From an uncultured Pseudomonadota bacterium (lineage in GTDB: Bacteria; Pseudomonadota; Alphaproteobacteria; Rs-D84; CACZYB01), in contig CAUTSC010000003.1 in NCBI GenBank assembly GCA_963541275.1, forward strand, positions 29,972-93,971: DNA of 64,000 nt, given 5' to 3'. Each line of letters begins with the position of its first letter. Positions within the stretch are counted from its first letter, which is position 1. A program made the translations under genes and the position numbers. This document shows positions 1 through 64,000 of the stretch, piece after piece. Under the pieces are notes generated by a model. It was not told the origin of the DNA, did not search any database, and saw nothing but the letters and a program-made list of their open reading frames with translations.

Positions 1-106
1 TTGAATATATAAAAGTTTTAGCATTGTTTTCACTTGCAAAATGTAAATTTTAATTATACTCTTTCATTTGAGGAAGAAATGTTTTAAAGAGAAAAAGGGA
101 ATATCT

Positions 107-775
107 ATGAATAAAAAATCCTTTGTTAAAGTTGTCGTATTTTTATTTTTTATAAATGTGTTTGTTAATTTTTCCGCGTTTGCCGATGCTGATGTTTGGC
201 CTGTGAAATATAGTGAGGCAGGAAAAGATGTAAGTAAATTGCCAGAGGCAAAAGATAATTATGTTCCCAAAAAAAGAGCAAATGATGCAAAGGTTTATAC
301 CGGATGGACTGGTGGTGGTAATAACACAAAGTTGCCGACAGATGGAATTGTTGCGCCAAAAGAATCTGATATTCCTCTTTCAAATAAAGAATTGATTGTG
401 GATGATGGGGTAAGGGTTTTATCTGCGTCTATGCCAGAGGGGTTGCAATTAAGTGATGAAGCAGAAAATATGCAGTTGTTATCACAAAATGGTGAGGGAT
501 TAAAAAATAATGTAAAAGACTGGGTTGCAAAAGAGGGCTTCACACTTCGTGAGATACTTCAAAAATGGGCAGAAGTTGAAGGTTGGGAAGTTGTTTGGAA
601 TACAAAAAGAGAGTATCCTTTGAAAGCTTCGGTTATTTTTAGAGGGAGATTTAAGGATGTGTCTGCGGCTTTGATAAGGACTTTTTCACGAGCAACACCG
701 CAACCTATTGCAAGATTTTTCTTTGGAAATAAGGTGTTAGTAGTTAAAACATTGGAGGTTCATGATGCAAGTTAG
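107..775 (+). CDS. pilL: type IVb pilus biogenesis protein PilL-like (TcpQ-type C-terminal domain)
   Basis: The ORF is 68..775 from a TTG. The ATG at 107 follows an aaaaaggga RBS and begins a Sec signal peptide (FLFFINVFVNFSAFA). The C-terminus (KEGFTLREILQKWAEVEGWEVVW...FFFGNKVLVV) resembles the TcpQ/PilL domain. It is the first gene of a pilLNOPQR-ordered cluster. Confidence 0.65.
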   Translation: MNKKSFVKVVVFLFFINVFVNFSAFADADVWPVKYSEAGKDVSKLPEAKDNYVPKKRANDAKVYTGWTGGGNNTKLPTDGIVAPKESDIPLSNKELIVDDGVRVLSASMPEGLQLSDEAENMQLLSQNGEGLKNNVKDWVAKEGFTLREILQKWAEVEGWEVVWNTKREYPLKASVIFRGRFKDVSAALIRTFSRATPQPIARFFFGNKVLVVKTLEVHDAS

Positions 776-2306
776 TAAAAAAACATTTGCAACTTTATTA
801 ACATTATCTGGTTTACTTGCTGGTTGTTATAATAAAGAGATGTCTGTGAATGTTTCATCTCAAGTTTCTTCTGATTTTGATACTACTCAAGATGCACTTG
901 ACAGGGCAAAAGTTCCTGGGAGTCCAATAAATAAAGATCTTGTTTCTGTAAGTGATGATATATGGCTTGGTGATACAAGTTTTGTTGCAGAACATAATGA
1001 ATCTTTGCCATCTAAATTTGAAACGGAAAATGGAATAACTCTTATAACTGAATCTCCTGTATCTTTTGATGAAGCGACTAATCAAATATTTTTCTTAACT
1101 GGAATTGGAATACAGCTTGAAGATTCTGTTAACAAGGAATCATTAAAAGAAATAAGTATAAATTATACTGGTTCTTTGTCTGGACTTTTGGATGTTTTGG
1201 CATTAAAAGAAAATATAAATTGGTCTTATGAAAATGGAAAAATTGTCTTCTATAAATTTAAGACCAGAACTTTTGCAATTTATACCAGTCCGACCGAAGC
1301 AACTTATACGGTTGGTGTTGCAACGGACAGCTCTTCATCATCATCAACTGCAAATGTGCAGATGGTGACAACTATGAAAGAATGGAAAGAGATGGAAGAG
1401 GTTTTGAAGTCAATTGTAAAAGATGGTGAAGTTCAAATGTCTCCATCAACCAGTTCTATTACAATAACTGCATCACCAAAAACTTTAAGAAAAGCCGAAG
1501 CGTATATAAAAGAGCAAAATAGAAGATTTGTAAAGCAAGTTGCAATAAATGTAAAAGTGTTGCAAGTTTCTATATCAAAAGATAATAATTTTGGACTTAA
1601 TTTATCTGCTTTGTTTGATGGTTATGCAATAAGGACTTCCACAAGTAATTTAGCAGCGGATTCACTTTCTTTTTCTATACTTTCTGGAACAAAAAAAGGT
1701 CCATTTGAATCAAAGGATAATGTGTCAACTGCGGCTGCGATAAAAGCTTTATCATCACAGGGAAAAACATCTTTATTGACATCTGCGGTTGTAACGGCAA
1801 GAAATAATCGTGTTGTTCCAATTAATAATTTGGAAAGGTTTAAATATATAAGTTCTGTTTCAACGCAGGCTGATAAAACTCATGCGACAACTGATGTCGT
1901 GCCACAAGAAGAGTCAGTTGGTTTTAGTATACAACTTATGCCAAATATTTTGGAAAATGGTAAGTTGATGTTAATGTTTAATATGTCTCTTAAAGAATTG
2001 GTTAGTTTAGAAAATAAGGTTGTTGGAAATACTTCGGTACAATTGCCAAAAATTTCACAAAGAAACTTTATGCAAGAGATAGTTATGGAATCTGGACAGA
2101 CTGCGGTTTTGACTGGCTTTGAAAAAATTACCAACAGAAATAATAGCAGTGGTATAGGAAAAGAAACATTTACTTATGTTGGTGGTTCGCAAAGCAGTGA
2201 GACGACAAGAGAAGTTTTGGTTGTTATGCTTACTCCACAGGTGATTGCATCACCACTTGATGCGGAAAATAGTGCAAATGCAGAATGGGGGATGCCAACT
2301 TATTAA
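762..2306 (+). CDS. pilN: type IVb pilus secretin lipoprotein PilN-like
   Basis: The start overlaps the pilL stop. It has a lipobox (LLAGC) and a secretin-like C-terminal half (LLTSAVVTARNNRVVPINN, GFSIQLMPNIL, VLVVMLTPQVI). Confidence 0.8.
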   Translation: MMQVSKKTFATLLTLSGLLAGCYNKEMSVNVSSQVSSDFDTTQDALDRAKVPGSPINKDLVSVSDDIWLGDTSFVAEHNESLPSKFETENGITLITESPVSFDEATNQIFFLTGIGIQLEDSVNKESLKEISINYTGSLSGLLDVLALKENINWSYENGKIVFYKFKTRTFAIYTSPTEATYTVGVATDSSSSSSTANVQMVTTMKEWKEMEEVLKSIVKDGEVQMSPSTSSITITASPKTLRKAEAYIKEQNRRFVKQVAINVKVLQVSISKDNNFGLNLSALFDGYAIRTSTSNLAADSLSFSILSGTKKGPFESKDNVSTAAAIKALSSQGKTSLLTSAVVTARNNRVVPINNLERFKYISSVSTQADKTHATTDVVPQEESVGFSIQLMPNILENGKLMLMFNMSLKELVSLENKVVGNTSVQLPKISQRNFMQEIVMESGQTAVLTGFEKITNRNNSSGIGKETFTYVGGSQSSETTREVLVVMLTPQVIASPLDAENSANAEWGMPTY

Positions 2307-2326
2307 AAAAAAGTTTTTGAGGGGAC

Positions 2327-3715
2327 ATGAGTAAAGAAATAAAAACAATAAATGTTGCTGGCAAAACTTATGCAGTTGGCTTGTTTTGGCAGCCTCTTCA
2401 AGATCAAAAAAAATATTTAGAAGAGGTTAAACAAACAGTCCAAAATGTTATTACTGGTGCCAATCTTTTTTGTTTAAGAAAGGGAGCTGTTTCTCAATAT
2501 GGTCTTGGTTATACCAGTAAAGGTCATAAATCTGGTATGCCATCTGCTGCATCTGTGATTGCGGCTGTTTTAAGGGATAAATCGTCGGCACTTTGTGCTT
2601 TTAAAATAGATGATGGTTGGTGGTTTGTTGTTATAAGAAATGGTTTGATACTTTCCGAAGAAGATACAATTTATACAGAAGAACAAGATGTAAAGGCTGC
2701 ATATGAGACAATGTTAAATATTCCAGATTGGGGTTATATGATTGCTCCAAAAGAATGGGGATATGAAAATACTCATCCATTGCAATTGGAAGATTTGATT
2801 GTAAAGGGAAAACCGGAACTTTTAAAAACTATTTCTGAACCTATTAAAATAAAAGATATTATAATACTTCTTGTACTTGTTGCATTTGGATTAAATTATT
2901 ATTTAAAAAAGAAAGCGGAAAAAGAAGCGGAAGAACAAGCAAGGCTTGCAAGGATAAGAGAAGAAGAATATAAAAGACTTCATCCGCCTCCTCCGCCGCC
3001 ACCACCTCCTCCTGCACCATTTGAAGTGTTGGTTGATGTAGAAGATATGGCAAAAAAGTGTGCTGTTTTGATAGTAAATAGTACAGTTGTTGTACCAGGT
3101 TGGAATTTGGAAAATTCGAATTGTACTGAAACTATGTTGTCGTCTTCATGGAACAGAACTTATGGTAATGTAGGTTGGATTTTTGAATCGCAAAAGCAAG
3201 GTTATTTACATAAAGATATGAAATTATCTGCAAAAGATACGGCTTATAAAAGTGTTGTTGGAAATCTTGCTATTCCAATTATGAAACGTGTTTCTGTGAA
3301 ACCAATAATTGAAAAAGTGGAATTGCAAAAAAGATTGAATGATATATTTAAAGCTGAAAATGTAAATGTGCAGTTGACTGATAAAAAAGAGACTGTAAAG
3401 GGAACTGGCTCTTATTTAAAGGAATATCCTTATACTGCGTTTACTTTTGATGATAGTATGGTAAGGTTGCCGCTTGATTGGGTAAGGTTGTTAAAAGAAT
3501 TCAAGGCTGTTTCGTTTGATAATATTTTTTGGGATAATAAAACCAGAAAATGGAAATATAATGGCAGGATTTATGAATTAACACCTGAGATGATAAAAGA
3601 GATTGAGAATAAGGCAAAAAAGGAACATGAGGCAAAAACAAAAGCTTCGAACATGGCAGATACAAAAACTGGTACGAATACAGATAACAAGGAACAAACA
3701 AAGGAAACAAAATAA
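2327..3715 (+). CDS. pilO: PilO-like pilin accessory / pilus biogenesis protein (bitopic, poly-Pro tract)
   Basis: It sits between the secretin and PilP genes, as in R64 and PAPI-1. It has an N-terminal YAVGLFWQPL segment, one central TM helix (IIILLVLVAFGLNYYL), then HPPPPPPPPPPAPF. Confidence 0.5.
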   Translation: MSKEIKTINVAGKTYAVGLFWQPLQDQKKYLEEVKQTVQNVITGANLFCLRKGAVSQYGLGYTSKGHKSGMPSAASVIAAVLRDKSSALCAFKIDDGWWFVVIRNGLILSEEDTIYTEEQDVKAAYETMLNIPDWGYMIAPKEWGYENTHPLQLEDLIVKGKPELLKTISEPIKIKDIIILLVLVAFGLNYYLKKKAEKEAEEQARLARIREEEYKRLHPPPPPPPPPPAPFEVLVDVEDMAKKCAVLIVNSTVVVPGWNLENSNCTETMLSSSWNRTYGNVGWIFESQKQGYLHKDMKLSAKDTAYKSVVGNLAIPIMKRVSVKPIIEKVELQKRLNDIFKAENVNVQLTDKKETVKGTGSYLKEYPYTAFTFDDSMVRLPLDWVRLLKEFKAVSFDNIFWDNKTRKWKYNGRIYELTPEMIKEIENKAKKEHEAKTKASNMADTKTGTNTDNKEQTKETK

Positions 3716-3732
3716 TTTTAAGGAGATATGAT

Positions 3733-4626
3733 ATGAAAAATAGAAAAAGCTTTTTTTATATTTTGATGTTATTGTTGACAATAAGTTTTTCATTTACACC
3801 AAAATTTGTGTATGCGTCTGATGACGATGATGTTATAGAAGATGTTGACGCGTCAACTGATAGTGAAGAAAAAACAGAAGGTACAGAGTCAAGTGCGGCT
3901 GCAGATGAAAGTACAGAAAATGGCACTGCTAAAACTGATATTTATGAAAATGAGAAAGGGTTGGAAGATTCAGGTGATATGTACAAGCTTGATAAAATGA
4001 CTGCTGATACTTTTCAAAAAATTTCAAATATTGAAAGAGAAAATATTTTAATGAAATTGAAATTGGAACAACAAAAATTAAAATTGGATCTTGAAAAGCA
4101 AGAAGTGGAAAAAAGAAAATTGAAAAATCGTGAAATAGATGAAGATAGACAAAGAAAAATAAAGATAGAAGAAGAAGAAAGAAAGCTTGCTCAAGAAAAG
4201 AAAAAAACAGAGTTAGAGCAAGAAAAGTTGGATGCAGATAAAAAGGCAAAACAACAACAAGAAGAGTTGCAAAATCAAATAAAAGAAAAAATTGCATCCG
4301 CAGATCTTACAGATCCAAAAGCAATTAAAAGTTTGCAAGCTCTTGTTGCAAGTGTTGGTGGAAAACCACTTGATCTTGGGGCTGGCAGGATTGGAGCAAG
4401 AGGCGATGATGATAGCTCTTATTCTTCGTTTGAGGATAGGTATAAATTAAAATCTATTATTGGTGCTGCGGGAAAAATGTCTGCGAATATTGAAAATACA
4501 TCAAAGGGAAATACATTTAAAGTTCAACAAGGTTCAAGAATAGAAGAATGGTTGGTGGAAGATATAAAGGGAACTTCAATACTTCTTAAAAATGGAGCAA
4601 AGACAAAAATTTTAAATATAAATTAA
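3733..4626 (+). CDS. pilP: PilP-like pilus biogenesis protein with a long acidic and KE-rich coiled-coil insert
   Basis: It has a signal peptide and a D/E-rich stretch, then a K/E/Q coiled-coil. The C-terminal beta domain (YKLKSIIGAAGKMSANIEN...FKVQQGSRIEEWLVEDIKGTSILLKNG) fits PilP/GspC HR-type domains. It lies upstream of the ATPase gene. Confidence 0.5.
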   Translation: MKNRKSFFYILMLLLTISFSFTPKFVYASDDDDVIEDVDASTDSEEKTEGTESSAAADESTENGTAKTDIYENEKGLEDSGDMYKLDKMTADTFQKISNIERENILMKLKLEQQKLKLDLEKQEVEKRKLKNREIDEDRQRKIKIEEEERKLAQEKKKTELEQEKLDADKKAKQQQEELQNQIKEKIASADLTDPKAIKSLQALVASVGGKPLDLGAGRIGARGDDDSSYSSFEDRYKLKSIIGAAGKMSANIENTSKGNTFKVQQGSRIEEWLVEDIKGTSILLKNGAKTKILNIN

Positions 4627-4643
4627 GATTTTAGGGAAAAGTT

Positions 4644-6329
4644 ATGGCAGAAAATAACGATAGAGAAGAAAAAATAGAACTTGGAACAGCAGAGAATGAG
4701 CTTTCCGTTGAAAGACGTGAGGTTAATCCGTTTGAAAATAAATCTGCAAAAGAAGTTGCAAGTATGGTTTTTGCAGATGGTAATAAACTGGAAACTGCGG
4801 AAAATGGTAAATATCCAGTAAATAATGATACCAGAAATTTACTTGCTCTTTTTAGTGATGGAACATTTTTAGTTTCAAATACTCATAAGTTTGATGGACG
4901 AGTTTTAAGTTTTATGTCCCTTGTAAAACGAAAGGGTGGAGACATAAAAAAGCCGCATTATGTTTCTATGGCTATACTTTCCAATTTATACAGCTCTTCA
5001 TCAAAAATGAGTGGTGATGGAGAAAGTACCAAAAAAACAAAAAAAGGCGATGATTTTGAAGTTGATAATCAAATACAAAAAGATTTTGTTGATATAATTT
5101 ACAAAGCTGCTGAAATTCATGTTTCCGATATTCATGTTGTTGTTGGGGATCATACATCTGTGATGTTTAGGACAAATGGAAGTATGCAAACAATCCTTGA
5201 AAATACAAAAGAATGGGGTGAAAGTTTTGTGCGTTCTGTGTTTGCGTCTGCGGATATTTCTGATTCCAACTATGCACAAAACGAGTTCCAGGCAGGACAA
5301 AAATTGGGGGCTACCCCTCTTCGTGGTGAAACAGATTTATATTTACCAGAATCTGTGTTGTCAATAAGATTGCAATTTAACCCTATTGCCTTTGGTACAA
5401 GATATCTTGTTATGCGAGTTTTGTATGCAAACACTTCATCAAAGGGAACTGATAGTTTAAAAGATCTTGGTTTTTCCGATTATGAAGATGATAAACTTTT
5501 TAAAATGCGTGCTGCACCGACCGGGCTTTGTATAGTTGCGGGACCAACTGGATCTGGTAAGTCAACAACTTTACAAAGATGTATGATAAAAATGTTAAAA
5601 GAAAAAAATTATGAACTTAACCTTATAACGGTGGAAGATCCGCCGGAATATCCAATTGTTGGGGCAAGACAGATGCCAGTTACCAATGCCACAACAGAAG
5701 AAGAAAAAGAAGAAGCATTTAACCTTGCGCTTGCTGCATCGCTTCGTTCTGACCCTGATATAATTATGGTTGGAGAAATAAGAACTTTGTCTTCTGCGGA
5801 ACTTACTTTCAAAGCTGCGCTTTCTGGACACAATGTTTGGTCAACACTTCATGCTAATTCTGCCCCTGCTATTATAAACAGACTTACAGATATGGGTGTT
5901 GATTCATATAAATTAAAAGATCCAGAACTTGTTCGTGGATTATTGTCGCAAAGACTTTTTAAAAAATTGTGTCCTAAATGTCGTGAGCCAATAAAAAATC
6001 ATCCGGAACATCCATCGTATGAAAGGCTTTTAAATGCTCTTGGTGAGTATGGGATAGAACAATCTTTTATAAAAGGAAAAGGTTGTGAAAATTGTAAGCA
6101 CAAGGGAATAACTGGGCGAATTGTGGCTGCGGAAATTATCATGCCTGATTCAATTTTTCTTGAAAAATTAATAAGTCAGTCAAAAAAAGATGCTGTGTTG
6201 TATTGGACTAATGAATTATCAGGCAGGACATTAAAAGAAGATGCAATAGGAAAAATGTTAAAAGGAATTATTGCGGTTGAAGAAGTAGAAAGATGGTGTG
6301 GAATGATTGATGCGGATGCAGTTTATTAA
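4644..6329 (+). CDS. pilQ: type IV pilus assembly ATPase PilQ (GspE/PulE family)
   Basis: Walker A GPTGSGKST, Walker B DIIMVGEIR, His box GHNVWSTLHAN, and a tetracysteine motif CPKC...CENC. Confidence 0.9.
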   Translation: MAENNDREEKIELGTAENELSVERREVNPFENKSAKEVASMVFADGNKLETAENGKYPVNNDTRNLLALFSDGTFLVSNTHKFDGRVLSFMSLVKRKGGDIKKPHYVSMAILSNLYSSSSKMSGDGESTKKTKKGDDFEVDNQIQKDFVDIIYKAAEIHVSDIHVVVGDHTSVMFRTNGSMQTILENTKEWGESFVRSVFASADISDSNYAQNEFQAGQKLGATPLRGETDLYLPESVLSIRLQFNPIAFGTRYLVMRVLYANTSSKGTDSLKDLGFSDYEDDKLFKMRAAPTGLCIVAGPTGSGKSTTLQRCMIKMLKEKNYELNLITVEDPPEYPIVGARQMPVTNATTEEEKEEAFNLALAASLRSDPDIIMVGEIRTLSSAELTFKAALSGHNVWSTLHANSAPAIINRLTDMGVDSYKLKDPELVRGLLSQRLFKKLCPKCREPIKNHPEHPSYERLLNALGEYGIEQSFIKGKGCENCKHKGITGRIVAAEIIMPDSIFLEKLISQSKKDAVLYWTNELSGRTLKEDAIGKMLKGIIAVEEVERWCGMIDADAVY

Positions 6330-6337
6330 AGGTTAGC

Positions 6338-7426
6338 TTGTTTATGGAAAAAAAAATACCAACAAATGAAAGTATTATAAAACTATCTAAATTGATGGTT
6401 GGTTTTAAAAATGAAGATAGGCTTAAGATTTATTATAAACTTGCTGCACTTCTTGCGAATAAATTTACTTTGATGGATGCTCTTGATCGTATTTGGATGA
6501 TAGAGTCAAAGGATGGTACAAAACCGGATGAACCTATGGCAATTGCAGTTGCTTGGTGGCTTCGTGAACTGGAAAAAGGTTTGCCATTTTCATCTGCGAT
6601 AGAGGGATGGGCGCCTATGCGTGAAAAATTGATGCTATCTGTTGGTGATGTAAGTAAGCTTGAAAAAGCTCTTTTAAATGTTATAAAAGTGTCCGAGGGT
6701 TCCAATAAAATTATACAACCATTATTAAATGCAATAACTTATCCTGTTATGATGATAATGTTAAGTTTGGTTATTATAGTTGGTGTTGGTGTTTATATGG
6801 TTCCACCACTTTTGGAATTTGCCAAGGGGGCGCAGTGGACCGGCAGTGCAAAAAGTTTGGTTTGGCTTTCTGGGTTTGTTAAAGTTTATTGGTGGACTTT
6901 TCCAGTTGTGTTTGGTTCTGTTATGGCTGCTATTTATGTGTCATTTTCTCTTCTTACCGGACCAGTTCGTGTAAAACTTGATAAAATGCCGCCTTGGTCG
7001 CTTTATCGTATGTTTAGTGGTGTGTCATGGCTTATGAGTTTGGCAGCACTGGTTGAATCGGGAACACCTATATCAAAGGCTTTACAATCATTAAGGGGGC
7101 AGGCAAATCCATATTTAAAAGAGAGAATTGATGGTGCTTTATCATTTATGAAAAATGGTGATAATTTAGGAACTGCACTTAAAAAAACGAAAATGAATTT
7201 TCCAGAAACGGAACTTATTGGTGATTTAGAGATTTATTCCGAGCTTGATAATTTTGAAGAAGCGTTAAATTCTGTTGCAAATAATTATTTAAATAACTCT
7301 ATTGCCAATATAAAAAAAGAGGCGAGTTTGTTAAATTCTTTTGCTCTTTTAATAGTAAGTGGTGTTATTGCTTGGGTTCTTTTGGGTGTGTTTGATATGC
7401 AAAACCAAGTACAATCAAACATGTAG
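6338..7426 (+). CDS. pilR: type IV pilus inner-membrane platform protein PilR (GspF/PilC family)
   Basis: Polytopic membrane protein with GspF-like repeats, directly downstream of the ATPase gene. The start is a TTG at 6338 or an ATG at 6344. Confidence 0.85.
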   Translation: MFMEKKIPTNESIIKLSKLMVGFKNEDRLKIYYKLAALLANKFTLMDALDRIWMIESKDGTKPDEPMAIAVAWWLRELEKGLPFSSAIEGWAPMREKLMLSVGDVSKLEKALLNVIKVSEGSNKIIQPLLNAITYPVMMIMLSLVIIVGVGVYMVPPLLEFAKGAQWTGSAKSLVWLSGFVKVYWWTFPVVFGSVMAAIYVSFSLLTGPVRVKLDKMPPWSLYRMFSGVSWLMSLAALVESGTPISKALQSLRGQANPYLKERIDGALSFMKNGDNLGTALKKTKMNFPETELIGDLEIYSELDNFEEALNSVANNYLNNSIANIKKEASLLNSFALLIVSGVIAWVLLGVFDMQNQVQSNM

Positions 7427-7491
7427 CAAAAAATAAATTCTTGAAAAAAAAACAATAAATGATAATAATTTATAAGTTTTAAAGAAAAATT

Positions 7492-7767
7492 ATGACAAGA
7501 AGTGATATTGTAAAAATTATTCACGAAACACATAAAGATCTTACAAAAAAAGATGTTGATATGTTTGTTTCGCTTATCATTGAAAAAATTTCTATGTCTG
7601 TGGCAGATGGTGATAGGGTTGAACTTCGTGGATTTGGAGTTTTTTCTCCTAAACAACTTGCTCCTAAAACTACGATACTTCCAAATGGGGACAAAGTATC
7701 GCATTCCAGTCGTAGGACAATTAAATTTCATCCAAGTAAGAATTTAATTGAAAAATTAAATAAATAG
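7492..7767 (+). CDS. ihfB: integration host factor subunit beta (HU/IHF family)
   Basis: A 91-aa protein with RGFGVFS, a beta-arm and a FHPSK motif. It is followed by a lapA-domain gene, as in alphaproteobacteria. Confidence 0.8.
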   Translation: MTRSDIVKIIHETHKDLTKKDVDMFVSLIIEKISMSVADGDRVELRGFGVFSPKQLAPKTTILPNGDKVSHSSRRTIKFHPSKNLIEKLNK

Positions 7768-7778
7768 AAAGTTATTTT

Positions 7779-8021
7779 ATGAAAGCCATTAAAAATATTT
7801 TTAGTTTTATTGTGTTTATTTTTTTGTTTGGTGTGTTTTTTATTTTTATAAGTGATAATAAAAATATTATGGTGTTAAATTTATTTCCTTTTAAAATGGG
7901 GATAAGTATGCCGGTGTATTTATATACATTATTTATATTTTTTATAGCATTTTTGTTAGGTGCTATGACACATGCTATATATCTTAAAGCTATTTACTTA
8001 AAAGAAAAATGGAGAAAGTAA
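7779..8021 (+). CDS. LapA-domain (DUF1049) small inner-membrane protein
   Basis: An 80-aa protein with two TM helices, directly after ihfB. Confidence 0.55.
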   Translation: MKAIKNIFSFIVFIFLFGVFFIFISDNKNIMVLNLFPFKMGISMPVYLYTLFIFFIAFLLGAMTHAIYLKAIYLKEKWRK

Positions 8022-8024
8022 AAA

Positions 8025-8885
8025 ATGAATTGGATTACTGATATTTTAAAACCAAAAATAAAAACTCTTGTTTCAAAGATAAGGAATGTTCCAGAGGATT
8101 TATGGATTCCGTGTAAGAAATGTGGAAATTTTTTATATAAAAAAGATGTTTTACATCACCTTAATGTTTGTGATAAATGTGGCTATCATATGCCGCTTAA
8201 TTCTTTACAAAGGTTTACGACAATTTTTGATGAAGATACATATAAAAAAATTGAAACACCGACAACTTTTGATGATCCATTAAATTTTAAAGATTTGAAA
8301 ACTTATAAATCGAGATTAAAAGAATATAGAGAAAAAACAAAAGAGCAAGATGTTGTTCAAGTTGGAAATGGAAAAATTGATGGCACAGATGTTGTGATGG
8401 CTGTGTTTAATTTTGAATTTATGGGTGGCAGTATGGGAACTGCGGTTGGTGAAGCAATTATAAAAGCAGCAGAGACAGCGATAAAAAAGAAAGTGCCTTT
8501 GATTGTTATACCATCATCTGGTGGAGCGCGTATGCAAGAGGGTATGTTGTCGTTGATGCAAATGGCAAGAACTACACTTGCAATAAACAAGGTGAAAGAG
8601 GCGAAACTTCCATACATAGTTGTGTTATCAAATCCAACAACTGGTGGGGTTAGTGCTTCGTTTGCGATGTTAGGGGACATACATATTGCAGAGCAAGGTG
8701 CAATAATTGGTTTTGCAGGTAAAAGGGTGATAGAGCAAACAATAAAACAAAAGCTGCCACCAAATTTTCAAACAGCAGAATATTTACAGGAAACAGGAAT
8801 GGTTGATATAGTGATAAACAGACATAAATTAAAGCAAACTTTGTCAACTATTTTAAAAATTTTATTAAGTAAAGGGAAAAAATAA
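8025..8885 (+). CDS. accD: acetyl-CoA carboxylase carboxyltransferase subunit beta
   Basis: Zn ribbon CKKCG...CDKCG, plus the motifs FEFMGGSMG and SSGGARMQEG. Confidence 0.95.
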   Translation: MNWITDILKPKIKTLVSKIRNVPEDLWIPCKKCGNFLYKKDVLHHLNVCDKCGYHMPLNSLQRFTTIFDEDTYKKIETPTTFDDPLNFKDLKTYKSRLKEYREKTKEQDVVQVGNGKIDGTDVVMAVFNFEFMGGSMGTAVGEAIIKAAETAIKKKVPLIVIPSSGGARMQEGMLSLMQMARTTLAINKVKEAKLPYIVVLSNPTTGGVSASFAMLGDIHIAEQGAIIGFAGKRVIEQTIKQKLPPNFQTAEYLQETGMVDIVINRHKLKQTLSTILKILLSKGKK

Positions 8886-9838
8886 TGATATACCTTGATT
8901 TTGAAAAAAATATAAAAGAATTGGATGATAAAATTGAATCTTTAAAATCGTCCAATACAAATGATGAAAATAAAAATGAGAGAATAGAAAAAAAACTTGA
9001 AAGATATACAACAAGAAAAAATGAAGAGTTGTTGTCTGTTTATGGTAATCTTTCGTCCTGGCAAAAGGTTCAGATTGCGCGTCATCCGGACAGACCGCAC
9101 ACACTTGATTATATAAATGGAATGATTTCTGATTTTGTGGAATTATCAGGAGACAGGTGTTTTGCAGATGATAATGCAATAATTGGTGGAATTGGATATT
9201 TGGATAATTTACCAGTTATGATAATAGGGCAAGAAAGAGGTCATGATACAGAGTCAAGATTGAAACATAATTTTGGCATGTCAAAACCAGAGGGATACAG
9301 AAAGGTTATAAGACTTTTGGAGCTTGCAGATAAATTTTCTCTTCCTGTTATAACTCTTGTTGATACCGCTGGGGCTTATCCTGGTATGGATGCAGAAGCA
9401 AGGGGACAAGCACAGGCAATTGCATCATCAATTGAAAAATGTTTTAATATTAATGTGCCAAGTGTTTGTGTTGTGATAGGTGAAGGTGGCAGTGGTGGTG
9501 CAATAGCAATGGCAGTTGCCAATAGTATAATTATGCTTGAAAATTCTGTGTATTCTGTGATTTCACCAGAGGGATGTGCATCTATATTATGGCGCAGTCA
9601 AGATTTTAAAGAAGAAGCAACTAAATCATTAAAAATAACAGCGCAAGATTTGCTTTGTTTAAAATTGATAGATAAAGTTGTAGAAGAAGGTGTTGGTGGC
9701 GCACACAGAAATAAAGATCTTGTTATAAAAAATATAAAAACAGCAATATTAAATGAATTAAAAAAACTTTTCTCTCTTAAAGATCTTAAAAAAGATAGAG
9801 AAACAAAATTCCTTGATATGACACGAAATTTATTTTAG
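8885..9838 (+). CDS. accA: acetyl-CoA carboxylase carboxyltransferase subunit alpha
   Basis: ARHPDRPHTLDY, DTAGAYPG and GEGGSGGA motifs. The start overlaps the accD stop. Confidence 0.95.
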   Translation: MIYLDFEKNIKELDDKIESLKSSNTNDENKNERIEKKLERYTTRKNEELLSVYGNLSSWQKVQIARHPDRPHTLDYINGMISDFVELSGDRCFADDNAIIGGIGYLDNLPVMIIGQERGHDTESRLKHNFGMSKPEGYRKVIRLLELADKFSLPVITLVDTAGAYPGMDAEARGQAQAIASSIEKCFNINVPSVCVVIGEGGSGGAIAMAVANSIIMLENSVYSVISPEGCASILWRSQDFKEEATKSLKITAQDLLCLKLIDKVVEEGVGGAHRNKDLVIKNIKTAILNELKKLFSLKDLKKDRETKFLDMTRNLF

Positions 9839-10314
9839 TTTTCTTTTTTGTTGTTTACTAAATAGCATATAGCCACTTTCGGTGTATGATATAGGTATTA
9901 TTTTGTTTATTCCTACCCAATATCTTATAGTGGAGATTGGTACATTGCATAGTTTTGCAAATTTTGAAATAGTAAGCAGTTCCTTTTTATCCACATCCTC
10001 TTTTTCTATATCAAGTATATTTATTGCAGTTTTAAGTGAACGATTAAGTGCAGATAACATAAATTTTTCATAAGATTGTGTTTTATCATTCATCTTTTTT
10101 TTTCTAGTGCCGATAAATAACGTTTTCTGTCAATAGGGCGTATGATAATGGGGGCAAGTCCGTATGATATTAAATAATGTTCATAAGCAAACGTGCAGTT
10201 CTGCCATTGCCATCAATGAATGGGATGTATCACAACAAAATCATAATGTGCTTCAATTGCTTTTAATTCAGGGGGTTGTTTGCTTTTATTTAATGAGACT
10301 ATAAATTTTTCCAT
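9830..10314 (-). pseudogene. Fic-domain (AMPylase family) pseudogene, N-terminally truncated, with two frameshifts and a C-terminal HTH
   Basis: Minus-strand reading from the ATG at 10314 gives ...HYDFVVIHP. A +1 shift then gives FIDGNGRTARLLMNII and a stop, which completes the Fic motif HPFxDGNGRxxR. Back in the original frame it continues LISYGLAPIIIRPIDRKRYLSALEKKK, running in frame into ORF 9830..10093 (excisionase/MerR-like HTH LLTISKFAKLCNVPISTIRYW). Confidence 0.7.
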
Positions 10315-10402
10315 TTAATAGTTTTTATTTTAAATAAAAATAAAGTATATTTTTTAACATTCAAGTTTTATAGTTTACAAATTTTACAACCATGATGTAT
10401 AT

Positions 10403-10434
10403 AAAAAAACTCTTTGGTTAAAGAGTCTTTTTTA
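10403..10434. terminator. bidirectional rho-independent terminator
   Basis: aaaaaaACTCTTTggttAAAGAGTctttttt, a hairpin flanked by A and T runs, downstream of the minus-strand gene 10455..11264. Confidence 0.7.
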
Positions 10435-10454
10435 TAATAAATAAGAAAGGAAAT

Positions 10455-11264
10455 TTATTTTTTTACTTGTAAATTTTCTATATTAAGTGCAGTTTTTTTA
10501 AATTCTTTTAATTGATGTTTTTCCATTATTTTTGGATTTTTAAGTGTAAGATATGCATATTTATCATTTGAAACATGTACAACAAGTATCATTATTGCAA
10601 AAATTCCAAATACTGCTTTTGCGGTTGTTTTGTCTGCATTAAGACAATATGTAGCTGCAGTATAAATCAAAAACATTATATAAAGATCTATTAAAAGACT
10701 GCTAGCCCATAACATAAAATAAAATCCGGAAAGGTGGTATATAGTATAAGCAACAGGATACATGAATATACAAGATGCAACGGATTTAACCCCCATTTCG
10801 AAATCCATATCACCTTTTGTTAAATAAGAAAACATTAACATTACTCCAGAAAGTGCGAATGTTATAATAACTGCAAGTGCCGGCATAAATAACAAGCTTG
10901 CAATTATGTTGAAAATTGAAAGATGTCCAAGTGATAATAAAATTTTAATACCACCAGTTGCAAGTCCGTACATCAAAACTTTTACAATTTGATCTTCATA
11001 ATTGCTGTCTTGTTTTATTGATGAAAAATATTTTACTGGATGCAATAATGTATGAAACATGTCAGTTAAAAATTTATCAAGATTTATTTTTTTTGTTTCT
11101 TGTTTTGCCTTGTCAATATATTTTTTTGCAACTCCTATAAGTTCAGGATTATTTTTTTTGATATTTTCAACTACATCTTTTGCTTTGTTAATTTTCTTTT
11201 TTGCATCGTTTATAACATTGTTTATTTTATCATTTGAATCTTGTCTTTGTTTTTTTAAACTCAT
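10455..11264 (-). CDS. Yip1-like polytopic membrane protein with a K/N-rich N-terminal region
   Basis: Charged N-terminus followed by about 5 TM helices. The family call rests on topology only. Confidence 0.45.
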   Translation of the reverse strand: MSLKKQRQDSNDKINNVINDAKKKINKAKDVVENIKKNNPELIGVAKKYIDKAKQETKKINLDKFLTDMFHTLLHPVKYFSSIKQDSNYEDQIVKVLMYGLATGGIKILLSLGHLSIFNIIASLLFMPALAVIITFALSGVMLMFSYLTKGDMDFEMGVKSVASCIFMYPVAYTIYHLSGFYFMLWASSLLIDLYIMFLIYTAATYCLNADKTTAKAVFGIFAIMILVVHVSNDKYAYLTLKNPKIMEKHQLKEFKKTALNIENLQVKK

Positions 11265-11386
11265 TTTTTGCTCCTTATAATCTTTTTCATTGTATCAAAT
11301 TTTATGATTAAAATAAAGGAAAATAGATGATTGAAATTTAATTTATTTTTAAGTAGTATTTTTAAATAAAAATAGGATGAAATTTT

Positions 11387-12766
11387 ATGTTTAAAGTTGC
11401 AATTATTGGACGTGCAAATGTTGGTAAATCTACACTTTTTAACAAGCTGATTAAAAGAAATATTGCAATAGTTCATGACAGCGCAGGTACAACACGTGAT
11501 ATAAAAGAATATGTTGTTGATAAATATGAGGGTGTTTGTTTTACACTGCTTGATACTGCGGGGTTAGAAAAAGCCGAAAAAGATACTATTACAGAAAAAA
11601 TGACACTTAAAACAATTTCTGCAATTGATATGGCTGATATTATTTTGTTTGTTGTTGATGCAAAAAGTTCAATTCTGCCAGAAGATGTTGAATTTGCAAG
11701 AATGGTTCAAAAACAAAATAAGCCTGTGATACTTCTTGCGAATAAATGTGAAAATTTAAATAATTTTCATAATAATTTGGGTGATTTTTATAAGCTTGGA
11801 TTTGGTGAACCTTTACCTATATCTGCAGCTCATGGTCAAGGTATGATAAAATTGATAGATGCTATTAAAAATAATATAAATGAACTTACAAAAATTTATG
11901 AAAAAGATATCTTGGATGATATGGAAGAAGAGATTGAAAATGAAGAAGATAAAAGTGTAAGGATGGCAATAATAGGGCGTCCCAATGTAGGTAAATCAAC
12001 CCTGGTTAATACCCTTGTTGGTGAAGAAAAAATGATAACAGGTGATATGGCTGGGATTACACGTGATGCTGTGAATACAGACAGCATTTTTAAAGGGCGA
12101 AAAATCACACTTATTGATACAGCAGGGCTTAGGAAAAAAAGTAAGATTTATAATGAACTTGAAAAATTATCAACAGCAAGATCAATTGAAACAATTAAAA
12201 AAGCTGATGTTTGTGTTATTGTTGTTGATGCAACACTTGGTATAGATAAGCAAGATTTAACAATAGGAAGTTTGGTAGTAAATGAGGGTAAGGGACTTGT
12301 TTTTGTGCTTAATAAATGGGATAAGATTTCAAATAAAAGAGAAGAAAAAAAACTTATAGCTGAAAAATTGTCTTATGCTTTTCATCAAGTAAAAAATATT
12401 CCAATTATTTGTATGTCCGCCCTTAAAGGCAAGGGGGTTAATGATTTGATGCAGGAAGTTTTTGATGTATACGATTTAAGACGACAACGTATTACAACTG
12501 GGAAGCTTAATAAATGGCTTTTGGAAGTTGTGAAAAAAAATCCACCACCACTTTCTCGTTTAAAAAGACCAATGAATATAAAATATATGACGCAAAGTGC
12601 AACTTGTCCGCCAACTTTTACAATATTTGCTGGTGGGGCGTCAAATCTGCCTGATAATTATATGCGTTATTTAATAAATGAGTTGGGAACAACATTTGGG
12701 TTTGATAAAATTTGTGTAAGATTGAAACTTAAATTACAAAAAAATCCATATAAGGATAAGGAATAA
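11387..12766 (+). CDS. der: ribosome biogenesis GTPase Der (EngA)
   Basis: Two tandem GTPase domains (GRANVGKST and GRPNVGKST; DTAG twice; NKCE and NKWD) and a KH-like C-terminus. Confidence 0.95.
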   Translation: MFKVAIIGRANVGKSTLFNKLIKRNIAIVHDSAGTTRDIKEYVVDKYEGVCFTLLDTAGLEKAEKDTITEKMTLKTISAIDMADIILFVVDAKSSILPEDVEFARMVQKQNKPVILLANKCENLNNFHNNLGDFYKLGFGEPLPISAAHGQGMIKLIDAIKNNINELTKIYEKDILDDMEEEIENEEDKSVRMAIIGRPNVGKSTLVNTLVGEEKMITGDMAGITRDAVNTDSIFKGRKITLIDTAGLRKKSKIYNELEKLSTARSIETIKKADVCVIVVDATLGIDKQDLTIGSLVVNEGKGLVFVLNKWDKISNKREEKKLIAEKLSYAFHQVKNIPIICMSALKGKGVNDLMQEVFDVYDLRRQRITTGKLNKWLLEVVKKNPPPLSRLKRPMNIKYMTQSATCPPTFTIFAGGASNLPDNYMRYLINELGTTFGFDKICVRLKLKLQKNPYKDKE

Positions 12767-12769
12767 ATT

Positions 12770-13294
12770 ATGAAATTTTTAAAAAATAATAACTATTTAA
12801 AATATTTGTTTATTATACTTTTTGTCTTTTTGTTTGATTTTATAACAAAGACGCTGGTACTGAAACAAACACCTTTTCAGTTAGTATTTTATGGCTATCA
12901 CAAACAATTTTATCCATCTTATTTTTTTATCACTGATATAACAAAATTTTTTAATATAGTTCTTGTTTGGAATACAGGGGTAAGTTTTTCCATGTTTGCC
13001 AATACTGGGATAATTGGGAGATGGTTTTTGGTTGTGATGGCGATAATTATTGCTTGTTATATAATTTATTTAATGGTAAAAGAGCAAAATAATTTTATAA
13101 AAATATGCTATTCTCTTATCATAGGTGGGGCGATAGGCAATATTTTTGATCGCATAAGATATGGTGCAGTTGTTGATTTTTTGGATGTTTATATTGATAC
13201 TTACCATTGGCCAGCATTTAATATAGCGGACAGCTTTATTTGTATAGGTGTATTTTTACTTATTATATATAATATAAAAAATGGCAAGAAATAA
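12770..13294 (+). CDS. lspA: lipoprotein signal peptidase II
   Basis: NTGVSFS, GGAIGNIFDR and FNIADS motifs, with 4 TM helices. Confidence 0.9.
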   Translation: MKFLKNNNYLKYLFIILFVFLFDFITKTLVLKQTPFQLVFYGYHKQFYPSYFFITDITKFFNIVLVWNTGVSFSMFANTGIIGRWFLVVMAIIIACYIIYLMVKEQNNFIKICYSLIIGGAIGNIFDRIRYGAVVDFLDVYIDTYHWPAFNIADSFICIGVFLLIIYNIKNGKK

Positions 13295-13328
13295 CCTGCC
13301 ACTTTTTTGCTATTTATTAAATCAAAAA

Positions 13329-13838
13329 CTATCTTGTCATAGCTTTGATTTGATCTAAATTTTTACCTTTGTATTGTGTTAGTATATTTGGCAAAATTTT
13401 ATTTACTTTTTCTTTTGCCTTTGTTTGTCTTGCTTTTTCTTCTGCTTCTAACATTTTATATGTTTCTTCATATTCAACAAGTCCCCATTCAATAAAATCC
13501 ATAACTTCCAACTTTTTACGTGCTGGGGATACAACAAAACCACTTGCTTTTTCTGTTTTTATAATTTCAAGACCTTTTATTAAATCAAAAAATTCTTTTT
13601 TGGTTTTATAGTCTTTTGATTTTAATTTTTGCATTAAATTTTGTTCTTTAACATCAAGATCTGCAAAATGTTTTTTTATAATTTGTTTTTCCGTGTTATT
13701 TTTTTCATAATCTGCTATTCTTTCTTGTAATGCTTGTTTTTCTAGTTTTACCATAAACCTTTCAAAAGAGAGAATTGTTTTTGCCCAAAGATAGACACCT
13801 GTTGCACTTATACCAGTTGCTAATAAAATATTATTCAT
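13329..13838 (-). CDS. hypothetical membrane-anchored coiled-coil protein
   Basis: N-terminal TM helix followed by a K/E-rich helical region. No family recognised. Confidence 0.45.
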   Translation of the reverse strand: MNNILLATGISATGVYLWAKTILSFERFMVKLEKQALQERIADYEKNNTEKQIIKKHFADLDVKEQNLMQKLKSKDYKTKKEFFDLIKGLEIIKTEKASGFVVSPARKKLEVMDFIEWGLVEYEETYKMLEAEEKARQTKAKEKVNKILPNILTQYKGKNLDQIKAMTR

Positions 13839-13890
13839 AGTTTTATCCTTTCATTTTATTTTTTTGTTAAACACTAAACAGCACGAAAAT

Positions 13891-14829
13891 TTATCTTGTC
13901 AACGTTTTTTGTTGAGATAAGATTTTTTGTTGTAATGACATTTTTTCATAAATATCATCTTTTAAATCTTGTAATGTTATTATATCATTTTCTGTAAAAT
14001 CGGAATCTTGAAAAAGTTCTTTTTTACCTTTTGTAAATGGTCTGTTATAAAAAATACCAAAAATTTGATTTGCAAAATCAGTCATTTCTTTTTTTACACT
14101 ATCAATGTGTCCTTGTGATGTGGTTTTTGCATCAAAAATAGAAATATTTTTATAAGAAACTAGATATTTTGGATCTTTATCTTCTAATTGAAAATGCCAA
14201 TTTTCATCATTTATATGTCCCAGATTTGTTATGCTGGATACCATTTTTCTTAGAATGTCAACATTTAAAATTGCTAGTTTTAAATCAATTGATGCATTAT
14301 CAAGTGCTTCTATGTGTGTTGTGAAAAATGGGTTATCAACATTATCAAAATCTTTGTTTAACTTTTTAATTTGTTTTAAAAGGCTTGGATCTTTTCTTAA
14401 TAACCATTTTGGTTGGGTAAATGGATTGCCATAGCTGTCAGTCATAAGTAGATCAATTGCTCCACCACAACAATGTGGCAAAGTTTTATCTTTATCAGGT
14501 TTTAAAAACAAAGTTGAACCAGGATTTTTCTTTTGATGTTCATTGTATTTCATAACTTGTATTTCAAATGGTCTCCAAGCTTCCATAACACGAAATTTTA
14601 CATCAAAAATTTTTGCAAGTTTGTTAAGTATAAGCATTGCAACATACATGTCTGGGTTAACAGCATAAGTTAAATCCATCAAACCCAATTCTTTATAATC
14701 TTTTTCATAAGATGGAGTATAGGAAAATCTGTCAAGATCATTTAATGGAATAAGAATATTATATCTGTCCCCTATAAATTTTTTAAATGGGTCAATTCCT
14801 TGTTTTTTAAATTCATCATATAGTTTCAT
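13891..14829 (-). CDS. M15-family zinc D-Ala-D-Ala dipeptidase-like (VanX/DdpX-like) peptidase
   Basis: EAWRPFEIQ, PHCCGGAIDL (H-x6-D zinc-ligand pattern) and ENWHFQ (ExWH) match the VanX-type M15 signature order. It carries a C-terminal extension of about 100 aa. Confidence 0.6.
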   Translation of the reverse strand: MKLYDEFKKQGIDPFKKFIGDRYNILIPLNDLDRFSYTPSYEKDYKELGLMDLTYAVNPDMYVAMLILNKLAKIFDVKFRVMEAWRPFEIQVMKYNEHQKKNPGSTLFLKPDKDKTLPHCCGGAIDLLMTDSYGNPFTQPKWLLRKDPSLLKQIKKLNKDFDNVDNPFFTTHIEALDNASIDLKLAILNVDILRKMVSSITNLGHINDENWHFQLEDKDPKYLVSYKNISIFDAKTTSQGHIDSVKKEMTDFANQIFGIFYNRPFTKGKKELFQDSDFTENDIITLQDLKDDIYEKMSLQQKILSQQKTLTR

Positions 14830-14993
14830 AATAACACCTTTTTTCTATATATAAACATATATTATCAAATCTTTTTTTTTGTCAAGTAAAAAAAATAAAA
14901 AAATGGAAAATTTTATTATTTTTTTTAATTAACTGAAAAAAGAGGTTAAAGTTGTGAAAAATAATCGTTATTTAAATTTATAATTCTTAAAAA

Positions 14994-15218
14994 CTATCTT
15001 GAATGTATATTGTTTATTTGATCTATAGCGAATTTAGATTGGTGTTTTTTATTTGCATCTCTTTGTATTTCATCAAAAATATCTTGATCATATGATAATA
15101 ATCTTTTTTCTAAATCTTTTAGATGTTTTTTTCTTTTATTATGATCTTTAAGTAATACCAAGGCACAAGCGGCACCCACACTTATAACAATACTTCCAGT
15201 TTCCAATAATCCAATCAT
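14994..15218 (-). CDS. small membrane protein (single N-terminal TM helix, charged tail)
   Basis: A 74-aa ORF: MIGLLETGSIVISVGAACALVLL followed by a K/D/E-rich tail. Confidence 0.4.
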   Translation of the reverse strand: MIGLLETGSIVISVGAACALVLLKDHNKRKKHLKDLEKRLLSYDQDIFDEIQRDANKKHQSKFAIDQINNIHSR

Positions 15219-15352
15219 AATACTCCTATTATTTTTCTAGTGAAGTCTATACTGATTGTTTGTTTTGTCAAGCGTAAAATAATAAAAAAATGTTGAGAAA
15301 TAAAAAAGATATTGATTTTAATAAAATATAGTGTACTATCTTGTCTGTCTTA

Positions 15353-15428
<76 letters not shown>

Positions 15429-15681
15429 TTTAAAAATTTTAATTAAAATTTTCTGGTAATAGTGTTGGCGTTTTGATATATTTTTGATGTCAACTTAAAT
15501 AATTCTGGTTATAAAAAATATATTGATAGTTTTTTAATTAAAAAAGATAAACTTTTTATTCTAACCCAGGATACTAAAATTTTTATTTATAACCTGAAAA
15601 CTTTACAACTAGTTAAAAAGATTGATAATATAGCATTTTTTAATTTTGTATAATATATGTTAATATGAATGAAGTTTTGTA

Positions 15682-15710
15682 TTGACTTGTTTTTTTATAG
15701 TGTTTATAAT
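15682..15710 (+). promoter_or_regulatory. near-consensus sigma70-type promoter (TTGACT-N17-TATAAT)
   Basis: TTGACT at 15682-15687 and TATAAT at 15705-15710. It lies about 150 nt upstream of the ATG at 15865. Confidence 0.45.
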
Positions 15711-15864
15711 GGGACTATGCTTTGTTGGTAAGCTGGCTCATTCGTGTAAAGATTTTTGTCAACCAATGTAAAAAGATAATAATAACTTTCTGGGTTTATT
15801 ATCAAAAAAAGATTACGAATGCATTTTATAGATAATAAACTTGGGCAACAAGAAAGGTATTATT

Positions 15865-16296
15865 ATGACTAGTGTTAATTATTTTAAACAACAAGCAAAA
15901 TTATTGTTAAATGATTATAGATTGTTCAAAGAGAATAAGTTTGATCAGTTTATACTTGATGCTGATGAACCGCATAAGCATTTTGATGTAAATAATGTTT
16001 TGATCAAGGTAAATAAACAAGATAAAGATGATATTACTTTGATGAAAGCACAACATTATATTACTATTATTTCAGGTTTTAAAAATTGGAAAGAATTATT
16101 ATCTGCTTCTTCTACAAAATTGGTAATAGGAGAAATTAAATTGAATGCTTATAAAATTGGTATGGATACAGATTTAATAGAGACAGCAGAAATGTTAGTT
16201 CAATCTGAATTATTGGTAGATTTTGGGCATGGGGATTATACAGATGAAGATGAATTGAAAATGTGGAAATATGTGCTTAAAAGATTACCGCTTTAA
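15865..16296 (+). CDS. hypothetical protein
   Basis: The ORF is 15841..16296 from a TTG. The ATG at 15865 follows a gaaagg RBS. No family recognised. Confidence 0.5.
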   Translation: MTSVNYFKQQAKLLLNDYRLFKENKFDQFILDADEPHKHFDVNNVLIKVNKQDKDDITLMKAQHYITIISGFKNWKELLSASSTKLVIGEIKLNAYKIGMDTDLIETAEMLVQSELLVDFGHGDYTDEDELKMWKYVLKRLPL

Positions 16297-16406
16297 TCTA
16301 TTATAATTATTTTTGGGGTGGGTAAATTTATTCTTAATTGTTTTTTTAATATTTGCTTCTTATAAAATTTGCATTATAATTTTTTACGTGAATAAAAGGA
16401 TGTTTT

Positions 16407-18059
16407 ATGGCAAGTTATATAGATAGAATTTTTAAAGATGTTTTTTCAGTTGATGAAATTTTTAACAGGTATAAACCTCGTAATTTAAAGGAGGGGGCAA
16501 AGGTTGTGCGTGTTGCACCAAGTCCTACTGGCTTTATGCATTTGGGCGGCATTTATGCTGGGCTTATAAATTATATGCTTGCTATTCAAAGTGGCGGTGT
16601 AATGTTTTTACGTATAGAAGATACGGACACTAAACGAGAGGTGGATGGAGCTGTTGAACTTATATGTTCGTCGCTTAATAAATATAAGATAAATGTAGAT
16701 GAGGGTTTTAATAAAGATACAAAAGAATTTGGTACTTATGGTCCATATAAACAAAGCGACAGAAAAAAAATATATCATTCTTTTATAAAACAAATGTTAA
16801 TTGATGGTTTGGCTTATCCTTGTTTTGCAACACCAGAAGAACTGGAAAATATTCGTAAAACCCAAGAAACACAAGCTATAAGACCAGGTTATTATGGTAA
16901 ATGGGCAGTTTGGAGAAATGCAACAGAAGAGCAGATAAATGCAGAACTTGATAAAAATATTCCCGTTGCAATAAGATTTAAATCAAATGGAAATTATGAA
17001 AATAAAATAACTATAAATGATGGATTAAAAGGCAAAATAAATTTTCCAGAAAATGATTTAGATATTGTGATATGCAAGGCAGATGGACTTCCAACTTATC
17101 ATTTTGCTCATGTAATAGATGATTTTTTAATGGGGACAACTCATGTTATTCGTGGGGATGAATGGCTTAATTCTCTTCCTTTACATGTACAACTATTTAA
17201 AACTCTTGGTTTTAAGCTTCCAAAGTATATTCATATTTCACCACTTCAAAAAATGGATGGTGGTTCAAGGCGGAAATTAAGCAAGCGTCATGATAAAGAG
17301 GCAGATATTAGATTTTTTGATAGAGAAGGTTATCCAGAAGATGCAGTGATAGAATATTTACTTAATCTTGCAAACTCTAATTTTGAAAGTTGGAGGCTTA
17401 ATAATCCAAATAAACCATGGCAAGAATTTGAGCTTCAAATTTCAAAATTGTCACCAAGTGGTGCTTTGTTTGATTTTAACAAACTTGATAATATAAGCAA
17501 AAATATTATTGCTGCTATGACAAAAGAAGAGTTGTTTGATAATGTATTTTGTTGGGCAGAAACAAATGATACAAAACTTTATGAGATAATGAAAAATAAT
17601 AAAGAATATGTGATAAATATTTTTGGAATAGAAAGAGGACTTAAAAATTCCAGAAAAGATATTGCAAAGTATAGTGATGTTTGGGGTGAGATAAAATATT
17701 TTTTTGATGATGAATTTAATGTTGAACAAAGTGTTATACAGGAATTAAAAGCTGTTAATAATTATAAAGAGATTGCGAAAAAATATATTGAAATTTTAGA
17801 TACAAATAAAAATCAACAAGATTGGTTTATTGATATGCAAAATCTGGCCATTGAGTTTAATTTTGCAACAAATGGCAAAGAGTTCAAGGAAAATCCAGAT
17901 AAGTATAATGGAACAATAACAGATTTTATAAAGCTTTTTAGGATTATGATAACAGGGAAAATCAATAGTCCAGATATAAGTCAAATTCAAAAAGTTATGG
18001 GTGATAATAGAGTGAAAAATAAAATAGAAAAATTTATAAGTGGTGATTATGACAAATAA
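16407..18059 (+). CDS. gltX: glutamate--tRNA ligase
   Basis: Class I signature PSPTGFMHLGG (HIGH-like) and KLSKR (KMSKS). At 550 aa it has a longer C-terminus than typical. Confidence 0.9.
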   Translation: MASYIDRIFKDVFSVDEIFNRYKPRNLKEGAKVVRVAPSPTGFMHLGGIYAGLINYMLAIQSGGVMFLRIEDTDTKREVDGAVELICSSLNKYKINVDEGFNKDTKEFGTYGPYKQSDRKKIYHSFIKQMLIDGLAYPCFATPEELENIRKTQETQAIRPGYYGKWAVWRNATEEQINAELDKNIPVAIRFKSNGNYENKITINDGLKGKINFPENDLDIVICKADGLPTYHFAHVIDDFLMGTTHVIRGDEWLNSLPLHVQLFKTLGFKLPKYIHISPLQKMDGGSRRKLSKRHDKEADIRFFDREGYPEDAVIEYLLNLANSNFESWRLNNPNKPWQEFELQISKLSPSGALFDFNKLDNISKNIIAAMTKEELFDNVFCWAETNDTKLYEIMKNNKEYVINIFGIERGLKNSRKDIAKYSDVWGEIKYFFDDEFNVEQSVIQELKAVNNYKEIAKKYIEILDTNKNQQDWFIDMQNLAIEFNFATNGKEFKENPDKYNGTITDFIKLFRIMITGKINSPDISQIQKVMGDNRVKNKIEKFISGDYDK

Positions 18060-18561
18060 TAAAAATATAAAGACGAATTTTTTAGATCAAATTTCATTTT
18101 TTATATCATCTCTTTTTTTTGTGGGGTTTTTTAAGTTTGCTCCTGGTACAATTGGCTCAATATGCAGTTTTATTTTTATAGTGCCAATTGTAAAATATTA
18201 TGGAATTGTTGGTTTGTTAAGTTTGATTTTTATAACTTTTTTTATAGGATATTTTATTGTAAAAAGAGTATTAAAATTTACAGATCATGATCCAGGTTTT
18301 ATTGTTATTGATGAGTTGTTGGGGCAAAGTACTACATTTTTATTTATTGGAAATCTTGCTTCTATTTCAACTTTAAATTTTGTATTAGGTTTTATGTTGT
18401 TTAGGATTTTTGATATAATAAAACCATCAGTAATAGGAATAATTGATAAAAAAATGAAAAATTCTGTTGGAGTTTTGTTGGATGATTTTTTTGCAGGACT
18501 TTTTGCTGCTTTTTGTTTGATTGTCATTAACTTTATATTGACCCATTTTTCACTTGTATAA
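18040..18561 (+). CDS. pgpA: phosphatidylglycerophosphatase A
   Basis: APGTIGS, VIDELLGQ and FRIFDIIKP motifs. The start overlaps the gltX end. Confidence 0.8.
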   Translation: MVIMTNNKNIKTNFLDQISFFISSLFFVGFFKFAPGTIGSICSFIFIVPIVKYYGIVGLLSLIFITFFIGYFIVKRVLKFTDHDPGFIVIDELLGQSTTFLFIGNLASISTLNFVLGFMLFRIFDIIKPSVIGIIDKKMKNSVGVLLDDFFAGLFAAFCLIVINFILTHFSLV

Positions 18562-18707
18562 AACTTTCTTAATTTAGGAAACAAGATTTTTTTGTATGAA
18601 TTTCTTGTTTTGATTTTGAAAAATGGATACTATAGGTGTGTTTTAATTTCCCCTTGATGTAATTTTGGGGTGTGGTAGAGTTTGAGGTAAAAAAATAGGT
18701 TAAAGTT

Positions 18708-21518
18708 ATGGATGAGATAAAGATTATTGGGGCAAGACAGCATAATTTGAAAAATATTTCTGTCTCTATTCCACGAAATAAATTGGTTGTTATCACTGGG
18801 GTTTCTGGCAGTGGTAAATCTTCGCTTGCGTTTGATACAATTTATGCAGAGGGGCAAAGGCGATATGTTGAAAGTTTGTCATCTTATGCAAGGCAGTTTA
18901 TGAATATACAAAAGAAACCTGATGTCGATTCAATTGATGGATTATCCCCTGCCATTGCAATAGAGCAAAAAGGGACAAATAAAAATCCTCGTTCTACGGT
19001 TGGTACCATTACAGAAATTTATGATTATATGCGTTTGTTGTGGGCGCGTGTTGGGATACCTTATTCTCCTGAAACTGGGCTTCCAATTGAAGCACAAACA
19101 ATTTCTGTTATGGTTGAAAAAATTTTAACTATTCCAACTGGTACAAAACTTTATTTGATTTCACCTGTGGTACGTGCAAAAAAAGGGACTCATAAAGATT
19201 TATTTTTGGATCTTCAAAAGCAAGGTTTTCAACGCGTAAGAGTGGATGGTGAATTTTATAATGACATAGATGAAGTGCCAGACCTTAATAAAAATCGCAA
19301 CCATACAATAGAAGTGATAGTTGACAGGATAATTGTAAGGGATGAAATAAAAGACAGGATAACAGATTCTGTTGAAACTGCATTAAAATTAAGTGATGGA
19401 ATAATGATTGCAGAAAATGCAGATACGAAAGAGCAGATTATTTTTTCTGAAAAATTTGCCTGTCCTGTTTCAAATTTTACTATTACAGATATTGAACCAA
19501 GACTTTTTTCGTTTAATAATCCAGCTGGGGCTTGTGAAGATTGTGCGGGACTTGGTTTTGAAATACAATATTCGCCGGCTTTGATTGTGCCAGATGAGAC
19601 TAAAACTATAAGGCGTGGTGCAATTGCCCCTTGGTCGCGTGATGATATGATAACGCAAAATCAACATCTTGTGGAATCTGTTTGTAAGTATTATAAAATA
19701 GATATGGATAAGGCTTGGTGTGATTTGCCACAAAAACAGCAAGATTTAATTTTATATGGAAATGGTGGTGAAATTATAAATATTGATTGGAATGGTTGGA
19801 TTGTTAAAAAAGCTTATGAGGGAGTTGTTGCCAATTTGCAAAGGCGTTGGCTTGAAACAGAAAGTGATTGGCAAAGGGGTGAGATTGAAAAATATCAACA
19901 ATATATCCCTTGTAAAAAATGTGGTGGCAAAAGGTTAAATGACAAGGCACTTTGTATAAAAATTGATGGTAGTGATATTATTGAAATCACAAAATTAAGT
20001 ATCAAAGATGCCTTTGTTTGGTTTAGTGGTTTATTACAAAAACTTTCCCCAAAAAACAAAGAAATTGGCAAACCTATATTAAAAGAAATTATTGACAGGT
20101 TATCATTTTTAAATGATGTGGGACTTGATTATTTAAGTTTAGAGAGAAGTAGTAATACCCTTTCAGGTGGAGAATCGCAAAGAATAAGGCTTGCTTCACA
20201 AATTGGAACTGGACTGACAGGGGTGTTATATGTTTTGGATGAGCCATCCATTGGACTTCATCAAAGGGACAATGATAAGTTATTGTTGACTTTAAAAAAA
20301 TTGCGAGACAAAGGAAATACAGTAATAGTGGTGGAACACGATAAAGATATAATGAATGAAGCAGATTATATAATAGACATAGGTGTTGGGGCAGGGATAA
20401 AGGGTGGCAATTTAGTTGCCTGTGGCACTCCACAACAGGTCATGCAAAACAAAGAAAGTTTGACAGGAAAATATTTAAGTGGAGAGATGGAAATTCCAGT
20501 TCCCAAAAAACGAAAAATTGGTACAGGGCAAAGTATAATAATAAAAGGTGCAGAACATAATAATTTAAAAAATATTGATGTTGAAATTCCGCTTGGCACT
20601 TTTACTTGTATAACCGGAGTATCTGGCAGTGGTAAATCGTCGCTGGTACTTGATACAATTTATCCACATATTATGAAAGAACTTTATCAATCAAAATTAT
20701 CAGTTGGTAAAATAAAAGCTATTTCTGGAACGGAAAATATTGATAAAGTTATAGATATAAATCAAAGCCCTATTGGCAGGACTCCCAGATCAAACCCAGC
20801 AACATATGTTGGAGTTTTTGATTATATAAGGGCTTGGTTTGCCGAAATGCCACTTGCAAAACAACGTGGTTATACGCAAAGGCGTTTTTCTTTTAATGTA
20901 AAAGGTGGCAGATGTGAAGCTTGTTGTGGAGATGGGGTTAAAAAAGTTTCAATGAATTTTTTGGCGGATGTTTATGTTGAATGTGATGTGTGTAAGGGTA
21001 AAAGATACAATGCCGAAACATTGGATGTAAAATACAAGGACAAAAATATTGCTGATGTTTTGGATATGAGTGTGGATGAAGCAATTTTATTTTTTGAAAA
21101 TGTGCCAAATGTAAAAAATAAATTATTGACTTTACATGATGTGGGGCTTGATTATATAAAACTTGGTCAATCATCAACAACTTTGTCTGGGGGTGAAGCG
21201 CAAAGGATTAAGTTGTCAAAAGAACTTTCAAAAAAATCAACTGGTAAAACTTTTTATATACTTGATGAACCAACAACTGGACTACATTTTAATGATGTGG
21301 CACAGCTTTTAAAAATACTGACTAAATTGGTGGAACAAAAAAATTCGGTACTTGTCATAGAGCATAATTTAGATGTGATAAAAACTGCAGATTATATAAT
21401 AGATCTTGGTCCCGAAGGTGGTGTTGCAGGTGGTAAAGTTATAGCAACTGGTACACCAGAAGAAATTGTAAAAAATGAAAACTCTTATACAGGAAAATAT
21501 TTAAAAGATTATTTATAA
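18708..21518 (+). CDS. uvrA: excinuclease ABC subunit A
   Basis: Two ABC modules (GVSGSGKSS twice, LSGGE twice) and Cys4 zinc modules; 936 aa. Confidence 0.97.
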
Positions 21519-21588
21519 TTATGACAAAAATTTTGTTATTGTAATTTTTATTTATATATTTTATCTTTGTTTGAAGTTATAAGAGGTA

Positions 21589-22278
21589 GTGATGAAAAAA
21601 TATTTATTGGCACTTGATAATGATGGAACTTTAAGTGATACAAAACAATTTTTTACAGATGTAAATATTGAACTTGCTAATAATTTAGGACTTTTCTTGA
21701 CAAAGACAGATGCGGGAGATTTATATTCTCTATGGGATAAAAAATATTTGGGTTGGGGTAAAGATTTAGAAGAGCAAAAAGTTATTTATAAACAGATTTT
21801 TGTTCCAAAAACTTTTGAAATGATACATCAACAAAAATATTTGGGTAAAGTGGAATTTTTTCCAGGTATAGAAAAAGTTTTGGATGAACTTTATCAAATG
21901 GGTATTAAATTATCTGTTGTGACTTCATCAACAGGACTTAGAGCGAAAGATATTTTACTTAGAAAAAAGTTGTTAGATAAATTTAAGGGTGGAATTGTTT
22001 CTGTGGTGGATAATAAATTCAAGGATAAACCATCAACAGAAGCTTTACAGCTTTTGAGCGATAAAAATGATGTTAGCCCGGAAAATATTATAATGGTGGA
22101 TGATACTGTAAGTGGTGTTATGATGGGTAAAAATTTTGGAGCTAAGACCATAGGTGTTGGTTATGGTTATAATGATGTTCAAGATGTGATAAAGGCAAAG
22201 CCAGATGAGTATATAGAAAAAGTTTCAGACATAAAAAATTTGCCATATATAGTGGAAAAGTTAGTAAAAAGCAGATAA
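21589..22278 (+). CDS. HAD-superfamily hydrolase (phosphoglycolate phosphatase-like)
   Basis: LALDNDGTL (DxDGT nucleophile motif), VVTSS and VDDT motifs. The start is a GTG at 21589 or an ATG at 21592. Confidence 0.7.
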   Translation: MMKKYLLALDNDGTLSDTKQFFTDVNIELANNLGLFLTKTDAGDLYSLWDKKYLGWGKDLEEQKVIYKQIFVPKTFEMIHQQKYLGKVEFFPGIEKVLDELYQMGIKLSVVTSSTGLRAKDILLRKKLLDKFKGGIVSVVDNKFKDKPSTEALQLLSDKNDVSPENIIMVDDTVSGVMMGKNFGAKTIGVGYGYNDVQDVIKAKPDEYIEKVSDIKNLPYIVEKLVKSR

Positions 22279-22368
22279 CAGAAACATCAAAAAAATACTT
22301 GAATTTTTAAGCAAGTAAGGTAAAATCCAAGAACTTTTAAAATTGTTGTTTAGACAATAAAAGGTTAT

Positions 22369-22444
22369 AGGGGTATAGCTCAGCTGGTAGAGCACTGGTC
22401 TCCAAAACCAGGTGCCGAGGGTTCAAATCCTTCTGCCCCTGCCA
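22369..22444 (+). tRNA. tRNA-Trp (anticodon CCA)
   Basis: Acceptor AGGGGTA/TGCCCCT, anticodon arm CTGGT-CTCCAAA-ACCAG, T arm GAGGG-TTCAAAT-CCTTC, and an encoded CCA. It is in the classical position upstream of secE-nusG. Confidence 0.92.
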
Positions 22445-22546
22445 AGTTTAATTTTTATTTATAATTTTGTTGAAACGTGGTATTTTACATAGTATATTAA
22501 ATCATGCTTTGTAGAATCGATTTTTTATACTAGAAAAAGGTGCAGA

Positions 22547-22735
22547 ATGTTTGAAAAAGTTTCCAAATTTATGAGCGAGGTAAAACAGGAAGGTTTGAAA
22601 GTTGTTTGGCCTTCAAAAAAAGAGACTATTTCAACAACAATAATGATAATTGTTGTTTCAATTCTTGTGTCTTTGATGTTTTTTTTAGTAGATAGATTTT
22701 TTATGTGGCTTGTAAGTTTTGTTTTAAAAATATAG
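22547..22735 (+). CDS. secE: preprotein translocase subunit SecE
   Basis: A 62-aa single-TM protein (EVKQEGLKVVWPSKKET) immediately upstream of nusG. Confidence 0.85.
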   Translation: MFEKVSKFMSEVKQEGLKVVWPSKKETISTTIMIIVVSILVSLMFFLVDRFFMWLVSFVLKI

Positions 22736-22744
22736 GAAAAGTTT

Positions 22745-23317
22745 ATGACAAATGCTGTGGCAGATACAAATATAGAAGTGGCAAAACCTGTGTCAAGGTG
22801 GTATGTGGCTTATGTTCATTCTGGTTGTGAAAAAGCGGTTTTAACAAGACTGGAAGAAAAGATTAAAAAATTTAATCAAGAAGAAATGTTTGAGGAAATT
22901 TTAATTCCAACTCAGGAAGTAACAGAAATAAAACAAGGTAAAAAAGTTAAAACAGAAAAGAAATTTTTCCCTGGATATTTACTTATTAAAATGATTATGA
23001 ATAACGAAACTTGGCATATGGTTCGTGATATTCCGCTTGTTTCTGGGTTTTTGGGTACTAAATCAAAGGCTCTTCCTATTACAGAAAAAGAGGCAAAAGA
23101 GCTTATACACAGACTTGAAAATAAAGATGAAGAATTTGTATCTGATTCAACTTATGAAATAGGGGATAAGGTTAAAATTACTGATGGACCTTTTGCTTCG
23201 TTTAATGGTTTGGTTGAAAAGGTTGATGCAGAAAAAAATAGGGTTTCAGTTTCTGTTTCCATTTTTGGTCGTCCAACCCTTGTTGAATTGGAATATATAC
23301 AGGTTGAAAAACTATAA
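22745..23317 (+). CDS. nusG: transcription termination/antitermination factor NusG
   Basis: NGN domain (WYVAYVHSGCEKAV) and KOW domain (GDKVKITDGPFASFNGLVEKV). Confidence 0.95.
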   Translation: MTNAVADTNIEVAKPVSRWYVAYVHSGCEKAVLTRLEEKIKKFNQEEMFEEILIPTQEVTEIKQGKKVKTEKKFFPGYLLIKMIMNNETWHMVRDIPLVSGFLGTKSKALPITEKEAKELIHRLENKDEEFVSDSTYEIGDKVKITDGPFASFNGLVEKVDAEKNRVSVSVSIFGRPTLVELEYIQVEKL

Positions 23318-23416
23318 AAATTTTGCCCTAGTTGTTAGGGTGATTTTGGTGTAGTAGGAGATTATTTACTGGGATCGTACTACTATTTATAATAACTTTA
23401 AACTTGGGAGTTTAAA

Positions 23417-23857
23417 ATGGCTGGTAAAAAAGAGATTGCAAAATATGTAAAATTGCAAATTGGTGCTGGCAATGCAAGTCCATCTCCACCTGTGGGTCCT
23501 GCTTTGGGACAAGCTGGTGTTAATATAATGGAATTTTGTAAAGCCTTTAATGCAAAAACTGCTGATTTGGAAAAGGGTAATCCTTGTCCTGTTATTATCA
23601 CGGTTTATAAAGACAAATCATTTGATTTTGTTGTAAAATTGCCACCTGTAAGTTTTTTGATTAAAAAAACTGCTGGTATTAAATCTGGTGGTAAGACACC
23701 GGGAAAAGGTGCGAATGTTGGAAAGCTTACTAAATCACAAATACGTGCAATTGCAGAAAGTAAGATGAAAGATTTAAATTGTTATGATGTTGAAGCGGCA
23801 ATGACTATGGTGGAAGGTCAATGTAAATCAATGTCAGTAGAAGTGGTGGAGGGTTAA
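23417..23857 (+). CDS. rplK: 50S ribosomal protein L11
   Basis: [34 protein letters not shown]. Confidence 0.97.
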
Positions 23858-23861
23858 GATT

Positions 23862-24554
23862 ATGTTTATTTCAAAAAGAATGAAAAAAGTAAAAGATGGA
23901 TTTGATCCTTTGAAACTTCATACTATTGCAGATGCGATTGATTTTATAATTGCAAGGTCGTTTGTAAAATTTGATGAAACACTTGAAATTGCAATGAATT
24001 TAGGGATAGACACAAAACAATCAGATCAAAATATAAGAGGTATGGTTTCTTTGCCACATGGTACAGGAAAAAAATGTGTTGTTGCTGTTTTTGCCAAAGC
24101 TGATAAAGCAAAAGAAGCAAAGGATGCAGGTGCAGATATAGTTGGAGATGATGATTTGGTTGCGGAAATATTAAAAGGTAATATAAATTTTGACAGATGT
24201 ATTGCAACACCTGATATGATGGCAACACTTGGTAAGGTTGCAAAAGTGCTTGGGCCAAAAGGTTTGATGCCTAATCCAAAACTTGGAACCGTGACTCCAG
24301 ATGTAAAAGGTGCGGTTGCGCGTGCAAAGGCAGGTCAAGTTGAATATAGAGCTGAAAAAAGTGGTGTAGTTCATGCTGGTGTTGGTAAGATATCGTTTGG
24401 ACGTGAAAAGTTAGAAGAAAATGTAAGGGCTTTTATTGATGTGATTATTAAGGCAAAGCCGGCAACATCAAAGGGAACTTATGTTAAAGGTGTAAGTTTA
24501 TCCTCTACACAAGGGGTTGGACTTAAAATAGATTTGGCTGATTTGAAAAAATAG
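23862..24554 (+). CDS. rplA: 50S ribosomal protein L1
   Basis: RGMVSLPHGTGK and LGPKGLMPNPKLGTVT. Confidence 0.97.
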   Translation: MFISKRMKKVKDGFDPLKLHTIADAIDFIIARSFVKFDETLEIAMNLGIDTKQSDQNIRGMVSLPHGTGKKCVVAVFAKADKAKEAKDAGADIVGDDDLVAEILKGNINFDRCIATPDMMATLGKVAKVLGPKGLMPNPKLGTVTPDVKGAVARAKAGQVEYRAEKSGVVHAGVGKISFGREKLEENVRAFIDVIIKAKPATSKGTYVKGVSLSSTQGVGLKIDLADLKK

Positions 24555-24741
24555 TCAGCCGCAAAAATACTTGTCCGAGACAGTAGGAGTGGCAACATTT
24601 AAACTTTGTTTTTTTATAAAAAATAAAATCCTACCAAGACGAGAGAAAATTTTAAAATTTTATCTTGGGGCAAGAGGGCGGTTTTAAAGATAAAAATTAT
24701 TTTTAGAACTTTGGTTAACAAGATAAAAGAAAGGTTTGTAA
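24555..24741 (+). promoter_or_regulatory. possible L10 (rplJ) autoregulatory leader region
   Basis: A 187-nt untranslated gap before rplJ with GC-richer segments (cagccgc...ccgagacagtaggagtggc...ggggcaagagggcgg). This is where L10-leader elements occur in many bacteria. No structure was verified. Confidence 0.25.
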
Positions 24742-25221
24742 ATGAATAAAAGTGATAAAAAAACTTGGGTTAGCGAACTGAATGCTCTTTTAAAATCTTC
24801 TGGTGCTATGACTGTTGCAAATTTCAATGGCTTGACGGTTGCTGAAATCACAGAATTGCGCAGAAAAGCAAAAGAACAGAATGTTTCAATCAAAATCACA
24901 CAGAACAGACTTACAAAAATCGCACTAGAAGATACCAACTTTAAGGGACTTGCTTCTTTATTTGTTGGACCTACTCTTGTGTCTTATTCAGAAGATCCAG
25001 TGTCATCTGCAAAAGTTATTTATAATTTTGCAAAAACCAATAATAAACTGGAAATTTTGGGTGGCGCAATGGGAAGCGAGATTTTGGATGTAGAGGGTGT
25101 TAAGGGTGTTGCTCTTCTTCCTACTCTTGATGAAGCTCGTGCAAAGATTTGTGCTGTTCTTACAACTCCTGCTGGCAATTTGGCAAGAGTGTTTAAAGCA
25201 TATAGTGAAAAAGTGGCATAA
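24742..25221 (+). CDS. rplJ: 50S ribosomal protein L10
   Basis: Position between rplA and rplL; L10-like sequence (VANFNGLTVAEITELRRK). Confidence 0.95.
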   Translation: MNKSDKKTWVSELNALLKSSGAMTVANFNGLTVAEITELRRKAKEQNVSIKITQNRLTKIALEDTNFKGLASLFVGPTLVSYSEDPVSSAKVIYNFAKTNNKLEILGGAMGSEILDVEGVKGVALLPTLDEARAKICAVLTTPAGNLARVFKAYSEKVA

Positions 25222-25257
25222 TGCCAAAAGTTAACAATTAAAAAAAAGGATAAAAAA

Positions 25258-25629
25258 ATGGCTGATATACAAAAATTAGTAGATGAACTTTCAAAACTTA
25301 CAGTTATGGAAGCAAGTGAACTTTCAAAAAAACTAGAAGAAACTTGGGGAGTTTCTGCGGCTGCTCCTGTAGTTATGGCTGCTGGTGGTGCTGGTGGTAG
25401 TGAAGCTGCTGCTGAAAAATCTGAGTTTGATGTTGTTCTTGCTTCTGCTGGTGCAAACAAAATTGCAGTGATCAAAGAAGTAAGAGAAATTACAGGGCTT
25501 GGTCTTAAAGATGCAAAAGATTTAGTTGATGGTGCTCCAAAAACACTTAAAGAAGGTGTTGCAAAGGCAGCAGCAGAAGAAATGAAAGCTAAATTAGAAG
25601 CAGCTGGTGCAACAATAGAACTTAAATAG
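25258..25629 (+). CDS. rplL: 50S ribosomal protein L7/L12
   Basis: Ala-rich hinge followed by [28 protein letters not shown]. Confidence 0.97.
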
Positions 25630-25647
25630 TTTTATTACATTGTTGGT

Positions 25648-25686
25648 GGAAAGGGAATTTATTATTTTGCCCCTTTCCCTTTTATT
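25648..25686 (+). terminator. rplL-rpoB intergenic attenuator/terminator hairpin
   Basis: GGAAAGGG-N15-CCCTTTCC followed by cttttatt, in the classical rplL-rpoB attenuator position. Confidence 0.55.
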
Positions 25687-25790
25687 AAGATTTAATAATT
25701 GTTCTATTATAAAATAAAAAAATAAAGTTAACATAACTTTAAAAAGATGATAAACTTTTAAGGTTAGCAAAAACAAAAAAGGGTAAAAAT

Positions 25791-28700
25791 ATGTTTAATG
25801 CTTATAAAAGAATCAGAAAAGATTTCAGTAAAATCAAATCAGTTTTAGAACTTCCAAATCTTATAAAAATACAAGAAGACTCGTATAACGAATTTTTGCA
25901 AATGGATGTAAAACCAGAAGACAGAAAAAATGCTGGTATGCAATCTGTATTTAAATCTGTTTTCCCAATACAAGATTATTCTGGGTATGCAGATCTTGAT
26001 TTTGTAAAATATGATTTTGATGAACCAAAATATGATGCAGAGGAATGTCAAAGGCGTGGATTTACTTTTGCTGCACCCTTAAGAGTTGTTTTAAGACTTG
26101 TTTTATGGGACAGGGAAGATGATGGAAAAAAATCTATTAAAGATGTAAAAGAACAAGAAATTTATATGGGTGAAGTTCCACTTATGACAGATAAAGGAAC
26201 TTTGATTTTTAATGGAGTTGAAAGAGTTTTTGTTTCTCAACTTCAAAGATCTGCTGGTGTGTTTTTTACTCATGATTATGGTGAAAATCATCCAAGCGGT
26301 AAGATTTTATATAGTGGAAAAATTATTCCAGCAAGAGGTTATTGGATAGATTTTGAATTTGATGCAAAAGATATTTTATACGCAAGAATTGATAAAAAAA
26401 GAAAATTTCCTGTAACAACATTTTTGCTTGCTTGTTATAATAATGAAACACTTGAAAAGATAAAAGCAGCAACTGCAAATGGTGAAAGTGTTGATGCAAT
26501 TGAAAAAGAAGGTTTAACATCAAATGAAATTTTAAAATTATTTTATAAGGAACAAATTCTTACAAAATATAAAGATGGTTGGAAAACAGAATTTAATCCA
26601 GATTTAATTGTTAAACCATTTAAACTTAATTATGATCTTGTTGATGCAAAAACTGGTGAAGTTGTTTTTGAAATGGGTAAAAAAATTACACCACGTTCTG
26701 CAAAAAAACTTTATGAAGATGGTTTAAAAGAAATATATATAAGTGATGAAAAAATTGTTGATGCAGAGCTTTATATTTCTGATGATTTAATTGATGAAGA
26801 TACATTTGAAGTTATTGCCGAGGCAGGTGCAGAAATAAATCAAGAACTTATTGATAAAATACATCTTGCAAAAATAGATGAGTTTGGAATTTTATTTATT
26901 GATAATGTAAGTGTTAGTGCACACATAAGAAATACTTTGGTTGTTGATAAAAATAAAACAAGACAAGAAGCTTTGTTTGATATTTATACAATAATGAGAC
27001 CAGGTGATTTACCAACAATTTCTGCTGCAGAAAATATGTTCTACAGAATGTTTTTTGATAAAGAAATGTATGATTTATCAGAAGTTGGAAGATATAAAAT
27101 GAATCTTAGATTTGGTATAGATTCAAATGAAGTGCCAGAAACTTACACTCTTTTAAGACAAGAAGATTTAATAAAATCAATACAAACTATGGCAGATTTA
27201 AAAGATGGAAAAGGTGATATTGATGATATTGATAATTTATCAAACAGAAGAGTAAGATCAGTTGGGGAGCTTATTGAAAATCAATATAGAATTGGTATTG
27301 TAAGGATGATGCGTGGTATAAAAGAAAAGATGTCAACACTGGAACTTGACACAGTTATGCCACAAGATTTAGTTAATGCAAGACCGGTTCTTGCTGCGAT
27401 AAAAGAATTTTTGGGTTCATCACAACTTTCACAATTTATGGATCAAACAAATCCACTTTCCGAAGTAACACATAAAAGAAGAATTTCAGCTCTTGGTCCT
27501 GGTGGTCTTATAAGAGAAAGAGCAGGATTTGAAGTGCGAGATGTGCATCCAACTCATTATGGACGAATTTGTCCTATTGAAACACCGGAAGGTCAAAATA
27601 TTGGGCTTATAAACTCTCTTGCAACTTATGCAACAATTGATAAATATGGTTTCATACAAACACCATATAGAAAAGTTGAAAATGGTAAAGTTTTGGATGA
27701 TGTTGTTTTCATAACTGCAATGGAAGAAAATAAATATGTGATCGCGCAAGCAAACAGCCCACTTACAGAAAATGGTGAGTTTGTAGAAGAGTTTGTAAAT
27801 TGCAGACAAAATGGTGAATTTGTGATACTTCCAGCTAGTGAAATTTCACTTATGGACGTTGCTCCAAAACAACTTGTATCTGTTACAACATCGCTTATTC
27901 CTTTCCTTGAAAATGATGATGCTAATCGTGCTCTTATGGGTTCGAACCAGCAAAGACAGGCAGTTCCATTGGTTGTTGCGGATGCTCCATTTGTTGGAAC
28001 AGGTATGGAAAGACGAGTTGCAACAGATTCAAAGGCAGTGATAGTTGCGAAAAATGATGGAACAATTATTCAAGTTGATGCGACAAGAATTGTTGTTCAA
28101 ACAACAAAAAAAACTAAATCTGCAACAGGTGTTGACATTTATAAACTTCAAAATTATGTAAGATCAAATCAAGATACTTGTATCAATCAAAAACCAATAG
28201 TTAATGTTGGTGATAAGGTGGTGGCTGGTGATGTTCTTGCTGATGGACCATGTACAGATTTGGGAGAGTTGGCTCTTGGACGTAATGTTAAAGTTGCATT
28301 TTTGCCATGGCAAGGTTATAACTATGAAGACTCTATTGTTATAAGTGAAAGAATTGTGAAAGATGATGTTTTCACATCGGTTCATATTTCTGAGTTTGAA
28401 GTTATGGCACGTGATACAAAACTTGGGCCAGAGGAAATAACAAGGGATATTCCAAATATAAGTGCAGAATCTGTAAAAAATCTTGATGAAACAGGTATTA
28501 TTCATATAGGAGCTCATGTAAAAGCAGGTGATATTTTAGTTGGTAAGGTAACTCCAAAGGGTGAAACATTATTAACACCTGAACAAAAACTTCTTAATGC
28601 TGTGTTTGGTGAAAAGGCAAATGATGTAAAAGATTCATCTCTTCGTGTTCCACCTGGTACAGAGGGAACAATTATAGATGTAAGGATGTTCCATAGACGT

Positions 28701-29960
28701 GGAATTGAGAAAGATGATCGTGCCCTTGCGATTGAAAATATGGAAATTGCAAACCTTACAAAGGAAGTTGCAGAAGAAAGAAAAATCATTGAAAACGGAT
28801 TTAATGAAAAATTAAAAATGTTTTTAGATGGTAAAGTTGTTATTGAAGCACCAAAAGAAATTGCAAAAAAAGGTGATAAATTAACAATTGCTGCAATGGA
28901 AAATATGCCAAGTGCAAAACTTTTGAAAATCAAACTTGAAAATGAAAAATCTCAGGAAGAATTTGAAAATATAGCAAAAGAGTTTGATGAAGTGATAAAA
29001 GCTTTTGAAGAAAAATTTGAGGCTAAAGTTGAAAAAATAAAACAAGGTAATGATTTGTTGCCTGGTGTTTTAAAAGTTGTGAAAGTCTTTGTTGCTATAA
29101 AAAGAAAGTTGCAAGTTGGTGATAAGATGACTGGACGACATGGAAACAAAGGTATTGTTTGTAAGGTTGTCCCAATAGAGGATATGCCATATGAAGCAGA
29201 TGGAACTCCGGTTGATATAGTGTTAAATCCACTTGGTGTGCCATCTCGTATGAATGTTGGTCAGATTCTTGAAACACATCTTGGATGGGCTGCAAAAGGT
29301 CTTGGTAAAAAAATTGGCAAGATGATGGAAGATTTGTATGACAAACGAATTGACGTGCAAGCTGTAAAAGATGAACTTTTAAAAATTTATGGTAAGCAAA
29401 CTTTTGATAAAGAATTTGCTGGTATGAGTGATGCAGAAATAAAAGCTTATGCAAATTCAATCACAGATGGTGTTCGTATGGCAACTCCTGTGTTCGATGG
29501 TGCAAAAGAATCTGATATCACCAATTTATTAACAGAAGCTGGGCTTTCAAGTTCTGGTCAAGTAGATCTTTATAACGGAGAAACAGGTGAAAAATTTGAT
29601 TTGCCAGTTACTGTTGGTTATATGTACTTTTTAAAACTTCATCACTTGGTTGATGAAAAAATACATGCAAGATCTGTTGGTCCATATTCGTTGGTTACAC
29701 AGCAACCTCTTGGTGGTAAGGCACAATTTGGAGGACAAAGATTTGGTGAAATGGAAGTGTGGACACTTGAAGCGTATGGCGCAGCATACATATTACAAGA
29801 AATGTTAACAATTAAATCCGATGATGTCAGCGGTAGAACAAAAGTTTATGAGTCGATAGTTCGTGGGGACAATGACTTTGAATATGGTGTTCCAGAAAGC
29901 TTTAATGTTCTTGTAAAAGAAATAAAATCACTTGGTCTTAACCTTGAAATGAAACAATAA
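25791..29960 (+). CDS. rpoB: DNA-directed RNA polymerase subunit beta
   Basis: A 1389-aa protein with conserved blocks such as GRHGNKGIV and [13 protein letters not shown]. Confidence 0.99.
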
Positions 29961-29974
29961 AACGGAGAAAAAAG

Positions 29975-32900
29975 ATGAATGAAATAAAAAAAGTATTAAA
30001 TAAAGCAGTAAGCGCACCACAAGATGTGTTCAGCAAACTTAAGATTTCTATTGCTTCTCCGGATCAAATAAGATCTTGGTCTTTTGGTGAAGTTGTAAAA
30101 ACAAAAACTATAAACTACCGAACATTTAAACCAGAAAAAGATGGATTATTTTGTGCAAAAATATTTGGGCCTGTAAAAGATTATGAATGTCTTTGTGGTA
30201 AATATAAAAGGGTAAAACATCGTGGTGTTATTTGTGAAAAATGTGGAGTTGAAGTTACCCTTTCAAAGGTTAGACGTGAAAGAATGGGACATATTGAACT
30301 TGCTGCCCCAGTTGCTCATATCTGGTTTTTAAAATCTCTTCCGTCTAAAATAAGTTTGCTTTTGGATGTTCAACTTAAAAAATTGGAAAAGGTTTTGTAT
30401 TTTGAAAACTATATAGTTATGGAATCTGGTCTTACACCACTTAAGGAAAATCAACTTTTAACAGAAGATGAATATCAAACATTAACAGAAGAATATGGTG
30501 AAGATGGATTTAAAGCTGGTATTGGTGCAGAAGCAATTAAAAAGATGCTTGCTGAAATTGATCTTAACGAGATAAGAACAGAACTTCGTGAAGAATTGAA
30601 AACTTTAAAATCTGGCATGACAAGAAAAAAGGTTATTCAAAGATTAAAGGTTGTAGAGGCATTTTTGGAAAGTGGCAATAAACCAGAATGGATGGTTATG
30701 GATGTTCTTCCTGTTATTCCACCGGAACTTCGTCCTCTTGTACCACTTGATGGTGGACGATTTGCAACTGCAGATTTGAATGATTTATATCGCCGTGTTA
30801 TAAACAGAAATAACAGACTTAAAAGATTGCAAGAATTAAAAGCTCCTGAAATCATTATAAGAAATGAAAAAAGGATGTTGCAAGAGGCAGTTGACAGCTT
30901 GTTTGATAATTCAAGACGTGTAAGACCAGTTGTTGCGAATAACAAAAGACCTCTTAAATCTTTGGCAGATATGTTAAAGGGTAAAACAGGTCGTTTCCGT
31001 CAAAATCTTCTTGGAAAACGTGTTGATTATTCCGGTCGTTCCGTTATTGTGTCTGGACCTACATTAAAACTTAATCAATGTGGACTTCCAAAACGTATGG
31101 CTCTTGAACTTTTCAAACCATTTATTTATTCGAAGCTTGAATTGTATGGTTATGCAAATACCATAAAATCAGCAAGAAAAATGGTTGAAAATGAAGAAGC
31201 TGTTGTTTGGGATATTTTAGAAGAAGTGATTGTGGAACATCCAGTTCTTTTGAACAGAGCTCCATCACTTCACAGACTTTCCGTTCAGGCATTTGAACCA
31301 GTTTTGATAGAGGGTAAAGCGATAAGATTACACCCACTTGTTTGTGGTGGCTTTAATGCCGACTTTGATGGTGATCAGATGGCGGTTCATGTACCTCTTT
31401 CTGTTGAGGCGCAACTAGAAGCAAAAGTTTTAATGATGTCAAACAATAATATTTTACATCCTGCACATGGAAATCCTGTTATTACTCCTAACCAAGACGT
31501 TGTTCTGGGTGTTTATTATATGACATCTCCAGTTAACAAGGCAAAAGGTGAAGGCATGGTATTTAGTTCTATTGATGAAATGAAGCTTGCTCTTTCATCA
31601 AAGTTAATTGATATGCATGCAAAAATAAAAATAAGGATGGAACATATTACAGATGATAATGAAAAACAAGAATCTGTTGTTGAGACAACTGCTGGACGTG
31701 TTATTTTGTATGAAATAGTTCCAAAAGAAAACGATATACCATTTTCACTTGTAAATAAACAAATGGGCAAAAGTGAAATTAAAAAGCTATTTGCTGCTGT
31801 TTATAAAAATTGTGAACAAAAAGTGATGGTGGAATTTGCTGATAATTTTAAAGATCTTGGTTATAAAAATGCTATGCTTGCAGGTATTTCATTTGGAAAA
31901 GATAACATTGTTATTCCAGCTGCAAAATCAAAATTATTGCAAGATACTTCTGCAAAAGTTGTTGAATTTGAAAAACAATATCAGGAGGGTTTCATAACAG
32001 AAAAAGAAAAGCACAACAAGGTTGTTGATGCTTGGTCTTTGTGTTCTGATAAAGTTGCGGATGAGCTTATGGAAGAGCTTGCAACACAAAAAGATGGTGA
32101 AGTTGAAAATCCTATTTATATGATGGTAAATTCTGGGGCTCGTGGTTCTAAGACACAGGCAAAACAGCTTGCTGGTATGAGAGGGTTGATGGCAAAACCA
32201 AATGGAGAAGTTATTGAAACTCCTATTCTTTCAAACTTTAAAGAGGGTTTGACAGTTGCTGAATACTTTAACTCAACTCATGGATCAAGAAAGGGACTTT
32301 CAGATACTGCTCTTAAAACTGCAAATGCCGGTTATATGACAAGAAAATTGGTTGATGTAGCACAAGAAGTTGTGATAACAGAAGAAGATTGTGGTACAGA
32401 AAAATCAATAGAGATATCAGCGCTTGTTGATGGTGGAAATATAACTGAATCACTTGCTGACAGAATTTTTGGAAGAGTAGTTGCAGAAGATATCAAAACA
32501 AAAGATGGTATTGTGATAGCAACAAAAGGTACTATGCTTGGTGAAAAAGATGTGAGGGCAATTGAAACAGCAGGTATTGAAAAAGTAAAGATAAGATCTG
32601 TTTTAACCTGTGAATGTAAAAATGGTGTATGTGCAAAATGTTATGGACGAGATCTTGCACGTGGTACGCCAATCAATGTTGGTGAAGCAATTGGAATTAT
32701 TGCTGCACAATCAATTGGTGAACCTGGAACTCAGCTAACCATGAGAACTTTCCATATAGGTGGTGCTGCACAAACATCTGCTGCAAAATCTATGGTAGAA
32801 TCTGCTTATGATGCAAAGGTTAAATTTGAAAATGTAAAGATTGCTGTTAATAGTGATGGCGATAGTATAGTTATGAGTAAAAATGCAGAAGTAATTTTTG

Positions 32901-34153
32901 TAGACAGCAATAATAATGAAATCTCAAGAGCGAAAATGCCATTTGGATCAAAAGCGTTTGTAAGTGATAATGCAAGTGTTTCAAAAGGTCAAAAAGTTGC
33001 AGAATGGAACCCATATATAAGACCAATTATTGCAGAAGTTGATGGTAAACTTAATTTTACAGATTTGATTGATGGAGTGTCGGTGGAAGAACACAAAGAT
33101 GAAGCAACGGGTATTTCATCAAGAGTTGTAAAAGATTGGAAAACTCAACTTAAAAAGAAAGATTTAAGTCCTGCAATTTTTGTTGTTGATGCAAACGGAC
33201 AGGTAAAAAATATTCCAAGTGGCAGTATGGCAAAATACATTATTTCAACTGGTACAATTTTGATTGGTGAAAATAATACAGATGTTAAAACTGGTGATAT
33301 GATAGCCTATATGCTTAAAGGTGGTAGTCAATCCAGAGATATTACCGGAGGACTTCCAAGAGTTTCAGAGCTTTTTGAAGCAAGAAGACCAAAGGAAGCT
33401 GCAGTTGTTTCGGATATAGACGGAGTTGTTAGATTTGAAGGAGATGTTAGAAGTAAATATAAAATTTCTGTTGTTCCGGAAAATGATGCAGACCCACAAG
33501 AATATATGATTTCAAAGACAGCAGTTTTGAATGTACAAGATGGAGATTATGTTAAAAAAGGTGATAAATTAACAGAAGGTGTGGTGTCTCCACATGATAT
33601 ACTTCGTATTTTTGGTGTTGAAAAACTTGCAACATATTTGGTGGGTGAAGTACAGGCAGTTTATAGACTTCAAGGTGTTGAAATAAATGATAAACATATA
33701 GAAGTTATTGTGCGTCAAATGCTTAAAAAACGTGAAATCATTGATCCTTGTGCTACAACTTTTGTGGTAGGTGAATATGTTGATGAAGACGAGCTTGCAG
33801 CAGAAAATAAAAAAACCATAGAGATGGGTGGAAAACCTGCGGTTGCAAGACCATATCTTCTTGGTATCACAAAGGCAAGTTTGCAGAATAAATCATTTAT
33901 TTCTGCGGCATCTTTCCAAGAAACAACCAAAGTTTTGATTGAAGCAGCGATTGCTGGAAAAGAAGACAGACTTGAGGGATTAAAGGAAAATGTGATAGTT
34001 GGAAGACTTATTCCAGCTGGAACTGGTGCTTATGTGAACAGACTTCGTGCTATTGCAAAAGCACAGGATATGGAGCTTGAAGCTGAACAATTAAAAGAAA
34101 TGGAAACTGGCGATAAAAATAAGGATGCTGCTCCACTTCTTGCTGGTGTTTAG
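29975..34153 (+). CDS. rpoC: DNA-directed RNA polymerase subunit beta'
   Basis: A 1392-aa protein with the Zn motif CLCGKYK...CEKCGVE and the catalytic [12 protein letters not shown]. Confidence 0.99.
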
Positions 34154-34176
34154 TTTTGATTTTGTGTTATTTAAGG

Positions 34177-34200
34177 GAGTGTTAAACACTCCTTTTTTTA
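34177..34200 (+). terminator. rho-independent terminator after rpoC
   Basis: GGAGTGttaaCACTCC followed by a T run. Confidence 0.75.
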
Positions 34201-34266
34201 TGTATTTTTCACTAGCGTTTGATGAAAAAATAACAATAATAAAAAAAGACATGTTAGGATAATTTT

Positions 34267-34749
34267 ATGGCAATAAAAATAGATGAAAAAATTTTGAAAT
34301 ATCAAAAATTTGTTATTTTTATTCCTATGATATTATTATCTGCAATTTTTTTGTTTGCAAAATTTTGGATTGGGATGGTGTCGTTGCTACTTCTTGTTTC
34401 GCATTTTTATTTATTTTGTTTTTTGATTCCTTTATATGTTTTTTATTATTTTTTTGAACATTATTTTAAAGTATCAAAGAAAATAATTTCAAAAATGGCT
34501 TTGGTTTTGGTGATAATTTCCTATCTCAATTTATTTTATAAATATGGGGTGTTTTTTTATAAATATGGAATGACTGCGTCGGTACTTAACAAGCATAGTT
34601 ATAATTTAATGATTTTTCCTTTTCATTCTTTTATCCAAATAATGGAGGGGTTGTTGGTTGTCTTTATTGCTTTTTCAAGTTATAGATTGGGTTTGTTTGG
34701 GGTTAATTTTTTAAAAAATAAAGTCAAAAAAGATACAGATAAATCTTGA
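34267..34749 (+). CDS. hypothetical polytopic membrane protein
   Basis: A 160-aa protein with about 4-5 TM helices. No family recognised. Confidence 0.4.
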
Positions 34750-34808
34750 CTAATCAAAGAAAAAAAGATAGATTTAAAAAATATTTAAGAATCGTAACGG
34801 GGTTTATT

Positions 34809-35102
34809 ATGTTTGCAATATTTAAAACAGGCGGAAAACAATATAAAGTTCAAAATAATGATATTATAAAAGTTGAAAAATTAACCGCTGAAAAAGAAGT
34901 TGTGTTTGATGAAGTTTTAATGGTTGATGACAAAATCGGCGCTCCAATTCTTGCTGGGGCAAAGGTTAAAGCCGAAGTTCTTGAACAAATAAGGGATAAA
35001 AAGATTATAGTTTTCAAGAAAAAAAGAAGACATAATTATAGAAGAAAACAAGGTCATAGACAATATATGACTGTGATAAAAATAAAAGAAATAGTTGCAT
35101 AA
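34809..35102 (+). CDS. rplU: 50S ribosomal protein L21
   Basis: [14 protein letters not shown] is the canonical L21 N-terminus. The ORF-track start at 34746 (TTG) would add 21 non-homologous residues. Confidence 0.93.
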
Positions 35103-35112
35103 GAGGTAGAAA

Positions 35113-35373
35113 ATGGCACATAAGAAAGCTGGTGGAAGTTCCAAAAACGGGCGTGATAGTGCGGGTAAAAGACTTGGTGTTAAAAGATATGGTGGTCAGC
35201 TTGTAAAAAGTGGCACAATACTTGTAAGGCAAAGAGGAACAACATTTCATCCAGGGCAAAGTGTTGGAATGGGTTCTGATTATACACTTTTTGCAACAAC
35301 AGATGGTGTTGTGAATTTTAAAACAGGTGGCAGAAAAAATAAAACCTATATCTCTGTTCTTCCAGTTGCATAG
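35113..35373 (+). CDS. rpmA: 50S ribosomal protein L27
   Basis: [24 protein letters not shown]. Confidence 0.96.
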
Positions 35374-35396
35374 TTTTTGTTTAAAAAATTTATAAA

Positions 35397-35430
35397 AAAG
35401 ACAAAGCATGACCACTTTGTCTTTTTTTTG
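35397..35430 (+). terminator. rho-independent terminator after rpmA
   Basis: AGACAAAGcatgaccaCTTTGTCT followed by a T run. Confidence 0.8.
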
Positions 35431-35505
35431 TTATAAGAAATAAAAGTTTTTGTTTGTATTATATAATTCTCTTGCAAAAATGTTATAAAATAATATCCTT
35501 GTGCT

Positions 35506-37308
35506 ATGGTTAAATTAAAAGAAAATATACGAAATTTTTCTATTGTAGCGCATATTGATCATGGTAAATCAACTCTTGCTGATAGGCTTATCCAAATGTG
35601 TGGTGCGGTTGCAGATCGCGAGATGAAAGATCAAATTCTTGACAATATGGATATAGAACGTGAACGTGGTATCACAATAAAATCGCAAACTTGTCGTCTT
35701 GTGTATAAGGCAAAAAATGGTAAAACTTATCATTTAAATTTAATTGATACACCGGGGCATGTTGATTTTTCTTATGAAGTTTCTCGGTCTCTTTCTGCAT
35801 GTGAGGGGGCTTTGTTGGTTGTTGATGCATCCCAAGGGGTAGAGGCACAAACCCTTGCCAACGCCTATAAAGCAATTGATGCGAATTTAGAAATAGTTGT
35901 TGTGCTTAATAAAGCAGATTTACCAGCTGCAGATCCAGAAAAAGTAAAAGGGCAGATAGAAGATGTGATTGGTATATATGCAAGTGATGCGATACTTATT
36001 TCTGCAAAAACAGGAATGGGTGTTGATGGTGTTTTAGAACAAATTGTTGAAAAGCTTCCTGCTCCACAGGATAAAGATGATGAACCTTTAAAAGCTCTTA
36101 TCATTGATAGTTGGTATGATACTTATCTTGGTGTTGTGATGTTGGTGCGTATTAAAGATGGCAAAATAAAAAAAGGCGACGATATAAAAATGATGTCTAA
36201 CAATAATCGTTATAGTGCCGAACAAATTGGAATTTTTACTCCAAAAATGCTTGCAACTGATGAACTTGTTTCTGGTGATGTTGGCTATATAATCACAGGG
36301 ATTAAACAGCTGGCAGATTGCAGAGTTGGTGATACAATCACACACAATATAAATGGTGCAAGTGAACCTCTTGATGGATTTAAACCATCTGTGCCAGTTG
36401 TTTTTTCATCAATTTTCCCAGTGGATGCAAGTGATTATCCATTGTTAAAAGAGGCTGTTGCAAAATTATACCTGAATGACGCTAGTTTTATTTTTGAAGT
36501 TGAAAGCTCTACAGCACTTGGTTTTGGATTCCGTTGTGGATTTTTGGGGCTTCTTCACATGGAAATTATTGTTGAGCGATTGTCACGAGAATTTAATCTG
36601 GATATTATAACAACTGCTCCATCTGTGGCATATAAAATTTATTTAACAAATGGAGAATGTATAACTATTACAACACCTGCGGATATGCCGGATCAATCAA
36701 AAATTTCAAGTATGGAAGAACCATTTGTGCGTGCAACAATAATGACACCAGATGAATATTTGGGTTCTATTATAAAATTATGTACTGACAGACGTGGTAT
36801 ACAAGAAAACATGACCTATATTGGCAATAAAGCAATGCTTGTTTATGAATTGCCACTTAATGAAATAGTGTTTGATTTTTATGATAGGTTGAAATCTATC
36901 AGTTCCGGTTATGCAAGTTTTGATTATGAACTTTCGGGATATAAAGGGGCGGAACTTGCAAAAGTTTCAATTTTGATAAACGAAGAATTGGTGGAAGCTT
37001 TGTCATTTATAGCGCATAAAACAGAAGTTGAAAAACGTGGCAGGCAGATTTGTGAAAAATTAAAAGATTTAATTCCACGTCATATGTTTAAAATTCCAAT
37101 ACAGGCTGCAATAGGGGCAAAAGTGATTGCAAGAGAAACAATTTCTGCATACAGGAAAGATGTTCTTGCAAAATGTTATGGTGGTGATATTTCACGGAAA
37201 AGGAAACTTCTTGAAAAACAGAAAAAAGGTAAAAAGAAAATGAAAACCTTTGGTAATGTAGAAATTCCACAAGAAGCATTTATCAAAGCATTGAAAACAG
37301 ATAGCTAA
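35506..37308 (+). CDS. lepA: translation elongation factor 4 (LepA)
   Basis: [31 protein letters not shown], and the C-terminal LepA-specific domain. Confidence 0.97.
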
Positions 37309-37317
37309 TTTTTTACT

Positions 37318-37346
37318 TGTATAAAAATCTTTTATAATTTATTTTA
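37318..37346 (+). promoter_or_regulatory. family promoter, locus A (TTGTAT -35; weak -10), no structured leader
   Basis: cTTGTATaaaaatct is nearly identical to the -35 region at 59269. The remaining 5' UTR (caggataagagggaga) keeps only the SD-proximal end of the leader seen at the other three loci. Confidence 0.4.
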
Positions 37347-37372
37347 TTTACAGGATAAGAGGGAGAATATTT

Positions 37373-38281
37373 ATGAAATTTTGTATCAAAAATCACAATA
37401 AAATTATATTATTTTTGGTGTTATACTTGTTTCCTGTGAATGCGTTTTCTTCACATGTATCACAAGACAAAAAACAAATGATACAAAGTGTTTTATCCAA
37501 ATATTGTATTCCAAATGATAAAACTTTGTGTAATACACCAGCAGAGGGTAAATACGATCCAAGTTTATCATTTTGTTTATGTAATGATGGTATGACATGG
37601 AATGACACAAACAGAACATGTGATGATTGTAAGGCAGGAACTTACTATAAACAAAATATGAGAGATAATAGCTGTAAATCCTGCTCCCCAGGAAGTTATT
37701 CAGGAACTGGAGCAGCAGGTTGTACTTCATGTTCTCCTGGTTCATATGCTTCAGGTTATGGTAATACAGGTTGTGCTTCTTGCTCACCAGGTACTTATCA
37801 GCCAAGTAGTGGTGGTTCCTCATGTTATAGTTGTAGTAGCAGTAATTGTGAAACCAGTGGTTGGGGAGCGACAAGTTGTTATTCAATATGTGGTGGTTCC
37901 ACTCCATATTGTAATGGTAGTGGCAGTTGTGTAGAGTGTACAAGTAATAGTCATTGTAGCCGTTATTGTGTTAATTGGAGTTGTGTAGAATGTCGGAGTA
38001 GTAGTGATTGTGGTAGTAATTATAGTTGTAGTTCAGGTTCTTGTGTATGTAGTTTAAGTGAAAGTGATTGTCCATGTGGTATGTCAGGCTGTTCGTGTGA
38101 TAGTTGTCCGAGTTCAAACAGTGATGATAGTAGTAGTGATAGTGGTTCTTCAGGTGGTTCATCTGGTAATTCTGGTGGAAGTTCTGGTACTAAAAAACCT
38201 TCTTGTAGTGGTTCTTGTGATGATGGTTTTGGATCATTTACTATGGTAAATGGAAAGTGTGTTTGTGATCATTCAAAATAA
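37373..38281 (+). CDS. secreted Cys-rich repeat protein, type 1 (CxxCxxG(S/T)Y ephrin-receptor/TNFR-like repeats)
   Basis: Sec signal peptide, then repeats CDDCKAGTYY, CKSCSPGSYS, CTSCSPGSYA, CASCSPGTYQ, CYSCSS and CVECTSNSHC, a Ser/Gly-rich linker and a Cys-rich C-terminus. It is a paralog of 49461..50315. Confidence 0.75.
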   Translation: MKFCIKNHNKIILFLVLYLFPVNAFSSHVSQDKKQMIQSVLSKYCIPNDKTLCNTPAEGKYDPSLSFCLCNDGMTWNDTNRTCDDCKAGTYYKQNMRDNSCKSCSPGSYSGTGAAGCTSCSPGSYASGYGNTGCASCSPGTYQPSSGGSSCYSCSSSNCETSGWGATSCYSICGGSTPYCNGSGSCVECTSNSHCSRYCVNWSCVECRSSSDCGSNYSCSSGSCVCSLSESDCPCGMSGCSCDSCPSSNSDDSSSDSGSSGGSSGNSGGSSGTKKPSCSGSCDDGFGSFTMVNGKCVCDHSK

Positions 38282-38364
38282 CATCATACTGTTATATATA
38301 TCTAATAAATCTCTTTTATTATTTTAGGTTGAAGATAGGTATAAATAACAATTTATTTTAAATA

Positions 38365-39084
38365 CTACATTTCCGCTGGTTTCCCGACACCTTTGCTGGT
38401 AGATTTATAGTATTGGTTTGAGGCGGTGCCAAGACCAAGCGATCCGCTCATTGTTTTTCTGGCATCTGGTGAAACAAAGAGGTTTGATTGACTAAGTGGC
38501 ATAGTGTCAATACGTTTTGATTCTATTGTCCCAGAACTTATTTGTTCCATATTGGATGGTTTTGTATCTTCCATCTGTTCCTGTGTTATAACAGGTTTAA
38601 CAAGTTTTTTTGTGTTAGTATTTATTTTTTTATTTTCTTTTTTTGTTTTATTTGGAGCTGGGGACACGGTGAATAACACATCGGATCCTCTGAACCCGGA
38701 TGGTTGCAATTGTATAAGAGCAACACGATTATTCATCATAAATGTAAGAACTGAATTTACACCTCTTACAGATGTTATTTCAGTCCAACCAAATTTTTTC
38801 ATTTCTTCAACATAAAAATCATAAACACCACCAACGCTATATGGAGTTGAAAAAATAAGTCTGCCAAGCCATTCATTGCCACGTCCATAGATAGCAGTTT
38901 GATTCATGTTCATTTCTGATTGTTCAGGGATAGGAATATCAGAAAAATTTGAAAAACTATATGGAAGTGCATTACTGCTTAATGTTTGTGAAGTATTAGG
39001 ATTCATAGAATGATTATCTGTACAACCTATAATGGTAAGTAGTGTTATAAAACTTATCATATTTTTTATTTTTTTGTTAAACAT
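38365..39084 (-). CDS. hypothetical lipoprotein
   Basis: Lipobox LLTIIGC. No family recognised. Confidence 0.5.
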   Translation of the reverse strand: MFNKKIKNMISFITLLTIIGCTDNHSMNPNTSQTLSSNALPYSFSNFSDIPIPEQSEMNMNQTAIYGRGNEWLGRLIFSTPYSVGGVYDFYVEEMKKFGWTEITSVRGVNSVLTFMMNNRVALIQLQPSGFRGSDVLFTVSPAPNKTKKENKKINTNTKKLVKPVITQEQMEDTKPSNMEQISSGTIESKRIDTMPLSQSNLFVSPDARKTMSGSLGLGTASNQYYKSTSKGVGKPAEM

Positions 39085-39110
39085 ATTCCCTCTCTTTTGT
39101 TTAAAAATAT

Positions 39111-39698
39111 TTATTCAAAAATATCAGTTGGTTCGTCCCCATCAACTATGTTTCCTTTTTTCTTTACTTCTTCATCTGTTTCTGGGTGGCGTTTTTTATC
39201 CTCTTTTTCCATTATCTTTTCTATTTTTTCAACTGCTTCATCAGATGGCAATCCAAAAATAGCGGCATATTCATCGGCAAGTCTTGTTAATGCTTGTTCG
39301 TAAATCATTCTCTCACTATATGATTGATTTTCTCTTTCTTGTCTTTTATATAAATCACGAACAACTTCTGCAACAACCATTGGTTCACCAGAATTTATTT
39401 TATCTTCATATTCTTGCGCCCTTTTTGCCCACACAATTTTTCGTGATTGTGGAGTTGTTTTCATGACATCCATTGCTTTTTTTATTTCATATTCAGTTGA
39501 TAGTTTCCTAAGTCCAGAAACTGCAATTTTATCAACTGGAATTTTAAGGTTCATTCTGCTTGCTGCGAATAAAATCACCAAAAATTCAACATCCATTCCG
39601 GCAATTTGCTCGTTAATAATTTCTTTTACCTGACCAACACCATGAGTTGGATAAACAACATAATCACCTATTGTAATTTCCCATTCGCTTTTTGCCAT
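39111..39698 (-). CDS. CarD/CdnL-family transcriptional regulator
   Basis: N-terminal GDYVVYPTHGVGQVKEI (CarD_TRCF RNAP-interaction domain). Confidence 0.85.
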   Translation of the reverse strand: MAKSEWEITIGDYVVYPTHGVGQVKEIINEQIAGMDVEFLVILFAASRMNLKIPVDKIAVSGLRKLSTEYEIKKAMDVMKTTPQSRKIVWAKRAQEYEDKINSGEPMVVAEVVRDLYKRQERENQSYSERMIYEQALTRLADEYAAIFGLPSDEAVEKIEKIMEKEDKKRHPETDEEVKKKGNIVDGDEPTDIFE

Positions 39699-39812
39699 AA
39701 ATACCTCAAATTTTTATAAATTATATAGAATTTACATTTTATTTTGTTATTATTAAGTCATTATAACAGCAAAAAAAGTTTAAAACAACAATTTTGTTAA
39801 TAGGTTTTTATT

Positions 39813-40604
39813 ATGATTATAAGCTTTTGGTATTATATTTTACTTGCTTTTATTCAGGGAATAACAGAATTTATTCCTGTCAGTTCATCTGCACATTTAT
39901 TGATTTTGCCATTTATTTTAAAAATTCAAGATCAAGGTGTGATTGTTGATATAATTGCTCATGTTGGTTCTTTGTTTGCTATAATTTATTTTTATAGGAG
40001 TGATATTTTAGGTTTAATAAAAAATTTCTTTTCTGTTGGTGGTGATAAAAAATTAAGTTTTAATATAATTGTTGCAATGATTCCTGTTGCAATTTTGGGA
40101 TTGTTGTTTGTTATTTTTGATATAAATTTACGAAACCCGTACGTAGTTATTTTTACAAGTATAGTTTTTGGAATTTTGTTATATGTTGCAGATAAAATTT
40201 CAAAGGGTAAAAAGGAGATGTCTGAAATCACAATAAAAGATTCCGTTATAATTGGACTTATGCAGGCAATAGCAATTATTCCAGGGGTTAGTCGCAGTGG
40301 AGCAACAACAACAGGAGCATTATTTTGCAATATTAAAAGGGATGCTGCATTAAAATTTTCATTTTTGCTTGCAATCCCAGCAATAATAATGGCAGGTGCA
40401 GGTGGAATATTAAAAATATTAAAAGATAAAGTTGAAATTATCAGTATGACAAATACGTTGATTGTATTTTTTTCATCATTTATATTTTCACTTATCACAA
40501 TAAAATTTATGACAAAATATATAAATAAAAATTCGTTCAAAGGTTTTGCAATTTATAGAGTAATTTTAGGTGTTGTGTTGTTTATATTTTTGGTAAAAAG
40601 ATAA
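39813..40604 (+). CDS. uppP: undecaprenyl-diphosphate phosphatase
   Basis: GITEFIPVSSSAHL and PGVSRSGATTTGAL motifs. Confidence 0.92.
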   Translation: MIISFWYYILLAFIQGITEFIPVSSSAHLLILPFILKIQDQGVIVDIIAHVGSLFAIIYFYRSDILGLIKNFFSVGGDKKLSFNIIVAMIPVAILGLLFVIFDINLRNPYVVIFTSIVFGILLYVADKISKGKKEMSEITIKDSVIIGLMQAIAIIPGVSRSGATTTGALFCNIKRDAALKFSFLLAIPAIIMAGAGGILKILKDKVEIISMTNTLIVFFSSFIFSLITIKFMTKYINKNSFKGFAIYRVILGVVLFIFLVKR

Positions 40605-40637
40605 AAATTTACTTGTAAAAAACATAAATAATATTAA

Positions 40638-41945
<1,308 letters not shown>

Positions 41946-42010
41946 ATTTTGTTGATTATTTATAAAAATAGTTATTATATATAAACAGGTAAAAGAAAAG
42001 GATTAAAATT

Positions 42011-42466
42011 ATGGCAGGATCTGTAAATAAAGTAATACTTGTTGGTAATCTTGGGCGCGACCCAGAGGTAAGGCATTCTCAAGATGGAAGTAAAATTGTA
42101 AGTTTTCCACTTGCAACGTCGGAATCTTGGAAAGATAAAAGTGGAGAAAGACAAGAAAGAACCGAATGGCACAGAGTTGTGGTTTTTTCACAAGGTCTTG
42201 CTGAAGTATCAGAAAAATATTTAAAAAAGGGTTCTAAAGTTTATGTGGAAGGTCAAATAAGAACCAGAAAGTGGCAAGATAACACAGGTGCAGATAAATA
42301 TTCAACAGAAATAGTTTTATCTGGGTTTAATGGATATTTAATAATGCTTGATAAAAATGGTACAAGTTCTGGTGAAAGCTATGGCGGGGACAGCACAGAT
42401 TCTTCTGATTCCGGTTGGGATACAACTTCTGCTGAAACTCAACTTGATGACGAAGTTCCATTTTAA
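42011..42466 (+). CDS. ssb: single-stranded DNA-binding protein
   Basis: An OB fold ([25 protein letters not shown]) and an acidic C-terminal tip DDEVPF. Confidence 0.95.
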
Positions 42467-42496
42467 AAGTTAGGAATAAATTTTGTGAATTATACT

Positions 42497-42520
42497 AAAG
42501 CCTATCAAAGGCTTTTTTTA
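42497..42520 (+). terminator. rho-independent terminator after ssb
   Basis: AAAGCCTatcaaAGGCTTT followed by a T run. Confidence 0.8.
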
Positions 42521-42552
42521 TTTCATAAATAATATAAAAATCATATTTTTTC

Positions 42553-42581
42553 TTGAATAAAACTTTTTAAAATTTTATCAT
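42553..42581 (+). promoter_or_regulatory. family promoter, locus B (TTGAAT-N17-TATCAT)
   Basis: The same architecture and -10 hexamer occur at 49264..49292 and 59269..59297. Confidence 0.55.
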
Positions 42582-42587
42582 ATGACT

Positions 42588-42751
42588 AAACAGGATTTAG
42601 CGATCCTTGTTGTATAAGAGTTAAAAAAAACTCTACAGGTTTTGGAATTCCTACTGTAATGGTAGGAAGGTATGGGAATAGATACAATAATACTATACGC
42701 TATTTTATACAACATAGTCGCTAACTTCCTATCGTAACAGGGAGAGACGAG
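42588..42751 (+). promoter_or_regulatory. conserved structured 5' leader, copy 1 (candidate cis-regulatory RNA)
   Basis: One of three copies of about 165 nt. The long-range helix 42597-42616/42706-42724 shows compensatory changes between copies. The hairpin TTCCTAC-tgtaatg-GTAGGAA (42648-42668) is invariant. CTTCC...GGGAG forms an SD-sequestering hairpin just before the ATG. Confidence 0.6.
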
Positions 42752-43237
42752 ATGAAAAAATCGAAAAACAAGTATGCAATTTTGCTGGGGTTATTGCTTT
42801 GTAAATCCGGTTCTTTTGGTGCAAGCGAGACGACAAAGAAGCTTATACATGAGACGCTTGCAAAATACGGAATAAGTTCCGGTGGTAAGGAAGTTTGCGG
42901 TACGGGACGAGAGCCAGAATATAACAAACAAACAGGAATAGTAAAATGCAAAAACAATGCAGATGGCGACAGTAATAACTGCTGGGATGCAAGTTCCAGA
43001 TTATGTAAAGAATGTCCATCTGGTACAATAGTTAGTTCAAAAGATCACATAACCTGCAGACAAATTGTATGTCCAGATGGATTTGAGCTTAAAGAAATAA
43101 TAAACAACGAATGCCCAGAAGGTTTTGAAATCAAATGGTTTGATGAAACTTGTGATGGAGATACTGATGTCTTTAATGAATCTATGGCAACAAAAAATTA
43201 CACCACTCAATCAACAAATTGTAAAAATGTAAAATAA
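42752..43237 (+). CDS. secreted Cys-rich protein, type 2 (CPxG(F/Y/M)E repeats)
   Basis: Signal peptide and the shared N-terminal motif ETTKKLIHETLAKYGISSGGKEVCG, then CKECPSGT, VCPDGFELK and ECPEGFEIK repeats. It is a paralog of 59470..59988. Confidence 0.75.
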   Translation: MKKSKNKYAILLGLLLCKSGSFGASETTKKLIHETLAKYGISSGGKEVCGTGREPEYNKQTGIVKCKNNADGDSNNCWDASSRLCKECPSGTIVSSKDHITCRQIVCPDGFELKEIINNECPEGFEIKWFDETCDGDTDVFNESMATKNYTTQSTNCKNVK

Positions 43238-43251
43238 AAAAGGAGGAAACT

Positions 43252-44031
43252 ATGAGAAAAAATAAAATAAGTAAATTAGCATTGTTAACAGGCTTGTTAA
43301 TAATAAACACAAACACAAAAGGATTTTATCAATGTGTACCAAAAGAGGATTGGTTGATATATTTCGTTAGAAAGCATCAAGGAACAGAATGGGTTAAAGT
43401 TCTAGATCTTCAAATAAGTTCTCCTTTAGATAAATTTAAAGGATATTTGGAACCTGGAAGATATAGGGTTAAAGCAGCGGGTGCAGGTGGAAAAGAAGAA
43501 AAACGAAGTTTTTATCTTAGACAAAAAGCTGAATTTAAAGCTTGTGTAGGTGCAGGAGGAGGTAATGGGATGAATTATAGTACCTCCAACTGGCCTGGAG
43601 GAGGTGGGGGTGGGGGAGGTAGAGGTTATAGTGGTTATTACTGTGGAGGTACTGGGGGTGGTGGTGGAATTAATACTGGAGGCTGTGCTAGTTGTGGAGG
43701 TAGAGGTTGTAATGGTGGAAATTCTGGAATGAGTGGATTTATCACATTTAGTAGTGTGGGTACTGGTTATGGTGTCGGCTATGGAGGAGAACATGGTGGA
43801 ATCCAAGGTTTATCTCATCGTGGTTATGGTGGTTATGGTTGTTATGGTGGAGGGGGTGGTTCTTCTGGAGATAATAACGGGTTAGGTGGGGGAGGCGGTG
43901 GTGGTGGCGGAAGTTATTTCAAAGTTGGTGATATTGAACTTATTTTAAAAGGTGCTGATGGATCCTATGGCTGGGAAGGTGGTAGTGGTGCAGGCTTTGA
44001 TGGTTATGTAATACTTGAAAAATTGGAGTAA
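43252..44031 (+). CDS. secreted glycine-rich protein (Gly_rich / ALK-LTK GlyR-like candidate)
   Basis: The start is 14 nt after the preceding stop, preceded by an aggagg RBS. It has a signal peptide and the motifs FYQCVPK, GRYRVKAAGAGG and FKACVGAGGG, then multiple poly-G blocks and a C-terminal DGYVILEKLE. It is a paralog of 60008..60931. Confidence 0.75.
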   Translation: MRKNKISKLALLTGLLIINTNTKGFYQCVPKEDWLIYFVRKHQGTEWVKVLDLQISSPLDKFKGYLEPGRYRVKAAGAGGKEEKRSFYLRQKAEFKACVGAGGGNGMNYSTSNWPGGGGGGGGRGYSGYYCGGTGGGGGINTGGCASCGGRGCNGGNSGMSGFITFSSVGTGYGVGYGGEHGGIQGLSHRGYGGYGCYGGGGGSSGDNNGLGGGGGGGGGSYFKVGDIELILKGADGSYGWEGGSGAGFDGYVILEKLE

Positions 44032-44063
44032 ATAAAAAAGAACTAAGTATTATAAGAAATGTT

Positions 44064-44605
44064 ATTTTATAAATATTCATTCAAATATTTTGCTTATAAC
44101 AAAATATTTGTCGTAAACGTAGTTTGCTATAATAAAAAATGGAAAAATATCTTAATAGATGACTTACATCCAAAATTTTTAAAATAGGTATTATTTTTAT
44201 AAATTATCATTCAAATGTTTTTATCAAAAACATTTGCCAAATTTTTGCATGCAAAAATTATATAAGGCATATATTCACTTTACAATTCTCGTTCCCATAT
44301 TTTTTTGCTGTTCTTTTTTATATTTTCTCTCCCTTCTTCCATGTTTCAAAAAATCGCAGAAATCCGCCATTTAAAAAATTTTTATAAAAAAATATAAGAA
44401 ATTTGTATTTTGTTCTTGACTTTTGAAAAATAGTGATTATATTATAACTAACGAAAGGGTGAACTATACCCAAAATTTCCAGAAAATAGAAAATTTTTTG
44501 AAAAAAAGTAAAAAAAAGTAAAAATTTTTTCACTTTCTCTCTTGAAATTTAAAAATTGGATACATATATATAATTAACCAAAGGGGTGAGGTGTATCAAA
44601 ATTGC
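44064..44605 (+). repeat. non-coding tail of module B: covarying AT-rich hairpins plus two tandem promoter-like units
   Basis: Hairpins at 44082-44110 and 44212-44236, and a palindrome at 44240-44258. The block 44195-44605 aligns with 61255-61660. TTGACT-N16-TATATT lies at 44416-44443 and TTGAAA-N17-TATATA at 44542-44570. Confidence 0.7.
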
Positions 44606-44749
44606 CTATAAAATAGGTAAGTTTTCAATAAATTAACTAATTTACTATCTTTTTGATATGTGTGAAAATGTTCATTATAAATTTTTGAACAGATAGTTTT
44701 TATTGAAAAAAAATAACAAATCATATATTTTAACAAGAAAGGAATTATT

Positions 44750-45949
44750 ATGAAAAATAAATTATCATTATTTATAGTTGGTGTGTTTGCAATCTTATCT
44801 GGTTGCAGTCTTCTTGGTGATAGAGAGCTTGGTATTGTAAATAAAAAGCGTTCTCAACGAGAGCTTGATAGAATACAGGCAGCAAAACAGGAAAGAGAAA
44901 GATTAAAAAATGGGAATTGGCAAAGTATTGATGACAGCCAGGTTGGTGTAAGGTCTACGAATGATGATCTTGGTTATGAATATAAAAAATCTGGTTTGAC
45001 AATTAAGAATAGAAGCAAGTTTGCTCAACCTATACCTAGAACTTTTGGACTAGATTTTGGAAGAATTTTTCAAAAAAGTGATGGACATGAAATTTCAGAT
45101 GATACAGAGATAAATGCAAGAAAAACTGCATTGGAACAATTTAAATTAAAAGATAAAGTTGGTGATTTGACACCAGCTCAAAAAGATATAATTAAAATGT
45201 TAAAACCAGATGCAAATGATAATACAAAATTTAATGAAGTTTTTGATAGTGTTGAAAAATATAATATATTGTTAGAACTTTTGAAAAAAGGGAAAGCTGG
45301 TGTACTTGGCAACAGGCTTGGTAAAGTAAAAAAAGAGTATATTGAGAAAAATAAATTGGAACAATATCGTCGTAAACTTGGTTTAAAATATTCGGATTTT
45401 GGTGTTTGGAATACATCATTTGATTTGTCAAAATTGGATGAAAATTGGAAAAAAGTGATTGAGAATTCAGGTGTTGCGAATTCTAAATATGAGTATTTTG
45501 CAATAGGGGACAGCAAGCATAAAGTCAATTTTGTTATAGATCATGAAAAAGATTTAACTTTTACTGGAAAAACAGTTGCTTCTGTTAGTAAAGGTGGTGC
45601 AATACAAGGATTCGGGGGTAATGTAGAGTTATCAGTATTAAAAGGACAAGCAACAGGAAAGTTTGATTTAAGTTTTTATGGTTGGTATAAATTTTCACTT
45701 GATAAATTGAAACTGGATGATTTTACAGCTGCTGCTGGTTCGAATTGGACAGTTAGTGGGGATTCTATGGATTCAAAATGGAAATTCAAGGATGCAGCAA
45801 CAAAAAATATAAATAATTTTACAATGAAAAGTGCATTTTTTGGAGATAATGGGAAATCAGAAGAAATAGTTGGAACCTATAAATTTACAGCAGAAAATGC
45901 AGGTGATAATTTTACAATCAATGGTGCCTTTGGAGCAAAAAAGAAATAG
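44750..45949 (+). CDS. surface lipoprotein with a TbpB-like C-terminal beta-barrel
   Basis: Lipobox ILSGCS. The C-terminus (FTGKTVASV...SAFFGDNGKSEEIVGTYKF...INGAFGAKKK) matches the signature ending of the TbpB/fHbp/HpuA-type 8-stranded barrel (aFyG...ee.gG.f....GaFGAkk). Confidence 0.6.
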   Translation: MKNKLSLFIVGVFAILSGCSLLGDRELGIVNKKRSQRELDRIQAAKQERERLKNGNWQSIDDSQVGVRSTNDDLGYEYKKSGLTIKNRSKFAQPIPRTFGLDFGRIFQKSDGHEISDDTEINARKTALEQFKLKDKVGDLTPAQKDIIKMLKPDANDNTKFNEVFDSVEKYNILLELLKKGKAGVLGNRLGKVKKEYIEKNKLEQYRRKLGLKYSDFGVWNTSFDLSKLDENWKKVIENSGVANSKYEYFAIGDSKHKVNFVIDHEKDLTFTGKTVASVSKGGAIQGFGGNVELSVLKGQATGKFDLSFYGWYKFSLDKLKLDDFTAAAGSNWTVSGDSMDSKWKFKDAATKNINNFTMKSAFFGDNGKSEEIVGTYKFTAENAGDNFTINGAFGAKKK

Positions 45950-45964
45950 TTTTATTTAAAATAA

Positions 45965-46702
45965 TTAAAAGTTTTCTTTTGAAAATTCGCCGGAAAGGAA
46001 AGTTTTAATACCATTTTTTGTGTCAATTATTATTGCTCCATCATTGTTTAAACCTATGAATTTACCGATGAATTTTTCATCATTAAAGATAAAGATTATA
46101 TTTTCATTTAATTTATAAAGATGTGGGTTAATTTTTTCTATTATTTTAAAAAAAGTTTTGGTGTTGCACAAGTTGATATTATCCATCAATTTTTGTGAAA
46201 GTGTTGTGATGATTTCTTCTCTTGTAAAAATTAAATTTTCTGCTTTTAAATTGGTTGCTGGGTATTTCATATCTTTATTTTCTGGATGAGAATTGATATT
46301 TAAACCTATTCCAATTATCGCAAAATTTTGTTCTTTTTCAATCAATATGCCACACAATTTTTTACTAGATAGTAAAATATCATTTGGCCATTTGATTTTT
46401 ATATTTGCATTTTTGTATTTATTTTTTATAACTTCTAACACAGAAAGGGCGGTTATAAATGAAAATTGTGAGAAATATTTTTCTTGGGTTTTAGTTAATT
46501 TTATAACATAAGTTATATATAAATTGCCAATTGGGCTTTCCCATTTTTTGTTTGTTTTGGTGGTTTGGCCTTTTGTTTGGGTGTTGGCAACAATGATGGT
46601 ATTTCCCTGATTTTTTTTATTTATTAAATTTTTTGCGAATAAATTTGTGCTGGGGATAGAATCAAAATGAATAAAAACAAAATTTGGAATTAAAAGCTTC
46701 AT
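45965..46702 (-). CDS. birA: biotin--[acetyl-CoA-carboxylase] ligase (group I, no HTH)
   Basis: WPNDILLSSKKLCGILIE and GIGLNIN blocks. The usual GRGRxGRxW loop is replaced by TKGQTTKTNKKW. Confidence 0.75.
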   Translation of the reverse strand: MKLLIPNFVFIHFDSIPSTNLFAKNLINKKNQGNTIIVANTQTKGQTTKTNKKWESPIGNLYITYVIKLTKTQEKYFSQFSFITALSVLEVIKNKYKNANIKIKWPNDILLSSKKLCGILIEKEQNFAIIGIGLNINSHPENKDMKYPATNLKAENLIFTREEIITTLSQKLMDNINLCNTKTFFKIIEKINPHLYKLNENIIFIFNDEKFIGKFIGLNNDGAIIIDTKNGIKTFLSGEFSKENF

Positions 46703-46982
46703 GATAGAGAATTTAAACTTATTTATTGTTTTTTCAACAAAAAATTCATATATAATAAAAGTGGTAAAAATAGTAATTTTTTTTATAAGGTTGTATCAAA
46801 TATTTATTTCTCCAATAATTGGAGGATTTTATAAATGTCGCTTTTATCCCAGATGTTCGGATTATTCAGTTGAAGTTTATAAAAATTTTGGTATTTTGAA
46901 AGGAACAATTTTAACAATAAAACGGATTATAAGATGTAATCCATTTTGCAAAGGTGGTATTGATTTACCGCCAAAAAGATAA
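46701..46982 (+). CDS. yidD: membrane protein insertion efficiency factor YidD
   Basis: YQIFISP...CRFYPRCSDYS...RCNPFCKGGIDLPP. It lies upstream of yidC. The start is uncertain. Confidence 0.85.
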   Translation: MIENLNLFIVFSTKNSYIIKVVKIVIFFIRLYQIFISPIIGGFYKCRFYPRCSDYSVEVYKNFGILKGTILTIKRIIRCNPFCKGGIDLPPKR

Positions 46983-46991
46983 GGAGATATT

Positions 46992-48644
46992 ATGGAAAAA
47001 AATATAACAAATAATAATTATAAAGTGCCAAGTTTTTGGCAGACGTTTTTTATAACTATGGCTGTATTTATGCTATTAAATTTATTTTTTGGTAATAAAA
47101 AAACAGATCTTAAAAGTGTAAGACCAAAATTTTCTGTGAAAAAAGATTTACCACCAAGAGATGTAAAATTTATAAAAAACGAAAATATTCTTGCAATGAT
47201 AAATACAAATGGTGTTAGGTTGGATGATTTAGTTTTTTTGAAATACAAGGAAAGTGTTGACAAGAATTCAAAAGCTATTTCTCATTTTAAACATAATTTA
47301 AAGGATGAAAATAAGTCATCATATGTTGAAATGGGATTTATTGCTGGTGATGATAATTTTGAAATGCCAAATTATAAAACGAGGTGGCAAGTTGTTAAAA
47401 ATGATGGGACAATTTTGAAATTATTGTGGAAATCAAAACAAAATTTAGAGTTTATTCGTGAAATAACACTTGATGATAAATATATGTTTACTATAAAAGA
47501 TAGTGTGAAAAATAATTCTAATAAACAAGTAGAGTTGTACCCATATTTTCGTGTTATAAATGTTGCTGATTTAGTTAAAAAAAATAAACCTATGATTCAC
47601 AATGGGTTTGTTGGATTTTTGAATGATAGACTTTACGAGTATGATTTTAATAAAATCAAAAATTCAAAAATAGATGATATAAATTCAAAATCTGGTTGGT
47701 TTGGTTTTGTCGATGATTATTTTATGACAATTTTTATTCCACAAAATAAAGATGCAAATTTTACAACGCGTGTTTTTGAGCTTGCATCTGGTGGTGAAAA
47801 TGAAAAAACAATTTCACAATTTCAAAGTGATTATATAAGTGATATGGTAGCACTTGGTAAAGGACAAAGTTTTTCAAATACTTCATTATTATATAGTGGT
47901 GTGAAAGATCAAAAAATAATAGATTTTTATCAAAAAAAATATGATATTTCAAAATTTGAATTAACAATAGATTATGGATTTTTCTATTTATTTACGAAAC
48001 CTTTTACGAAAATTTTAGAGATATTATTTTCTTTGACTGGCAATTTTGGTGTTGCGATAATTTTATTTACTATTTTAATAAGATTGCTGCTTTTCCCAAT
48101 TGCCCAAAAATCGTTTAGAAATTTAAAAAAAATGAGGGATTTACAACCAGAGCTTAAAAGGATTCAAGCTATGTATTCTCATAACAGACAACAAATGAAT
48201 ATTGAAATGGCAATGCTTTACAGAAAAAAACAAATAAATCCTTTATCTGGATGTTTGCCACTTGTTTTACAAATTCCAATATTTTTTGCCCTTTATAAAT
48301 CAATTTTGATTTCTGTTGATATAAGGCATGCGCCGTTTGTTTGGTGGATAAAGGATTTATCTGCACCTGATACAACAAGCATTTTTAATTTATTTGGATT
48401 ATTGCCATTTACCCCTTATTCTTGGCTGCCAACTATAAGTGTTATGGCAATTATTTTGGGTTTCACAATGCATTTACAACAAAAAATGCAACCAACACCA
48501 GGTATGGACCGGGCACAGCAAAAGATAATGAAATTATTGCCACTTATAATGATACTTGTATTTTCTGGGTTTCCAAGTGGACTGCTGCTTTATTGGAGTG
48601 TGAATAATATTTTAAGTGTAATTCAACAAAAGTTTGTAAAATGA
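46992..48644 (+). CDS. yidC: membrane protein insertase YidC
   Basis: Large periplasmic P1 domain plus a conserved C-terminal core (GCLPLVLQIPIFFALY, GLLLYWSVNNILSVIQQ). Confidence 0.95.
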   Translation: MEKNITNNNYKVPSFWQTFFITMAVFMLLNLFFGNKKTDLKSVRPKFSVKKDLPPRDVKFIKNENILAMINTNGVRLDDLVFLKYKESVDKNSKAISHFKHNLKDENKSSYVEMGFIAGDDNFEMPNYKTRWQVVKNDGTILKLLWKSKQNLEFIREITLDDKYMFTIKDSVKNNSNKQVELYPYFRVINVADLVKKNKPMIHNGFVGFLNDRLYEYDFNKIKNSKIDDINSKSGWFGFVDDYFMTIFIPQNKDANFTTRVFELASGGENEKTISQFQSDYISDMVALGKGQSFSNTSLLYSGVKDQKIIDFYQKKYDISKFELTIDYGFFYLFTKPFTKILEILFSLTGNFGVAIILFTILIRLLLFPIAQKSFRNLKKMRDLQPELKRIQAMYSHNRQQMNIEMAMLYRKKQINPLSGCLPLVLQIPIFFALYKSILISVDIRHAPFVWWIKDLSAPDTTSIFNLFGLLPFTPYSWLPTISVMAIILGFTMHLQQKMQPTPGMDRAQQKIMKLLPLIMILVFSGFPSGLLLYWSVNNILSVIQQKFVK

Positions 48645-49243
48645 AGATAAAAGATTTTTTTGCATCTATTCCAAAATTTGTTGGCGCATTTGATTCTGTG
48701 TATAATGTGCCTAATGTGAACGTCCCCGAAATTGCATTTATTGGGAAATCCAATGTTGGTAAATCTTCACTTATCAATGCGATTTTTGGATTCTCTATTG
48801 CAAAAACTTCTGCGACACCTGGGCGGACGCAAACGCTTAATTTTTTTAATCAAAATGATATGTTATCGATTGTGGATTTGCCAGGTTATGGTTTTGCAAA
48901 AGCTCCAAAAAATCTGGTTGCTGCATGGAATGAAAATGTAAATTTATATTTAAAAGGGCGAGTTCCATTGAAAAGAGTTTTTTTGTTGATAGATGTAAGA
49001 CGAGGAATACAGGAACACGATACAAATATGATGAAGATGCTTAATAATAACGCAGTGAATTATCAAATGATAATTACAAAATGTGATAAAGTAAAAGATG
49101 TTGAAGTTGAAAAAATTAAAAGTGATATTTTGGCAATTTATAAAGATAATCCCGCAATGCATCCACAAGTTATCACAACCAGCAGCGAAACAGGTACAGG
49201 TTTGCAAGAAATTCGTGGTGAAATTTTTGATTTAGTAAAATAA
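48641..49243 (+). CDS. engB: ribosome biogenesis GTP-binding protein EngB/YihA
   Basis: GKSNVGKSSLINA, DLPGYGFA and TKCDK. Confidence 0.92.
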   Translation: MKIKDFFASIPKFVGAFDSVYNVPNVNVPEIAFIGKSNVGKSSLINAIFGFSIAKTSATPGRTQTLNFFNQNDMLSIVDLPGYGFAKAPKNLVAAWNENVNLYLKGRVPLKRVFLLIDVRRGIQEHDTNMMKMLNNNAVNYQMIITKCDKVKDVEVEKIKSDILAIYKDNPAMHPQVITTSSETGTGLQEIRGEIFDLVK

Positions 49244-49263
49244 ACAATCTACATATATTTTGC

Positions 49264-49292
49264 TTGTATAACAGCTTTTTTTATTTTATCAT
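49264..49292 (+). promoter_or_regulatory. family promoter, locus C (TTGTAT-N17-TATCAT)
   Basis: Same hexamers and spacing as the promoters at loci B and D. Confidence 0.55.
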
Positions 49293-49298
49293 AAAACA

Positions 49299-49460
49299 TA
49301 GATAGAAGGGCGTGACAACCCGTATAATACTGGTGTTAAAGCAATGCTGGCACTATTTTCCTACTGTAATGGTAGGAGGGTGTAGGAATATGCAAGAATA
49401 CTGCACGCTATTTTGTATTATATAGTTGTCAACTTCCTATCGTAAAAAGGGAGAGACGAG
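49299..49460 (+). promoter_or_regulatory. conserved structured 5' leader, copy 2
   Basis: Helix halves TGACAAC (49313-49319)/GTTGTCA (49425-49431) and TATAATAC (49323-49330)/GTATTATA (49415-49422), plus the hairpin 49358-49378. Confidence 0.6.
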
Positions 49461-50315
49461 GTGGAGAACTATATAATTATCAAAAAAAATCTAATCAGAA
49501 TGTTGATTTTATCAATGTTGCCAACTGATGTGTTTTCTGCATCACCAGAAACAAAAAGTTTGATACAAAAAACTTTATCAAAATATTGTATTCCAAATGA
49601 TAAAAGTTTATGTAATACACCAGCAGAGGGTAAATACGATCCTAGTTTATCATTTTGTTTATGTAATGATGGTATGATATGGAATGGAACAGACAGAAAA
49701 TGTAATGATTGTAATGCTGGAACTTACTATAAGCAAAATATGAGAGATAATACATGCAAATCCTGCTCCCCAGGAAGTTATTCATGGTCTGGCGCTTCAA
49801 GTTGTACTTCTTGTTCCCCTGGAACTTATCAACCAAGTAGTGGTCAAGGTAGTTGTTTAAATTGTGATACAAGTAGTTGCTATACAAGTGGAGTTGGTGC
49901 AACAAGTTGTTATTATAGATGTGGAGGTGGGAGTCCATATTGTAATGGTAGTGGTAGTTGTGTAGAATGTACAAGTGATAGTCATTGTAGTGGCAATAGA
50001 ACATGCAGTGGTGGTAATTGTGTATGTAATATAAGTTGTTCGTGTGGAACAAATTATAGTGATTGTAGTTGTGAAAGCTGTCCAAGTTCAAGCAGTGATG
50101 ATAGTGGTTCTTCAGGATCATCAGGTAGTTCAGGTTCAGGTGGAGGCAGTGATTATTGCTCTAAACATCCAGAATCTACAGGTTGTTTAATTACTCATTG
50201 TATAGGTACTTTAGGATTTGGATGTGCGAGTCGTAGAAGAGAGTATGATAAAGCAAGAGGAAATAGTAGTAATAAAGACAAAAAAACTAAAAAACAAAAG
50301 AAGAAGAAAAAATAA
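49461..50315 (+). CDS. secreted Cys-rich repeat protein, type 1 paralog (GTG start, Lys-rich tail)
   Basis: The GTG occupies the same position relative to the gggagagacgag RBS as the ATG at the other loci. It has the same N-terminal motif and CxxCxxG(S/T)Y repeats as 37373..38281, and a C-terminal KKTKKQKKKKK. Confidence 0.72.
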   Translation: MENYIIIKKNLIRMLILSMLPTDVFSASPETKSLIQKTLSKYCIPNDKSLCNTPAEGKYDPSLSFCLCNDGMIWNGTDRKCNDCNAGTYYKQNMRDNTCKSCSPGSYSWSGASSCTSCSPGTYQPSSGQGSCLNCDTSSCYTSGVGATSCYYRCGGGSPYCNGSGSCVECTSDSHCSGNRTCSGGNCVCNISCSCGTNYSDCSCESCPSSSSDDSGSSGSSGSSGSGGGSDYCSKHPESTGCLITHCIGTLGFGCASRRREYDKARGNSSNKDKKTKKQKKKKK

Positions 50316-50414
50316 TTTTTTAGGATTGTTTTTTTATAATAAGAATTTTTTTCTAAATTTTGTAATTCAGGTGATGGATATGTTTATATATATAAATATA
50401 TGGGGTAGATTAAT

Positions 50415-51056
50415 TTATACCTTATTGTATTTTTTATAAATTAAATAAGAATAAATCATTGGAACCACAACCATAATCCCAAGCATAATTCCATTAAATA
50501 TATAAAAATTATGCTGTGATAATAAAGTGAACAGCAGCATAATTATTCCACAAACAACCCACAATTTTCCGGTCATTTTATGTGTTTTATTCCAATTTTC
50601 ATCACTTGCCAGATTCCAAGGGGTCCTAAATCCAATAGTATAATTTCTTTTTGTTTTTGGGAAATAATTACCAAGTATGATAAACAATATTGAAATTATA
50701 ACATTAACAATTTTTGTTATATCATATTTAAAACCAAGACTATAACATATAATATAAGTTATAATTCCAGTCATGAAAAGTGGCATAAAAATCAATATAA
50801 CATTCATAATTTTATTTCCTTGATATTTTTGTCTTGGATCTTTTTTTGAAATAAAATAGGCAAAAATTTCTATCAATAAAACAAAACTTGGTATCAAAAA
50901 CAAAGCAACGTTTTTATTTTGAAACCTGTTTGGATTGCCATTTATATCAAAATGCACTGGCAAAATATCAGGTAATTTATTATAAAAAAATGCACCCAGC
51001 AAAAATGGAATAACATACATAATAATACTGATTTTAAATAAATTTATTTTTTTCAT
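50415..51056 (-). CDS. SdpI-family membrane protein (immunity/signal-transduction protein-like)
   Basis: Polytopic membrane protein downstream of an ArsR/SdpR-like gene. It has an N-terminal DUF1648-like segment (LPDILPVHFDINGNPNRF) and an SdpI-like core (NYTIGFRTPWNLASDENWNKTH). Confidence 0.65.
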   Translation of the reverse strand: MKKINLFKISIIMYVIPFLLGAFFYNKLPDILPVHFDINGNPNRFQNKNVALFLIPSFVLLIEIFAYFISKKDPRQKYQGNKIMNVILIFMPLFMTGIITYIICYSLGFKYDITKIVNVIISILFIILGNYFPKTKRNYTIGFRTPWNLASDENWNKTHKMTGKLWVVCGIIMLLFTLLSQHNFYIFNGIMLGIMVVVPMIYSYLIYKKYNKV

Positions 51057-51065
51057 AATATCCTC

Positions 51066-51329
51066 CTATGATTGTTTAATGTTTAAAATAAAGTTCAACA
51101 CATCTTCAAACACAGATGTGTTTAGGCTGTAATAACGATAATTTTTTTCTTTTTCCAAAAAAATTAACTCTGCCTTTAAAAGTATTGATAAATGGTGAGA
51201 AATTGTCGCATCACAGATATTAAAATGTCTTGCAATTTCATTTGCATTCATACGTCCTTTTTTAAGCAATTTTAAAATATCTCGCCTTGTCTTGTCATTA
51301 AGCGCCTTTAAAGTCCTATCTATACTCAT
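51066..51329 (-). CDS. ArsR-family (SdpR-like) transcriptional repressor
   Basis: An 87-aa wHTH protein: ALNDKTRRDILKLLKKGRMNANEIARHFNICDATISHHLSILLKAELI. Confidence 0.8.
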   Translation of the reverse strand: MSIDRTLKALNDKTRRDILKLLKKGRMNANEIARHFNICDATISHHLSILLKAELIFLEKEKNYRYYSLNTSVFEDVLNFILNIKQS

Positions 51330-51494
51330 ATTTTCACCACGATTCTATTTTGATATAATTCTAAATAGTTTTCATGTAAAAATCAATAACTATTTAGATA
51401 AAAATTAAAATAGTTTTATTTTACAAAACAAAGTATAAAAATTTTTGTATTTATAATTTGCAATTATAAAACGCAATTATTTAAAAACGCATAA

Positions 51495-51530
51495 TAAAAA
51501 AAGGATCTTGTTAAAAAGATCCTTTTTATA
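51495..51530. terminator. bidirectional terminator downstream of dnaK
   Basis: aaaaaAAGGATCTTgttaaaAAGATCCTTttt. Confidence 0.75.
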
Positions 51531-51551
51531 ATAAGCAAAAGAGAGAGATTG

Positions 51552-53480
51552 CTATTTTTTATCGGTAAATTCTGCATCAACAACTTTTTCATCTTTTCCA
51601 TTGTCAGCCCCAGAATTTCCTGCGTTTGTACCTGTACCAGCATTTGCACCTGTTGCATTTGCAGCTTCTGCTTGTGCCTTATACATTGCTTCACCAAGTT
51701 TCATTGCACTTTGAGTAAGTGCTTCTGTTTTGGCTTTAATGTCATCAACACTTGCATCTTTGTTTTCAAGAACAGATTTCAATTCTTTAACCTTTTCTTC
51801 TATCTCGGTTTTAATGTTTGCATCAACTTTATCACCATATTCTTTAAGGTTCTTTTCAGTTTGATGAACTAAACTTTCCGCTTGATTAAACACTTCAATC
51901 TTTTCTTTTTTCTTTTTATCTTCTTCGCTGTTTGCTTCTGCCTCTTTTATCATTTTCTCTATATCGGCATCGCTTAAACCACCATCTGATTTTATGCTAA
52001 TTGTTTGCTCTTTACCTGTACCTTTATCTTTTGCGGATACATGAGTAATACCATTGGCATCTATATCAAATGTAACTTCAATCTGTGGCATACCACGTGG
52101 TGCTGGTGGAATTCCAACAAGGTCAAATGCACCAAGAAGCTTGTTATCTTGTGCCATTTCTCTTTCACCTTGGAAAACCCTGATGGATACAGCAGTTTGA
52201 TTATCCTCGGCAGTTGAAAATACCTGCGACTTTTTTGTTGGAATTGTTGTATTCCTGTCAATAAGTCTGGTAAATATACCACCTAATGTTTCAATACCAA
52301 GTGAAAGTGGAGTTACATCCAAAAGCAACACATCTTTCACATCACCCTTTAACACACCACCTTGTATCGCAGCACCCATTGAAACAACTTCATCTGGGTT
52401 CACACCTTTATGTGGTTCTTTACCAAAAAAGTTTTTAACTGTATCTTGAACAAGTGGCATTCTGGTCTGTCCACCAACAAGGACTACTTCACTAATAGAA
52501 TTCTTGTCAAGTCCAGCATCAGCCAAGGCTTTTTTACAAGGCTCCAAAGTCTTTTCAACCAAATCTTGAACAAGAGACTCCAACTTTGAACGAGTAAGCT
52601 TTACATTAAGGTGTTTTGGACCAGTTGCATCTGCTGTGATAAATGGCAAATTAACATCAGCTTGCATAGAAGTTGAAAGTTCAATTTTTGCCTTTTCTGC
52701 AGCTTCCTTTAATCTTTGAAGTGCAAGTTTATCAGCCTTTAAATCTATATTTGGATTATCCTTTTTAAATTCAGCAGCTAAGAAATCAATAACTCTGTTA
52801 TCAAAATCTTCACCACCAAGGAAAGTATCACCATTTGTTGCTTTCACCTCGAAAACGCCATCGCCTATTTCCAAAATAGAAACATCAAATGTTCCACCAC
52901 CAAGGTCATACACTACAATAGTACCAGATTTTTTCTTGTCTAACCCATATGCAAGTGCAGCAGCAGTTGGTTCATTTATGATACGAAGCACATCCAACCC
53001 AGCAATTTTACCAGCATCCTTTGTTGCTTGTCTTTGCGAGTCGTTAAAATATGCAGGAACGGTGATAACAGCTTCTTTAACTTCTTCACCAAGATATGCT
53101 TCTGCATCCTTTTTAATTTTTGAAAGTATGTATGCAGAAACCTGTGATGGAGAATATTTTTTGCCTCTTACTTCAACCCAAGCGTCCCCATTGTCTGCCT
53201 TTACAATTTTAAATGGAGAAAGGTCTATATCTTTTTTCACCATCTTGTCATCAAATCTGCGACCTATCAATCTTTTAACCGCATATATAGTGCTGTCTGG
53301 ATTAACTATTGCCTGATTTCTTGCGGTTGATCCAACAAGAACTTCCGCTTCGTTAATTCCAACAACCGAAGGTGTCGTCCTTTTACCTTCGCTGTTTTCT
53401 ATAACTTTTGCGTCTTTACCATCCATATAGGAAAAACAAGAATTAGTTGTTCCTAAATCAATTCCAATAACTTTAGCCAT
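51552..53480 (-). CDS. dnaK: molecular chaperone DnaK
   Basis: [17 protein letters not shown] and [10 protein letters not shown]; 642 aa. Confidence 0.99.
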
Positions 53481-53522
53481 TTTTTTACTCCTTTATTAGT
53501 TTGTTATTTTTATCACATTCAA

Positions 53523-53556
53523 TATATATGAATGCAATTTTTCTTTTTCAAGAGGG
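53523..53556 (-). promoter_or_regulatory. possible sigma32-type heat-shock promoter for dnaK
   Basis: The minus strand reads ccctCTTGAAA-N15-cATATAta, which resembles the CTTGAAA/CCCCATnT consensus. Confidence 0.35.
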
Positions 53557-53770
53557 TATGCAAATTTTTTTACTTTTTCTTATAAAATATTTATTTTTAT
53601 AAAAAAAACTGCCAGAAATCTATCCGCCGTAAAGACAACAGATTTACAAAAAAGAAAATTTTTTCTTATGTTTTTTTATTATGGCAGAACAAAATTTTTG
53701 CAAACTCCACCCGTTGATAATTTACATATATGTATTACATTTTTAAATTTCAATAGAGTAAATGAAAAAA

Positions 53771-54079
53771 TTATCTTTGTTTTATAAATCTTTGATCGTT
53801 TATTTTCAGTTTACTGATAACTGCTGCTTCCAGATCTATATTAAATTTATTTGCAAGTATGTTAAGAAGTATTACAACATCTGCCATTTCGTGTTTTAAT
53901 GAACTTTTATCATTTTCTGGAATGGGGGGCTTTTTATCTATATATTCTCTTCTTATACAACTGCTTACTTCTCCAAATTCTTCTACTAAATAACAAAGTA
54001 AAGTCAAAACATCCTCGTGATCAAAACCCCACTTAGAATTGTGTTCTTTTATAATAGATTGCAGATTTTTCTTTTCCAT
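53771..54079 (-). CDS. MazG-like nucleotide pyrophosphohydrolase
   Basis: EEFGEV...E..D and EMADVVILLNILANKF (EExxE...ExxD metal motifs); 102 aa. Confidence 0.7.
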   Translation of the reverse strand: MEKKNLQSIIKEHNSKWGFDHEDVLTLLCYLVEEFGEVSSCIRREYIDKKPPIPENDKSSLKHEMADVVILLNILANKFNIDLEAAVISKLKINDQRFIKQR

Positions 54080-54093
54080 ATTACTTCTTTTTG

Positions 54094-55362
54094 TTAATTT
54101 TTTGCTATTATATCCTTTATAACATTTATTATCTCAGAAGTTTTTACAAATTCTGGATAATCGCCTGTGATTTTTGAATATTTAAGTTCATAAACATCCT
54201 TTTCAATATTTTTAGGGCTGTTTATTATCCTTATAGGTGCGCCGAGTAAATCAGCATTTGCAAATTTTGAGCCAGCAGAATCGTTGGTGTTATCAATTAT
54301 TGTTTCTATACCCAAATTCATTAAAGTTTCATAAAGTTTTAAAACTTCATCATTCTTTTTATCGAGGTTTATTATGTGAACTTTGTATGGTGCAACAGAT
54401 AAATTAAATTCAGCAACAGAATCTTTACCACTTGATTGTAATAAGCAACCAAGAACACGGCTTACCCCTATGCCATAACAACCCATAACAACAAAATTAT
54501 TTTTTCCATTTTCATCTGCAAATTTTAAATTCATTGGTGCCGAATATTTTGTGCCTAGCCTGAAAATATTTCCAACTTCTATCCCTCTTTTTACTTTAAA
54601 TTTATTTTGACATTCTGGGCAGATTGGATTTTTTTCGTTTTCATTTAAAATTTCTTTGTTATAGTTATTGCCACATTTTTCACAAAGATAGATATCGTCT
54701 TCACCTGTTGTATCAAGCATTTGAAATTCATGTGAAAATGCACCACCTATATCACCACCAGGAGCTTTTGCAACTACTACATTATCAAGACCCAAATCTT
54801 TATAAATATCAACATACGCATCAAGCATCTTTTGATAAAAAATATTTAAATCTTCTTCTGTTTGGTGGAAAGAATATGCATCTTTCATCATAAATTCACG
54901 ACATCTTAAAAGACCAGCCCTTGCTCTTAATTCATCTCTGTATTTTGTTTGTATTTGATAAAGACATAGGCTATTTTCCTTTGGCAATTGTTTATAACTT
55001 TGTATTGCCTCGCGAACATAATCACATACTATTTCTTCATGTGTTGGATTTAAAACACAATCCATGTTTGCTCTTGTTTTAAATTTTAATAAAACATCTA
55101 TATTTTCTCTTCCTGTTTCACGCCATAATGATAATGGAGAAACAACAGGCATATTTATTTCAAGACAACCAATTTTGCTTAAATGTTTTCTTATAATTTT
55201 GTTAATATTTTCCAGTAATTTTACTGATATATGTGAATAAGTATAAAATCCAGCACCAGTTTGATGTATATAACCACCCTTTAATGCAAGTTTATGTCCT
55301 GATGTTGTTGCCTCAGCTGGCAGTTCCTTTATTCTTTTTAAAAATAAGTTTTCTATTTTCAT
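54094..55362 (-). CDS. proS: proline--tRNA ligase (short form without an editing insertion)
   Basis: Class II motifs (FRDELRARAGLLRCREFMMKDAYSF, GCYGIGVSR). The 422-aa length is typical of the alphaproteobacterial type. Confidence 0.9.
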   Translation of the reverse strand: MKIENLFLKRIKELPAEATTSGHKLALKGGYIHQTGAGFYTYSHISVKLLENINKIIRKHLSKIGCLEINMPVVSPLSLWRETGRENIDVLLKFKTRANMDCVLNPTHEEIVCDYVREAIQSYKQLPKENSLCLYQIQTKYRDELRARAGLLRCREFMMKDAYSFHQTEEDLNIFYQKMLDAYVDIYKDLGLDNVVVAKAPGGDIGGAFSHEFQMLDTTGEDDIYLCEKCGNNYNKEILNENEKNPICPECQNKFKVKRGIEVGNIFRLGTKYSAPMNLKFADENGKNNFVVMGCYGIGVSRVLGCLLQSSGKDSVAEFNLSVAPYKVHIINLDKKNDEVLKLYETLMNLGIETIIDNTNDSAGSKFANADLLGAPIRIINSPKNIEKDVYELKYSKITGDYPEFVKTSEIINVIKDIIAKN

Positions 55363-55385
55363 TTATGACTCCTTTTATTTTAATA

Positions 55386-55634
55386 TTAAATTTCTTCTTT
55401 TATTGTACCTTGTTTATCCTTGTAGCGGAAAGTGATTCGTCCCTTGGTTAAATCGTATGGGGTCATTTCGACATTCACAACATCACCAACCATAACCCAA
55501 ATTCTAAATTTTCTCATCTTACCAGATGTGTGGGCAATTATTGTGTGTCCGTTTTCAAGTAATACTTTGAACATAGCATTGGGGAGCTTATCTGAAACTG
55601 TACCTTTAAATTCCAATAATTCTTCTTTTTCCAT
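55386..55634 (-). CDS. infA: translation initiation factor IF-1
   Basis: [32 protein letters not shown]...[13 protein letters not shown]. Confidence 0.95.
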
Positions 55635-55710
55635 AAAAAACCTTTTTTATTGTTTTTGAACCCTTATCTTTATATAATATATAACTATATTTTTCAAGAA
55701 GGATTTAAAG

Positions 55711-56694
55711 ATGAACTATCTGGATTTTTATCATTTTGACAATCACCCTTTTATAACAAATGAATCGCCTGCATATTTTTTTAAAAGAAAATCTGTTGTT
55801 AATATTTTGGAGCAAATGCAAAAATTTTGTCGTATTTATAGCGGAGCTTATATTATAGAGGGTAGTACGGGAATTGGAAAATCTTTACTTATACAAAAAT
55901 TGTATAACAGCTTTGTTAATAATGATATTGCGTTTATTATAAATATAACTGAAAAAACAGATATTTTACAGGTTATTGCAAGCAAGTTAAAATTGCATTC
56001 TAAAAATATTGATAGTGTAGTTGAAGATTTAACAAATTTTTATGAAAAAGGTCAAAATGTAATTTTATTTTTTGATGATATTCATAATTGTAATTTATCT
56101 CAATTTAATATTATTGGCACTTTAATAGAAAAAATGTCATTTTTAAAAATAGTCTTATGTGGTGAAAATGTTTATCCTATTATCAAAACTTTTAAACTTA
56201 AAAATATTAAAAATAATATAGTTAAAAAGTATATTTTAAAAAAATTGTCTTTTGTTGAAAGTATAAAATATTTATATTTTATGATTCAAAGTGCAATGGC
56301 AGTAAAGCAATATAAAAAAATATTATCTTTTAAAATTGCTGTTTTAATTTCTTTTTTATGTAATGGAAATATAAATGTTATAAATATTCTTAGCAATGAA
56401 ACTCTTGTAAGTGGTTGCAATAATTCCAATCATAAATTTAAATTAAAAGATTTGTTTATGGCAATTTCAATAAATAAAAAACAAGTTAAAAGACAAATTT
56501 TTTATAAAGCAAAAAAAATTATATCTGTGTTTGTTATATTTTTGTCGCTTTATTTTAGTATAAAAATTGTAGCAGACAGATATAATTTAATTGAAAAAAT
56601 AAAAATAAAAAAAGAAATATTAAAGCAAGAATGGTTTTTACAAAAACAACAAAATTTTGAGAAAGAAGAAAATGGGGCGAATGACCGGGTTTGA
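55711..56694 (+). CDS. ExeA/MshM-like AAA ATPase with a C-terminal TM segment
   Basis: The N-terminus YLDFYHFDNHPF resembles the ExeA/GspA start (Y..fFGL...PF). It has a Walker A EGSTGIGKS, a Walker B-like ILFFDDIHN, and a TM helix near residue 270. The last 22 nt overlap tRNA-His in antisense. Confidence 0.55.
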   Translation: MNYLDFYHFDNHPFITNESPAYFFKRKSVVNILEQMQKFCRIYSGAYIIEGSTGIGKSLLIQKLYNSFVNNDIAFIINITEKTDILQVIASKLKLHSKNIDSVVEDLTNFYEKGQNVILFFDDIHNCNLSQFNIIGTLIEKMSFLKIVLCGENVYPIIKTFKLKNIKNNIVKKYILKKLSFVESIKYLYFMIQSAMAVKQYKKILSFKIAVLISFLCNGNINVINILSNETLVSGCNNSNHKFKLKDLFMAISINKKQVKRQIFYKAKKIISVFVIFLSLYFSIKIVADRYNLIEKIKIKKEILKQEWFLQKQQNFEKEENGANDRV

Positions 56695-56749
56695 ACCGAC
56701 GACATCCAGTACCACAAACTGGCGCTCTGCCAACTGAGCTACATTCGCC
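56673..56749 (-). tRNA. tRNA-His (anticodon GUG) with encoded G-1 and CCA
   Basis: The reverse complement folds as G(-1)-GCGAATG...CATTCGC-C73-CCA, with anticodon arm CCAGT-TTGTGGT-ACTGG and T arm GTCGG-TTCAAAC-CCGGT. Confidence 0.9.
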
Positions 56750-56805
56750 ATAAAAAAGATTTTTTGATTATAAACTATTTATCTTATAAATCAAGAAAAC
56801 TTTAG

Positions 56806-58065
56806 CTAGTTATTCATACTTGCAAAAAAATCGGCATTATCTTTTGTAAGTTTTATTTTATCCATCAAAAATTCAACTGCCTCTGATACACCCATAGTAC
56901 TTACAATTCTTCTTAATACCCACATCTTTTGAAGTGTATCAGCATTAACAAGCAATTCTTCCTTTCTTGTTCCTGATTTTTGAACATCTATTGCTGGGAA
57001 TACTCTTTTATCTGAAATCTTTCTATCAAGAACTATTTCTGAATTACCTGTTCCTTTAAATTCTTCAAATATAACTTCGTCCATTCTTGAACCGGTATCT
57101 ATAAGTGCAGTTGCCATAATAGTTAAGCTTCCGCCACCTTCTATATTTCTGGCAGCACCAAGAACCCTTTTTGGTCTTTGAAGAGCATTTGCATCAACAC
57201 CACCTGTTAAAACTTTACCACTGCTTGGAATCACCGCATTATATGCACGACCAAGCCTTGTGATAGAATCAAGTAAGATGACAACATTGTATTTATACTC
57301 AACAAGTCGTTTTGCCTTTTCAATTACCATTTCTGTTACTTGTACATGACGAGCGGCAGGTTCATCAAATGTAGAACTTATCACTTCACCTTTGATTGAC
57401 CTTCTCATATCTGTTACTTCTTCTGGTCTTTCATCTATCAACAACACAATTAAATAAACTTCTGGATGATTAGTTGTAATTGCAGCAGCAATATTTTGCA
57501 ACATAACGGTTTTACCAGTTTTTGGTGGAGCAACAATAAGGCTTCGTTGACCTTTACCTTGTGGCGCAACAAGATCAATAATCCTTGTTGTGAAATCTGG
57601 TTTTTTCTTGTCCCCTGGTCCCATATCAAGTTTAAATTTATCTTGTGGATAAAGTGGGGTTAAATCGTCAAAGTGAACTCTGTGTTTTGCCTTTACTGGA
57701 TCTTCAAAATTTACTTTATCAACTGTTTCAAGTGCAAAATATTTTTCATTGTTTTTTGGAGCTCTTAATACCCCCTCTATAGTATCTCCTATTTTAAGGC
57801 TATTTTTTTTCACTATATTTGGAGCAACATAAATGTCATCAGAACCAGATAAATAATTGGCATCTTTTGATCTTAAAAAACCATAACCATCTGGCATAAC
57901 TTCAAGAACACCCTCACCTATCAAGGTATCTTTTGATGCAATCTTTTTTAAAATATTGAACCTTAAATTTTGTATATCATAACTTGATGGGTTATCAACT
58001 CCCTCTTGTTCAGCAAGTTTTAATAAATCTTCTGGTGATTTTTCACGTAGCTCTTTTATATACAT
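56806..58065 (-). CDS. rho: transcription termination factor Rho
   Basis: The N-terminal RNA-binding domain ([14 protein letters not shown]), Walker A APPKTGKT and LIDERPEEV. Confidence 0.98.
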
Positions 58066-58319
58066 ATTTTTCCTTTTGTTTTAGTTAATTAAAATAAGAT
58101 TCTTTCATAAAAATTTTGTTATTGTATGATTTTATTAAAGAAATTTTCTTTCCAAGAATGACTTTATTTTACAATAAAAATTTTCTATGTCAAATAAAAA
58201 ATGTCATTGACAAACAGGCAAAAAATTATAAAAAGTATATTGAATTTTGAAATATATTAAAGTAGCATAGTGTGATATTTACGAATCATACATGTTTTTA
58301 TATGATGAAAGGTTTTAAA

Positions 58320-58748
58320 ATGAATTTATTAAATTTAATAGAAAAAAGAAATATTGAAAAATTATCAACTCATGATATTCCAAAGTTTTCTTCTGGTGAT
58401 ACTCTTAAAGTTCATACAAAGGTTAAAGAGGGTGAAAACGAAAGAATCCAGATTTTTGAGGGTGTTTGTATCGCAAAAAAGAATCGTGGAATAAACAGCG
58501 CATTTACGGTTAGAAAGATTTCTTATAACGAGGGTGTTGAAAAGGTGTTTCCTTTGTACTCACCAAATATTTCAAAAATTGAAGTTGTTAAATATGGTAA
58601 GGTAAGACGTGCGAAACTTTATTATTTAAGATCTTTATTTGGTAAAAAGGCAAGAATTGCAGAAGATTTGGCTTTGGCAAAAAAGATGAGAGATGAAAAT
58701 TCATCAGTTGAAATGGAAGAAACAACTGCTGAAAAAACAGAATCATAA
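58320..58748 (+). CDS. rplS: 50S ribosomal protein L19
   Basis: The start MNLLNLIEK... at ATG 58320 is canonical for L19, with [27 protein letters not shown]. The ORF-track start at 58272 adds non-homologous residues. Confidence 0.93.
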
Positions 58749-58776
58749 AACAACCTTTCTTTTAGGAATTATAGTT

Positions 58777-59199
58777 GTGAATATTTTAAAGAATTTTATA
58801 AAAAATAGTTTTAAGATATTTGCAACTTTTTTTATTTCTGTTCCTGTGTTTTCATATACCAATGTTGCAAGAAATATTGCAGTGGTTAGGGTAGTTAATA
58901 AAATATCAAGCAAGGTTGAAACAATGGAAATTCCAGTTGGCAGCAGCAAAGTTATGGATAATTTAATTTTTACAATTAAGGCATGTTATGGAAGACCAGA
59001 AAATGAATTGCAAGAAAACAGCATGTTTATAGAAGTTAATGAAAAATCAAATTCTTATATAAAAAAAGCTGGTAGCCTTAAAAAAGGTAAAAAAATTTTT
59101 TCTGGTTGGATGTTTTCTTCCAGTACCAGTTTAAATCCTTTACAACATCCAAATTATGACCTTTGGGTTTTAGAGTGTAAAGATAACAAAGATAATTAA
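58777..59199 (+). CDS. DUF2155-domain periplasmic protein
   Basis: VVRVVNKISSKVETMEIPVG...FTIKACYGRPENELQENSMFIEV...FSGWMFSSSTSLNPLQHPNYDLWVLEC fits the DUF2155 pattern. The GTG at 58777 begins a signal peptide. The ORF is open from 58693. Confidence 0.6.
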   Translation: MNILKNFIKNSFKIFATFFISVPVFSYTNVARNIAVVRVVNKISSKVETMEIPVGSSKVMDNLIFTIKACYGRPENELQENSMFIEVNEKSNSYIKKAGSLKKGKKIFSGWMFSSSTSLNPLQHPNYDLWVLECKDNKDN

Positions 59200-59268
59200 A
59201 AATTTTTTGTATTTTTCTTTTCTTTATTAAATTTTGAAAATTGATTTCACATACATGGATATTTTTCC

Positions 59269-59297
59269 TTGTATAAAAATCTATTTAGTATTATCAT
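59269..59297 (+). promoter_or_regulatory. family promoter, locus D (TTGTAT-N17-TATCAT)
   Basis: Same hexamers and spacing as the promoters at loci B and C. Confidence 0.55.
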
Positions 59298-59303
59298 GAA
59301 AGT

Positions 59304-59469
59304 AAATGAAAGGGTGTAGCAACCCTATTGTGTATTGATGTTAAAATGACCTAGTAAGGGTTAGGGATTCCTACTGTAATGGTAGGAAGGTGTAGGAATA
59401 TAGAAGAATACTATACACTATTTTACACAATATAGTTGCTAACTTCCTATCGTAACAGGGAGAGATGAG
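59304..59469 (+). promoter_or_regulatory. conserved structured 5' leader, copy 3
   Basis: Helix halves TAGCAAC (59317-59323)/GTTGCTA (59435-59441) and TATTGTGTA (59326-59334)/TACACAATA (59424-59432). The hairpin is at 59368-59388. CTTCC (59443-59447) can pair with the SD GGGAG (59458-59462). Confidence 0.6.
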
Positions 59470-59988
59470 ATGAAAAACTATATAAAAAATCATGGCAAAA
59501 TTTTGCTGTTTGCTAGTGTTTGTTTATTTTCGCACAAAGCATTTTCTGCATCGCCAGAAACTTTAGAGTTAATTCACAAAACTCTTGCAAAATATGGAAT
59601 AAGTGCTGGAGGTAAGGAAGTTTGCGGAAAAGATACTGAACCAATTTGTAATGAACCAGGATGTAAAGTGAAATGCAACAGGTATGGTGCAAACAACTAT
59701 TGGTCGCCAAGTGATAGGTTATGTAAAAGCTGTCCAGTTGGAACAATACTCAACAAAACAACATTTCAAAGTTGCAATCAAGTTGTGTGTCCGGATGGTA
59801 CAACTGGGATAAAAGTAAGTGGTGGAAATTGTCCCGCAGGAATGGATTTATTCGCCCCAAGTAAAGGAATCTGCCCAGAGGGATACGAGTTAAAGAAAAT
59901 CACAAATGGAAAATGCCCGGATGGAATGGAGTTGATAGATTTAAGAAATAGCTGTCCAGCTGGATACGAAATGTTTAAACAATCATAA
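59470..59988 (+). CDS. secreted Cys-rich protein, type 2 paralog
   Basis: Signal peptide and the motif ETLELIHKTLAKYGISAGGKEVCG, then the repeats CPVGT, VCPDGTTG, NCPAGMDL, ICPEGYELK, KCPDGMELI and SCPAGYEMF. Confidence 0.75.
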   Translation: MKNYIKNHGKILLFASVCLFSHKAFSASPETLELIHKTLAKYGISAGGKEVCGKDTEPICNEPGCKVKCNRYGANNYWSPSDRLCKSCPVGTILNKTTFQSCNQVVCPDGTTGIKVSGGNCPAGMDLFAPSKGICPEGYELKKITNGKCPDGMELIDLRNSCPAGYEMFKQS

Positions 59989-60007
59989 AAAAGGAAAGGA
60001 GAAAATT

Positions 60008-60931
60008 ATGATAAAAAAACAAATAAGTAAAATAAGTATGCTTGCAAGCTTGCTTGTGGCGAGCACAATCAACGCTCAAGAATTTTATACCTGCGTGCCA
60101 AAGAAAAGTTGGTGGAAAGATGTTATGACAGAAAGTGTTGAAAAAGGTATAAGAAAAGGAAATTTAAAAGGTGTATGGAAAAAGATTATACACCTTACAC
60201 CTACTTCTCCACTAAAAGATTTTCAACAACCATTATATATAGGCAAATATAGATTAACAGCCGCTGCAGCAGGAGGAAGTGAGGAAATAAGGTATTTTAA
60301 TCTTGATAAAGAAACAGAATTTAAAGCCTGTGTTGGAGCAGGTGGGGGAGGAGGTGGTGGTGGCAACAGATTCAGTGGCTACTGCGGCGGCGGCGGAGGC
60401 GGCGGTGGTGGACGGGGTTATGGAGGATACTACAGTGGAGGAAACGGCGGTAGCAGTAGCGGCGGTAGCGGAGGTTATGGTATAGGTGGTGAAGGTGGAA
60501 GCGGCGGCTTCTCCTACGCTCACGAAGTAAAAAGTGGCAGGACCGGTAAAGGAGGCAAAGGTGGCGGTAGTGGTGGCAATGGCAGTGATAGCAGCGAATC
60601 TGGTGGCCACAACCTCAGCATCGGGAACGAATATGGTAGTAGTGGCAAAGGCTATGGTAAAGGCGTAGGTGGCAAAGGCGGCAACATGAAAAACGACATC
60701 AACATGGGTGGTGGTGGTGGTGGAAGCGGCTGTGGCGGCGGTGGAGGTGGAGGAAGCTTCAACCACTCTGGATACGGAGGCGCTGGCGGCGGCGGTGGTG
60801 GAAGTTATTTTCAAGTTGCAGATGTTGAATTGGTGTTAAAAGGTGGGGATGGAAAACCTGCTGATGGATATAATGGTGGTGGGGATGGTGCTGGTCCTGA
60901 TGGATATGTAATAGTTGAAAAAATGGAATAA
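60008..60931 (+). CDS. secreted glycine-rich protein paralog (Gly_rich / GlyR-like candidate)
   Basis: Signal peptide and the motifs FYTCVPK, GKYRLTAAAAGG and FKACVGAGGGGGGGG, then extensive poly-G/S blocks and a C-terminal DGYVIVEKME. It is locally GC-rich because of GGC/GGT codons. Confidence 0.75.
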   Translation: MIKKQISKISMLASLLVASTINAQEFYTCVPKKSWWKDVMTESVEKGIRKGNLKGVWKKIIHLTPTSPLKDFQQPLYIGKYRLTAAAAGGSEEIRYFNLDKETEFKACVGAGGGGGGGGNRFSGYCGGGGGGGGGRGYGGYYSGGNGGSSSGGSGGYGIGGEGGSGGFSYAHEVKSGRTGKGGKGGGSGGNGSDSSESGGHNLSIGNEYGSSGKGYGKGVGGKGGNMKNDINMGGGGGGSGCGGGGGGGSFNHSGYGGAGGGGGGSYFQVADVELVLKGGDGKPADGYNGGGDGAGPDGYVIVEKME

Positions 60932-60952
60932 TAGGACTTTCATTCACAACGA

Positions 60953-60981
60953 CTCCTGTTTTTTTTACAGGAGCTGTTTTT
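60953..60981 (+). terminator. rho-independent terminator after the Gly-rich gene
   Basis: CTCCTGTtttttttACAGGAG followed by ctgttttt. Confidence 0.7.
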
Positions 60982-61004
60982 GTCATGATATCTATTTTAA
61001 ATTA

Positions 61005-61660
61005 ATTTAATGATATTCATTCCAATATTTTTGCGATTTATATTTGTATTTTTCTAAAATATTTTATAACAAAAATATTGGCCACAAACGAAGTTTCTTA
61101 AATATATAAATAGATGAAAATTGACATTAAAAAATAATCATCAAAATATTTTGCTTATAACAAAATATTTGCCATAAAAAAGTTTGATATAGCTAACTGA
61201 TAAGGATTAATTTTTTACTTATAAAATAGCTTAGTAAAAATTAATAGTTTTATAGAAATAAATATTCATTCAAATATCTTTATATTAAAGATATTTGCCA
61301 ATTTTTGCTTGCAAAAATTATATAGATATAAATAAGTCTCATATATTTACTTTCCAATCCTCCTCCAGATATTTTACTCTTCGTCTATATGTGGTTTCTC
61401 TCTTCTTCCACGTTTCAAAAAATCGCAGATTTCCGCCATTTTGAAAATTTTTACAAAAAAATGTAAAAAATTTTCATTTTGTTCTTGACTTTTGAAAAAT
61501 AATGATTATATTATGATTATCCAAAGGGTAAACTACACCCAAAATTTCCAGATAATAAGAAAAATTTTAAAAAAGGTGAAATTTTTTCATTTTATCTCTT
61601 GAAATCTAAAGATTTAATACATATATGTAAAATAACCGAAGGGGTGAGGTGTATCAAAAT
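61005..61660 (+). repeat. non-coding tail of module D: covarying AT-rich hairpins plus two tandem promoter-like units
   Basis: Hairpins at 61022-61081, 61142-61171 and 61271-61297. TTGACT-N16-TATATT lies at 61485-61512 and TTGAAA-N17-TATATG at 61599-61627. The block 61255-61660 aligns with 44195-44605. Confidence 0.7.
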
Positions 61661-61825
61661 TTCTTTAAGTAAGTTAAATTCACTTGTAGCATACTATATA
61701 AAAACCTTAAGAAATATTGAAAATAAAAAATTTTTAATATCTTATAAAATTTTATTGTTTGACAAAATGAAATAAATGTTGACAAAAGGAAATTTTGATA
61801 TTAGTTTATTGTTAATTTAATTTAA

Positions 61826-62950
61826 ATGGAGTATAAAATGGAAAAAAAAGAACCTATTTTAGATACAAAAAATACAGAAGTTGAAACAAAGGTTATAAAG
61901 GAAGAAAACGTTTCTTTTGATGCTGTAAAACAAGATAAAAAATCTGTTGGTGAAAAACAAAAGAAAGTGATTCTTGCAATTTTAATTTCGCTTATTGTTA
62001 TTGTTGCAATTATTGCTTTTTTACCATCAAAAAAATCTGATAAAAAAATGGCTTCTGGTGATAAAAAAGGAAGCTTTTTTGGTGATATGTTTAAACCTGC
62101 AAAAAAAGAAATAGTTGCACCAGCATTTGATATAGTAAGAATGGAAAAGGGTGAAACTATTATTGCGGGAACTGCTGCTAAAAATGCGGTTGTTTACATA
62201 GTTGACAATGGCAAAAAACTTGGCACTGAAAAAGCAGATGATAATGGTCAATGGGTATTTATTCCTAAGAAAGCATTAAAAACTGGAAACCACAAATTAT
62301 CACTTTATGTTATGGGTGAAAATGGCAACAGGATTTATGCAAAACAAAATGCGATACTTCATGTTTCTAAAAAAACAGAAAATGAAGTTGCCGTGTTGAT
62401 GGGTAATAAAAAAACTAAAGTTTTAAAAGCTCCAAAAGGTGAAGATATTGGTGTGCTTCGCGTTGCAAAAATTACATATGATGACAAAGATTCTGTTAAT
62501 ATAGAAGGTTTGGCAATAAAAAACAGCAAAGTTAATATTTATATGAATAACAAATTAATTGCAACTGCAACCACAGATGAGTTTGGAATTTTTGCTGTAA
62601 AAACAGAATATAAAATGAGTGATAAAACAAAACAATTTCTTCGTGCTGATATGATGGGTGCGAATGGTAAGGTGCTTCGTCGTGTAGCATACAATTTTAC
62701 ACCAATATTTTATGATGGCAAAAATAACATGACTGTTATTAAAAAAGGTGATTGTTTGTGGAATATTGCGCTTAAGGAATATGGCAAAGGTACAGAATAT
62801 CTTATCTTGTTTGAAGCAAACAAATCACAAATAAAAGATCCAAATAAAATTTATGTGGGTCAAGTATTTTCAATTCTTGAAAAAGATGGAAAAGCTTATA
62901 ACGATATAAAAGCAAAAATCAAACAAGAAATGAAAAACAAGAAAAAATAA
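61826..62950 (+). CDS. membrane-anchored LysM-domain peptidoglycan-binding protein
   Basis: N-terminal TM helix, two Ig-like segments (FDIVRMEKGETIIAGTAAKNAVVYI...), and a C-terminal LysM domain (VIKKGDCLWNIALKEYGKGTEYLILFEANKSQIKDPNKIYVGQVFSI). The start is 61826 or 61838. Confidence 0.8.
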   Translation: MEYKMEKKEPILDTKNTEVETKVIKEENVSFDAVKQDKKSVGEKQKKVILAILISLIVIVAIIAFLPSKKSDKKMASGDKKGSFFGDMFKPAKKEIVAPAFDIVRMEKGETIIAGTAAKNAVVYIVDNGKKLGTEKADDNGQWVFIPKKALKTGNHKLSLYVMGENGNRIYAKQNAILHVSKKTENEVAVLMGNKKTKVLKAPKGEDIGVLRVAKITYDDKDSVNIEGLAIKNSKVNIYMNNKLIATATTDEFGIFAVKTEYKMSDKTKQFLRADMMGANGKVLRRVAYNFTPIFYDGKNNMTVIKKGDCLWNIALKEYGKGTEYLILFEANKSQIKDPNKIYVGQVFSILEKDGKAYNDIKAKIKQEMKNKKK

Positions 62951-62973
62951 AAAACTACTCCTTTCTTAAAATA

Positions 62974-63003
62974 AAATCCCAAGTTAATTCTTGGGATTTT
63001 TTA
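62974..63003 (+). terminator. rho-independent terminator after the LysM gene
   Basis: AAATCCCAAGttaattCTTGGGATTT followed by tt. Confidence 0.8.
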
Positions 63004-63071
63004 AGTTTAAAAAATACTTGTATTTTAAAGGGGATTGTGGTAAACGTATAAACAAATATGGAGGATATATT

Positions 63072-64000
63072 ATGAAAAAATTGTATTTATTATTGCTTGC
63101 TAGCCTTGTGTCATCTTGTGCTGTAAATAATCGTATTCCTATACGCTCGGCAAGTAAGCCAAGGTCTATGAATAAACCTGATACTTCTGTGGTGATGGCA
63201 CCTGTTGATAATGATGATATGGAAACATCAAACGAAAATAAAATATCTATGGTTGACGAGGTAAATAATACAACATCAACAATTGATAAAAAAGATGTAA
63301 GTATAGTAAAAAATGATGATGTTAAAGAAACAAGTTTTGCTGCAAAGGGTCAATATAAAATTGGAAACCCTTATTTAATAGATGGCGTTTCATATTTTCC
63401 ACACGAAGATTATAACTATAGTGAAATAGGAATGGCATCTTGGTATGGCCCAAACTTTAATGGCAGACCAACATCAAATGGTGAAATTATGGATGCAGAT
63501 AAAATTACTGCAGCGCACAGAACTTTGCCTATGCCATCTTTGGTTCGTGTAACAAATCTTGAAAATGGTGTGTCATTAAATGTTAAAATAAATGATCGTG
63601 GACCTTATGCAAGGGACAGAATTATTGATCTTTCATCAAAAGCTGCGGATATTTTGGGTATTAAACAAAAGGGTTCGGCAAGGGTAAAAGTTGAAATTTT
63701 ACCAGAAAAAAGTAAAAAATTAAAAGAACTTGCAATAAATTCTCAAGATACGAATATTTATCCTGCTGATGTTTTAACATCAAGTGTGGGACAAACTGAG
63801 CTTTTAAAGAAAAGAGAAGAAACAGCAGAATCATTTACAAATATGCCAACTCCAATAATTGATGAAAAACCAGTTGAAGAAAAAGTTGTAAATAAAGAAA
63901 ATTATGGTGATTTTTTCGTTCAAATTGCTGCATATTCAACCTATGAAAAGGCAGAAGATATGAAACATAAACTTCAATCTATTGCGCCAGTTAAAATATT
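63072..64000 (+). CDS. rlpA: septal ring lytic transglycosylase RlpA-family lipoprotein (3' end outside the window)
   Basis: The ATG at 63072 follows a ggagga RBS. It has a lipobox LVSSCA, a DPBB domain (GMASWYGPNFNGRPTSNGEIMD...VRVTNLENG...INDRGPYARDRIIDLS), and the start of a SPOR domain (FFVQIAAYSTYEKAEDM). It is not in the ORF track because the ORF runs off the window. Confidence 0.85.
   Translation, partial: MKKLYLLLLASLVSSCAVNNRIPIRSASKPRSMNKPDTSVVMAPVDNDDMETSNENKISMVDEVNNTTSTIDKKDVSIVKNDDVKETSFAAKGQYKIGNPYLIDGVSYFPHEDYNYSEIGMASWYGPNFNGRPTSNGEIMDADKITAAHRTLPMPSLVRVTNLENGVSLNVKINDRGPYARDRIIDLSSKAADILGIKQKGSARVKVEILPEKSKKLKELAINSQDTNIYPADVLTSSVGQTELLKKREETAESFTNMPTPIIDEKPVEEKVVNKENYGDFFVQIAAYSTYEKAEDMKHKLQSIAPVKI

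Follow-up and report, generated by a model that had tools for sequence, protein, structure and literature searches.

Chromosomal leaders with two mutually exclusive folds, related to the phage RNA sRNA-Xcc1, precede genes for secreted Cys-rich proteins

Three leaders in the 64,000-nt stretch of DNA analysed here (the window), at 42582-42751, 49293-49460, and 59298-59469, each lie 5′ of a paralogous gene for a secreted Cys-rich protein and can each adopt two mutually exclusive RNA folds: Fold A, a four-way junction (P1, P2, P3, P4) whose long-range helix P1a+P1b comprises 16-17 bp, and Fold B, a three-way junction formed by the leader's 3′ 71-73 nt folding alone. It is well supported, by both fold and ancestry, that these leaders are diverged chromosomal relatives of a phage leader RNA of the sRNA-Xcc1 type. 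We further consider it quite possible, if somewhat short of probable, that each of them is a two-state, self-antisense 5′ UTR (a translational leader) descended from such a phage RNA.

All three genes were found to follow the promoter TTG(A/T)AT-N17-TATCAT that a preliminary description had assigned to them (Table 1). The distances from the -10 box to the start codon (170, 168, and 172 nt for copies 1, 2, and 3) agree with the leader length of ~162-166 nt proposed there, if transcription starts 6-8 nt past the -10 box. Copy 1 forms a separate transcription unit, because a terminator-like hairpin at 42497-42515 closes the upstream ssb gene. The setting is chromosomal, with the housekeeping genes ssb, engB, and DUF2155 as neighbors; the 161-aa Cys-rich protein of copy 1 has 41 homologues, none with a name. 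Our homologue set consists of 10 distinct leaders, i.e., the three window copies and seven from ENA metagenome contigs, where all seven were reached via homologues of one protein and the range of genes is sampled accordingly. A CTTG(T/A)ATAAAA...TAT(C/T)AT promoter precedes all 10 leaders, and the spacing from promoter to 5′ arm is conserved as well. The window contains exactly three instances of the 20-mer TTCCTACTGTAATGGTAGGA, and 100 shuffles contained none. An exact search of genome contigs for this 20-mer returned two chance matches in MAGs of Clostridia, one within an Rrf2-family gene promoter (L001) and one within a repeat array (L002). A gapped core pattern likewise gave two chance matches in a metagenome contig collection, from which the lineage seems to be absent.

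Table 1. Coordinates of the promoters, leader elements, and genes of the three copies in the window.
Feature	Positions	Strand	Details
Copy 1 promoter	42553-42581	+	TTGAAT 42553-42558, 17-nt spacer, TATCAT 42576-42581
Copy 1 5′ arm local hairpin	42592-42607	+	AGGAU 42592-42596 with AUCCU 42603-42607
Copy 1 long-range 5′ strands	42598-42616	+	P1a UAGCGAU 42598-42604; P1b UGUUGUAUA 42608-42616
Copy 1 P2 (variable hairpin) and linker	42617-42647	+	AGAGUU-loop-AACUCU (42617-42634)
Copy 1 P3	42648-42668	+	UUCCUAC 42648-42654, loop, GUAGGAA 42662-42668
Copy 1 sRNA-Xcc1-like module (Fold B)	42661-42733	+	Model R1, 81.5 bits
Copy 1 closing helix		+	GGUAGGAAG 42661-42669 with CUUCCUAUC 42725-42733
Copy 1 hairpin 1 (= P4)		+	GUAUGG 42670-42675 with CUAUAC 42693-42698; loop GAAUA..AAUA
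Copy 1 hairpin 2		+	GCUAU 42699-42703 with AUAGU 42714-42718; linker CGCUAA
Copy 1 long-range 3′ strands	42706-42723	+	P1b UAUACAACA 42706-42714; P1a GUCGCUA 42717-42723
Copy 1 output region	42725-42751	+	CUUCCUAUC 42725-42733, 6-nt spacer, Shine-Dalgarno GGGAGAG 42740-42746
Copy 1 gene 1	42752-43237	+	161-aa secreted Cys-rich protein; start ATG
Copy 1 gene 2	43252-44031	+	259-aa Gly-rich protein; operon 42752-44031
Copy 2, promoter to start codon	49264-49460	+
Copy 2 promoter	49264-49292	+	TTGTAT-N17-TATCAT
Copy 2 P1a		+	UGACAAC 49313-49319 with GUUGUCA 49425-49431
Copy 2 P1b		+	UAUAAUAC 49323-49330 with GUAUUAUA 49415-49422
Copy 2 module	49371-49441	+	Model R1, 87.4 bits
Copy 2 Shine-Dalgarno	49449-49455	+
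Copy 2 gene	from 49461	+	284-aa Cys-rich protein (Ephrin_rec_like); start GTG
Copy 3, promoter to start codon	59269-59469	+
Copy 3 promoter	59269-59297	+	TTGTAT-N17-TATCAT
Copy 3 P1a		+	UAGCAAC 59317-59323 with GUUGCUA 59435-59441
Copy 3 P1b		+	UAUUGUGUA 59326-59334 with UACACAAUA 59424-59432
Copy 3 module	59381-59451	+	Model R1, 87.8 bits
Copy 3 Shine-Dalgarno	59458-59464	+
Copy 3 gene 1	from 59470	+	172-aa Cys-rich protein; start ATG
Copy 3 gene 2	60008-60931	+	Gly-rich protein

Fold A was scored against shuffles and slid partners on a structural alignment of the 10 leaders made by hand, since MAFFT misplaces P1b; the hand alignments (A4 and A7) were padded with N. A 3-nt misparse of the L006 P3 strand in A4 makes the P3 counts slightly too low. 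In this set, 96.3% of the cells were paired, as compared to 84.8% in shuffles (0 of 500 shuffles reached the observed value), and 12 of the 34 pairs had changed on both sides. The covariation score was 0.407; shuffles, none of which reached it, gave 0.195, and slid partners did not exceed 0.113. The P1a+P1b helix holds 11 of the 12 covarying pairs (3 in P1a and 8 in P1b), with up to five pair types per position, which upholds the earlier claim of a long-range helix with compensatory changes; the paired fraction and the covariation score, both beyond all shuffles, likewise bear out the suggested functional RNA fold. Single-sequence folding recovered the long-range helix for copies 1 and 3, the folding Z-scores of copies 1 to 3 were -3.98, -2.57, and -3.03, and Fold A was the minimum-energy fold, or close to it, in 8 of 9 leaders. 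In copy 1, a CCU internal loop separates the 5′ strands of P1a and P1b, while P2 varies in sequence and length across the 10 leaders. The P3 stem is fixed among the relatives except for C-to-U changes in L004 that yield G-U pairs; the hairpin TTCCTAC-loop-GTAGGAA, previously described as invariant, is so inside the window, but the loops of the relatives vary (TGCAAG, TTAAAAG, TGTAAG, and a 16-nt loop). Similarly, the short local stem (AGGAU/AUCCU, AGGG/CCCU) noted in the preliminary description is real and its pairing is kept in relatives (AGGG/CCCU, GAGG/CCUU), but it and the long-range helix are competitors, not neighbors, since its loop exposes UAGCGAU (42598-42604), the P1a 5′ strand itself. 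As a further alternative, P0, the AGGA of the 5′ arm can pair with UCCU at 42727-42730.

These helices bear directly on whether the element acts as RNA at all. An inverted repeat working at the DNA level, as an operator, an attC-like recombination site, or a transposon end, without any RNA function, would fit with the perfect DNA palindrome TTCCTAC-N7-GTAGGAA, with the presence of the same 20-mer in the Rrf2-family gene promoter of the unrelated Clostridia genome L001, and with the origin of sRNA-Xcc1, which was first found in an integron cassette (going by the title of Chen et al. 2011, which PMC12189769 cites). However, G-U pairs are frequent on the + strand in the 10-leader alignment and would be A-C mismatches on the opposite strand; these pairs, together with reverse-strand scores of only 14-16 bits for the Fold B model R1, place the RNA on the + strand. 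Moreover, the element sits at the same place in 10 of 10 leaders, flanked by a conserved promoter and a start codon, and its helices vary freely with compensation, unlike protein-recognized repeats. The P1a strands also misfit the attC core consensus, and AAC/GTT is absent from P1a of copy 1 and L004. We thus regard a purely DNA-level element as extremely unlikely.

Fold B could be drawn on all 10 leaders, with an AAUAC loop on hairpin 1 and RCUAU/AUAGU as hairpin 2. Across 13 sequences, among them two bona fide members of RF02221 (sRNA-Xcc1), 98.8% of its cells are paired, and nine pairs have changed on both sides, a number reached by 0 of 500 shuffles, where the covariation stems mostly from one split, between the window lineage and three phage sequences. 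The two folds exclude each other: P3 and the closing helix of Fold B are rivals for the GUAGGAA strand, and the loop of hairpin 2 is the P1b 3′ strand UAUACAACA, part of a stretch (42706-42723) that we call the seed of the module. In the full-length leader, Fold B is less stable than Fold A by 2.5-15 kcal/mol, and it may need processing or a putative trans partner. Fold B also accounts for conservation that Fold A leaves aside. All the invariant bases that Fold A leaves unpaired (RCUAU, AUAG, CUUCCUAUC, and the G in front of GUAGGAA) have partners in Fold B, and the invariant AUC after CUUCCU is likewise accounted for; the exception is the hairpin 1 loop GGAAUA..AAUAC, which is common to sRNA-Xcc1.

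Since the invariant unpaired bases of Fold A pair in Fold B, a ligand pocket is not needed to explain them. A metabolite or ion riboswitch, where the four-way junction would be an aptamer whose ligand stabilizes P1/P0 and controls the Shine-Dalgarno via CUUCCU, would agree with the covarying closing helix, the conserved junction and hairpin sequences, and the adjacent anti-Shine-Dalgarno-like strand, as well as with scores below threshold for all known Rfam families. As in translational riboswitch and RNA-thermometer platforms, CUUCCU lies beside the Shine-Dalgarno and can be held by an alternative helix. Unlike in riboswitch platforms, there is no sign of a ligand pocket, RNA-RNA alternatives explain the conserved bases, and the phage relatives, which use antisense pairing, retain P1a/P1b/P3 and Fold B without the junction sequences. 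Copy-specific P1a/P1b helices within one genome are expected for antisense pairing and unnecessary for an aptamer, and the downstream genes encode secreted proteins with no metabolic theme. The riboswitch-like reading that the preliminary description implied is thereby weakened, no aptamer model having matched either, and we consider it very unlikely.

The kinship to sRNA-Xcc1 emerged from the Fold B model. At gathering thresholds, Rfam matched only three tRNAs in the whole window; at E values up to 10, the best matches to 42500-42800 were mir-7, SmY, and malK-II (14-19 bits, far under their thresholds), and RF02221 was not among them. Hence, the element had rightly been called unrecognized in so far as no Rfam family reaches its gathering score, but Fold B and a prophage intermediate make it kin of sRNA-Xcc1. 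Model R1 matched a prophage leader at L014 1635-1700 with 51.5 bits (E = 5e-9) and with hairpin 2 compensated. This leader (1635-1708) scored 29.9 bits against RF02221, whose curated gathering score is 53 bits, with the window leaders below it; the positive controls, at L014 503-586 and in a Vibrio phage at L016 1331-1419, scored 69.7 and 61.4 bits, respectively. L014 1635-1700 aligns end to end with these two bona fide copies and is a paralog of them. The link from the window to RF02221 passes only through L014 1635-1700: R1 did not match the two bona fide copies at E values up to 10, and phage records yielded no blastn match to a window leader or to L014 1500-1745.

Full-length phage sRNA-Xcc1 leaders share the two-part design of the window leaders. 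The window modules resemble the 87-nt RF02221 model in the three-way junction, the 9-bp purine-rich/pyrimidine-rich closing helix, a first hairpin with an AAUAC-containing loop, a short second hairpin, and a 6-7-nt linker before the closing strand. As in the window, phage members have an upstream arm whose sequence complements the hairpin 2 loop and linker, a local hairpin (GAAG/CUUC, AAGG/CCUU, or GAGG/CCUC) that presents part of this arm, and a pyrimidine stretch that competes for the 5′ strand of the closing helix. Among 79 distinct phage members, the seed has an exact complement of at least 7 nt upstream in 66 (15% for shuffled seeds) and downstream in 67 (11% for shuffled seeds), the downstream complement ending a median of 11 nt ahead of the start codon. 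The downstream proteins are of antirepressor type in 9 of 10 sampled members (Bro-N, KilA-N, P22_AR_N, or Phage_pRha), and 37 of the 79 contain an intrinsic terminator within the leader. The window copies differ from sRNA-Xcc1 in a shortened hairpin 1, in a chromosomal setting beside housekeeping genes with no phage or integron, in secreted Cys-rich proteins instead of antirepressors downstream, in a module that abuts the Shine-Dalgarno, and in the absence of the NCCC tail that follows the closing helix in phage members. None of the nine leaders tested repeats the arm sequence at the ribosome-binding site in the way that phages do, the duplex energy between seed and ribosome-binding region was no better than for shuffled seeds in 8 of 10 leaders, and no intrinsic terminator is conserved inside the leaders of the window lineage. 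The window lineage thus keeps the upstream arm and has lost the ribosome-binding-site target.

This arrangement recalls c4 of phages P1 and P7, an antisense RNA encoded within the leader of its own target gene. Two exposed segments of c4 match an upstream site (a1/b1) and the ribosome-binding region of the antirepressor operon (a2/b2), short exposed segments set its specificity, and RNase P processes it. The antisense details for phage P1 are reportedly due to Citron and Schuster in 1990 and Biere et al. in 1992. The phage sRNA-Xcc1 family is alike in the design of its seed, upstream site, and antirepressor ribosome-binding-site target; the window lineage is unlike c4 in that it has the upstream (a1/b1-like) site only and no evident counterpart to RNase P processing. 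The c4 model (RF01695) matched neither in the window nor in L014-L017. The c4-a1b1 motif is listed in PMC2864571, and regulation of Ant by the C4 antisense RNA is described in PMC8201110.

Pairing between seed and arm is specific to each copy. The seed of copy 1 forms a duplex of -22.1 kcal/mol with its own arm, as compared to -9.7 and -10.2 kcal/mol with those of copies 2 and 3, and all three seeds favor their own arm (-17 to -22 versus -5 to -14 kcal/mol with the other copies), the P1a/P1b helices of these three same-genome copies being mutually nonmatching. When the 64-kb window was scanned for seed targets, only the own arms (and, trivially, the opposite strand) paired well. The P1a/P1b covariation would be equally expected of an antisense/target pair.

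A further possibility is that the module acts elsewhere, as the precursor of a trans-acting sRNA: the 3′ module would be cut out, or accumulate, as a stable RNA of ~70-85 nt with targets at other sites, the 5′ arm would be a decoy that masks the seed until processing, and the Cys-rich gene would merely be cotranscribed. Phage P1 c4 is indeed processed out of its own leader, and the window module alone folds into an sRNA-Xcc1-type three-way junction. In Xanthomonas campestris, sRNA-Xcc1 was detected as a separate RNA of 88 nt whose ends have been mapped (PMC2996969), and seven copies are expressed in Xylella (PMC12189769); members have been reported from APSE phages as well, where they lie upstream of an ORF6N protein. 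Against this stand the lack of any well-pairing seed site beyond the own arms in the 64-kb window, the missing ribosome-binding-site target downstream, and the absence of a conserved internal promoter or terminator flanking the module in the window lineage. In particular, a role in cis is favored because in 10 of 10 leaders the module, with AACUUCCUAU invariant, adjoins the Shine-Dalgarno of the gene that follows. An sRNA precursor therefore appears unlikely to us. A candidate internal promoter for the module, the TGTAAT of the P3 loop, resembles a -10 box but is unconserved (TGCAAG, TTAAAAG) and was rejected.

For the two-state leader, we envisage the following course of events. The hairpin 2 loop and the linker would pair with the 5′ arm of the same transcript (P1a+P1b), leaving the module unfolded, while the upstream UUCCUAC would capture GUAGGAA (P3) to yield the four-way junction of Fold A. 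The CUUCCUAUC strand would act as the coupling device: locked in the closing helix of Fold B, it would leave the Shine-Dalgarno free, and upon its release in Fold A, it would mask the Shine-Dalgarno or pair with the 5′ AGGG. The balance between the folds would set the translation level of the Cys-rich/Gly-rich operon, and a copy-specific trans RNA (either the module or the arm in free form) or processing could shift it. Translation as the output, the direction of the effect, and the trigger of the flip are what we infer from these pairings.

CUUCCU is complementary to the AGGGAG of the copy 1 Shine-Dalgarno region, and GGGAGAG lies 6-10 nt downstream of CUUCCUAUC in 7 of 10 leaders; this complementarity is weak evidence, because any purine-rich Shine-Dalgarno would match. 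The predicted Fold A partner of CUUCCU is the 5′ AGGG in copies 1, 2, and 3 and in L013, and the Shine-Dalgarno in L003, L004, L006, L010, and L012. The accessibility of the Shine-Dalgarno predicted from constrained folds was 0.31-0.91 for Fold A and 0.18-0.81 for Fold B, with no consistent difference. The leader could alternatively respond to a protein: conserved GGA motifs, namely UAGGAAGG, RGGAAUA in the hairpin 1 loop, and GGGAGAG at the Shine-Dalgarno, would be bound by a CsrA/RsmA-like or Hfq-like protein with control over translation or stability, in line with the "signatures for Hfq binding" noted in sRNA-Xcc1 homologues in the Xylella study (PMC12189769). Competing helices already explain the GGA motifs, and a protein-binding leader seems to us improbable. 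Two other candidates were discarded. The AUG within GUAUGG of copy 1 opens a 21-codon upstream frame, but GURURG is mostly non-AUG in the homologues and shows no triplet pattern. A pairing of AACUAUAU, at codons 3-5, with the invariant AUAUAGUU occurs in 6 of 10 leaders, is missing in copy 1, L003, L006, and L013, and is no better in energy than for shuffled seeds.

The scope of these findings is modest, as the lineage is narrow and the output step is one that we infer. Within it, an apparent orphan leader becomes a testable system with two exclusive folds, a coupling strand, three orthogonal copies, and clean mutational predictions, and the sRNA-Xcc1 family is extended to a low-G+C chromosomal lineage beyond the reach of the Rfam model and to controlled genes of a new class. 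The literature examined that mentions the family contained no statement of a decoy or antirepressor mechanism for sRNA-Xcc1; by analogy with P1 c4, the phage RNA would gain a concrete one, consisting of an antisense module, an upstream decoy copy, and an antirepressor ribosome-binding-site target. In its broadest form, which we consider rather unlikely, the interpretation is that a phage immunity-type antisense leader was co-opted by a chromosome of low G+C, probably alphaproteobacterial, and multiplied there into at least three mutually orthogonal, self-recognizing copies, where a free module or arm would flip same-copy transcripts only. This would provide copy-specific, possibly bistable on/off (phase-variation-like) expression of secreted Cys-rich/Gly-rich surface or effector proteins, and the whole sRNA-Xcc1 family, so far treated as a trans-acting virulence sRNA, would make up a second, widespread class of c4-like RNAs that control antirepressors.

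The window (31.5% G+C) contains three promoter-plus-leader units, all on the + strand (see table). The 20-mer TTCCTACTGTAATGGTAGGA is found at just three places in the window and nowhere in 100 shuffles. Upstream of copy 1, ssb ends in a terminator-like hairpin (42497-42515), which makes copy 1 a separate transcription unit. Since the genes flanking the leaders are housekeeping genes (ssb, an engB-type GTPase, DUF2155, rpoB/rpoC), the setting is chromosomal and not that of a prophage. The downstream proteins of copies 1-3 are paralogs: their N-termini resemble signal peptides, and they have in common a conserved ET.KLI..TL.KY block as well as Cys-rich repeats of the ephrin-receptor-like kind; the sole Pfam match among them was Ephrin_rec_like, on the copy 2 protein, and no NCBIfam model matched any. 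In copies 1 and 3, a gene for a very Gly-rich protein comes second after the Cys-rich gene (43252-44031 and 60008-60931); both products look secreted, carry long glycine runs (GGGGGGG, GYGG) and had no Pfam or NCBIfam match.

Two large DNA scans for the leader sequence, across genome and metagenome contigs, returned chance matches only. The 161-aa Cys-rich protein of copy 1 has 41 homologues, and metagenome contigs of seven of these (L003, L004 (= L005), L006 (= L007), L010, L011, L012 and L013) supplied the outside leaders: the promoter, CTTGTATAAAA..TAT(C/T)AT, recurs in all seven together with an upstream leader of 164-198 nt, with engB preceding the leader in L010 as it does in copy 2. An Anaerovoracaceae MAG (L001 7330-7349) also contains an identical TTCCTACTGTAATGGTAGGA 20-mer; there it is flanked by a TTGACT box and the ribosome-binding site of a gene for an Rrf2-family regulator, and probably represents an operator palindrome with no relation to the leaders.

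Coordinates and pairing elements of the leaders, their phage relatives and the codon 3-5 sites
Feature	Location	Strand	Elements
Copy 1	promoter 42553-42581; leader to 42751; start 42752	+	TTGAAT-N17-TATCAT; ATG
Copy 2	promoter 49264-49292; start 49461	+	TTGTAT-N17-TATCAT; GTG
Copy 3	promoter 59269-59297; start 59470	+	TTGTAT-N17-TATCAT; ATG
L014 local hairpin	within 1520-1745		GAAG/CUUC
L014 P1a	within 1520-1745		CUGAAAAAC/GUUUUUCAG
L014 P1b	within 1520-1745		UACACU/AGUGUA
Phage leaders with sRNA-Xcc1-type module	L014 395-630; L014 1528-1745; L016 1205-1453; 79 modules, L018 onward
Codon 3-5 sites	window 59476-59483, 49470-49477; L004, L010, L011, L012		AACUAUAU-type

Folded as single sequences, the leaders formed a four-way junction (Fold A; z-scores of -4.0, -2.6 and -3.0 for copies 1-3), in which a two-segment closing helix P1, comprising P1a (7 pairs) and P1b (8-10 pairs), encloses a variable P2, P3 (UUCCUAC/GUAGGAA) and P4 (GURURG/CURYRC). 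Because MAFFT misaligned P1b, we used a hand-made structural alignment of the 10 leaders, A4, for the statistics: 96.3% of 326 cells were paired as compared to 84.8% in shuffles (a level reached by 0/500), 12 of 34 pairs had changed on both sides, and the covariation score of 0.407 exceeded those of shuffles (0.195) and of slid partners (0.113 at most). These data bear out the preliminary description of three promoter-leader copies with a compensated long-range helix. The covarying pairs lay in P1b (8 of 10, a single position showing as many as five pair types), P1a (3) and P4 (1), while P3 and P0 (5' AGGA with UCCU) displayed solely C-to-U changes giving G-U pairs. The many G-U pairs, together with poor reverse-strand scores, place the leader RNA on the + strand.

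At threshold, cmscan against Rfam assigned the leaders to no known family: three tRNAs were all that it found in the whole window, and the leader by itself gave only noise when E values up to 10 were admitted. A viral-contig scan with GGTAGGARGGTRTRGRAATA returned a single locus, on a 57-kb prophage-like contig (L014), where positions 1520-1745 have the architecture of the window leaders with other helix sequences, the helix segments being followed by GGUAGGAAGGUGUGGAAAUACCCAAUACCACAC .. CUUCCUAUC. By itself, the 20-nt pattern could match by chance in a viral collection of that size; chance could not account for the further exact AAUAC and CUUCCUAUC, both correctly spaced, plus a complementary arm (the 5' strands of P1a/P1b). 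In this stretch (1635-1708), cmscan found RF02221, sRNA-Xcc1, at 29.9 bits, below the gathering score of 53, in an alignment that pairs GGUAGGAAG with CUUCCUAUC. Bona fide RF02221 copies are present on the same contig (503-586, 69.7 bits) and in Vibrio phage Va_90-11-287_p41 (L016 1331-1419, 61.4 bits), and the three phage leaders, two on L014 and one on L016, can be aligned end to end.

The invariant bases that Fold A leaves unpaired (RCUAU following P4, AUAG ahead of the P1a 3' strand, the G that precedes GUAGGAA and the AUC that follows CUUCCU) make up exactly the sRNA-Xcc1 fold in the window leaders. This Fold B, of the 3' 71-73 nt, consists of a closing helix GGUAGGAAG:CUUCCUAUC, hairpin 1 (P4, with a GGAAUA..AAUAC loop) and hairpin 2 (RCUAU/AUAGU). 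R1, a covariance model of Fold B made from the 10 leaders, scored 51.5 bits (E = 5e-9) on L014 1635-1700, where hairpin 2 reads GCCGU/GCGGU instead; its search did not reach the two bona fide RF02221 copies. Across an alignment of 13 sequences, Fold B paired 98.8% of cells and 9 of 20 pairs had changed on both sides (0/500 shuffles), a covariation that mostly reflects one split, window lineage versus phage sequences. The leaders are a diverged chromosomal relative of the sRNA-Xcc1/c4-like leader RNAs. The earlier interpretation as an unrecognised functional RNA is supported in part: the functional RNA fold and its covariation hold, and the R1 and RF02221 matches on L014 supply a relative.

In the phages, the same RNA carries a pairing logic. 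The L016 arm sequences UCGAAAC and CAAGGAAA are repeated as UUCGAAAAAACAAGGAAAAC directly before the start codon, and such arm repeats also occur in L014 1635-1708 and L014 503-586. Scanning with the pattern AATACAAYACCCN{3,8}GGAAATAA yielded 118 viral loci and 79 distinct modules. Exact complements of at least 7 nt to the seed (hairpin 2 plus linker) lay upstream in 66/79 modules (15% with shuffled seeds) and downstream in 67/79 (11%), where the median distance from the end of the site to the predicted start codon was 11 nt and 56/76 sites fell within -25..+5. Nine of 10 sampled downstream proteins belonged to antirepressor-type families (Bro-N, KilA-N, P22_AR_N or Phage_pRha). Judged by sequence, the hairpin 2 loop and linker of phage sRNA-Xcc1 are complementary to two sites, the upstream arm and an antirepressor-type gene's ribosome-binding site, a design shared with c4 of phage P1, with its sites upstream and at the ribosome-binding region. 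The P1 sites are a1/b1, a'/b' and a2/b2.

C4 antisense RNA regulates Ant (PMC8201110), and a c4-a1b1 motif has been listed (PMC2864571). In X. campestris, sRNA-Xcc1 is an RNA of 88 nt (PMC2996969); Xylella has seven copies, one adjoining c4 and isrK (PMC12189769), and in APSE phages a copy precedes an ORF6N protein (bioRxiv 10.1101/2020.03.17.996009). These reports regard it as a virulence-associated small RNA (PMC2996969, PMC12189769, bioRxiv 10.1101/2020.03.17.996009), and our literature search on sRNA-Xcc1 found no paper giving the arm/ribosome-binding-site target logic. Two further features were observed in phages. A hairpin with U-run, GCGG-loop-CCGC-ACCCGACAG..GCGG-UUUUUU, recurs ~42 nt upstream of the module, between decoy arm and module, in 37/79 leaders (e.g., L014 ~430-470), compared with 3/79 when coding regions served as control; by its sequence it may be a terminator/antiterminator, and it is not present in the window lineage. 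Salmonella phage Emek (L015 1398-1463) has a sar RNA (RF00262, 61.7 bits) in antisense orientation immediately upstream of ant; this is another antisense route to antirepressor control, the third and unrelated to the other two.

Folds A and B are mutually exclusive, because both P3 and the closing helix need GUAGGAA, the hairpin 2 loop consists of the P1b 3' strand, and P1a overlaps the hairpin 2 3' strand. Energy predictions for the full-length leader favor Fold A by 2.5-15 kcal/mol. A second arm copy at the ribosome-binding site was looked for in the window lineage and not found; unlike in phage sRNA-Xcc1, the closing strand CUUCCUAUC precedes a complementary Shine-Dalgarno (GGGAGAG, AGGAGGAAG or GGGGAAGG) by 6-10 nt in 7/10 leaders, and a small extra hairpin separates the two in the other three. 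This hairpin, CGCUAA-loop-UUAGUG (L006 744-779, L012 597-632, L013 276-311), stretches the spacer from ~8 nt to ~35 nt.

The evidence best supports a two-state, self-antisense leader whose CUUCCUAUC strand would couple the fold to ribosome access: Fold B would sequester CUUCCUAUC and leave the Shine-Dalgarno free, and Fold A would release CUUCCUAUC, so that the Shine-Dalgarno could be masked. The structural part of this reading and its ancestry are well supported, and we consider them likely. The output step, from fold to Shine-Dalgarno access, is our inference; predicted accessibility gave no clean separation of the two folds, and in Fold A CUUCCU is predicted to pair alternatively with the 5' AGGG. 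A metabolite riboswitch is unlikely, since Fold B accounts for the conserved bases that a ligand pocket might otherwise explain and the phage relatives work by RNA-RNA pairing. A processed RNA acting in trans is a serious rival, because the P1a/P1b covariation fits pairing within a molecule as well as between molecules. The seeds of copies 1-3 favor their own arm (-17 to -22 kcal/mol versus -5 to -14 for the arms of other copies), and a window search found no good seed-pairing sites besides these own arms. In 6/10 leaders, we also observed complementarity between the invariant leader AUAUAGUU and AACUAUAU (AACUACGU in L004) at codons 3-5, which encode part of the conserved N-terminus MKNYIK; the codon 3-5 site is absent in copy 1, L003, L006 and L013, and its duplex energy is no better than that of shuffled seeds.

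For the two-state leader, what appears to be new in the window lineage is its divergence below the Rfam threshold, the new type of gene that it would serve and a putatively changed output.

Follow-up and report, generated by a model that had tools for sequence, protein, structure and literature searches.

The 64,000-nucleotide stretch of DNA analysed here (the window) is a segment of a bacterial chromosome that carries rpoB- and rpoC-sized open reading frames, ssb, engB, a DUF2155 gene and tRNAs. The best named relatives of the window's EngB come from entries labelled Alphaproteobacteria bacterium (63-65% identity) and Rickettsiales bacterium (59%), and we therefore infer that the host is an uncultured, AT-rich alphaproteobacterium. 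A leader recurs three times on the plus strand of this segment, at 42588-42751 (copy 1), 49298-49460 (copy 2) and 59304-59469 (copy 3), each of which runs up to the start codon of a gene that encodes a Cys-rich protein with a signal peptide. Before every copy stands a promoter-like site of the form TTG(A/T)AT-17 nt-TATCAT (42553-42581, 49264-49292 and 59269-59297), the first of which was also called by a promoter scan; copy 1 additionally lies downstream of the terminator of the ssb gene. From promoter to start codon, copy 1 occupies 42553-42754, with the gene starting at 42752, and copy 2 occupies 49264-49463, with a GTG start at 49461. For copy 3, the putative sigma-70-like promoter read from the sequence (TTGTAT, 17 nt, TATCAT) would place the start of transcription near 59304, and the translation initiation region (59457-59472) consists of a Shine-Dalgarno (SD) element, AGGGAG, at 59457-59462, a spacer of 7 nt and an ATG at 59470.

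The Cys-rich gene of copy 3 (59470-59988) is followed by a gene for a secreted Gly-rich protein (60008-60931), and a second such gene (43252-44031) follows the Cys-rich gene of copy 1; the Gly-rich genes probably share operons with their Cys-rich neighbors. Their products contain runs of 8-10 glycines and have conserved motifs at both termini, CVGAGGG and DGYVI(L/V)EK among them, and searches of Pfam and NCBIfam returned no match for them. The product of the copy 2 gene (49461-50315) is longer, at 284 aa; it combines a Cys-rich repeat of the Ephrin_rec_like type (Pfam E = 2e-7) with a stretch rich in Ser and Gly and a tail rich in Lys, and has only its N-terminal region in common with the proteins of copies 1 and 3. 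A fourth Cys-rich paralogue (37310-38281; 302 aa) is close to the copy 2 protein and has a similar promoter block (ACTTGTATAAAAATC) and SD (AGAGGGAGAA); its leader is only ~35 nt long and lacks the structured element described below, making it a natural leader-less control within the same genome.

A BLAST search of the copy 3 region against the window returned the two further copies (matches at 42543-42759 and 49253-49471), the aligned copies are 78-84% identical (mean column identity 83%), and a covariance model found exactly three matches in the window, scoring copy 1 at 167.7 bits and copy 2 at 154.9 bits. These results bear out an earlier interpretation made from the DNA alone (the sequence-only reading), which had described a leader present in three copies and marked by repeated hexamers. 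Inspection of copy 3 places these boxes where that reading had put them, with TTCCTA at 59368-59373 and 59444-59449 and TAGGAA at 59383-59388 and 59393-59398, and likewise confirms the CTTCC (59443-59447) that contains part of the 3' box and the GGGAG (59458-59462) of the SD. The boxes had been said to be kept in all three copies apart from a TGGGAA in copy 1; that exception is real, and a further one has to be added, as the first such box of copy 2 reads TAGGAG (49373). With a G+C content of 31.5%, the window contains 15 TTCCTA and 19 TAGGAA hexamers, or about 0.04-0.05 of each expected per 166 nt, yet six of the 15 and four of the 19 fall inside the three leaders. Because hexamers so rare in the window are clustered in this way, the box pattern is not due to chance.

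To establish how widely the leader is distributed, we surveyed homologues of the downstream genes in ENA and Logan contigs, a coverage that makes the resulting distribution a lower bound. The Cys-rich protein has 33 homologues, and metagenome contigs supplied five further distinct leaders (L001, L003, L006, L007 and L020). Two of these, L001 and L003, precede Cys-rich genes, and another two, L006 and L007, are far more distant and were obtained by scanning JGI metagenomes with a degenerate leader pattern. L006 and L007, together with L020 as a third leader of this kinase type, precede a gene for an APH/choline-kinase-like protein of 236-242 aa that lies between priA and miaA, homologues of which are named as Alphaproteobacteria bacterium or Rickettsiales bacterium MAGs. 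The leaders of two more loci (L008 and L009) are identical to that of L006, and promoter-like sites equivalent to those of the window precede L001, L003, L007 and L020. The covariance model, trained on four leaders, gave one match per positive locus and no extra copy in the 64 kb of the window or in ~260 kb of related loci. The GTDB representative collection yielded no relative of the Cys-rich protein (by protein pattern) or of the leader (by leader pattern), and such relatives seem to be absent from that collection or masked in it. BLAST searches of the leaders against phage and plasmid collections returned nothing, nor did a scan of viral contigs with the leader pattern.

Some relatives of the regulated genes lack the element. 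L005, whose protein is 47% identical, has a leader of ~75 nt (within 100-215) in which a box-like AGCUUUCUAUCAC and the same SD, AGGGAGAGA, are all that is left, and the more distant kinase orthologues of the P0106 type (L010-L019) have a 72-bp spacer, at about 9928-10001, between priA and the kinase gene without the leader. Since leader-less relatives of both kinds exist, including the paralogue at 37373 in the window, the leader is a separable regulatory module that has been gained or lost as a unit.

Comparison of the eight distinct leaders reveals a core of ~145 nt that folds as a four-way junction built from helices P1a, P1b, P2, P3 and P4 (State I). In a hand-curated structural alignment of the eight, which was built to fit the helices, N-padded to survive MAFFT and leaves P2 out of both the alignment and the pair counts, 95.8% of the cells are paired and 15 of the 30 pairs have changed on both sides; as the eight sequences represent about three lineages, many of these doubly changed cells correspond to few evolutionary events. 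The covariation score of State I is 0.543, as against 0.267 +/- 0.026 for shuffled alignments (none of 500 shuffles scored as high), and sliding the pairing partners by one to three columns lowers the paired fraction to 27-61%. Minimum-free-energy (MFE) folding of single sequences recovers the junction in six of the eight leaders, and RNAalifold returns it both for the three window copies and for all eight leaders. The MFE of copy 3 is -45.7 kcal/mol, compared with -34.0 +/- 3.9 kcal/mol for shuffled sequences (z-score -2.98).

The junction is closed by P1, in which P1a (59317-59323 with 59435-59441; all cells paired, five of seven pairs compensatory) and P1b (59326-59335 with 59423-59432; eight of ten pairs compensatory) are separated by an internal loop that has CC between the 5' strands and UA between the 3' strands of the 59423-59441 arm. 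Most of the covariation signal comes from these two helices, which are also predicted by MFE folding and RNAalifold; the long-range helix of the sequence-only reading (59317-59335 with 59423-59441) is thus real and forms the best-supported element of the leader. P2 and the A-rich junction strands occupy 59336-59367, where a hairpin of variable sequence and length is predicted in every leader. P3 (59368-59388) joins the first TTCCTA box to the first TAGGAA box through 7 bp between UUCCUAC (59368-59374) and GUAGGAA (59382-59388), capped by a UGUAAUG loop; 98% of its cells are paired, and its outermost U-A pair is replaced by C-G in the distant leaders. P4 (59390-59416) comprises 6 bp between GUGUAG (59390-59395) and CUAUAC (59411-59416), which follow GURURG/CYRYAC across the leaders and are paired in every cell, with one compensatory pair and two that exchange among G.U, A-U and G-C; besides the GUGUAG/CUAUAC of copy 3, the leaders show GUAUGG/CUAUAC, GUGUAG/CUGCAC, GUGUGG/CUACAC and GUGUGG/CCGCAC. 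The second TAGGAA box is consequently half stem and half loop of this helix.

Within P4, a symmetric internal loop, GAAUA/GAAUA in copy 3 and RAAUA...RAAUA in general, is kept in all eight leaders. This loop (59396-59410) can be drawn as the succession R.A, A-U, A.A, U-A and A.R, with the outer purine-purine positions exchanging G and A across leaders, a pattern that suggests a structured non-canonical motif. The junction strand ACUAUU(U) and the 3' strands of P1b and P1a together span 59417-59441 and include CTATT and ATAG sequences that are invariant in all eight leaders. The unpaired nucleotides that scarcely change are those of the P4 RAAUA loop and the (A/G)CUAUU(U) strand, together with the AUAG at the internal loop of P1 and the lone G that separates P3 from P4; such conservation would fit tertiary contacts or a binding pocket.

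A second fold, State II, is mutually exclusive with State I and is also conserved. One of its two parts is a small hairpin, P0 (59311-59315 with 59322-59326, or 59311-59325 without the last U), formed in copy 3 by AGGGU and ACCC(U) and present in all eight leaders, with 92% of its cells paired, three of its five pairs compensatory and a consensus of RGGRU/AYCCY that is realized as AGGGU/ACCCU, AGGAU/AUCCU or GAGGU/GCCUC. We assign P0 to State II because its 3' strand shares two bases with the end of the 5' strand of P1a. The other part is an alternative, anti-sequestor helix in which 59378-59389, running from the 3' end of the P3 loop through the P3 3' strand to the junction G, pairs with 59443-59453. 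The 3' partner lies in the 3' box CUUCCUAU and its CGUA tail (59443-59454), a segment that supplies the anti-SD strand in one fold and in the other completes the alternative helix as its 3' strand. This helix has 9-11 bp in eight of eight leaders (in the window, AUGGUAGGAAG with CUUCCUAUCGU; in the kinase type, UGGUAGGAGG with CCUCCUACCA), and its eight core pairs are paired throughout, with the sole variable core column (alignment positions 97/157) changing from A-U to G-C in compensatory fashion. The 5' strand of P3, the 3' strand of P3 and the 3' box accordingly co-change, from U/A/U to C/G/C. Constrained folding places State II 2.4-5.5 kcal/mol above the MFE. The 3' box begins 1 nt past the outer end of P1 and should be unable to reach the junction while P1 is intact, so that State II would have to open P1, a requirement that would also explain why a replacement hairpin, P0, is conserved at the 5' end. 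Kinase-type leaders have an extra 5' hairpin upstream of P0 (L006, 672-693; L007, 4214-4234; L020, 9905-9921), of the form GAUACAAG-GUAUU-CUUGUAUU for example, which differs in compensatory fashion between loci and is absent from the window copies.

Two kinds of expression platform follow the same core. Every one of the five leaders of the Cys-rich type has a 3' box complementary to its SD. The pairing is CUUCCU/AGGGAG in copies 1-3 and CUUCCU/GGGGAG in L003; for L001, which has a different spacer that is longer by 25 nt and contains a small hairpin of its own, it is AACUUCC/GGAGGUU. The CUUCC:GGGAG pairing put forward for copy 3 is thus possible, as 5 bp including one G.U or as 6 bp when extended to CUUCCU/AGGGAG. 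In L006, L007 and L020, an intrinsic terminator takes the place of the SD hairpin. In these three leaders, the box stands directly before ACCACCAA-loop-UUGGUGGU and a U-tract, and a terminator scan called the terminator in L007 and L020 (ACCACCAA-loop-TTGGTGGT followed by TTCTTGTTTT); that of L006 is visible by eye. Part of the terminator stem is shared with CCUCCUACCACC, the box homologue of the kinase type, and the alternative helix (UGGUAGGAGG with CCUCCUACCA) takes up the ACCA of that stem. L006, L007 and L020 therefore show the three hallmarks of an intrinsic-terminator attenuator, namely a G+C-rich hairpin, a U-tract and an overlapping alternative helix. That one core is joined to terminators in three leaders is as expected for a regulatory switch.

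In the public annotation of L020, the kinase (P0036; 10001-10855, 284 aa) is started from a GTG that lies within the leader, directly downstream of the SD-like GGUAGGAGGGU of P3. This start is probably a gene-calling artefact and the ATG at 10116 the genuine one; gene finders seem to be misled by the SD-like strand of P3. A leader peptide initiated from this strand was considered and rejected, as the frames that follow it are not conserved: copy 3 runs into an immediate stop, and the frames of L007 and L020 differ.

Equilibrium nearest-neighbour folding gives a more complicated picture of the SD hairpin in the window. At 37 °C, this hairpin forms with probabilities of 0.27, 0.00 and 0.03 in copies 1-3, and the SD of copy 3 is ~90% unpaired. 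The hairpin is disfavoured because the free 5' AGGG pairs with the UCCU of the box and thereby extends P1, and when the 5' tail is made unavailable, its probability rises to 0.97 in copies 1 and 3. The P1 extension (5' AGGG with the 3' box) is preferred by MFE folding, yet it shows no covariation and performs no better than slid controls. If it does form, which we regard as unproven, regulation in the window could have the opposite sign, such that State I would be ON there while still OFF in the kinase type.

Taken together, these features outline how the leader might operate. In State I, P1a and P1b would enclose P2, P3 and P4, and the 3' box CUUCCUAU would not be needed by the junction. The box could then pair with the SD AGGGAG in the window copies and block translation, and in the kinase type the adjacent intrinsic terminator would be free to form, so that either output would be OFF. 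In State II, P1 and P3 would open, the 5' end would fold into P0 and the 3' strand of P3 would form 9-11 bp with the 3' box and its tail, either freeing the SD or removing the first bases of the terminator stem, and expression would be ON. A putative effector would most likely stabilize the State I junction, and its most probable kind would be a small molecule or ion that engages the GAAUA/GAAUA loop, the ACUAUUU strand and the UA. The helices, their covariation, the two kinds of platform and the mutual exclusivity of the folds are observed; the direction of the switch, its response to an effector and the site of transcription start are deduced from them. On this basis, we place the odds that the leader is a genuine two-state cis-regulatory switch slightly above even, and more tentatively we propose a small molecule or ion as its effector.

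Several other explanations bear on this proposal. The sequence-only reading gave CTTCC two possible partners, the SD and the second TAGGAA box, the latter as a pseudoknot across the long-range helix, with a response to temperature or a ligand. Its central idea of mutually exclusive pairings at the ribosome-binding site survives, in that the leader is a structured RNA whose competing pairings converge on the 3' CTTCCTA box; the alternative partner of that box, however, is the first TAGGAA box and not the second. The box:SD hairpin can indeed form, and in the window copies the second box could make 7 bp with the 3' box, wobbles counted, with 92.9% of cells paired across all leaders. The second box nevertheless lies half buried in the covarying P4, and at the one column of the 3' box that has changed (U to C), it is left with an uncompensated A.C in three of eight leaders, a change for which the first box does compensate. 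A shuffle control matched or exceeded the second-box pairing in 172 of 500 trials, which is not significant. The pseudoknot is likewise not required, as the alternative fold opens P1 and forms the covarying P0; geometry also speaks against it, as the 3' box sits 1 nt from the outer end of a P1 of ~17 bp and the junction should be out of reach while that helix is intact. We consider this version very improbable. An RNA thermometer, in which a weak box:SD hairpin melts with heat and frees the ribosome-binding site, fares still worse. Known thermometers do use short SD hairpins with G.U pairs, and the SD hairpin here is short and has a G.U pair. The predicted probability that the SD is unpaired nonetheless shows no rise between 20 and 45 °C (0.69 to 0.47 in copy 1, 0.61 to 0.62 in copy 2 and 0.85 to 0.90 in copy 3, where the site is mostly open throughout). 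A thermometer would also have no need of a conserved, covarying four-way junction of ~145 nt, three of the relatives use an intrinsic terminator, and ROSE, fourU and the other thermometer models of Rfam gave no match. The flat temperature profile and the terminator-type members together argue against a temperature sensor, and we regard one as highly improbable.

A two-state leader could instead be governed by an RNA-binding protein, or by a translating or standby 30S subunit, acting through SD-like, anti-SD-like or GGA elements. Three SD-like purine boxes (AGGGU, GUAGGAAGG and GUAGGAAU) and three anti-SD-like boxes in the RNA would accommodate such an effector, as would the lack of a common metabolic theme among the regulated genes. 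The GGA motifs, however, are in stems and not in hairpin loops, none of the loci has a candidate protein gene linked to its leader, and invariant unpaired nucleotides set in a junction architecture would be more typical of a ligand aptamer; we judge a protein or ribosomal effector unlikely, while granting it some weight. It is less probable again that the leader is a constitutive structured element, serving mRNA stability or processing without switching, whose similarity in the window reflects recent gene duplication. The window copies, at 78-84% identity, were duplicated together with their genes and State I dominates at equilibrium, but compensatory changes occur in both of two mutually exclusive folds, the core is kept across different genes and platforms, and a terminator inside the leader would be pointless if expression were constitutive. 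Finally, dispersed palindromic repeats are known from Rickettsia, and a leader with long inverted complementarity that recurs in one AT-rich alphaproteobacterial genome might be a mobile or palindromic repeat lying upstream of genes by chance. We give this idea almost no credence, as orientation and register between the promoter and the start codon of related genes are always the same, the covariance model finds no other copy in the 64 kb or in the ~260 kb of related loci, and the viral contigs and plasmids searched contain none.

We therefore return to the two-state switch, and our preferred interpretation is that of a new orphan leader of riboswitch-like character, narrowly distributed among uncultured Alphaproteobacteria. 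In its most specific form, this reading proposes a new riboswitch class restricted to uncultured, AT-rich, Rickettsiales-like Alphaproteobacteria, in which a four-way-junction aptamer would sense a metabolite or ion, repress three paralogous Cys-/Gly-rich operons at the level of translation in one lineage and a small APH-like kinase by termination in another, and use P3 as an SD/anti-SD mimic within an unusual three-strand design; we assign this full proposal a probability of roughly 0.35. The regulated genes, for secreted Cys-rich proteins, Gly-rich proteins and a small kinase, have no evident common metabolic theme that would point to a ligand, and when their products were searched against Pfam, NCBIfam and PDB, 'APH/choline-kinase-like' and 'Ephrin_rec_like' were the only functional hints obtained. 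If the reading is correct, the leader would add an orphan riboswitch-like class from poorly studied, uncultured Alphaproteobacteria, and three dispersed operons for secreted Cys-/Gly-rich proteins, which are plausible surface or host-interaction factors, would be co-regulated by one RNA sensor. The identity of the effector would in turn reveal a signal that these organisms monitor, and the combination of one core with two platforms and leader-less paralogues provides natural controls that make the element directly testable.

At the gathering thresholds of Rfam 15, the window matched nothing but three tRNAs. With the E-value limit relaxed to 10, the region 59250-59500 gave only two chance matches, which scored 18.3 and 17.4 bits where the gathering scores are 70 and 44, and nothing was found over the leaders of L001, L003, L006 and L007 at E up to 1; the leader thus belongs to no Rfam 15 family. 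An exact search for the leader sequence in open full texts returned no match. The first 200 of the 408 supplementary files that accompany a large catalogue of human-microbiome structured RNAs (Fremin and Bhatt, 2021; PMC8040213) likewise contained no matching sequence. The leader may nevertheless have been listed before in a bulk catalogue.

Set against known regulatory RNAs, the leader shares some features with several groups. As in the ROSE and fourU thermometers, the SD can be engaged by a pyrimidine-rich strand, giving a short and imperfect hairpin; unlike them, the leader is far larger, has a covarying junction and terminator-type members and shows no predicted temperature dependence, and the behaviour that defines such elements, a marginal SD hairpin that opens with heat, is not seen in the folding model. 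L006, L007 and L020 resemble the T-box, PyrR and RAT/LicT attenuators, in that an antiterminator overlaps the 5' stem of the terminator and competes with an upstream hairpin, but they lack a T-box sequence, a specifier loop, a PyrR-binding loop and a RAT consensus (no Rfam match), and their lineage is alphaproteobacterial and not Firmicutes. Targets of CsrA/RsmA present GGA in hairpin loops, one of them over the SD; here the GGA motifs sit in helix strands (P0, the 3' strand of P3 and the 5' strand of P4) in both supported folds.

The closest parallels are with riboswitches, two of whose general attributes are present, namely a conserved and covarying 5' UTR domain and, by computation, mutually exclusive pairings that control an SD or terminator. 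Like the TPP and SAM-I classes, the leader combines a covarying, multi-helix core in a 5' UTR with strand competition and an output at the SD or a terminator; unlike them, it has no Rfam match, is represented by eight distinct sequences, all from Alphaproteobacteria-like uncultured contigs, and is followed by genes that give no metabolic clue. The SAM-I, yybP-ykoY Mn2+ and NiCo czcD aptamers are four-way junctions closed by a switching P1. The leader's own signatures (GGUAGGARGGURURGRAAUA, AAUACYRYACRCUAUUU and AUAG) differ from those of these three classes, for which cmscan gave no match, and to our knowledge, a symmetric GAAUA/GAAUA loop in P4 and a competing 5' hairpin such as P0 are not features of any of them. 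In overall architecture, the leader nonetheless follows the same plan as SAM-I, yybP-ykoY and czcD, with four helices arranged around one junction that is closed by a P1 predicted to switch.
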